A stretch of DNA of 33,436 nt from Nitrosotalea sp. (lineage in GTDB: Archaea > Halobacteriota > Syntropharchaeia > Alkanophagales > Methanospirareceae): positions 1 through 33,436 of the forward strand of contig DYFG01000006.1 in assembly GCA_020725315.1 (NCBI GenBank), read 5' to 3'. Both the position numbers and the translations under genes were made by a program. The notes beneath the pieces are model-generated. The model searched no databases and was not told the origin of the DNA. It was given only the letters and a program-made list of their open reading frames with translations. This document shows positions 1-33,436 of the stretch, piece by piece (within the stretch, counting starts at the first letter, position 1; each line of letters begins with the position of its first letter).

Positions 1-21
1 GTATAGCTCTTTGGAAATACT

Positions 22-160
22 AAATCCTAAGCACCAAATTAAGCCCTTACAGGGTAAACCCTTACAGGGTTTTCGGGGTCAACGGGGCAGAGCCCCGTTA
101 TGCGGGGTCGTGGGGCAGAGCCCCACATGTTTAGGATTTCGGATTTAGTGTTTGGGATTT
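22..160 (-). repeat. Modular GC-hairpin repeat element (REP/MITE-like), copy 1, inverted relative to copy 2
   Basis: The reverse complement of 1484..1622 matches 22..160 with 2 mismatches in 139 nt by manual alignment. Contains hairpin modules CGGGGCAGAGCCCCG (83..97), GTGGGGCAGAGCCCCAC (110..126) and two CCCTTACAGGG units, flanked by AT-rich AAATCC/GGATTT arms. Confidence 0.9.
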
Positions 161-891
161 TGCAGCTAATCAATTACCTTTGCCCTATTTGAGGTACAAA
201 CATCGGAAGAGGAGATAATTGCTGGATTGGTGGATTGTGCATTTTCCGAAGTAGTGCAGCGGACGTACTCTCACGAACGAAACGCTCTGCGAGGTGAAAA
301 AGAGCGACCGTGGGGTTTAAGGACCTACAGACCTTTCAGGGGGCAGGTGCAGGACGCTAAACCGTCATTCACAGAGATGCTCAGGATTACGCAAAATTCG
401 ACGAGTTTCTAAATGAGTTCGTCATCGATGGGACGGGAATACCCTGTGACTCGCTTGTGGAGCGGGAGAGGGTGATGGAACAGCGGCTTGCTAAGGTAAG
501 GAAACAGAGGAGATCACGATTCTTACGAGGATCATTACGAACACGGTGCGAGCAGTGGCAGCGCACACGAACATGAATATAAACAATACCCAACGGTCTC
601 CTTTATTTTGTGAAAATGCACCTTCATTCTATCATCAATAGCTCTGTTTTTTCTTCTCGTCCTCTCTTTTTTGGATGGTCTCGATTGCTCACTTCTGGGT
701 CAGATGCGCCGCGCTTCCCTCATACTTCAACCCCTTCTTCGATCGCCTGTTGAACGATGCCTATCTGCTTCTGATCCCCACTCGCCCCTCTTTTCTCTCG
801 AATACTGTCTTTGAATGAGGTTAAAGTACTGCTTCAACATCAAAATCCTTCCGCGCCCCTGCAAAATTCGTCAATGTTTAATGCGTTTCTT

Positions 892-1089
892 TTAGCTCTC
901 TTTCACAGCTTTTAATACCTGATTAACGATCTTGGGATGTAATATCTTGCCCGGGTGAAATGGAATAACTATTCTTTTATCATCTTTAAGGTATATCTTA
1001 TGACTCCCTTTACTTCTAATCAGTTCAAAACCGGCTTTTAACAGCATCTTCTCTGCATCTTCCGGTTTTAATATGGGTAATTTAGCCAA
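892..1089 (-). CDS. hicA: HicA-family toxin (YcfA-like mRNA interferase)
   Basis: 65-aa ORF with a typical HicA pattern: LPILKPEDAEKMLLKAGFELIRSKGSHKIY...IPFHPGKILHPKIV. Overlaps the upstream hicB stop by 8 nt. TAA stop. Confidence 0.85.
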   Translation of the reverse strand: MAKLPILKPEDAEKMLLKAGFELIRSKGSHKIYLKDDKRIVIPFHPGKILHPKIVNQVLKAVKES

Positions 1090-1318
1090 CTTTAACCTCT
1101 AAAGAAGTGGTCAGTATTTCCTTGCTTAAAAAATCTCTTATCTCATCTTCTGATAGAGTTTCTAAATAAAGTTCAATAGCTTCCCTTGCATTGCATAAGA
1201 CTTCTTCTAAAGTATCCCCTTGTGTTTGACATCCTTCAAGTTCCGGGCAATATGCATAATATCCATGTTCGTCTTTCTCGATTACAATGCTGATTTTGTA
1301 TATCATGGACGCTAACAC
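1082..1318 (-). CDS. hicB: HicB-family antitoxin (UPF0150 fold)
   Basis: Has the hallmark of short HicB antitoxins: IVIEKDEHGYYAYCPELEGCQTQGDTLEEVLCNAREAIELYLE. The real start may be the internal Met of MIYK (about 1306). Lies immediately upstream of and overlapping hicA. Confidence 0.85.
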   Translation of the reverse strand: MLASMIYKISIVIEKDEHGYYAYCPELEGCQTQGDTLEEVLCNAREAIELYLETLSEDEIRDFLSKEILTTSLEVKVG

Positions 1319-1483
1319 CCGCTTAATTTTCCCTCATTCCATTTATGGTTATGTTATTATGATTTATTTCTACCTTATAAAACCTTTACTGAAAGGAGTG
1401 ATTTAAAAGTGTCGGGGATCTTTTTACATCAAACGTTGCAACCACCTATCCTGCGGGCAAAAAAGATTTCCGCTTTTTCACAG

Positions 1484-1700
1484 AAATCCTAAACTCTAAA
1501 TCCGAAATCCTAAACATGTGGGGCTCTGCCCCACGACCCCGCATAACGGGGCTCTGCCCCGTTGACCCCGAAAACCCTGTAAGGGTTTACCCTGTAAGGG
1601 CTTAATTTGGTGCTTAGGATTTGGAATTTTTGAGGTTAAAACCGGAAAAGAAATCTTAAGTTATCATGTTAAAACCGGAAATGAATTTTGTCAGGGGTTT
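1484..1700 (+). repeat. Modular GC-hairpin repeat element, copy 2, with extended AT-rich flank
   Basis: 1484..1622 is the inverted partner of 22..160. Modules are GTGGGGCTCTGCCCCAC (1518..1534), CGGGGCTCTGCCCCG (1547..1561) and two CCCTGTAAGGG units. The flank 1601..about 1700, including GTTAAAACCGGAAA at 1635..1648 and 1668..1681, is homologous to the reverse complement of 23873..23963. Confidence 0.85.
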
Positions 1701-1730
1701 TTGGGTTTGAAACAATTGATGATATCCAGG

Positions 1731-2092
1731 TTATGTTCTCACAAAATTGCGGCCAAACCAGAAGCTATTGTCACCAACGTCAACAGTGATGATCGCTGTG
1801 GGGTCTATTGTCTCGCGCAATACCTTCATGATAAACGGAACGCGTAACGGTGCAGCCTCAGCGTCAGCCTCTTTCTCAAGCTGAGCATGCCATTTTTCCC
1901 TCTCCTTTTTCACCGCCTCAACTACCTGTGGAGTCGCTTGTTCTTTTACCCTCTCCAGAATTGTACTTTGTCGTGCTTGCGTATCGCATCCACTATACCC
2001 AGGCATGTCGTGCCTGGAAGCCCAAAAATGTATTCCACTCCTCACGCAGCGAGTTGATCCACAATAACCTCTGATACCGTTCTCTCTTGCAT
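1731..2092 (-). pseudogene. Remnant of a thiamine-pyrophosphate enzyme (acetolactate synthase / pyruvate oxidase family)
   Basis: The N-terminal piece MQERTVSEVIVDQLAA*GVEYIFGLPGTTCLGIVDAIRKHDKVQF carries an in-frame TGA. A shifted frame continues with a C-terminal-domain piece, ...APLRVPFIMKVLRETIDPTAIITVDVGDNSFWFGRNF. The central roughly 300 aa and the C-terminus expected for this family are missing. Confidence 0.7.
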
Positions 2093-2243
2093 ACTTCTTA
2101 CGTATGCCTCAGGTCTATTAAACTTTTGGCAAATGCGAAATAGCTCTCAAAGAGTAACCACCCAGAGCCGAAATGGAACTTTTTATATGCTGAGAAGCAT
2201 GGTTATGGTATCAATTAAACAAGGTAGATGAAGGATTTGAAAA

Positions 2244-3368
2244 ATGGAAATGAGAAAGGATTTCAGCGATTTGGAAAGTGAAGTGGTAGAAAAAGGGAAC
2301 TGTGCACTCTGCGGTGGCTGCGTTGCTACCTGCAGGTTGCTCGATTACGGGTATCTCAGTATGGACTTTTCTGAGTGGGGACCAGTGATAGGAGAAGGGC
2401 CGCAGTATTCGCCGGCTTGTGGATCATGCTTTTATTCTACGGGAAGACCAGTGCTAAGAGAGGGGCCGCAGTGCCCGCCGACTTGTGGGTACTGCTACTA
2501 TCAATGCCCACGGGTCGAGGAACCGGTGTTAAAGGAACGACTGGAAGAGCTTTATGAAGTTGTTAGTAAAGATGAGGAGATAAGGAGAATGTGCCACAAT
2601 GGTGGTGCGCTTCTTTCGTTACTCGTTTCTGCACTTGACGATGCGATCGTAGAGGGCTGTATAACGGTTACTGATAAGGGAGGATTAATGCCTGAGGTGC
2701 GTGTTGCGATGAATAAATCAAGTTTGATGGAGGGTGCGGGTGGCACCTATGGGTCAGCAGCAGCACTGACTGGTGTAGCAGATGCTATTTTGAACTACGG
2801 TCTCTGGAGCGTTGCTCTGGTAGGAACGCCGTGTCAGATGGCGGGATATGAGAAGATGCTCGATGTTGGGCGTGGTACACACAATGCCCATAATTTCTCG
2901 TCCAGTGTGAGATTACGAATAGCTCTGTTCTGTCCGGGAGCTTATTCGTATGATAAATTAGTGAAGGAGTATCTTGAACGCGAGCATGGTATACTTAGTG
3001 ATGAGATAACAAAGTTAGAGATTCGGGAAGATGGTCTCCACGTATATGCTGGTGATAAGGAGTTGTTACATGCGGGAATGAACGAAATAGAGGATTATAA
3101 GCGAGAGGGATGTAAGATCTGCGCAGATTTCACCGGGCTGTTTTCAGACATAAGTGTTGGACATATCGGCTCACCTGCCGGGAAGTCAACGGTTATAATT
3201 CATACTGATTCTGGGAAAGAGGTATTTGAGCGTGCTTTGGAATGGGGCTATATAGAAGCGAAACTGATAAACAAAGCTGGTGCGGATTTGATACACCGAG
3301 TGAAGCAAGAGAAGCGAGAAGCAGGGCTGGTAGAGAAGGCGCGGAGGAAGAAGGTAAGGGGGCGGTAG
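2244..3368 (+). CDS. Coenzyme F420 hydrogenase/dehydrogenase beta-subunit family protein (FrhB/FdhB-like) with N-terminal Fe-S motifs
   Basis: Contains CALCGGCVATC and CGYCYYQCP cysteine motifs, followed by an FrhB-type body (GGALLSLLV..., VALVGTPCQM, LFCPG, CKICADFTG..DISVGHIG). TAG stop, followed one codon later by TAA. Confidence 0.75.
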   Translation: MEMRKDFSDLESEVVEKGNCALCGGCVATCRLLDYGYLSMDFSEWGPVIGEGPQYSPACGSCFYSTGRPVLREGPQCPPTCGYCYYQCPRVEEPVLKERLEELYEVVSKDEEIRRMCHNGGALLSLLVSALDDAIVEGCITVTDKGGLMPEVRVAMNKSSLMEGAGGTYGSAAALTGVADAILNYGLWSVALVGTPCQMAGYEKMLDVGRGTHNAHNFSSSVRLRIALFCPGAYSYDKLVKEYLEREHGILSDEITKLEIREDGLHVYAGDKELLHAGMNEIEDYKREGCKICADFTGLFSDISVGHIGSPAGKSTVIIHTDSGKEVFERALEWGYIEAKLINKAGADLIHRVKQEKREAGLVEKARRKKVRGR

Positions 3369-3405
3369 AGGTAAACTTTCCTCGTGCTTATCCAAAACTG
3401 ATACG

Positions 3406-3721
3406 ATCCTCTCAAGGCTGACTCGACATTTCAGAGGGTTAAAAAGCCCGACAACGCCTACTGTCTTTGAAGCATTGGTTGACTCCATAATTGAACAGCA
3501 AATCGCGCTCAATGTGGCACATAGCATAGAAAGAAACGTGGTAAAAACGTTTGGTGATACGTCAATGGTAGATGGCAACCTTTATTACGCATTCCCAATA
3601 CCGCAGCAATTGGCTTCTGCAACTACAGAACAACTCCGCATCTGCGGGTTGAGTGCGCGAAAAGCGGAGTAGGGAATTGGAGTTTGGACAGCGGAACTCA
3701 CCATGCTTCGGGGAATAAGCC
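3406..3721 (+). pseudogene. Remnant of an HhH-GPD DNA glycosylase (AlkA / 3-methyladenine glycosylase II-like)
   Basis: The translation reads FRGLKSPTTPTVFEALVDSIIEQQIALNVAHSIERNVVKTFGD...YAFPIPQQLASATTEQLRICGLSARKAE, then an in-frame TAG, then GIGVWTAELTMLRG (HhH motif). The segment normally between these motifs and both termini are absent. It runs into the convergent ABCE1 3' end. Confidence 0.65.
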
Positions 3722-5593
3722 TCACAAATAATAATACCGCCCCGTCTCCTTCTGCTCACGGTCCTTTGCCGACCCGATCTTATTGATCCGTGGTCGCAGT
3801 GTGGTTTCATCACGCCTGAAGGTTATACCCAACTCCTTCAAGAACAAATTCATGCCCTCTCGCATCTCAAAGCAACCTTTTATCTCGCCTCGCACCCCGG
3901 GTTCACCGTTGAACACCATCAACCGATCACTTAACAAATCGATCAAGTAAATGTCATGGTCAACGATCAGCATTGATACCTCTCTTCGTTCCGCATACCG
4001 CCTCAAGGTCTTTATCAATCGTACCTTCTGCTCCACATCGAGATGCGCAGACGGCTCATCCAGCATATAGAGTGATGCATCCTTGCAGAGACACGCTGCT
4101 ATCGCTACGCTCTGTAATTCGCCACCACTGAGCTCTTTTATCTCCTTTTCCTCCAGCTCTGGTATCCCTAATGGATTGAGCACCTCAATAACATCAGCTT
4201 CACGTAATCCTCCGTTGAGTGAAGAGATGAAGTCCTTCACCTTCATATCCAGCTCGCCCTTGTGGGGCTCTGCCCCCCGCAAGCCCTGTAAGGGCTTTAT
4301 ATACTGCGGCTTGTAAGAAAGGGTAATATCACGTGAGTGTGGGGCTCCGCCCCTACCACCCCGCAAGCCCTGTAAGGGCTCACCCGCAAGCCCTGTAAGG
4401 GCTTTGCTCCCTGCTGTCGGCTCTGTCTCGCCTGCCAATACTTTCACAAATGTGCTTTTACCAGTAGCATTTCTCCCGACTATACCCAATACTTCCCCCA
4501 GCGCTACACTGCCTGGCTTCGCCTCTAATAAAAATCCATCTCCGCCATATCTCTTCTCAAAACCATCATACTCGATGAAAACATCTCGTTCTTCCTGTCT
4601 CTCCCTCGGTGGATGAGCGTTGAATTCTATCGGTTTATCTCTTATCCGAACGTTCTCCGCGTGCAAAAATCCACTCAAATATTCGTTTATCCCTCTATTC
4701 GTGCTCTTTGGCAGGGTAACCACACCATAGCCACCGGGCTCGCCATAGAGGAGATGCAGATAATCAGCAAGCATATCCAGGATGGCGAGGTCGTGCTCCA
4801 CCACGACCACTGCCTTCCCCGCCAAAACCTTCCTTATCCCCTTTGCCACCTGCACCCGCTGATAAATGTCCAGATACGGTGTTATCTCATCTAAGAAGTA
4901 AAAATCAGCATCCCGTATCATACACGCGATTACCGCGACTCTTTGCAGTTCGCCACCACTGAGCGCCTTTATATCCGTCTTCATCGCCTCTTCGAGCTCG
5001 AAAGCCTTTATCAGCCGTTTTGATTCACCGGTCTCATTCGTACTTTCCAGCAACTCGTACGTGGTGCCATCGAAGAATGTTGGTATTGCATCTACATATT
5101 GCGGCTTATACGCCACCCTAATCTTCCCTTTTGACAGTTTATCAAAGTAATTCTGTAACTCAGACCCCGAATATCTCTTTATTATCTCATACCAGCTCAC
5201 CTCCGCATGTACATTGCCAAGGTTCGGCACTTGCAACCCTGCTAATATCTTAATCGCCGTGCTCTTCCCGATCCCATTCTCTCCTAACAACCCAGATATC
5301 CTCCCCGCTCGTGGAATAGGCATTCCATAAAGGACAAACCCGTTTTCACCATATCGGTGCGCCTCTTCACCCTTCAGCTCCTCAGGTAAGCCTATTATAG
5401 AGATGGCGGAGAATGGGCATTTTTTTATGCAGATCCCGCATCCCTCACACAGATCCTCTGATATTATCGGCTTCCCATCGCTACCCACAACGACCGTCTC
5501 TGCTCCTGTCTGCACCATCGGACAGTATTTTATGCATTCAGATGCACATTTCCTCGGCTGGCACTTGTCCTTCTTTAAGGTCGCTATTCGCAT
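3722..5593 (-). CDS. abcE1: ABCE1 / RNase L inhibitor (ribosome recycling ATPase), carrying repeat-derived in-frame insertions
   Basis: N-terminal 4Fe-4S domain (CxxCxxCxxxCP twice). Two ABC NBDs with Walker A (GENGIGKST, GRNATGKST), LSGGELQ signatures (twice) and the C-terminal GMNLFLKELGITFRRD...RPRINK...REQKETGRYYY. 623 aa. Confidence 0.95.
   Translation of the reverse strand: MRIATLKKDKCQPRKCASECIKYCPMVQTGAETVVVGSDGKPIISEDLCEGCGICIKKCPFSAISIIGLPEELKGEEAHRYGENGFVLYGMPIPRAGRISGLLGENGIGKSTAIKILAGLQVPNLGNVHAEVSWYEIIKRYSGSELQNYFDKLSKGKIRVAYKPQYVDAIPTFFDGTTYELLESTNETGESKRLIKAFELEEAMKTDIKALSGGELQRVAVIACMIRDADFYFLDEITPYLDIYQRVQVAKGIRKVLAGKAVVVVEHDLAILDMLADYLHLLYGEPGGYGVVTLPKSTNRGINEYLSGFLHAENVRIRDKPIEFNAHPPRERQEERDVFIEYDGFEKRYGGDGFLLEAKPGSVALGEVLGIVGRNATGKSTFVKVLAGETEPTAGSKALTGLAGEPLQGLRGGRGGAPHSRDITLSYKPQYIKPLQGLRGAEPHKGELDMKVKDFISSLNGGLREADVIEVLNPLGIPELEEKEIKELSGGELQSVAIAACLCKDASLYMLDEPSAHLDVEQKVRLIKTLRRYAERREVSMLIVDHDIYLIDLLSDRLMVFNGEPGVRGEIKGCFEMREGMNLFLKELGITFRRDETTLRPRINKIGSAKDREQKETGRYYYL
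4262..4404 (+). repeat. Hairpin repeat modules embedded in the ABCE1 coding sequence
   Basis: Modules are GTGGGGCTCTGCCCC (4262..4276), AAGCCCTGTAAGGGCTT (4281..4297), GTGGGGCTCCGCCCC (4339..4353), AAGCCCTGTAAGGGCT (4365..4380) and AAGCCCTGTAAGGGCTT (4388..4404). Module types, order and linkers (CCCCGC) match the intergenic copies. Confidence 0.9.
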
Positions 5594-5594
5594 G

Positions 5595-6404
5595 TTACAC
5601 CATCATATCACGCATTCGTTGATAGATTTCAGGCTCTAACGCCGCGATAAGGGAAATTTTTTCGGTTTTCCCTACTTCGGTTCCAAACTCATCCCCCTGC
5701 AAATCCGTTATCATGCCGCCCGCTTCTTTTAAGATGAGCGAGGCGCCGGCAATGTCATAGCCGTTTATTAAGTCACGTACATCTAATACTGCATCCAATG
5801 CACCTTCCGCAACTAAGCATAGCTCCAGTGCTATACTGCCCAGTACACGAATTAACACATTCTTACTCTCCTTTTGAAAGTGCATCACGGCCTCAGGAAT
5901 TGAATCCGCCCCGTAGGTATAGATAGAGAAAACGCGTTTGTTCTTTCCTTTCACCGTACGAGGGAGCTTTTTACCATCTACATAGGCATGCCCGCCTTTA
6001 ACCGCATAATAGGTCTTCCCGTAGATGCTTGCAACGACACTCGCCTGAATGTCATCAAAAGTAACATGCTCTAAGTTCGGTGAATACGCAAGAGAGGAGC
6101 AGAAGAAGGGGAGACCAAGGATAGCATTGGTAGACCCGTCTATAGGGTCAAAGATAAGCGTGAATTCCGGATCACCCTCCTTTGGAGATACATGGTCGCC
6201 TAATTCCTCTGATATTATCTTCGCGCAGAGGTTGCGGCTCTGTAAGGCATTCTCCAGCGCTTCTTCCGCAAAAAGGTCTATTTTCCTCGTTACGTCCTTC
6301 TCCCTTCTCTTTATTATCTCGCCATGGTCTGCCGTTTCTGAAATGTAGGTTCTTATCGAATCTCGTATCTCTGACGAAATCCTTAAGAGTTCTTCTATCT
6401 CCAT
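5595..6404 (-). CDS. suhB: Inositol monophosphatase / fructose-1,6-bisphosphatase family protein
   Basis: Motifs EEALE, FDPIDGSTNA and YDIAGASLILKEAGG are typical of the archaeal IMPase/FBPase family. Lies directly upstream of ABCE1 on the same strand. Confidence 0.85.
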   Translation of the reverse strand: MEIEELLRISSEIRDSIRTYISETADHGEIIKRREKDVTRKIDLFAEEALENALQSRNLCAKIISEELGDHVSPKEGDPEFTLIFDPIDGSTNAILGLPFFCSSLAYSPNLEHVTFDDIQASVVASIYGKTYYAVKGGHAYVDGKKLPRTVKGKNKRVFSIYTYGADSIPEAVMHFQKESKNVLIRVLGSIALELCLVAEGALDAVLDVRDLINGYDIAGASLILKEAGGMITDLQGDEFGTEVGKTEKISLIAALEPEIYQRMRDMMV

Positions 6405-6540
6405 TTATTCTTCGCGTCCCCTCTCTTGATAGTTTTTTTATGCCTTAAAGCTTGTAACAACTACCTTTTTAACAACTGCGAAGAGGAAAACTGCGCTATC
6501 TTATCTCGCTTCGAAATGCATAATTGTGCTAATTATGGGC

Positions 6541-6559
6541 GGGATAAAAATATAAAAAA
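6541..6559 (-). terminator. Oligo-T tract immediately after the tRNA-Glu 3' end
   Basis: The minus strand reads TTTTTTATATTTTTATCCC directly after the discriminator base. Archaeal RNA polymerase terminates at oligo-T. Confidence 0.5.
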
Positions 6560-6634
6560 TGCTCCGGTCGGGATTTGAACCCGAGTCCTTGGCTCGAAAG
6601 GCCGAGATGATTGGCCGAGCTACACTACCGGAGC
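6560..6634 (-). tRNA. tRNA-Glu (anticodon UUC)
   Basis: The minus strand reads GCTCCGGTAGTGTAGCTCGGCCAATCATCTCGGCCTTTCGAGCCAAGGACTCGGGTTCAAATCCCGACCGGAGCA. It has a 7-bp acceptor stem, anticodon loop CTTTCGA and T-arm CTCGG/TTCAAAT/CCGAC... It closely resembles archaeal tRNA-Glu. CCA is not encoded. Confidence 0.9.
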
Positions 6635-6648
6635 ATAACCTCTCTTAT

Positions 6649-6750
6649 GTGGGGCTCTGCCCGTGCCCCCGCGTGTGGAGCTCTGCCCACGACCCCGCAA
6701 TCGCGGGCTCTGCCCGCGTTCCCGCGAGCCTGAAAGGCTCAGTAAGGGCT
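6649..6750 (+). repeat. Cluster of hairpin repeat modules between rpl12 and tRNA-Glu
   Basis: Contains a degenerate GTGGGGCTCTGCCCGTG, GTGGAGCTCTGCCCAC (6675..6690, one bulge), GCGGGCTCTGCCCGC (6703..6717) and GAGCCTGAAAGGCTC (6726..6740). Linkers GACCCCGC/GTTCCCGC are shared with the other copies. Confidence 0.85.
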
Positions 6751-6759
6751 TAGTTTTCT

Positions 6760-6780
6760 TTTTTCTAAAAAGAAAAAATG
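6760..6780 (-). terminator. T-rich palindromic tract downstream of rpl12
   Basis: The minus strand reads TTTTTTCTTTTTAGAAAAAAG just after the rpl12 TAA stop. The tract is oligo-T on both strands. Confidence 0.45.
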
Positions 6781-6791
6781 TAAAGAAAGGT

Positions 6792-7148
6792 TTAGCCGAA
6801 TAGCGCAGCAAGCCCCTGCATGCCCGTCTTCTCTGCTTCCTCTTCTTCCTCTCCTTCCTCTCCTTCCTCCCCCTTCTTCTCTTTCTTCTCTTTCTTTTCC
6901 GCCTCTTTTGCTTCTGGTACTGGTACCTCTGTTGGCATCATGGGTGGTGCCATTGCCGCAGGAGCATAGGCCGGCTGTGCTTGCGCAATCGCTTCATCTA
7001 TGTTTACACCGCTAAGAGCGGATATCAGTGCTTTCACACGACCTTTATCTACCTTTATGCCTGCAGCCCCCATTATAGCTGTTATTCCCTCCTCGGTAAC
7101 TTCCTTACCTGAGTTATGCAAGAGCAATGTGGCATATATGTATTCCAT
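6792..7148 (-). CDS. rpl12: 50S ribosomal stalk protein P1 (L12P)
   Basis: Starts MEYIYATLLLHNSGKEVTEEGI..., has an Ala/Pro hinge and an acidic/lysine tail, and ends in the canonical GLAALFG. Confidence 0.95.
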   Translation of the reverse strand: MEYIYATLLLHNSGKEVTEEGITAIMGAAGIKVDKGRVKALISALSGVNIDEAIAQAQPAYAPAAMAPPMMPTEVPVPEAKEAEKKEKKEKKGEEGEEGEEEEEAEKTGMQGLAALFG

Positions 7149-7287
7149 CTCTACGTTTACCTCCTTATTTTCATCTACCTTTGCTTATTATATTGCTATT
7201 CTTATTGATATTCTATTACCTTATATTTAAAAAGGGAATTTGTTGGTCCTTGCTATCTTTCTTTTTTTAAAAAAGAAATTTTTCTAA

Positions 7288-7360
7288 CGGAGCCGCTGGG
7301 ATTTGAACCCAGGTCATCGGGTCCGAAGCCCGAAGGGATAGTCCGCTACCACACGACTCC
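7288..7360 (-). tRNA. tRNA-Arg (anticodon UCG), irregular D-arm
   Basis: The minus strand reads GGAGTCGTGTGGTAGCGGACTATCCCTTCGGGCTTCGGACCCGATGACCTGGGTTCAAATCCCAGCGGCTCCG. It has a 7-bp acceptor stem, a perfect anticodon stem TCGGG/CCCGA with loop CTTCGGA, and a perfect T-arm. I could not fold the D-stem cleanly by hand (one extra nt near position 26). Confidence 0.65.
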
Positions 7361-7386
7361 TTATTTATCTTCTCCCCGCAAGAAGA

Positions 7387-7991
7387 CCCCATGCGTAAGC
7401 GTGGGGATGAATTGCGGTTAAACTTACATACTTTTTGCGATATTAAAGAATTGCTATGAAGCTGACCATCCAAGCGGGCATTGTGGGGCTGACCCGAAGG
7501 AAAAAGGAGATTCTCGACAGGGAATACGATAACCTTCAGAGATTTTTGTGGGGCGATAAGACTGTGCCACTCTACTCAGCAAATAAGCAACAGGCATTGA
7601 GATATTACGGAAAAGTTAAGCGGAAGGAATATCCACTTAGCTTAAGAAACGATCTGATAAACTTGAGGGAGGCTAAGGCTTTTTGGTTTCTGAAAATTCC
7701 TGTCTATGGAGTACGAGATGGAATTAAAGTTCCAGTTAAGCCTCATAAGGAATTTCCTCAAGGAAAGCTTTGCGAGAGTAAGATCGTTAAGAAGAATAGA
7801 TATATTGCCATGCTCACTTTCGAGTTTGAAGCCCCACCTATACGCAAATGCTCCTCTCCCCTCGCCGTGGATTTGGGAGAACGCTTCACTGCTACAACGG
7901 TGGGCTATATGCCCTTGTACGGGGCTGCCTGTGAACCAGCCCTTAACCATCCAAGGATGGAAGCCCCTCCCGTTAGGGAGGGGGAGTTCAC
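7387..7991 (+). mobile_element. Decayed IS200/IS605-family element (tnpB-only, PATE-like) with end hairpins
   Basis: An upstream hairpin CCCCATGC-GTAA-GCGTGGGG (7387..7406) and a downstream hairpin CCCCTCCC-GTTA-GGGAGGGG (7964..7983) have similar shape and bracket a truncated tnpB. No tnpA is present. Confidence 0.55.
7456..7905 (+). pseudogene. tnpB: N-terminal fragment of a TnpB/OrfB (IS605-family RNA-guided nuclease-like) gene
   Basis: Starts MKLTIQAGIVGLTRRKKEILDREYDNL..., continues YPLSLRNDLINL...FWFLKIPVYG...IKVPVKPHKEF..., and ends at the RuvC-I-type motif AVDLGERFTATTV. Everything downstream (the rest of RuvC and the Zn finger) is missing. The ORF tail 7906..8043 is non-homologous and overlaps speB. 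Confidence 0.65.
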
Positions 7992-8851
7992 TTTGTTTCA
8001 CCGTAATCCCTCTTCCAATAGCATGCCAATATCTCAAAAATAATCCTCGCGGCGTTAATGCTTGTAATTCCGTTAGTAGTATCCAACTTTGGATTCACTT
8101 CCACCACATCACTTGTAACCACGTTTTTCCTTTCAATTATCCCCTGTATTAAAGAAATCAAGCTTTCAAGCGACATTCCGCAAGGCTCAGGATTTTCTAC
8201 TCCCGGCGCTATGCTCGGATCGAGAGCATCAATATCGATTGAGAGATACGTTTTTTCTTCTCCTTCCTCTATTTCTTCCACTACACCCTCTACACCCTTT
8301 ACTCTTAACATCTCAGCATCGTAGACCCTTACATTGTCTTTTATCAATGCATATTCCTCCACAGAAGCGGATCGGAGGCCTATCTCAACCACATTCTTCA
8401 ATCCTACCATCTCCGCTATCCGCCGCATCACGCATACATTGGAAAATTGAGTGTTTTTATATGACCCCCTAAAATCAGCATGTGCATCTATGGCTATCAC
8501 TTTCGTGACTTCTCCATGCTCAAAAAGGTCTTTGACGAGTGGATAGGAGATGGAATGATCACCACCGATAAAGATCTTCTTTCTCGCGGGGTCAAACTCT
8601 GCAATGCCTTCCCCTTCAACGAACGTTTTGTGCTCTAACTTCACATCACCACGGTCGTAATACAGCAAATAAGACAATTCGAGCTTTCTGTGCCACAAAA
8701 ACGTTTCAAGTCGCTGGGATGCCCTTCTTATCGCTTTTGGTCCTTCTCTTGCCCCTTTCTTGACGGCATTACCGTCATACGGCACACCTATTATCTCATA
8801 CAATGCTTTTTCCTTATCAACTTCTGAGAGCGAGCCTGAGAATTTCATCAC
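7988..8851 (-). CDS. speB: Agmatinase (ureohydrolase family)
   Basis: Ureohydrolase motifs GGDHSISYP, IDAHADF and SIDIDALDPSIAPGV. 287 aa. Confidence 0.9.
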   Translation of the reverse strand: MMKFSGSLSEVDKEKALYEIIGVPYDGNAVKKGAREGPKAIRRASQRLETFLWHRKLELSYLLYYDRGDVKLEHKTFVEGEGIAEFDPARKKIFIGGDHSISYPLVKDLFEHGEVTKVIAIDAHADFRGSYKNTQFSNVCVMRRIAEMVGLKNVVEIGLRSASVEEYALIKDNVRVYDAEMLRVKGVEGVVEEIEEGEEKTYLSIDIDALDPSIAPGVENPEPCGMSLESLISLIQGIIERKNVVTSDVVEVNPKLDTTNGITSINAARIIFEILACYWKRDYGETK

Positions 8852-8940
8852 AAACTTTCTTTACTCTCTTTTGAAAGAAAGACGTTCTTCTTAACGATTT
8901 GCTCAGAGTAAGCGAAAGAGCTATATGCCACCGCTTTTCG

Positions 8941-9447
8941 TTAGCTCGAGCTACCTATATGGTGATTAACTATAGGAACAGCCGAGTTGTGATCTCTGCG
9001 CTCTTCTGCCAAGTATTCTCTAGGATAGCTGGCTTGGACAAACTCTCGAAACTCTTTTTTGAACTTATGAAAGTTCTCAAGGGTGTCAAACCAACGTCGA
9101 TGGAGTTTATTCTCAGCTACGATAATCGGCTCCCATGTGTGCCATAGCTCTTTCACGGCTCTGCACCGATCGTAAATGGTTTCGCAGATGTTCCACGATA
9201 TGAAAGCGAAAGTGCTAAATGCAACGAGCTCATCCTCCTGGAATTTGTTATTGTAATCGCTTGTAAAACTAGGATCCCTGAATCTTGGATGCTCGGTGCC
9301 TAACGTCAGGAATTGCTGATAAAGAAGGTCTATGTCAGCATAGGACGCAATCTTTTGCGTCCTGAACCAAGTGTAGACCGAAATAATGATAGCAACTATA
9401 GCTGCAGCAACAGCTATGCCGGATGTCAAGTCCCAGCCTATCTCCAT
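8941..9447 (-). CDS. Hypothetical membrane-anchored protein (single N-terminal TM helix), orphan cassette
   Basis: 168-aa ORF with an N-terminal hydrophobic helix (GIAVAAAIVAIIISVYTWF) and a Trp/Phe-rich soluble domain. AGGAG lies 8 nt upstream of the ATG. The last 11 codons run across a duplicated copy of the pheT 3' end. Confidence 0.55.
   Translation of the reverse strand: MEIGWDLTSGIAVAAAIVAIIISVYTWFRTQKIASYADIDLLYQQFLTLGTEHPRFRDPSFTSDYNNKFQEDELVAFSTFAFISWNICETIYDRCRAVKELWHTWEPIIVAENKLHRRWFDTLENFHKFKKEFREFVQASYPREYLAEERRDHNSAVPIVNHHIGSSS
8959..8974 (+). repeat. 16-bp direct repeat ATGGTGATTAACTATA (copy 1)
   Basis: Identical to 9584..9599. Confidence 0.9.
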
Positions 9448-9580
9448 TTTATGGCTCTCCTTTAGAGGAGTGAGAACTTGAACTTCTATTTACTTCGCGC
9501 TCAAGCGTCTTGTTTCCCCTCTTCGTTTCCATTCTTGGCATGCTATAATCCTCACCATTCTTTTTATAACTTCGGGTTAA

Positions 9581-11221
9581 TTAATGGTGATTAACTATAT
9601 CCACCTCAAACCCCACCACGGGATGATCCAGCCCAAAATTAAGGATTACCTCTGGGTGTATTTCACCAAAAACGCCTATATTTTTGTTTCCTAGCATTAT
9701 ATCCGCTCTTCTGCCTTCTAAAAAGGCATCATCCTCTGAGTCCACGACTTCCACTTCTGCCATTCCCATCTCCTTGAGTACCGCATCAACTACCGACTTA
9801 ACTTCTGCGAAGTTCGCATGTGCATGCGTTGAAACCGCCGCAAGCATGTATTTCTCCTTGAACTTCAAGATTACCTGACCAACCTCAAAAATCCGCTGTG
9901 GTAAATCACGATGCTTGTTGATCGAGAGGATCTCTAACAAATTGGGGAGGATAGAACACCTGAGCATGGTATGCTCCAAGCTTATGGGAGATGCAACCGC
10001 TACTTTTTCCTCTTCTCTTCTCGTTCTCCTCATTAACTCAAACTGTTTCCTCTCCGAGGTCAGCGTGAATGTCATCACCTCAAAGTATCCCAAGCCCGTC
10101 ATTATTTCCCTCAAAGCTATCTTTTTCTCCTCTACCGGATGCACCTCCCCTATAACCATCGCGCCTGGGATCTCAGGCTTTATCCTGTCATAGCCATAAC
10201 CGATAGCGATGTCTTCAATGATGTCCCATGGATGGAGTATATCATACCGATAAGCCGGTATCTTCACCTCTATCATTCCTTCGGGTTTCACATCCGCACC
10301 AAATCCCATTCGCTCACAGCACTTCTTACATTCCTCTGCACTTAAATCAATACCCAGAAGAGAGTGCACTTCTTCCACCGATACTTCCATCCTCTTAGGC
10401 TCAAAATAGGGTGTTTCCCTTTTCTCCACTCTTCTATCGGTCGGGGATCGAAGCGTCACCGATTGAATCTGTCCACCCCGCTCTCCAAGTGCATATGCGA
10501 TAATATTGAGTGCAATTGAAACATGCTCACTCAAGCCCGTAACATCTATAAATATCTCCGTTGTAGATTCAGTAACCCTCGTCAGCTCCGCATTGATAAT
10601 GGGTGGAAAAGAAAGAACGTTCCCTTCTGAATCGAGAATCAATGGGTATTTAGCTTTCCCTTCGAGAATGTACCGGTAACCAATCCCCTTTGGGTGCTTC
10701 TCTAAGATCTCTGCCATCGTCATCTCCTCTTCGTAGTCAAGTGGAACGAAAGAGAAACTTGGGTCAACTGCAAGGTACCTAAATGGGGGTTTCACCTTAG
10801 CCAGATCGTGCACACCCACCGAGACATTTTTTCTGTTCCGACCTAACCCTCGATGCAAATGTTCTTGCAAGAGCATTAGTGATTCTATCCCCCGTGAATC
10901 AAAATGCAAGTTCTTTACCACACCGCAGACGATATACGGTCGTACGTCCAGAACCGAGGGCTCGATTACCATCTCGATGCCCGATCGCTCAACGTTATAA
11001 CTCCTTAATCCCGGTTCGATCTCCAAAAATTGTTTCAGAGCACGAGAAACACCTTCAACACTGAAAAGATCAGGTCGGTTTGGGGGGAACTCCACATCCA
11101 TATAGTCCTCTTCTATTCGTTCTACATCCGCGCACAGTAGCGGCAGACGTTCCTTTATCTTTTTAATACTCACACCGGAAAGGTTTTCCAGGTCATCGTA
11201 AAATAATCTTATTACGGGCAT
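9581..11221 (-). CDS. pheT: Phenylalanyl-tRNA synthetase beta subunit (archaeal type)
   Basis: 546 aa. MPVIRLFYDDLENL...EDYMDVEFPPNRPDLFSVEGVSRAL, B3/4 and B5 region patterns, and C-terminal FGEIHPEVILNFGLDHPVVGFE. Confidence 0.9.
   Translation of the reverse strand: MPVIRLFYDDLENLSGVSIKKIKERLPLLCADVERIEEDYMDVEFPPNRPDLFSVEGVSRALKQFLEIEPGLRSYNVERSGIEMVIEPSVLDVRPYIVCGVVKNLHFDSRGIESLMLLQEHLHRGLGRNRKNVSVGVHDLAKVKPPFRYLAVDPSFSFVPLDYEEEMTMAEILEKHPKGIGYRYILEGKAKYPLILDSEGNVLSFPPIINAELTRVTESTTEIFIDVTGLSEHVSIALNIIAYALGERGGQIQSVTLRSPTDRRVEKRETPYFEPKRMEVSVEEVHSLLGIDLSAEECKKCCERMGFGADVKPEGMIEVKIPAYRYDILHPWDIIEDIAIGYGYDRIKPEIPGAMVIGEVHPVEEKKIALREIMTGLGYFEVMTFTLTSERKQFELMRRTRREEEKVAVASPISLEHTMLRCSILPNLLEILSINKHRDLPQRIFEVGQVILKFKEKYMLAAVSTHAHANFAEVKSVVDAVLKEMGMAEVEVVDSEDDAFLEGRRADIMLGNKNIGVFGEIHPEVILNFGLDHPVVGFEVDIVNHH
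9584..9599 (+). repeat. 16-bp direct repeat ATGGTGATTAACTATA (copy 2, the last codons of pheT)
   Basis: Identical to 8959..8974. Encodes (minus strand) the IVNHH C-terminus of PheT. Confidence 0.9.
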
Positions 11222-11240
11222 GTTCTATATCCCCATTTTT

Positions 11241-11561
11241 TCACACGACCTTTTCATCGCTGCTAACCTCTCCCTTCTCTCTTCTCAAAGCGCCTCCTGT
11301 AAGATAGAAGTCCCTCCAGGGATAGATATTTCCTGCAAAAGTAAACCCTTTCTCCTCATTCAGCGTCTTCAGTCCATGCTTCCCCATATGCCTCAAAAAT
11401 GTTCGTCGTACGTTATCGCCCTCTCTTCTGCTTAGAGTCCGCGCTTCTACGTCTCTAAACGCCTTTTGCGCCGCAATAAAAAGATTCCACGCTTCCACTA
11501 TCTCCTCATCCTCATCTTCGAGGTTCAGAAATTTCGCTATCAGGTCCTTTTGATTCATCAT
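11241..11561 (-). CDS. Hypothetical protein (106 aa)
   Basis: The ORF begins ATGATG immediately after the nadX TAG stop, in the same frame. I recognise no family. Confidence 0.45.
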   Translation of the reverse strand: MMNQKDLIAKFLNLEDEDEEIVEAWNLFIAAQKAFRDVEARTLSRREGDNVRRTFLRHMGKHGLKTLNEEKGFTFAGNIYPWRDFYLTGGALRREKGEVSSDEKVV

Positions 11562-12419
11562 CTATGTTCCCACTCGTATCGGAGAAGATAAGCGTTTCAG
11601 TGTTGCTATTGCAGAAAGAGCAGCTAAATAGCTCGTCTTTGGATTTGCAGCCGAGGGGACGTTTTCTACCCGCACGAATAATTTACCAAATTCACCCTCT
11701 GCTTCTATCTCATGCACGTTCTCTTTCGCAGCGGGGTCTGCAATTATCTTCACCCTCGTCGCCTCTGAACCTATACCTGCAATGCTCAAAGAAGCAGCAA
11801 CGTTTACATTCTCAGAAAAATGTCTCACCGCTTCCTTCGCGGAACCTATGAACAATGTTCTCTCCTTCGTTATTGAATGCAAATCTATTCCCCTTTCCCT
11901 AACATACTCATTCCCCTCAAACCCCAGGGGGGGCTTTCTTGTCGTCAATGCTACCGAATGCATCCCGCCAATAACGCCTGATTTCAGACCATCTATTCCC
12001 GCCACAGCACCTGACGGGATATACACGCTACATCTCTTTTCCCTCGATATACGTTCAACTTCTTCAAGAAGGCCAGGATCAGATAACAGTGCACCAACAC
12101 TCAATATCATCACGTCTTTACCCTTCTTTAACGCAGGTATTACAAACTCACGAACCGCAGCCTGCGAAGCGCACTCTATTACCAGATCAACCTCTTCTAA
12201 AATTTCATCCAGTCCTGTGACACCTGACCTTGTTATGTCAGGTCTCTTTCTCAGGCTTTTACTCAGTTGTTCTATCTTCTCAGGATGGGTGTCAATCAAA
12301 AATTTCAGCTCCATCCCTAACTTTAACTCACGTCCACTTACTTCATCCGCGTCTATCGCCTTGCATATCACACTTCCTATCGCACCGCAGCCGATTACAC
12401 CCACTCTTATCTTTGCCAT
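11562..12419 (-). CDS. nadX: L-aspartate dehydrogenase
   Basis: N-terminal Rossmann motif VGVIGCGAIGS, central PSGAVAGIDGLK, and C-terminal NPKTSYLAALSAIATL, all typical of NadX. Divergent from nadC. TAG stop. Confidence 0.8.
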   Translation of the reverse strand: MAKIRVGVIGCGAIGSVICKAIDADEVSGRELKLGMELKFLIDTHPEKIEQLSKSLRKRPDITRSGVTGLDEILEEVDLVIECASQAAVREFVIPALKKGKDVMILSVGALLSDPGLLEEVERISREKRCSVYIPSGAVAGIDGLKSGVIGGMHSVALTTRKPPLGFEGNEYVRERGIDLHSITKERTLFIGSAKEAVRHFSENVNVAASLSIAGIGSEATRVKIIADPAAKENVHEIEAEGEFGKLFVRVENVPSAANPKTSYLAALSAIATLKRLSSPIRVGT

Positions 12420-12480
12420 TTTTTACAATGAATGAAGAGAACTGTGCTAAACGAGAGATTTTTGATAAAACATTCTTTAC

Positions 12481-12488
12481 TTTATAAG
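12481..12488 (+). promoter_or_regulatory. TATA-box candidate for nadC (short or absent leader)
   Basis: TTTATAAG lies about 20-25 nt upstream of the ATG at 12506, in an AT-rich divergent intergenic region. Confidence 0.4.
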
Positions 12489-12505
12489 ATAAGGTTTATT
12501 TGCAG

Positions 12506-13330
12506 ATGTTGCTGAAGGAAATAGAGAGTTTTCTGGAGGAAGATATAGGACAGGAGGATTACGAGGAGATAGTGCCCTATACCGATTGTAAAGCGGAGAT
12601 AACGGTGAAAGAAGAGGGTATCCTCGCAGGGTTAGAGGAGGTGAAACAGATATTTGACTATTTGTCTGTACAACATGCCTCCGAATTTAAAGATGGGGTT
12701 AGAATAAAAAGCGGCGATACTATTTTGACGTTGAGGGGACCTGGTGCGAAGATATTGAAGGGAGAACGACTTGTACTTAATCTCTTAGGGCGGATGAGTG
12801 GTATAGCGACTCTCACGAGTATGTTTGTAAATGAGGCGAGGAAGGTAAATGAGCAGGTAAGGGTTGCGGGGACGAGGAAAACAACGCCGGGCTTCAGGAA
12901 ATACGAGAAGAAAGCGATAGCTATTGGTGGAGGAGACCCACACCGATTCGGATTGTATGAGGCTATCATAATAAAAGACAATTATATTCAGCTGATGGGG
13001 CTGGAGAACGCGATAAAAAAGGCGAAAGAGAAAGCAAGTTTTACACGAAAAATCGAGGTTGAAGTTGAAAGCATAGAGGATGCGCTCCGTGCGGCGGAAT
13101 TGAAGGTTGATATTATCATGCTGGATAACATGAAGCCAGCGGAAGTAAAAGAGTGCATGAGGTTGCTGACCGAACGAAGGCTTCGAGAGGGGTTGATTCT
13201 GGAGGTATCGGGAGGGGTAAATTTGGAAAATATTAAAGCTTTTGCATCCACGGGTGTGGATGTTGTTTCAACCGGCATGATTACCCATTCAGCGAGATCT
13301 TTGGGCTTTTCGCTGACGGTGGTGGAGTAG
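12506..13330 (+). CDS. nadC: Nicotinate-nucleotide pyrophosphorylase (quinolinate phosphoribosyltransferase)
   Basis: Shows the NadC pattern: LLGRMSGIATLT, AGTRKTTPGFRKYEKKAIAIGGGDPHRFGLYEAIIIKDN, IMLDNM and EVSGGVNLENI. The track ORF starts at TTG 12500, but ATG 12506 is more likely. TAG stop. Confidence 0.9.
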   Translation: MLLKEIESFLEEDIGQEDYEEIVPYTDCKAEITVKEEGILAGLEEVKQIFDYLSVQHASEFKDGVRIKSGDTILTLRGPGAKILKGERLVLNLLGRMSGIATLTSMFVNEARKVNEQVRVAGTRKTTPGFRKYEKKAIAIGGGDPHRFGLYEAIIIKDNYIQLMGLENAIKKAKEKASFTRKIEVEVESIEDALRAAELKVDIIMLDNMKPAEVKECMRLLTERRLREGLILEVSGGVNLENIKAFASTGVDVVSTGMITHSARSLGFSLTVVE

Positions 13331-13352
13331 ACCAATATGCGTGTGGAGAGGG

Positions 13353-13733
13353 TTAGTCTATTGTTATCAACACCTTCCTTCGTACCTTGGGCAGGGTTAT
13401 CCTGAGAATACCGTTCTTAAAAATTGCTTCTGCTTTTTCAGGCTCTATGGGCTCTGGTAACCTTATTTGTTTCCTGAACGCCTGGAATGTTATCTTCTTT
13501 TGAACGATACCCCACCGCTCCCAGCAAACGGCATCGCTCATCTTCGCTATCACCTCGAGCGTATCCCCGGTCGTATTTATCTTCACGTTCTCTTTCCTTA
13601 CCCGTGGCAGGTCAAAGGTAACGAGTATCTCATCCCCTTTATCTTCCACCTCGTATAATGGCTCTAAATTGCCATTGTGTTCCCATGTCGCCTTTAATAT
13701 CCTTCGTTCTATTTCCATCTCTCCCTTTTCCAC
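13353..13733 (-). CDS. hsp20: Hsp20/alpha-crystallin family small heat-shock protein
   Basis: Contains ILVTFDLPRVRKENVKIN...LEVIA...FRKQIRLPEPIEPEKAEAIFKNGILRITLPK. Confidence 0.8.
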   Translation of the reverse strand: MEKGEMEIERRILKATWEHNGNLEPLYEVEDKGDEILVTFDLPRVRKENVKINTTGDTLEVIAKMSDAVCWERWGIVQKKITFQAFRKQIRLPEPIEPEKAEAIFKNGILRITLPKVRRKVLITID

Positions 13734-13755
13734 CCTCTATCCTCTTTTATCCCGG

Positions 13756-14544
13756 TCACCGATACATGATGGGCATATCCTGCTCCATGCCCTTTTGCAT
13801 CTCCGAAGCCGAAAGCGCGGTCTGCTGCATAAGGTCACGAGCTTTGAGTTTTATCTCCCCGGCATTTTCTAACAATTCACCAACGTCCACCGTAATCTGC
13901 GGTGAGAACCTCTTTACGGATTCTATTGCCGATGCCGCCGCACCTGGATCGGGATACACGGGGAAGCACTGTGCGAGCAAGGAAATCGCACTCAATCTCC
14001 TCTTCGTGCATTCCCAGAGCATCATTGCATACGTACCTGCGATAAACCCCTCTTCCAGAAACTCCATCTGTTTATCCTTCAACTCCTCCATGGCAGCTTC
14101 GTTGTTTCCAACGCCAAACACCTCAGGCTTCTCTATATCCATCCTGTTCTTCACCGGCAACCCCTTTATCGAGATGATAAGCTTTGCATCAATTTTATGA
14201 AACCAATCAGCCAAAGCGGTCGTCAGTGGATAAACCGCTCTAGGCGGTACTGCAACTTCTGATAACACCACTACAATACCTCCGTCTTTATCGCTGTATA
14301 TCCTGAAAGGATTTTTCAATTTACCCTCATGTATTACCATAACCGGTACAAACAAATCCGATTCGATGTAGCCTATCTCCTTATAATCCATCTTCTCGAC
14401 GATGTAAGAGGCTGCGATTGTTCCTACCAGCCCCACATCTGGTAAGCCCTCTATCACTATCGGCTCTTTATGTATTATCCCTTCCTCTTCCACTATCCTC
14501 ACGACTTCATCCATTTCTATTTTAAAATAAAGAGGGGAAAGCAA
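13756..14544 (-). CDS. PAC2-family proteasome assembly chaperone-like protein
   Basis: PIVIEGLPDVGLVGTIAASYIV near the N-terminus is typical of archaeal PAC2/DUF75 proteins. The start may be the second Met (about 14514). Confidence 0.65.
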   Translation of the reverse strand: MLSPLYFKIEMDEVVRIVEEEGIIHKEPIVIEGLPDVGLVGTIAASYIVEKMDYKEIGYIESDLFVPVMVIHEGKLKNPFRIYSDKDGGIVVVLSEVAVPPRAVYPLTTALADWFHKIDAKLIISIKGLPVKNRMDIEKPEVFGVGNNEAAMEELKDKQMEFLEEGFIAGTYAMMLWECTKRRLSAISLLAQCFPVYPDPGAAASAIESVKRFSPQITVDVGELLENAGEIKLKARDLMQQTALSASEMQKGMEQDMPIMYR

Positions 14545-14582
14545 AAATTTAAAGATAAACTTGGATAAATAAAAATACTGTT

Positions 14583-16124
14583 ATGAAAATTATATTTAAT
14601 GGTGAGCCCCGAGAAGGCAAAAGCAAACGGTTAGGAGACCTTATCAAAGAATTAGATGGTGTCTATAAGCAGGGGTGTATAGTAGCGGTTATCTCGGAGA
14701 AAAAGGGCGGGGAGTTAAAAAACGAATTCTCTCTGGAAACAGCGAAAGGAGAGGCGAGGATAAAGATTGCCAGAGAGAAAGAGACAGAAGCGGTGCCATT
14801 ATTCCATAAGGTGTATAAAAAATTCCATAATGATGCGGGTAGAGTGGGATGGGTAAGTGAGGATATAACTGCTATTGGACCAATTGGAACAAATTTAAGG
14901 GTTGAAAAAAGCGAGCAGAGATATAAGAAATGGGATGTCTTCTTCGGCTTTGGTGGTTTTGACCCGGGCATGACGTACCTTATGATAAGCAAGCGCGAGC
15001 ATGAAGCGGCGTATGGTACGGGCATCGATGCCCTCATTGGGAGATTAACGAGGGGGAGAAGCATTGTTGCGGAATTGGACGAAGGTGATAAAATAGAGGC
15101 GATACGTCCGCTCGTAACAAAGGCGGAGAGGATTGGCTTCGTCACTTCAGACTTGAATACCGAGATAAAAGAAGGGCAGGAGATATTCACGTTTGCAAAG
15201 ATAAAACTCTCTCAAGAAGCACCGATGTCAAGTGAACATTTCTTATCGCTCGTACGGGAAGAGATTATCCACGTAGATCTCCGTACACAGACGTATCTTG
15301 CTTCAGAAGCTCTAAAAGGACTTAGTTTACCTGTTGAGAACATTCAGTATCGGTCAAAATATTACCTCTCCGTAAGGAATACAGGGACAGAGAAAGGTAA
15401 AGTTTATGCATATAAGGAGAGCAGATTGCCTAACCCTTCTCATAACGTATTTGGTGAAGTGATACAGGGTGGGGATTTGATAGAGTACGCACAAGCGGGT
15501 GATACGATTTACACGGTGACTGAGCCGAAGTGGATGATGGTGGTGGGGAGAACACAGAAGGAAGCAGAAGAGTTTTTTGAGCGTGAGGATATCGAGCAGG
15601 TAAGGGAAGGGAATAAAGGTGATAATGCGGTGGTTGTAGACCAGATACCGGCATTGACGATGGATATTATGGAAAAGGGGACAGTAAGAACAGTTGGTGT
15701 TGAAGAAGAAGCAGTGTTTGACGTGGTATTATTTCATGAAGAAGCGCCTAAGACCGTATGGTATTTCAAAAAGATTACAGGATTGATTAACCGGCCGATA
15801 GGCTATTTAAAAGTATTTTTCACCGCCCCCGGGATGATGGTTCTCTTTCAAGGAAGAGCAGATGAAGCGGGGACACTTATCCCCGAGAACTTGCCAAAGG
15901 GGGTGGTTCAAGAGGGAATGCTCGGCGTTACAAACATGTCGAGGGCGAACCGCGGGATGATGGGAATACGATTGGATGAGAGCAGAGAATATGGACCCAC
16001 GGGTGAGACCTTCGATGGTACAAACATCGTCCTTTCAATTCCGTCCCTCACACCTTCAACGAAGTCCTTCCTCAGCAAGCTCAAAGAAGGGGATGTCATT
16101 TATGTGAAAGAAAGGTTTAGATGA
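14583..16124 (+). CDS. Methanogenesis marker protein 3 (UPF0288-like)
   Basis: 513 aa. The N-terminus MKIIFNGEPREGKSKRLGDLI...YKQGCIVAVI and the overall length match my recollection of the marker-3 family. Not verified by search. Confidence 0.55.
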   Translation: MKIIFNGEPREGKSKRLGDLIKELDGVYKQGCIVAVISEKKGGELKNEFSLETAKGEARIKIAREKETEAVPLFHKVYKKFHNDAGRVGWVSEDITAIGPIGTNLRVEKSEQRYKKWDVFFGFGGFDPGMTYLMISKREHEAAYGTGIDALIGRLTRGRSIVAELDEGDKIEAIRPLVTKAERIGFVTSDLNTEIKEGQEIFTFAKIKLSQEAPMSSEHFLSLVREEIIHVDLRTQTYLASEALKGLSLPVENIQYRSKYYLSVRNTGTEKGKVYAYKESRLPNPSHNVFGEVIQGGDLIEYAQAGDTIYTVTEPKWMMVVGRTQKEAEEFFEREDIEQVREGNKGDNAVVVDQIPALTMDIMEKGTVRTVGVEEEAVFDVVLFHEEAPKTVWYFKKITGLINRPIGYLKVFFTAPGMMVLFQGRADEAGTLIPENLPKGVVQEGMLGVTNMSRANRGMMGIRLDESREYGPTGETFDGTNIVLSIPSLTPSTKSFLSKLKEGDVIYVKERFR

Positions 16125-18232
16125 AGACGAGAATCACTAAAATCGCTAAAATACGTAAAAGGGATGGACGGATTGTACAATTCGAGCAGGAAAAAATCAC
16201 AAATGCTATTTACAAAGCGATGGTTAGTGTTGGAAGGGGAGAGGAAGGCAGAGAAGGAGCACAAGAACTCACCGAGAAGGTGATGACCGCGATTGAGAAC
16301 GCTTTTGCCAAAAGGGCAGAAGTTCCTTCGGTTGAGGATGTGCAGGATGTTGTTGAGCAGGTCTTGATTACTGGAGGATTGAGCGAGGTTGCAAAGGCGT
16401 ATATCTTATATCGGCAGCAGCGTGCTGATATTCGAGGTCTAAAGAAAGTCATCGGTGTTAAAGATGATTTAAAGCTCTCGTTGAATGCTACAGAGGTGTT
16501 GAAACGGCGCTATTTGTTAAAGGATGAACGTGGAAAAGTTATCGAGACCCCGGGTCAAATGTTCAACAGGGTAGCAGAAGCAATAGCAAAAGCGGATCTG
16601 AAGTATGGTAAAAGCAAAGAGGAAGTAAAAGAGATTGAACGCAGCTTTTACCAGCTCATGAGGAATTTAGAGTTCCTGCCGAACAGTCCCACGTTAATGA
16701 ATGCCGGAACTGAGCTTGGGCAGCTCGCTGCCTGTTTTGTCTTACCCGTTGAAGATTCAATAGAAGGCATATTTGGGGCTGTTAAGAGCATGGCGGTGAC
16801 TCATCAAAGTGGCGGTGGAACGGGATTCTCATTCTCACGGTTGAGACCAGAGGGGGATGTGGTTAAATCAACGGGAGGAATTGCTTCAGGTCCTGTCTCT
16901 TTCATGCGTGTCTTTGACGTAGCGACCGGTGTAATCAAGCAAGGAGGCAAAAGAAGAGGCGCGAACATGGGTATATTGAACGTTGACCATCCCGACATCG
17001 TGGAATTTATAAGAGCGAAAGAAGGTGGAGGGTTTGCCAATTTCAATACTTCGGTAGCTGTTACTGATGACTTCATGCATGCGGTAGAGAGAAATGAAGA
17101 GTATGGGCTTGTAAATCCTCGAACTAAGGAAGAAGTGAGGAGAATAAAAGCTCGTGAGATTTTTAACGAGATTGTAACCTGCGCATGGAAGATCGGGGAT
17201 CCCGGAATTGTTTTCATCGATGAAATCAACAGACATAACCCCCTCTCTACAGTGGGAACGATTGAGGCGACGAATCCTTGTGGCGAGCAGCCACTCTTGG
17301 CGTACGAATCGTGCAATTTGGGCTCGATTAACGTTTCAAAATTTGTTAAACCTGGTGAAGGTGAGGTAGACTGGGAACGGCTTAAAGAAGTAGTTTGGAT
17401 CTGCGTGAGGTTCTTAGATGACGTTATAGATGTGAACAGGTATCCAATGCCCGAAATAGAAGAAATAACGAAGGCGAACAGGAAGATAGGGCTTGGCATA
17501 ATGGGATTTGTAGAACTGTTAATCAAACTCGGGATAGCGTATGACTCAAAGGATGCGCTTTTGATGGGTGAAAAGCTGATGCAATTCGTTACCAATGAGG
17601 CGCGACAGTGTTCACGAGAGCTCGGGCTTGAAAAAGGCTCTTTTCCTAACTTCGAGCGGAGTGTATGGTCGACCGGCGATGCGATGCGCAATGCTACGGT
17701 GACCACCATCGCACCAACAGGAACAATAAGTATAATTGCAGGGTGTTCAAGTGGGATTGAGCCGTTATTCGCCGTTGCATTTGTTCGCAATGTACTGGGC
17801 GGCATGCTGGAGATAAATAAGCTATTCGAAGAGATAGCGAAGGAACGGGGATTTTATACTAAAGATTCGATGATAGAGATGGCGAAGCGCGGCTCGATAC
17901 AGGATATTGATGGTATTCCAGAGGATATTAAACGGGTATTTGTTACCGCACTTGATATCTCGCCCGAATGGCATGTACGAATGCAAGCGGCATTCCAGAA
18001 ATACACGGACAACAGCGTATCAAAGACCGTTAATCTTCCGCCTGATGCATCGTGGGACGATGTAAAGAACGTGTTTTTATTAGCGTATAAGCTCAAGTGC
18101 AAAGGCATCACTGTTTATCGGTATGGGAGTAAAGAGCAGGTTCTCTCGTTGGATATTCCAAAGCTCATGCTTGAAGAATATATACGCGCCGATTCGGAAT
18201 ACACAGGCGAGTGCAGGATTTGCTCGGTATAA
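16121..18232 (+). CDS. nrdJ: Adenosylcobalamin-dependent (class II) ribonucleotide reductase with N-terminal ATP-cone
   Basis: ATP-cone (IRKRDGRIVQFEQEKITNAI), NSPTLMNAG, active-site TNPCGEQPL..SCNLGSIN and TVYRYGSK. The start overlaps the upstream stop (ATGA). Confidence 0.9.
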   Translation: MKTRITKIAKIRKRDGRIVQFEQEKITNAIYKAMVSVGRGEEGREGAQELTEKVMTAIENAFAKRAEVPSVEDVQDVVEQVLITGGLSEVAKAYILYRQQRADIRGLKKVIGVKDDLKLSLNATEVLKRRYLLKDERGKVIETPGQMFNRVAEAIAKADLKYGKSKEEVKEIERSFYQLMRNLEFLPNSPTLMNAGTELGQLAACFVLPVEDSIEGIFGAVKSMAVTHQSGGGTGFSFSRLRPEGDVVKSTGGIASGPVSFMRVFDVATGVIKQGGKRRGANMGILNVDHPDIVEFIRAKEGGGFANFNTSVAVTDDFMHAVERNEEYGLVNPRTKEEVRRIKAREIFNEIVTCAWKIGDPGIVFIDEINRHNPLSTVGTIEATNPCGEQPLLAYESCNLGSINVSKFVKPGEGEVDWERLKEVVWICVRFLDDVIDVNRYPMPEIEEITKANRKIGLGIMGFVELLIKLGIAYDSKDALLMGEKLMQFVTNEARQCSRELGLEKGSFPNFERSVWSTGDAMRNATVTTIAPTGTISIIAGCSSGIEPLFAVAFVRNVLGGMLEINKLFEEIAKERGFYTKDSMIEMAKRGSIQDIDGIPEDIKRVFVTALDISPEWHVRMQAAFQKYTDNSVSKTVNLPPDASWDDVKNVFLLAYKLKCKGITVYRYGSKEQVLSLDIPKLMLEEYIRADSEYTGECRICSV

Positions 18233-18245
18233 CGTTCTTCTTGTG

Positions 18246-18271
18246 ATTTGGTGCTTGTGGTTTGGATTTTT
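18246..18271 (+). repeat. Solo terminus remnant of the hairpin repeat element
   Basis: ATTTGGTGCTTGTGGTTTGGATTTTT resembles the element end ATTTGGTGCTTAGGATTTGGAATTTTT (1605..1631). No GC modules are attached. Confidence 0.5.
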
Positions 18272-18378
18272 CCACTTTTATTGAGCATATTCGCGATGTA
18301 TCTCACGATATTTTATATGGAATAAATCCCTTCTGCATATTACAAGGGGGATGATTGTAGAATAGAAGGGCGAAAGAG

Positions 18379-19920
18379 ATGAAGGAAAAAGGGTTGCTGA
18401 GGGACATAAGAGTGATGGCATTGGTCTTCCTCGTTTTAGCAGCCCTGGTGGTCATTTATCTTTATCCTCCACCGCCTCCCGATGCGGGGATAAATGGCAA
18501 TCTAAAATACGGCCTGGATTTGGTGGGTGGTTCGTGGCTGCAGTTGAAATTGGAGGGCACCTTAGTGGGTATAACTGCACCGGTTAATGAGAGTGAAGTT
18601 GCTACATTCCTTGAAAAGGAGCTGGATGCCGAAGTGGTTTATTACAAGACGGATGATGTTGTAGTCTATGAGATAAGGAAGGTTGTCTCAAAAGCTCATC
18701 TATCGGACGTTTTGAAGAAGATTAACGGCAGTATAGCGAAAACCCCGACTGGAGAAGATCTCTTTGAAGAAGGCATAACTCGAGAGACGCGAGATGAAAC
18801 GCGCGAAATAATAGAGATGAAGCTAAACTTGTTGGGATTAGCAGACGTTAAACCAAGAACGGTGGGGAAGAATTTTATTCTTGTAGACCTTGCGGGTGTG
18901 GATATCGGGACGGCAAAGAGCATCGTGGGCAAGCCAGGAAAGTTTGAGATAAGAATCCAAACAGAAGGCAGCGGGGGGGATATAGAGAAAGGGCAACGAT
19001 TGGAAGAGATTGGGAATATCACGGCACACGTCGTTTATGGCAGCGAGGGAATAGAAAGCAGAAGTGTAGGGGCAGTGCCCGTGAGAGAAAGAGAGAATGC
19101 GCCATGGGGTGCTTCTTTTACGTTAACCGAGAAAGGCGCGGTTGCATTACGAGAAGCGACAATGAAATATGGTCTAACAGCCAATCCAACGGAGTCGTAT
19201 CTGAGGGATCACGAACTTGCAATGCTGCTTGACGATGTGGTGGTATACAGTGCGCCGTTGTCTTCAGATCTTGCGCAAGAATTGAAACAGAAACCGGTTC
19301 CTGGATTGCGTGCTGAGACGGGGTTAGGAACCGAGGGATTTGAACGAGCTAAAGAGCTCATTATCCACTTAAAAGCAGGCGTGTTACCCGTAAATGTGGA
19401 GATAATAGGTTCGGGGGAGGTTCCTGCCTACTTAGGAGCGAAGTTCAAGGAAGGGGCAATAGTTGCTGGATTAATTGCCCTCTTTTCCGTCACGCTCGTT
19501 GTTTTTCTGCGATATCGGGAGAAGAAGATCGTATTACCAATGTTTTTCACGCTTCTGAGCGAGCTAATCCTGATATTGGGGTTTTCAGTAGTGGTTCCAG
19601 GGGGGTGGCGGTTGGATTTGGCGAGCATTGCAGGGATAATATTGGTGATTGGTACCGGAGTGGACCAATTGGTGATAATAACCGACGAAGTGCTTTCAGG
19701 TGGTCATTCCTCCACGAGCATGTATCGTAAGCGAATATCATTTGCATTTGGTATAATATTCGTTTCCGCGACGACCACGATCGTGGCGATGCTTTATCTT
19801 GCCTTCATGGTAGCACTCGGTGCACTGAGGGGTTTTGCGATTGTAACCATCGTTGGACTCTTGATAGGTATTTTTATTACACGACCCGCTTATGCGAGGG
19901 TGATAGAAACGATCGTGTGA
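18379..19920 (+). CDS. secD: Protein-export membrane protein SecD
   Basis: N-terminal TM helix, a large periplasmic-type domain (GLDLVGGSWL) and a C-terminal six-TM bundle with GTGVDQLVIITDE. Confidence 0.8.
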   Translation: MKEKGLLRDIRVMALVFLVLAALVVIYLYPPPPPDAGINGNLKYGLDLVGGSWLQLKLEGTLVGITAPVNESEVATFLEKELDAEVVYYKTDDVVVYEIRKVVSKAHLSDVLKKINGSIAKTPTGEDLFEEGITRETRDETREIIEMKLNLLGLADVKPRTVGKNFILVDLAGVDIGTAKSIVGKPGKFEIRIQTEGSGGDIEKGQRLEEIGNITAHVVYGSEGIESRSVGAVPVRERENAPWGASFTLTEKGAVALREATMKYGLTANPTESYLRDHELAMLLDDVVVYSAPLSSDLAQELKQKPVPGLRAETGLGTEGFERAKELIIHLKAGVLPVNVEIIGSGEVPAYLGAKFKEGAIVAGLIALFSVTLVVFLRYREKKIVLPMFFTLLSELILILGFSVVVPGGWRLDLASIAGIILVIGTGVDQLVIITDEVLSGGHSSTSMYRKRISFAFGIIFVSATTTIVAMLYLAFMVALGALRGFAIVTIVGLLIGIFITRPAYARVIETIV

Positions 19921-19967
19921 ATCCAGGAGTTAAGATTTTAGAGTAGAGAGGAGTAAATAAGGGAAGG

Positions 19968-21731
19968 ATGTGCGGGATAGTAGGTTACGTGGGATATAGA
20001 AAAGCATCCCCGCTATTGCTGAAAGGCTTAAAGAACCTTGAATACAGGGGTTACGACTCCGCAGGGATCGCCACGTGCCATGCCCAAAGTTGCATCGAGG
20101 TGAGAAAGGGCATTGGTAAGGTAGAAGAAATAGAGAAGAAATTGAATTTTGAAAGTCTTGATGGTGACATGGGGATAGCACATACGAGGTGGGCGACCCA
20201 TGGGGCGGTTACCGACAGAAATGCACATCCACATACCGATTCCACAGGGAAGATAGCAATCGTTCATAACGGGATAATAGAGAATTACGGGGAATTAAAA
20301 GAAGAACTCATCGAAAAAGGACATGAATTCAGGAGCGAGACGGATTCGGAGGTAATAGCCCATTTAATCGAAGAAAATATCGCATATGGATTTGAAGATG
20401 CATGCATGAGCGCTTTCAACAGGTTAAAGGGTAGTTATGCGATTCTTGCTATTAAGGAAGGAGAGGATAAAATAATAGGTATTCGGAAGGATTCGCCTCT
20501 CGTGGTTGGCATAGCGGAGCATGGCACATTCTTTGCTTCTGACATACCGTCGTTCTTAGAATGGACGAAGAATGTCATGTATCTGTACAATTACGACATT
20601 GTCATTGCGGGAAAGGAAGGAATTCGGGTTTATAACGAAGGGCTGGAGGTATCTCGGCCGATAGATACAGTGGAATGGGATATTGAGCAGGCGAAGAAGG
20701 GTGAATTCGGGCATTTCATGATGAAAGAGATAAGCGAGCAGGCTGAAACTGTGATGAAGGCGATAAAGCAGGATAGAGCGGTTGTGAGCGCTATTGTGGA
20801 GGAGATGAAGAATGCCTTTGGTATCTTTTTCGTTGGGTGCGGCTCGAGTTATCATGCAAGCCTAGCAGGTAGCTATTTCTTTTCCAAGGAGGTAAAGATG
20901 CACGTTAACCCCGTTTTAGCGTCAGAATTTGAGAATTATGAGCACTTCCTTACCGATAAGACACTGGTCTTTGCGGTATCCCAATCCGGAGAGACGGCGG
21001 ACGTGCTGGAGGCGGTGAGGGTAGCAAAAGGTAGAGGAAGCAGAGTGATAGGCATTACTAATGTTCTTGGCTCTTCGTTAACAATGGAAGGCGATGCTTC
21101 TCTCCTGATGCACTCCGGACCTGAGATATGCGTGCTCTCAACAAAAACATATACCTCACAAGTTGTTTTAATGAACCTTCTTGCTCATGCTCTGGTGAAT
21201 AGATATGAAGAATACATGGCGGACGTAAAGAGCCTGTATCTGGGCATTTACAATCTCACATCAAGAACGATGAGGGAGCATTTGGAGGAATTAGCGAAGG
21301 AATTAGTTGAAGAGGAGCATATTTATCTGATTGGAAGAGGGCTCCAGTATGCTACCGCGCTGGAAGCTGCCCTGAAGATAAAAGAGGTATCATATATCCA
21401 TGCGGAGGCTTTTGCCGGGGGGGAACTCAAACATGGACCCTTAGCGTTGATAGAGGAAGGGACACCAGTGATCGCATTTACTGCGAGAGATAATTGTAAT
21501 AAGATATTATCAAACATGCATGAGGTGAAGGCACGAGGGGGATGGATAGTGGGTGTATCCGCAAAGGAGAGTGATCTATTCGATTACTGGGTAAAAGTGC
21601 CCGAGGCAGGAGCATTGAATCCAATAGTTCAAATCATACCGATCCAGATTCTTGCGTATGAACTTGCAGTCCTGAGAGGAGTTGACCCTGATAAACCCCG
21701 CAATCTCGCGAAGAGTGTTACGGTAACATAA
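19968..21731 (+). CDS. glmS: Glutamine--fructose-6-phosphate aminotransferase
   Basis: MCGIVGYVG N-terminal nucleophile, two SIS domains and C-terminal DKPRNLAKSVTV. Confidence 0.95.
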   Translation: MCGIVGYVGYRKASPLLLKGLKNLEYRGYDSAGIATCHAQSCIEVRKGIGKVEEIEKKLNFESLDGDMGIAHTRWATHGAVTDRNAHPHTDSTGKIAIVHNGIIENYGELKEELIEKGHEFRSETDSEVIAHLIEENIAYGFEDACMSAFNRLKGSYAILAIKEGEDKIIGIRKDSPLVVGIAEHGTFFASDIPSFLEWTKNVMYLYNYDIVIAGKEGIRVYNEGLEVSRPIDTVEWDIEQAKKGEFGHFMMKEISEQAETVMKAIKQDRAVVSAIVEEMKNAFGIFFVGCGSSYHASLAGSYFFSKEVKMHVNPVLASEFENYEHFLTDKTLVFAVSQSGETADVLEAVRVAKGRGSRVIGITNVLGSSLTMEGDASLLMHSGPEICVLSTKTYTSQVVLMNLLAHALVNRYEEYMADVKSLYLGIYNLTSRTMREHLEELAKELVEEEHIYLIGRGLQYATALEAALKIKEVSYIHAEAFAGGELKHGPLALIEEGTPVIAFTARDNCNKILSNMHEVKARGGWIVGVSAKESDLFDYWVKVPEAGALNPIVQIIPIQILAYELAVLRGVDPDKPRNLAKSVTVT

Positions 21732-21817
21732 CGATGAGCAAATCCGGGCTTATGAGATGAGATAATCTCAGTTAATCCTTACAAGATTGGTGTAAGCGCA
21801 GCATACAGGATGTCGAA

Positions 21818-22924
21818 ATGAAAGCGATAATACTTGCGGCTGGTAAGGGGGAAAGATTACAACCTCTTACGGATTTTAAACCCAAAGCAACGCTTCCCAT
21901 CTGCAATAAACCCCTGATTGAATACCAGATCGAGTTGTTAAAGAAGCAGGGGATTGATGAAATAGCGGTTGTTGTTGGGTACTTAAAGGAAGAGATTAAG
22001 CTCAGGGGTGTGAAATTTTACGAAGACAGGTTGATAAGAGGGACTGCATCTGCACTATACGCGGCACGGGATTTTATTGATAGAAATTTTGTTTTGGTCT
22101 ATGGTGATCTCTTTTTTGATATTCTCAATTTTTCGGAGATCGTGGAAAAGGAGAATTCGATGGGTATTGTGAGGGTAAAGGACGTTTCGAGATATGGTGA
22201 GGTTTTGTTTGAAGGTGGGTACTTAACGGGGATAAGAGAGAAAACAGGGTCTGGAGAGGGGTTTGTGAATGCGGGGATATATCATCTTCCCCCAACGATA
22301 TTAGATTCTGTAGAAAGGAGAGAAGAGAGCGAGAGAAAGGAATACGAGCTTACCGACTCCGTTCAGATGCTCAACGAGAAAGAACAGGTCAACGTTATTC
22401 CTCTGAATGGCTATTGGAATGATATCGGTTATCCATGGGACTTTATTGATGCGAACAGGTATATGCTCGAGCGAATAGGATTTGCTGTGGGAGGGAACAC
22501 AGAGATATGGGATTCAGCGATATTAAGGAAGCCCGCAGTTATAGGAAAAGAGTGCGAGATAAAGAATTGTGTAGTTGAAAAATCAGTCGTCGGGGATGGT
22601 TCTGTTGTTGGTGAGTTTTCAGTTTTAAAGAGAAGCGTTTTGATGTCAGATTCTAAAGTTCCTCATTTAAATTACGTTGCGGATTCCGTTATTGCGGAGG
22701 GTTGCAATTTAGGAGCAGGAACGAAGATAGCGAATTTGAGATTTGACGAGGCAACGGTAAAGATGAGCATAAAAGGGGAAAGGGTAGATTCGGGAAGGAG
22801 GAAGTTGGGAGCGATAATCGGGTACAATGTCAAGACCGGCATAAACGTTTCGATCTATCCTGGGGTGAAGATAAGCAGTGGTAAATGGGTAGAAACTGAG
22901 AGTTTGGTGAGGAGAGACGTTTAA
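21818..22924 (+). CDS. glmU: Bifunctional sugar-1-phosphate nucleotidylyltransferase/acetyltransferase (archaeal GlmU-like)
   Basis: MKAIILAAGKGERLQPLT nucleotidyltransferase fold plus a C-terminal left-handed beta-helix with hexapeptide repeats. Confidence 0.75.
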   Translation: MKAIILAAGKGERLQPLTDFKPKATLPICNKPLIEYQIELLKKQGIDEIAVVVGYLKEEIKLRGVKFYEDRLIRGTASALYAARDFIDRNFVLVYGDLFFDILNFSEIVEKENSMGIVRVKDVSRYGEVLFEGGYLTGIREKTGSGEGFVNAGIYHLPPTILDSVERREESERKEYELTDSVQMLNEKEQVNVIPLNGYWNDIGYPWDFIDANRYMLERIGFAVGGNTEIWDSAILRKPAVIGKECEIKNCVVEKSVVGDGSVVGEFSVLKRSVLMSDSKVPHLNYVADSVIAEGCNLGAGTKIANLRFDEATVKMSIKGERVDSGRRKLGAIIGYNVKTGINVSIYPGVKISSGKWVETESLVRRDV

Positions 22925-22940
22925 ATGTAGAAGAATAGAA

Positions 22941-23915
22941 ATGAAAAACAAAAGAGTGCTAATAACAGGCGGTGCGGGATTCATAGGATCGAATTTGGCT
23001 GAGGAATTGGTAAGAAAGGAGCATGATGTTGTCATCTTAGATGACCTCTCCACTGGTAAGGAAGAGAATATAAAAGAGTTTAAGGATAGCGTTAGATTCG
23101 TAAAAGGAAGCATAACCGATTTGGCGTTATTAAGAGATTTATTCAGAGATGTTGAGTGCGTTTCCCATCAGGCGGCAATCCCGTCGGTCCAGCGTTCGGT
23201 TGAGGATCCTCTTGCAACAAACGAGGTGAACGTGAAGGGGACTTTAAATGTTTTAGTTGCAGCGAGGGATAGCGAAGTTGAAAAGGTAGTTTATGCATCC
23301 TCTTCTTCTGTTTATGGCGACACACCGGAGTTACCGAAGAGAGAGGAGATGAAACCAAATCCAAAATCACCTTATGCGGTTTCTAAATTAACTGGAGAGG
23401 AGTATTGCGCGGTTTTTTCAGAGGTTTATGGGCTAAAAACTGTTTCACTACGATACTTTAATGTTTACGGACCCCGGCAAGACCCTTACTCTGAGTATGC
23501 AGCGGTTATTCCACGATTTATCACGAGGGTGTTAAAGAATAAGCCACCTATAATCTACGGAAACGGAGAGCAGACGAGAGATTTCACATTCGTTAGAGAT
23601 GTTGTTATGGCGAATATTCTGGCGATAGAGCGGGATGTCGAGGGTGTATTTAACATAGCATCGGGGAAGCGGATAAGCATAAATGAGCTCTCTAATAAAA
23701 TTATGGGAATTGTTGGTATAAGACTCAAGCCAATTTATGATAAGCCACGGGAAGGGGATATTAAGGATTCTTCAGGTGGTATTTCAAGAGCAAAGGAAAA
23801 ACTGGGATATGAACCAAGATACAATTTAGAAGAAGGATTAAAGGAGACGATGGAATATTTTACATCAATTGTTTCACTCGTGAAAATCCCGGACAAAATT
23901 CTTTTCCGGTTTTAA
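22941..23915 (+). CDS. NAD-dependent nucleotide-sugar epimerase/dehydratase (UDP-glucose/GlcNAc 4-epimerase-like)
   Basis: GGAGFIGSNL, SSSSVYG and YAVSK motifs. The last roughly 12 codons and the stop lie inside repeat-element DNA. Confidence 0.85.
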   Translation: MKNKRVLITGGAGFIGSNLAEELVRKEHDVVILDDLSTGKEENIKEFKDSVRFVKGSITDLALLRDLFRDVECVSHQAAIPSVQRSVEDPLATNEVNVKGTLNVLVAARDSEVEKVVYASSSSVYGDTPELPKREEMKPNPKSPYAVSKLTGEEYCAVFSEVYGLKTVSLRYFNVYGPRQDPYSEYAAVIPRFITRVLKNKPPIIYGNGEQTRDFTFVRDVVMANILAIERDVEGVFNIASGKRISINELSNKIMGIVGIRLKPIYDKPREGDIKDSSGGISRAKEKLGYEPRYNLEEGLKETMEYFTSIVSLVKIPDKILFRF

Positions 23916-24020
23916 CCACAAAAATCCAAATCCTAAGCACCAAATTAAGCCCTTACAGGGCTTGTGGGGTCGTGGGCAGAGCCCACGGAAACAAATCCAA
24001 ATATCTAAAATCAAATCAAA
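23873..24020 (-). repeat. Hairpin repeat element, copy 3 (shortened core)
   Basis: AAATCCTAAGCACCAAATTAAGCCCTTACAGGG is identical to 22..54. Modules are AAGCCCTTACAGGGCTT (23947..23963) and GTGGGCAGAGCCCAC (23972..23986). The flank 23873..23925 is homologous to the reverse complement of 1620..1700. Confidence 0.85.
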
Positions 24021-24023
24021 AAG

Positions 24024-24551
24024 TGTGGCTTTAATATTATTTCATTAGCAAACAATCATATATATGACTACGGTGAAATTGGATTAAAAGATACGTTAAA
24101 TGAAATAACAATGAATGGTTTAGACTATATCGGTGCTGGTTTATCCTTTGATGAAGCTTATAGTCTAACGATAAAAGTAATAGATAATACTAAGATAGGC
24201 TTTTTGGCATTTTGTGAAGCTGAGTTCGGAGCGTTAATAGAGGATGAAGGACGTGGAGGATATGCATGGATAAATCACCCCGTTGTAAATAATATCATCA
24301 GAAACTCCAAACAAAAAGTAGATGTTTTGATACTAATTGCCCATGCGGGAGCTGAAGAAGTCCCATTGCCATTACCTGAATGGCGAGCAAGATATCGTGA
24401 GTTATGTGATTTGGGTGTAGATGTACTTATAGGACATCATCCTCATGTACCTCAAGGCTGGGAAAAATATAACGAGTCTTTGATATTTTACAGTTTAGGA
24501 AATTTTTATTTCGATTGGAATGTTTCCAAAAATAAAGAGGATATGTCATAG
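24024..24551 (+). pseudogene. N-terminally truncated CapA-family (poly-gamma-glutamate/metallophosphatase) gene remnant
   Basis: Translation is open from 24009: GFNIISLANNHIYDYGEIGLKDTL...GAG...IAHAGAEE...VLIGHHPHVPQG...YSLGNFYFD. The N-terminal part of the family is missing at the repeat border. Ends early at TAG. Confidence 0.65.
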
Positions 24552-24709
24552 TCTGTATTACTCAATATTAAAAAATAACTATTTAGATATGGCAAACCAG
24601 CAATCAATTTACCTATACAAAACGAGATATGAAAACTACTATAAGGAGTATGCAATGGCAGTGCGCAAAAATATGAGATTTATATCTAACATATATATCA
24701 TAATTAAGC

Positions 24710-25207
24710 AGCTATTTTTCAATACAAAAGCTGGTTCAATCAGGTGTGGATATATGCCGTAAAAAGGGGTTAAATGTACGTCAAGGGTTAATAGATGTTC
24801 CATTAGGTGATGTTGAAGATAAGCAGTTTGATTATGCGATATGCAACGTAACAATACAGATGGTCATGTATCCTGAAGTGCTTTTGTCAGAAATGAAACG
24901 CATCGCACATTATCAAATCATATCATTTCCAAATTTTGCACATTAGAGAAACCGATTGGACCTATTGTTAAAAGGGCGAATGCCCCGACCTATGTTATTT
25001 GGATACGAGTGGTACAATACGGGACATATTCACCAGCTTTCGATTAAAGATTTTAATTTATGGATTGCTTGTTTTGATGATATAACTTATTCGGTACTCA
25101 AAAAACTAAACTTAAAAAATGTGATATTAATCTCAAGAGAAGATTTTGAAGACGAAGAATTACTTAGAACCTTAACTCCACCTGGATGGGGAATAGGTCT
25201 AATCTGA
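24710..25207 (+). pseudogene. MetW-like methyltransferase remnant with in-frame TAG
   Basis: Reads GVDICRKKGLNVRQG...FDYAICNVTIQMV..PEVLLSEMKRIA...ISFPNFAH*RNRLDLLLKGRMPRP..YEWYNTGHIH..IKDF. The SAM-binding N-terminus is absent. The TAG (24944..24946) sits where MetW homologues have Trp (FPNFGHW). Confidence 0.65.
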
Positions 25208-25292
25208 TATCCCGTAATATCCCGCTCTTTTGCCAATCAGACATACATGAAGGTGGAAACCTTTATATTAATATATTCCCCATATACTGAAT

Positions 25293-25460
25293 ATGGAACA
25301 ATGGGTCAAAGAATGGCTGAAGGAAGAGAGGGATCAGGGTGTAAAATGCCTTGAGGTAAAGATGCAGGGAAAAAGCCACTATGTCTATCATTCGACCACT
25401 TACTGGGATAAGGCACTCAAAAAGCCTAGAAAAACCTCATCTTATAATCTCAATACATAA
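25293..25460 (+). CDS. Small ORF (55 aa), possibly an N-terminal remnant of a transposase-type protein
   Basis: MEQWVKEWLKEERDQGVKCLEVKMQGKSHYVYHSTTYWDKALKKPRKTSSYNLNT. TTTATATT lies about 25 nt upstream. Its resemblance to the N-termini of some archaeal transposases is only a recollection. Confidence 0.25.
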   Translation: MEQWVKEWLKEERDQGVKCLEVKMQGKSHYVYHSTTYWDKALKKPRKTSSYNLNT

Positions 25461-25498
25461 AACAACAAGTAGAAAAAGAATAAAAGAAATTAAAAGAG

Positions 25499-25801
25499 GT
25501 GATTTTAAAAATGGATAAATGCCCAAGATGCAGAGTGGAAATGAAGATTGATCAAGATGCATACGTGAGAGACGATGTCATCGTTTTACACCAAGTCGAG
25601 AGATGCCCTGAATGTGGAGAGATTATGCTTACGGAGGAGCAGATGGATGCCTTTGTTGAAAAATTAAAGCGATTGAATCTCTGGAAAGAGGAATATGGTA
25701 TCGTTAAGATAAGGAAAAATCGTCCTGAGTACGAAAAACTTGTTGAGATATCAAAAACGCTGGCAGAGAAGGGGGTAAAACTCAAAATTATTGAAATGTA
25801 A
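25499..25801 (+). CDS. Zinc-ribbon protein (YgiT/MqsA-N-terminal-like CxxC...CxxCGE)
   Basis: MDKCPRCRVEM...HQVERCPECGEIMLTEEQMDAF. The start is probably the Met of MDKC. Confidence 0.5.
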   Translation: MILKMDKCPRCRVEMKIDQDAYVRDDVIVLHQVERCPECGEIMLTEEQMDAFVEKLKRLNLWKEEYGIVKIRKNRPEYEKLVEISKTLAEKGVKLKIIEM

Positions 25802-25837
25802 ACTCGAGAAAATCTGTGTAATCTGTGGTTATAAGAA

Positions 25838-26737
25838 ATGAAAGAAGTTTGTATCTTAATACCAACCTTAAACGAAGAAAAATCGATAGGCGGAATTATA
25901 AGAGAATTTAAGGACATCGGATTTGAGAATATCCTTGTAATTGATGGAAACAGTACCGATTCGACGAGAGAAATCGCAAAGAAGGAAGGAGCGAGGGTGG
26001 AAGTTCAGCATGGAAAAGGTAAAGGCACAGCGGTTAGGCAAGCTCTTGAACTTATAGATGAGGAAATAATTGTAATTATTGATGGAGACGGGACATACTC
26101 GCCTTCAGAGGTAAGAACATTACTTGCGCCAATACTTAATAATGAAGCTGACCACGTTATTGGTAACCGATTTGGTTTTAGAGGTGCGTTTACTCTCTCT
26201 CATCGAGTTGGCAACTGGGTATTGAACAAAGTATTTGGGCTCGGTTACGGAGTGAAATTGACTGATATATTGTCGGGATACAGGGCTCTTACAAAGGATT
26301 GTTTGAGGGAGATGAATCTCAAGAAAGAAGGGTTTGAGATAGAAACAGAGATGGCGGTAGAGTCAGTAAAACGGAGTATAAGGATAAAAGAAGTTCCCAT
26401 AAGATATGAAAAAAGGAAAGGAGTTTCAAAACTCAATTTTATCCGAGATGGAGGAAGGATATTGTATACGCTCTACGCACTTGCACGGATGTATAATCCT
26501 ATGTTCTATTTCGGTATCATTGGCTCTCTATTTATTCTTTGCGGCATCCTCTCCGGTGCTTATGTTGTGATGGAGTGGTATTATAGAAGTATATCGCATG
26601 ACCTCCTCACTGTTTTTACCGCACTTTTGATAATTTCAGGTGTGCAGTTTCTTATATTTGGACTCTTGGGTAACTTAATAGTATCATTGCAAAAAGATAT
26701 GATAGAAGTATTAAGAGACATGATTAAGAAGAGGTAA
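25838..26737 (+). CDS. Family 2 glycosyltransferase (dolichyl-phosphate hexose synthase-like) with C-terminal TM helices
   Basis: ILIPTLNEEKSIG, IDGNSTDSTREIA, IDGDGTY and two C-terminal hydrophobic helices. Confidence 0.8.
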   Translation: MKEVCILIPTLNEEKSIGGIIREFKDIGFENILVIDGNSTDSTREIAKKEGARVEVQHGKGKGTAVRQALELIDEEIIVIIDGDGTYSPSEVRTLLAPILNNEADHVIGNRFGFRGAFTLSHRVGNWVLNKVFGLGYGVKLTDILSGYRALTKDCLREMNLKKEGFEIETEMAVESVKRSIRIKEVPIRYEKRKGVSKLNFIRDGGRILYTLYALARMYNPMFYFGIIGSLFILCGILSGAYVVMEWYYRSISHDLLTVFTALLIISGVQFLIFGLLGNLIVSLQKDMIEVLRDMIKKR

Positions 26738-26833
26738 GTGGAAGTGTGATAAAAACAGGTCTAATAAAAGGAATCGTTAATTTACGCTCACAAGATCTAT
26801 TCCATCTGCTCCAATAGCATATCAATCTTTGAA

Positions 26834-27703
26834 TTAAACCTGTGATGGAAGAAGATCGATATTTAATCGCTTCACCAATTCCTTGTATCGATCCCGAATG
26901 GTGATCTCGGTTGTCCCGACAACTTTGGCTATCTTCTTCTCTGTTATTTTTTCGCCACTTAAAACCGCGGCGATATAAATCGCAGCCGCTGCTGTTCCAA
27001 TCGGTCCCCATCCCTTTGCCACTCCGGTTCCCTTATCATCCTTGAGTATCTCTGTTGCTTTTTCCCTTATCTCCTCACTTAACCCGAGTTTAGAGCAGAA
27101 CCGGGGGATGTAGCGCGCAGGGTTAGCAGGTGCGAGCTTTATCTCCAATTTTCTTAAGAGGAAGATATACGCCCTTCGTATCTTTTTTAACGGGCTCCTT
27201 GAGACCTCAGCAATCTCTTTCAGTGTTCGTGGAACTTCATACTGCCTGCACGTAATATACAACATCGCTGAAACCAATTCCTCTATACTTCGTCCCTTAA
27301 TTAGGTTATGCCTCATCGCCTTTCGGTATAATACTGACGTCTCCTCCTTGATGTTATTGGGTAGCTTCAGTGCACATGCCATTCGGTCTATCTCAACGAG
27401 TGCGAGGGAAAGCGTTTTATCACCGGAGTCAATACTAATCCCGCGTAATCGTTTTGTTCGAGCGGGCAATCCGGGCATAGGTGTGCCCAGCCCCTTGTCA
27501 TGTATTCTATAACTCATAGGAGGACCTGTTCTTATCCTTTTAGCAGCTTGTTCCTCATCATAGGAACGCCATTCAGGTCCGAGGTCAACGATATTCTCAG
27601 CTATTACCACCCCACAATCAGCACAGTACAGTTCTGCACGCTTAGAATCGGTTACTATATTTTTAGAATTACATTCTGGACATTTACGAATGCGCTCCTC
27701 CAT
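26834..27703 (-). CDS. tfb: Transcription initiation factor IIB (TFB), divergent paralogue
   Basis: Zn ribbon CPECNS...CADCG, B-reader DLGPEWRSYD, two cyclin folds (IKGRSIEELVSAMLYITCR, PRTLKEIAEV, AAAAIYIAA) and ITIRDRYKEL. Confidence 0.9.
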   Translation of the reverse strand: MEERIRKCPECNSKNIVTDSKRAELYCADCGVVIAENIVDLGPEWRSYDEEQAAKRIRTGPPMSYRIHDKGLGTPMPGLPARTKRLRGISIDSGDKTLSLALVEIDRMACALKLPNNIKEETSVLYRKAMRHNLIKGRSIEELVSAMLYITCRQYEVPRTLKEIAEVSRSPLKKIRRAYIFLLRKLEIKLAPANPARYIPRFCSKLGLSEEIREKATEILKDDKGTGVAKGWGPIGTAAAAIYIAAVLSGEKITEKKIAKVVGTTEITIRDRYKELVKRLNIDLLPSQV

Positions 27704-27950
27704 TTATCATCACCTCTAAAAAGAAAGGATCTCCACTATCAGTCGCGAAAGTCATGCCAATAAGGATACAATAATTCTTTTTCTTCCCCCCTCTTCTTTA
27801 ACCATCCTAAGGTTGCTCATCCTTTTTAACATTGTTATTATTAGTTATGTTATTCATACTATAAATAGGTATCGGAAATTGATTTTGACCAGCTCACGCT
27901 CGACTTGAAGGTAAAGAAGATGAGGTTAACGGTAAGGTGATGAGCTCATT

Positions 27951-30900
27951 TTAAATGAGGTCTACTTTTACCGTTCTCCCCTCCATAACATCCTCTTCGT
28001 GGATTCGCACTTCTTTCTCAACATCCCACACCACTGTTTCGTTCTCGAAATGCCCTGCTCTTATAGTGTACGGCGATACAGAAACATCAAAATTCGTGCC
28101 ACCTTCTACCGGGCCTTCTGTTGAATACGGTACGATAAACTCGTATGAGTCATTAGCCATAGTTCTTGCAGAATACGTAAATGTTCTCCCCTGGTTGGTA
28201 GTTATCGTTGTTGATACCTCGATTAAGGATCCTTTAGGAGCTGTCCCTTCGATTCTCGCTCCCTTGACGTATTCAAAGACTTTAACAAAACTCACTGGCT
28301 GTAGGTATTCGGGTGTCCAAGCTTTTATGTTCGGCTGTCCTGTTGGGACGCCATAAAGGTAAACGTTTAACGTCCCCTCCTTCTTCTCAATTATGAATAC
28401 ATTTTTGTTCTTTTCGTCTCTTATTATCCACCTGCCCCCGTTCACTTTCGCGACAGTGCTATTCTCAGAGAGGAGAATACCCAATGAATCAAAAGTGCTT
28501 GTTAGCATTTCAGGCATAATTCCTTCGTCCAAATCCTCTTCTATCCCTACTGCCGCTGGCATACTGAAGAGGCGCCCATGAAGAATCTGTGCCTGAGCGG
28601 CTGTCGTTTCATAATTACCGGAAAAAGATCTCCAGTACATATATCCGGTATTTTCGTCCATGATAACCAAGGGGAGGATAAACGTGGGTGATTCGTGCAC
28701 CAAACGGTAGTGATTCAATGCGGATATGCTCTCACCATCTACCTCCACACTCGCACCATCAAACATATGTAACCGAGCTTCCATCGTGTTATAGTAATAT
28801 GAAAGAGTGTTATAACGTTGAGGATCGCCTGCCCATACGGTCATCGCAGCATATTTGTTGTATAAAGCGTTCCATATATCAGCCATCATGAAATCGCTGA
28901 TAACATACCGGACGCCGAGAGCATCGGCAACCTCGTTCGCCTCGTTTTCATTGTCTACAATGAAGAATACACAAGCTCCGGGACTACCACTACCTATAGG
29001 ACCACCAATGCCTGCCTGGAACGGATTTGCATTCGGTATCCGATGCGCTATCCAGGTAATTATATGCCCGTAGTCCCACCAGCTCATCACACCGTAAGCC
29101 GAAGTGGGGTACTTATAATCCTCTCTCACACCCGTTGTCCTGTTTAAAGGAGGTTCTTCATATACTCCATAGTAGTCAACATCGGGATCAGGCGTGTTAT
29201 TTCGCATCCATCTCAATGCCTCATACCACTCCTCATCCGCACCGATACCCCGCTCTGCGGTATTTATGGCGTATGCTACGCTCAGTGGCAGGTTAGTAGT
29301 AGAGGGGAAATGCTCTGCTTCTGCTACTGCATTCAACGGGAAAGGATAGAACACGAGCACCATGATGAGCAAGATGGCAAGCGTTTTCCTAAGTGGCTTC
29401 TCTACCTCCGCTCTCTTTTTATTTGCGGCATGCATCCAGACGAAGAAGATCGCAACAATAACTGTCAGTGGGATGATGGATTCGATACCCACCCGGACAA
29501 GGCCTATGACAAAGATAATCATTATAGCGGAAGCGAAAATAGGAAGGTATATATCAAAGGTTATCTCACTTCTTCTCGCTTTCCCTCCTTTCTTCCTGGA
29601 ACGAGCATCAGTGGTTGATTCTCTTCTCACCTCTTTTTCGCCAGTTAAAAACTTGAAAGCCTTCATAGAAAACAGCCCCATAAGAATAGCAACGTTTATC
29701 GCATAATAATAAGCGAACCTGTTCTGTCCTATGCCTTCTACTCCGAAGATACCCAAACCGCCAACTGCAACCAATATTATAAAGCTCCAGACCAATATCA
29801 GAAGCTCTTCCGGTCTATTTCTCATCATTATATCCATCACAAGTATAGCCATTGCGAAGAACGCGATGAAGAAGGGGGTTGTGAACCATATCCAGGCTTT
29901 TTCAGAATCCATTGGATGAACCTCAGCTATGGTCAATGCCGTTCCACTCGGTGTTAACGTGCCAAAGAGACCACCAACCGTTGATGAGGAGAGTGCGATA
30001 GCCAGCCCGAGTAATACTGCTATGGTAAAAACAGGCAATAGAAAATCGTATTTAGAGGTTAGTTCTAACGGAGAACCATGCATGGAGCTGATACCCAATT
30101 TCTTTAACCCCGCACTCAGCTCGGGATTTTCGTCAAAAAATCGTTTTAGCTTTACGAGCTCGCTTTTTTTCTCAATATTAGCTTGATGCTTTGTTTTTAT
30201 GTGCTCGACGATGCCAACGCCCCTTGATTTCTTACCACATATCGGACAAGTATATTCACCTGTTCCTATCTTCTGCGGCTTCGTCGTGTCGGCTTTTGCT
30301 ATCCTTTCCCTAACTAAGCCATGCCTATAACCAAATTTATTGCTTAGATACCGATAAAGGAGGGGAATGGAGAAAATGATTATGCCGACGCTTAGCGGTC
30401 CAAACTGCTGTATGTTATAAAGTGGATAAGAGGGTCCGAAGAAAGGGAGGAGCATTAGGAACGAGATGAGGAATACAGGAGCGAGAGTAACGCATATATA
30501 GCCATTTTTCTCGCCACGCAATCCCTCAATGGCGTATTGAAAGACTCCAAAGAGGATGAAAATGGCGACGAAGATGACAGCGCCTATCCATGTAAGTATG
30601 TAAAATCCGAGTGCCATACCTGCCAAAATGATGTAAAAGACGTAAGAATCGGGCTTTTCCCAGAAATGAAAGATAATAAGTGCGAGAAGGAAGAGGATAA
30701 GAGAAAGGAATACCCACCATTCCCAGGGCATTACCTGAAAAAGCACCAATATCGCACCGGCATAGCAGAGGAATGGGAAGTTCTTGCCTCTTACCCATTC
30801 TCCAGGAGAGCTTGCAAACCAGTCCAGAAAAGCCCCTTCAGGTAGCTCCTCTTTTGCTCTCTTTAGCGCCAATATGAGTAACATCACTGCTATGGTGCTG

Positions 30901-31823
30901 AACAGCACTTCACCAATATGGTGATCTGTAAATCCGATTATAGAACGTGAGAGGAACTGTCCTGGAAGAACTGCAACCACCACCGCAGCTATCACGCCTG
31001 CATATTTGTTATATAGCTCCCTTCCAATGATATAAACCGGGAAAACGACCAATGCACCGAGGATTGCGGGATAATACGCGCCTACTGCTTCCATTAGTGC
31101 TCTCGTTGGCAAGCCAAGCCCGATTATCCAGGTGGCAAAGATAATTATCTGGTCAAATAAGGGAGCGAAATGGAGGTATGTTCCGTGGGGGAAGTGGGTA
31201 TAAGCATCAAAGAAGAGCCGACGAGGGAAATGGTCTCCGAATAATGCGTTCTCAACCAATCGCATGTGGAATACTGCATCATCGGATGCAAATCTAACGG
31301 TGTCCTTAAAAACGGTATCATACGGCAAGACGGTTCTTATGAGAAGGGCAATACCAAAAATAATGAAGAGCGTATTGAAAACTGGAAGGTTTTTGATGAC
31401 CGTTTGCAGTTTTGCTTCTTTAAGAATTCCGAAGTGGTGCTCGTTTGATATAAGAAGAGGAAGAACGGTTAAGCCCACACCGATAAATGAGAGTAAAGAT
31501 ATCCAACTGTATTCGATACCGAAGTACGGGCTAAAGGCGGCGATGAGGGGCGAGATAAGTATGAGCGCTTCAAGTAAGATTAGAGAAGCGTAAAAAGCCC
31601 ATTTCTTTTGCATCCATATTCCGTAAGCGAAGGGAAAAGCAGCAAGAGCAACGAGGTCTAAACTTCCCTTGACGCTCAGTCTCTGCGGTGCATGCAGAAG
31701 CGATACAATGGAGGTGGCACATAAAAAAACAAGCAGTATAGAGGTTATCTTTGAGCCTAAGGGCATTACTTCTCTTCCCTTTTTATTCTCCTTTCTAGTT
31801 TCCTTCTTATTCTGCCGTTGCAT
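27951..31823 (-). CDS. aglB: Archaeal oligosaccharyltransferase AglB/STT3, unusually long (1290 aa)
   Basis: EL1 acidic motif FASDDAVFHMR, GFTDHHIGE, EL5-type TIAEVHP, catalytic WWDYGH (about 29067..29090) and a DK/MI-region DFMMADIWNALYNK. Many TM helices. Confidence 0.9.
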   Translation of the reverse strand: MQRQNKKETRKENKKGREVMPLGSKITSILLVFLCATSIVSLLHAPQRLSVKGSLDLVALAAFPFAYGIWMQKKWAFYASLILLEALILISPLIAAFSPYFGIEYSWISLLSFIGVGLTVLPLLISNEHHFGILKEAKLQTVIKNLPVFNTLFIIFGIALLIRTVLPYDTVFKDTVRFASDDAVFHMRLVENALFGDHFPRRLFFDAYTHFPHGTYLHFAPLFDQIIIFATWIIGLGLPTRALMEAVGAYYPAILGALVVFPVYIIGRELYNKYAGVIAAVVVAVLPGQFLSRSIIGFTDHHIGEVLFSTIAVMLLILALKRAKEELPEGAFLDWFASSPGEWVRGKNFPFLCYAGAILVLFQVMPWEWWVFLSLILFLLALIIFHFWEKPDSYVFYIILAGMALGFYILTWIGAVIFVAIFILFGVFQYAIEGLRGEKNGYICVTLAPVFLISFLMLLPFFGPSYPLYNIQQFGPLSVGIIIFSIPLLYRYLSNKFGYRHGLVRERIAKADTTKPQKIGTGEYTCPICGKKSRGVGIVEHIKTKHQANIEKKSELVKLKRFFDENPELSAGLKKLGISSMHGSPLELTSKYDFLLPVFTIAVLLGLAIALSSSTVGGLFGTLTPSGTALTIAEVHPMDSEKAWIWFTTPFFIAFFAMAILVMDIMMRNRPEELLILVWSFIILVAVGGLGIFGVEGIGQNRFAYYYAINVAILMGLFSMKAFKFLTGEKEVRRESTTDARSRKKGGKARRSEITFDIYLPIFASAIMIIFVIGLVRVGIESIIPLTVIVAIFFVWMHAANKKRAEVEKPLRKTLAILLIMVLVFYPFPLNAVAEAEHFPSTTNLPLSVAYAINTAERGIGADEEWYEALRWMRNNTPDPDVDYYGVYEEPPLNRTTGVREDYKYPTSAYGVMSWWDYGHIITWIAHRIPNANPFQAGIGGPIGSGSPGACVFFIVDNENEANEVADALGVRYVISDFMMADIWNALYNKYAAMTVWAGDPQRYNTLSYYYNTMEARLHMFDGASVEVDGESISALNHYRLVHESPTFILPLVIMDENTGYMYWRSFSGNYETTAAQAQILHGRLFSMPAAVGIEEDLDEGIMPEMLTSTFDSLGILLSENSTVAKVNGGRWIIRDEKNKNVFIIEKKEGTLNVYLYGVPTGQPNIKAWTPEYLQPVSFVKVFEYVKGARIEGTAPKGSLIEVSTTITTNQGRTFTYSARTMANDSYEFIVPYSTEGPVEGGTNFDVSVSPYTIRAGHFENETVVWDVEKEVRIHEEDVMEGRTVKVDLI

Positions 31824-31847
31824 TCTCTACTAACATTATGTTCCTCT

Positions 31848-31856
31848 CTATAAAAG
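31848..31856 (-). promoter_or_regulatory. TATA-box candidate for aglB
   Basis: The minus strand reads CTTTTATAG, centred about 29 nt upstream of the ATG at 31823. This supports the first Met as the start, with a very short leader. Confidence 0.4.
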
Positions 31857-32023
31857 TGTTTTAATATGTCTAGCTCGAAGTATGACAAAGTAACACTAAA
31901 CTAAAGGGAATAGAAGAAAATTTTAAAGAATTGAAGTCTTTTGTGCAAAGCTTAAAGAGTAAAGAAAAAGAAATAAACGAAGATCAATTGATAGCCACGT
32001 ATTTCAGTATTATGTAGATCAAT

Positions 32024-32878
32024 TTGATAAATTTCTTACTCGCCAAGCCGTTGGCATTTCACGTATTTCATAAACCACCGCTTTTTTTACCTTTAGAGAT
32101 AATTGCAGTTTTTATTTTTCTTAATGCTCTTTTGGGTTTTACAAATAGTGCGTTCAATGCTTTTCAGGAATTCAAGTTTAAAAGCGAAGTGAAGCGAATA
32201 GATAGGAAAAGAATCCTGAGGTTTTTGAGTTTTCTTACCATTGGTTCTATTTCTGGTGTTGTTTTTGCGTATGTGGATAGCATCATGCTCGGTATTTTTA
32301 TGGCGGCGGAATACGTAGGTTTTTACCGGGCTTCATATAATATCGTGATTGCAATTGCAGGCCTGGCAGCCATTGCAGGCGTGTTATTTCCAGTATTCAT
32401 TCAGTTAGAAGGAGATGATTTGAATAATGCCTTTCAGAAGGTCTTTAAATATTCTACGATTCTATCTTTCCCTTTTGCATTTGGGCTTGCATTCATTGCA
32501 GAGCCTTTTGTGAAGGTGATATATGGATCTGATTATCTGCCTGCGGTTTATCCTCTGTATGCATTATCATTTTTGATTATAACAGCTACGACTGATTTCT
32601 TTGGAACAATGTTTAATGCGAAGGAGAAGCCGGAATATCCAGCAATGGTTATTATTGTTTCAATGACACTGAACGTTATTCTGAACTATTTTTTGATTTT
32701 AAAGTTTGGTATGATAGGTGCTGCGGTTGCTACGGTAATATCAACGTATTTCAACTTTGTTTCGCTTAGCATTTTGTCTAAGAGGGTTTTGGATATATTT
32801 CCCGCATTAAGTTCTATTTATAAGCCCTTATTCTCTTCTCTTGCGATGGTTGCGTTTCTTTATTTCATTCCAAATTAA
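32024..32878 (+). pseudogene. C-terminal half of a Wzx/MATE-like oligosaccharide flippase (N-terminal half missing)
   Basis: 284 aa made of TM helices in a typical flippase pattern (SGVVFAYVDSIMLGIFMAAEYVGFYRASYNI...). The frame is open upstream to 31886 apart from an in-frame TAG at 32015..32017. There is no plausible N-terminal six-TM half. Confidence 0.55.
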
Positions 32879-33391
32879 AATGATAGATACGCTACACATT
32901 GATTATTTTTACAACGGGAATTATCCGGAGGATTATGAAGAGGAGTTTGAGAAGTGGCATAAAAGGTGGAGGAGTTTGTAAGAAAGATGGAAGAGGAGAA
33001 AAGTAAGTAAGGCTTGTAAATAGCGATACGATATTAATTGGGGTAGGAGAGATTCTAATGGCTTGGATTATTTATTTTGTAAAGCAAAGCATTTTGACTA
33101 AAGTTTTCTTAAAAGTTTATTTGAAGATTTTAACTGCGGGAGCTGTTTATTTGTCTGTTTTAACACTAACAAGAGGGATGGGAGAGAGGATTTGAGGTAT
33201 TTAAGTGCGATTGTTGGTTAGCAGGAAAGGTTGATAAGAGCATATAACCTAATGAATAGCAAGCTACAGAGAAGTGGTAAGTGAAGCACATCGTATGTGG
33301 CGACCTTGAAGCTGAGAGGGTCTTGTTGATCACAGCCTATGAACCAAGTCCTGAGGAATGGGAAGAAGATTGGAAAACTAGGAGGTGATAT

Positions 33392-33436
33392 TATGAGAGG
33401 GGGGAGATGCTATTTTTGTAAAGGAAAAATGTTGGA
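33392..33436 (+). CDS. Start of a Zn-ribbon (YgiT/MqsA-like) ORF, cut by the window end
   Basis: ATG preceded by GGAGGTGAT. MRGGRCYFCKGKML resembles the N-terminal CxxC of YgiT-type zinc-finger antitoxins. Only 15 codons are visible. Confidence 0.3.

Follow-up and report, generated by a model that had tools for sequence, protein, structure and literature searches.

The two extra blocks carried by the ABCE1 gene of the analyzed stretch of DNA (33,436 nt, hereafter the window) are very probably, with a probability that we put at about 85%, copies of a twin-hairpin unit that is dispersed through the genomes of ANME-1 archaea (Methanophagales) and that forms a protein-coding palindromic repeat family resembling the Rickettsia palindromic elements (RPEs). 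The unit has a length of 42 nt and consists of hairpin B (AAGCCCTTACAGGGCTT), an 8-nt linker GCGGGGTC and hairpin A (GTGGGGCRGAGCCCCAC). This reading draws on the identity and boundaries of the repeat, on the polymorphism of its presence at the same sites, on its in-frame state in many genes and in multiple frames, and on the covariation of its stems. The RPE-like interpretation of the preliminary description, i.e. palindromic DNA that survives as peptide loops, is supported by the ABCE1 blocks and by dozens of other genes carrying the repeat in frame.

Repeat-derived insertions in the second nucleotide-binding domain of ABCE1

The repeat copies of the window and their host gene are listed below (positions are those of the window).

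3722..5593, minus strand: ABCE1 (RLI) coding sequence, an uninterrupted ORF of 623 aa
4339..4404, minus strand: site-1 insertion, 66 nt, modules B-B-A (codon alignment with orthologues)
4388..4404, minus strand: hairpin B (AAGCCCTTACAGGGCTT), first site-1 copy, stem of 7 bp and loop of 3 nt
4365..4381 and 4281..4297, minus strand: further hairpin B copies in ABCE1
4339..4353, minus strand: hairpin A core (GGGGCGGAGCCCC and outer pairs) of site 1
4298..4338, minus strand: native 41 nt separating both insertions, colinear with insertion-free orthologues
4262..4297, minus strand: site-2 insertion, 36 nt, modules B-A (codon alignment and covariance model)
4262..4276, minus strand: hairpin A, site-2 copy
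40..127, plus strand: intergenic composite B-B-A-A with AT-rich ends (covariance model, 61.9 and 34.2 bits)
1517..1605, minus strand: intergenic composite B-B-A-A, inverted relative to the 40..127 copy (covariance model)
6652..6741, minus strand: degenerate intergenic copies with variant stems (CGCGGGC/GCCCGCG and others; 27.5 and 20.7 bits), just upstream of tRNA-Glu
23946..23987, plus strand: intergenic single B-A unit (covariance model, 54.8 bits)

The ABCE1 ORF had been described as intact, and it is: it runs uninterrupted over 623 aa, and the quoted segments KALTGLAGEPLQGLRGGRGGAPHS and PLQGLRGAEPHKG flank LSYKPQYIK. The FeS domain, both nucleotide-binding domains (NBDs) and every motif are kept (Pfam PF04068, PF00037 and two copies of PF00005), so that the protein has all the features of the ABCE1/RLI class: N-terminal 2x[4Fe-4S], two NBDs, Walker A and B, signature, H-loop and hinge. 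Its Methanophagales homologues are annotated as "ribosome biogenesis/translation initiation ATPase RLI", PDB entry 3BK7 aligns with it over the full length (E=1e-175), and its AF2 model matches structures 5yv5/1yqt with a TM score of 0.92. A gene of the inositol-monophosphatase/FBPase type abuts ABCE1 in the window and in the orthologous loci L001, L003, L004, L006, L008, L108 and L110 (such labels denote the orthologous loci used in the ABCE1 comparisons).

In NBD2, the site-1 insertion separates the Walker A helix from the strand that precedes the Q-loop; it reads (K)ALTGLAGEPLQGLRGGRGGAPH. The empty form of this site, AGCA^TATCG, is found by codon alignment in L001, L004 and L008, and BLASTN of the window against Kmv05 leaves a net gap of 66 nt here. 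The native stretch that follows encodes ..SRDITLSYKPQYI, i.e. the beta strand and the Q-loop glutamine. The site-2 insertion directly follows SYKPQYI and reads KPLQGLRGAEPH, its linker being shortened by a 6-nt deletion; the corresponding covariance-model match (4261-4298) scores 48 bits, the empty form is TATATA^AAAGGC, and a whole 42-nt unit occupies the site in L001 and L003. The span initially proposed for the anomaly, 4258-4404, does contain the two blocks (4339-4404 and 4262-4297), but it begins 4 nt too far left. Two frames of the unit are used within this single gene, KALTGLAGSWGGAPQ and KPLQGLRGRGAEPH, and the junction peptides predicted from the sequence include ALTGLAGEPLQGLR, GGAPHSR, PLQGLR and GAEPHK.

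The modules in ABCE1 are indeed of the intergenic type, as the preliminary description had claimed, since they show on the plus strand the same order (hairpin A, CCCCGC linker, hairpin B) as the intergenic copy 1517-1605. The word GCAAGCCCTGTAAGGGC occurs at positions 4279, 4363, 4386 and 23949 (chance expectation 0.00), and GTGGGGCTCYGCCCC occurs at 4262 and 4339 as well as at the intergenic positions 84/112, 1518/1546 and 6649/6675 (chance expectation 0.05). The covariance model recognizes five repeat loci in the window, ABCE1 and four intergenic sites, and its scan revealed no further significant unit in the other coding sequences of the window. An Rfam search of the window returned two tRNAs and nothing else, which indicates that no curated RNA family covers the unit. 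The hairpins fold well as DNA (z = -3.4 and -4.6), and the ABCE1 mRNA segment folds better than its shuffles (z = -2.95). Furthermore, compensatory pairs are found in the stems of both hairpin A (T-A 99, C-G 20, A-T 4; G-C 86, A-T 27) and hairpin B (G-C 97, A-T 29).

In the AF2 model, both inserts correspond to segments with a pLDDT below 50 (residues 402-420 and 433-446), and the only other such segment outside the N-terminal FeS region is 313-316. Between these low-confidence loops, DSSP assigns a strand to residues 425-428, and the block-mean pLDDT of residues 421-430 is 79. Comparison of the two NBDs places the site-1 loop at the topological position of the longer Walker-A-to-Q-loop segment of NBD1, which we take to be a helix-loop-helix motif. 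For ABCE1, the predicted model thus puts both inserts at surface loops compatible with the fold.

Filled and empty sites among ANME-1 orthologues

ABCE1 proteins of ANME-1 are mostly 587-590 aa long and devoid of both blocks. In the alignment with Pyrococcus abyssi 3BK7, site 1 coincides with a clean gap, and only a small gap within a poorly aligned stretch is seen at site 2. The expectation that homologues lack these extra residues holds for most ANME-1 and for Pyrococcus. Orthologues have at these sites either nothing or the same repeat, and not unrelated segments of equal length. The states of site 1 and site 2 differ between close relatives: they are 66 nt/36 nt in the window, empty/42 nt in Kmv05 and 84 nt/empty in Yes46-13, three loci that share 94-95% nucleotide identity, and 42 nt/42 nt in L003 compared to empty/empty in L004 at 94.4% identity. 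Filled and empty states are scattered over the ABCE1 tree, and all net insertion lengths (36, 42, 66 and 84 nt) are multiples of three. The junctions can be perfectly preserved, as in L005, whose right junction (CCCCAC|TATCA) is unaltered, and the site-2 copy of L003 is the exact family consensus AAGCCCTTACAGGGCTTGCGGGGTCGTGGGGCGGAGCCCCAC. Other copies are degraded: the inserts of L006 and L007 have broken stems but keep the frame, and L109 has nothing but remnants at either site. The remnants in P0043 (AAG TCT TTA CAG AGC and GCC GCA CAA TCA) are more convincing than the GKKAFD segment of P0038 and P0029, which was considered as a deletion footprint and then dropped, one substitution being enough to turn KIA into KKA. 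Lengths at both loops also differ in other lineages. Both sites are filled even in lineages that are only ~80% identical, which requires either recurrent site-specific insertion or an ancient insertion that was later lost precisely many times over.

It is scarcely credible that the blocks are artefacts of a short-read assembler that joined ABCE1 to dispersed repeats. Assemblies do break at the repeat, since L110 stops inside the site-2 element, and in L111 the site-2 and site-1 elements are joined, by chimerism or duplication, in a sequence that runs into an unrelated gene (for this last locus, a true doubling of the Q-loop strand was considered, but its frame breaks and the unrelated gene next to it make a chimera more likely). 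However, the ORF of the window is intact and colinear on either side of the blocks, and all net insertion lengths are multiples of three. Mis-assembly had been raised in the preliminary description as a possible refutation; the identical protein was found in three sources (NCBI, JGI and Logan), a 621/623-identical (99.7%) copy lies on another contig, and the repeat occupies the same sites in five other assemblies, the filled sites coming from NCBI, ENA, JGI and Logan assemblies of different samples with lineage-specific substitutions. A decaying paralogue, with a clean working copy elsewhere, is highly improbable too: the view is limited to a 33-kb window, which leaves room for such a copy, but the gene retains its conserved inositol-monophosphatase/FBPase neighbour, all its FeS cysteines and the Walker A/B, signature and H-loop motifs are intact, and outside the inserts there is no excess of change with respect to the nearest orthologue (90% identity). 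Nor is it at all likely that removal of the inserts, at the mRNA level like introns or from the protein, keeps them out of mature ABCE1. Some archaeal mRNAs are spliced at bulge-helix-bulge motifs, and the transcript would contain strong local hairpins, but the predicted fold shows no bulge-helix-bulge geometry and the protein no intein motifs. Moreover, every variant (the 6-nt deletion, a 24-nt module duplication, the copies with broken stems) is in frame and stop-free, which speaks against removal, since removal would not need the frame to be kept.

Spread, reading frames and mobility of the unit

The in-frame repeat is far from being restricted to ABCE1. Copies of the unit turned up in no fewer than 99 stretches of genome sequence, almost all of which carry an ANME-1, Methanophagales or broader archaeal label; the consensus AAGCCCTTACAGGGCTTGCGGGGTCGTGGGGCGGAGCCCCAC has 15 identical copies elsewhere and the commonest variant has 31. 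Modules lie inside many other coding sequences: 36 of the 104 sampled copies (~35%) are in long open frames, compared to 47% of random 42-nt windows, and about two thirds are outside long ORFs. Among 30 repeat-bearing ORFs tested, 27 have Pfam matches, with most domain envelopes spanning the insert. The host genes with in-frame copies include those for LeuRS, ArgRS, chorismate synthase, GMP synthase, ArgC, TruA/TruD and RtcA. Of the six possible frames of the unit, five are free of stops and each of these is in use across genes, with a bias towards the coding strand (~23:8 unique sites). As two frames are used within ABCE1 alone and five across genes, the conserved unit is the DNA rather than the protein.

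These properties suggest how the repeat could become protein. Since the length of the unit is divisible by three and five of its six frames lack stops, a copy landing in a gene would usually be read through, as a peptide of 12-28 residues rich in Gly, Pro, Arg and Leu. Selection would then retain just the copies located in permissive surface loops, which in ABCE1 would be those after the NBD2 Walker A helix and after the Q-loop strand. Copies are gained and/or lost cleanly, and the number of modules (B-A, B-B-A, B-B-A-A) changes over a short evolutionary time, probably by slippage or recombination between modules. Older copies decay by substitution and deletion with the frame kept. Judging from the sequences, the insert peptides are presumably translated and tolerated rather than functional.

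It is unlikely that the hairpin modules are instead kept for a function in the host, as RNA or DNA structures at which translation or transcription pauses, as protein-binding sites or as peptide loops modulating ABCE1. The maintenance of the stems by compensatory change would fit such a role, but a mobilizing enzyme that recognizes hairpins would conserve them equally. Likewise, the orientation bias, the folding of the mRNA segment and the perfect consensus of some intragenic copies beside diverged gene flanks have to be set against sister lineages that manage without the inserts at 94% identity, against copies that decay and get deleted, against the unrelated peptides made from five different frames and against the two thirds of the copies that are not in long ORFs. 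In addition, the ABCE1 loops that hold the sites show free variation in other lineages.

The distribution of the copies suggests that the unit is mobile, presumably a selfish element whose spread depends on an enzyme acting in trans. The flanks of the 104 copies are strongly biased, with T at -1 in 98 (94%) and A at +1 in 95 (91%). Insertion into a T^A dinucleotide was nevertheless rejected, because it predicts the wrong frame and the wrong junctions at both ABCE1 sites, where the copies have A at -1 against the majority T. Further filled/empty pairs were found in ArgC, GMP synthase and Nnr, with inconsistent junctions and net gains of 42, 45 and 48 nt; a 3-nt "ATA" duplication fits only one GMP synthase site and was not kept as a junction rule. 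No target-site duplication was detected at the two ABCE1 junctions (AGCA^TATCG and TATATA^AAAGGC), and none that is consistent in the other genes. The unit has no terminal inverted repeats, its ends being two different hairpins. In a limited search of 610 kb of ANME-1 loci chosen for short units, phmmer with an IS200 TnpA query revealed no such Y1 transposase among 3285 ORFs, and no B...A pairs more than 80 nt apart were found; a scan of viral contigs gave 0 matches. A bolder proposal, which we regard as tentative and rather doubtful, sees in the 42-nt unit an active mobile element of archaea. Driven by a hairpin-recognizing enzyme, it would enter and leave a double-digit number of essential genes seamlessly, with no duplication and no footprint, and would return to the same A/T-rich loop-coding sites. 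Such an element would keep supplying the ANME-1 proteome with variation in surface loops.

ANME-1 archaea are uncultured methane oxidizers that are central to marine methane removal. They tolerate repeat DNA in genes at the core of translation and biosynthesis (ABCE1, LeuRS, ArgRS, tRNA-modifying enzymes, amino-acid and nucleotide synthesis) at a rate close to that of random placement. The repeat breaks and mis-joins short-read assemblies, as in L110 and L111, and inflates apparent protein divergence. In turn, filled and empty alleles at 94-95% identity could serve as strain markers and give a handle on the mechanism of mobilization.

Comparison with known palindromic and miniature elements

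The literature search retrieved no report of palindromic or miniature inverted repeats in ANME-1, and PMC9894754 and PMC13385816 make no mention of hairpins, palindromes or MITEs. PMC13385816, a recent survey of ANME-1 structural variants, uses a cutoff of 50 bp, so the 42-nt unit falls below its threshold.

Contrary to the initial statement that no archaeal description was known, palindromic repeats fused into protein genes have a precedent in Methanocaldococcus jannaschii (Suyama, Lathe & Bork 2005 FEBS Lett 579:5281, as cited in PMC2229807 and PMC2996958). Like the ANME-1 unit, these repeats (MJREs) are archaeal palindromic families that are mainly intergenic, with some copies fused into genes that remain unbroken. 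The ANME-1 unit appears to differ in that about a third of its sampled copies are intragenic, many copies are identical to the consensus, and states vary between genomes 94% identical. MJRE2 reportedly has three copies only within coding regions, and the families are said to be old and diverged. The ANME-1 repeat is a second and much richer archaeal system in which to follow how selfish DNA becomes protein and which positions accept insertions.

The unit also shares features with REP/REPIN-RAYT and with the IS200/IS605 PATEs, namely short hairpin repeats, compensatory stems and the lack of target-site duplication, and its clean presence/absence is what would be expected of seamless single-strand HUH (Y1) transposases. 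However, REPs are extragenic by definition, whereas ~35% of the ANME-1 copies are intragenic, and the ends of IS200/IS605 elements carry similar hairpins, whereas the two hairpins of the unit differ. In-frame insertions are also known for classical prokaryotic MITEs (Correia/NEMIS, ERIC, Nezha and others; PMC2229807 and PMC10969869), likewise small non-autonomous repeats that are at times intragenic and translated as fusions. Hallmarks of these MITEs are terminal inverted repeats, TA-type duplications and a parent IS. The 42-nt unit shows neither such repeats nor such duplications at the ABCE1 junctions, and no IS with matching ends turned up in the loci searched; AT-rich inverted ends are confined to the larger intergenic ANME-1 composites.

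The closest likeness is with RPEs (Ogata et al. 2000 Science 290:347; 2002 Genome Res 12:808; summarized in PMC10969869). Both are dispersed, multi-copy palindromic repeats found in intergenic regions and in frame in many unrelated housekeeping genes whose ORFs are kept, with a peptide that the host fold is predicted to accommodate and with no evident transposase, terminal inverted repeats or target-site duplication. RPEs are ~100-150 bp long and restricted to Rickettsia, while the ANME-1 unit is archaeal, has 42 nt, combines two separate 7-bp hairpins with a linker, varies in its number of modules and is read in five frames. Set apart from RPE-1 to RPE-10 by its length, it does not belong to RPEs proper and is best seen as a different family of the RPE class.

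The ABCE1 gene of the window and its two blocks

The ABCE1 ORF, which among database entries comes closest to RLI proteins of Methanophagales (ANME-1), had been described from the sequence alone as intact and as containing hairpin modules of the intergenic type. Both statements are borne out, since the 623-aa frame is uninterrupted with complete motifs, and a motif search of the window found both hairpin motifs inside the gene (GCAAGCCCTGTAAGGGC at 4279, 4363 and 4386, chance expectation 0.00; GTGGGGCTCYGCCCC at 4262 and 4339, chance expectation 0.05) and the same motifs, order and CCCCGC linker in intergenic copies. On the coding strand, the unit comprises hairpin B AAGCCCTTACAGGGCTT, a linker GCGGGGTC and hairpin A GTGGGGCRGAGCCCCAC (42 nt in total), and five of its six frames are open, TAA occurring in a single reverse frame only. 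A covariance model of the unit did not detect further significant copies in the whole window, and ABCE1 is therefore the sole coding sequence hit there.

Features of the window
3722-5593, minus: ABCE1/RLI ORF, 623 aa, with FeS cysteines, both Walker A/B sets, both LSGGELQ signatures and both H-loops
4339-4404: site 1, B-B-A, 66 nt; empty site AGCA^TATCG, codons Ser-Ile-Ser
4298-4338: native 41 nt separating the two blocks, coding for a strand and the Q-loop glutamine
4262-4297: site 2, B-A with a linker short by 6 nt, 36 nt; empty site TATATA^AAAGGC, Tyr-Ile / Lys-Gly
40-127: intergenic copy
1517-1605: intergenic copy
6652-6741: intergenic copy, degenerate
23946-23987: intergenic copy
892-1089, minus: HicA, Pfam-confirmed
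1082-1318, minus: HicB, Pfam-confirmed

The boundaries come from a codon alignment built on the DNA of seven ABCE1 orthologues, in which no target-site duplication was found at the junctions; the right junction CCCCAC/TATCA is unaltered in locus L005. Within the gene, the unit is translated in two frames, as KALTGLAGSWGGAPQ (site 1) and KPLQGLRGRGAEPH (site 2), so that the shared entity is the DNA and not the peptide.

The AlphaFold2 model, made from an alignment of 25 sequences, agrees with experimental structures of ABCE1 (TM 0.92 to 5yv5 and 1yqt, 0.80 to 3bk7). Residues 402-420 and 433-446 have pLDDT <50 and the strand between the inserts (425-428) is near 79; the other segments below 50 lie in the N-terminal FeS region, except 313-316. 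In this predicted model, the inserts are thus low-confidence segments beside a confident strand, in agreement with the extra peptide loops of the preliminary description. Natural length variation affects the same loops in other lineages (orthologues P0062, P0064 and P0066 at site 1, P0052 and P0057 at site 2). Comparison of the two halves of the protein places site 1, in NBD2, at the position that in NBD1 is occupied by a much longer Walker A-to-Q-loop segment, which we take to be the helix-loop-helix motif of ABCE1. Unrelated low-complexity insertions are found in other loops of the ANME-1 orthologues P0062, P0067, P0052 and P0065 (GAGAGAGAGTGAG; HLSGTVGDSGVGGDRGDRGDRGVRGVRG; DDSDEDDSDEDDS; EAAAKNERAGNES), and ABCE1 of the ANME-1 order appears, from these alignments, unusually tolerant to loop insertions of several kinds.

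An inositol-monophosphatase/FBPase gene abuts ABCE1 and is its conserved neighbour in L001, L003, L004, L006, L008, L108 and L110; this retained neighbourhood makes a decaying paralogue unlikely. Just downstream of ABCE1 (3400-3672, plus), 90 aa of an HhH-GPD base-excision glycosylase are encoded (Pfam E=1e-6), probably what is left of a gene, since relatives such as L004 have a full 303-aa gene there.

Filled and empty sites among orthologues

As the preliminary description had stated for homologues, both blocks are absent from most ANME-1 ABCE1 proteins (587-590 aa), from those of Syntropharchaeia, Archaeoglobus and Methanosarcina, and from P. abyssi 3BK7. Judged from these sequences, the blocks are insertions and not ancestral loops.

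State of the two sites in closely related ABCE1 genes
Window: site 1, 66 nt; site 2, 36 nt
Kmv05 (L001): site 1 empty; site 2, 42 nt
Yes46-13 (L032): site 1, 84 nt (B-B-A-A); site 2 empty
L003: site 1, 42 nt; site 2, 42 nt
L004: both sites empty

Insertion state and module number change fast: the genes of the window, Kmv05 and Yes46-13 share 94-95% nucleotide identity, and those of L003 and L004 are 94.4% identical. In L003, the site-2 copy is the exact family consensus and the site-1 copy fits the same consensus core. Copies also decay with the frame retained, as every ABCE1 insertion variant keeps the reading frame: site-1 copies of L006 and L007 (~80% identical) have broken stems, and just short remnants are left at both sites in L109. 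Filled states are scattered on the neighbour-joining ABCE1 tree; recurrent insertion at the same two sites is possible, and so is an old insertion followed by many clean losses.

The arrangement also held up against the possibility of mis-assembly. The exact 623-aa protein is present in NCBI, JGI/IMG and Logan, a 621/623-identical ABCE1 with both blocks lies on a different contig, and assemblies of several samples unrelated to one another show the sites filled, with substitutions peculiar to each. The repeat does defeat some assemblies: the public contig of L110 stops inside the site-2 element (4300-4395). In L111 (1370-1590), the site-2 element is joined to the site-1 element with the Q-loop strand repeated out of frame between the arrays, before continuing into an unrelated enolase-superfamily gene; from its sequence, L111 is read as a chimera. 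The two ABCE1 insertions form direct repeats separated by 41 nt, with an essential strand between them, and real recombination between the copies would therefore delete or duplicate the Q-loop.

The repeat family in ANME-1 genomes

When one genome per species was scanned, the pattern CCCTTACAGGG-N(3-30)-GGGGCNGAGCCCC retrieved at least 99 stretches, nearly all of which bear the label ANME-1, Methanophagales or a broader archaeal taxon; the two matches in Ruminococcaceae and Streptomyces were put aside as chance. Among the matches listed, the 42-nt core is found in 76 of 104 archaeal copies, 31 copies sharing one identical sequence and 15 a second, and flanks are variable except for T at -1 (98/104) and A at +1 (95/104). 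Intragenic copies, defined by a stop-free span that extends 60 or more codons to either side, amount to 36/104 among the matches listed versus 47% of random 42-nt windows of the same loci, so that the unit is mildly depleted from coding sequence.

The unit is cleanly inserted in frame into many genes. The question whether modules occur in other coding sequences, with frame or orientation bias, can be answered: 27 of 30 tested ORFs with inserts have Pfam domain matches, the insert lying within the envelope for most domains, and many are housekeeping genes (leucyl- and arginyl-tRNA synthetases, chorismate synthase, prephenate dehydratase, GMP synthase, ArgC, an amino-acid kinase, TruA, TruD, TiaS, the RNA cyclase RtcA, the NAD(P)HX repair enzyme Nnr, UDP-GlcNAc 2-epimerase and RmlD). 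All five open frames are used across genes, and unique sites among the matches listed are ~23 sense versus 8 antisense. Further filled/empty pairs were found at two sites each of ArgC and GMP synthase and in Nnr, and in one genome RtcA has an additional B module. In ANME-1-THS, one Nnr (NAD(P)HX epimerase/dehydratase) gene (L030, 2193-3938) contains three or more segments derived from the element, variant modules (GGGCAGAGCCCG) among them; the orthologue of a second MAG (L031, 3695-5164) is empty at the second site and carries a single, shorter copy at the first.

A recurrent subfamily (e.g., L016, L020, L034, L052, L053, L058 and L086) shows the AT-rich inverted context CTTTTCTWT-[unit]-ATAAGAAA, so that the unit is often nested centrally in a larger palindrome, which may be a target that the unit prefers or a composite element of larger size. 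Within this subfamily, some copies are intragenic and antisense (RmlD, TruD, CDP-alcohol transferase, FAD oxidase).

In the window, two inverted composite repeats of ~125 bp each (1-145 and 1500-1620) flank a hicBA toxin-antitoxin pair. As they consist of B-B-A-A units with AT-rich AAATCCTAA-type ends, hicBA looks like a repeat-bounded cassette; frhB (2244-3368) adjoins it. hicAB operons are reported to be variable hotspots in ANME-1, co-localised with frhB (2026; PMC13385816). A thiamine-pyrophosphate enzyme pseudogene (1734-2092, minus) retains, relative to the L008 orthologue of 531 aa, only residues 1-45 and 326-393; the gene is intact in L008 and Kmv05, and the truncation coincides with the start of the cassette. 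The degenerate copies (6649-6745) have variant yet paired stems (CGCGGGC/GCCCGCG, GTGGAGC/GCCCAC) and start ~15 nt or less from the 5′ end of a tRNA-Glu gene (6559-6635, minus), where its promoter would be expected.

Hairpin constraint, mobility and known systems

As DNA, either strand of the unit forms two 7-bp hairpins (-13.8 and -14.4 kcal/mol; z = -3.4 and -4.6). This dispersed repeat is under structural constraint: stems are kept through paired changes in hairpin A (GT..AC, AAC..GTT, AT..AT, TA..TA) and hairpin B (AAG..CTT vs. AAA..TTT), and therefore something reads the hairpins as structures. A mobilising enzyme is the usual candidate; a host function may be the reader instead, as it would give an identical signature. 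IS200/IS605-type HUH enzymes carry out seamless excision and insertion, and the clean empty sites devoid of duplication resemble their action. Against this speak the unlike sequences of the two hairpins and the lack of a linked enzyme in the loci searched: neither a Y1 transposase nor long-range B...A pairs were found in 610 kb of loci, a weak test since these loci were picked for short units. The viral contigs scanned had no copies of the unit. On the favoured reading, the unit would spread selfishly, its length and stop-poor composition would permit its translation, selection would filter copies for permissive loops, and slippage between tandem hairpins would alter module number. A bolder and tentative reading, to which we give roughly three chances in ten, is that the unit is an active element, inserting seamlessly, returning to the same sites and moved by some enzyme.

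The proposed resemblance to Rickettsia palindromic elements (RPEs) is upheld, the unit belonging to this class. Repeats similar to RPEs occur in Wolbachia. The RPEs of Rickettsia (Ogata 2000, 2002), as summarised in a review (PMC10969869), are a known class, and M. jannaschii repeats (Suyama et al. 2005, as cited in PMC2229807 and PMC2996958) provide an archaeal precedent, so that the statement that no archaeal description existed was incorrect. Our literature search found no report of such a repeat for ANME-1, in which a 2026 structural-variant study excluded variants of 50 bp or less (PMC13385816), and the unit is absent from Rfam. The 42-nt unit is a new family within this known class, notable for being small and modular, for the large share of its copies that are intragenic, for occurring in essential genes of translation and for turning over rapidly.
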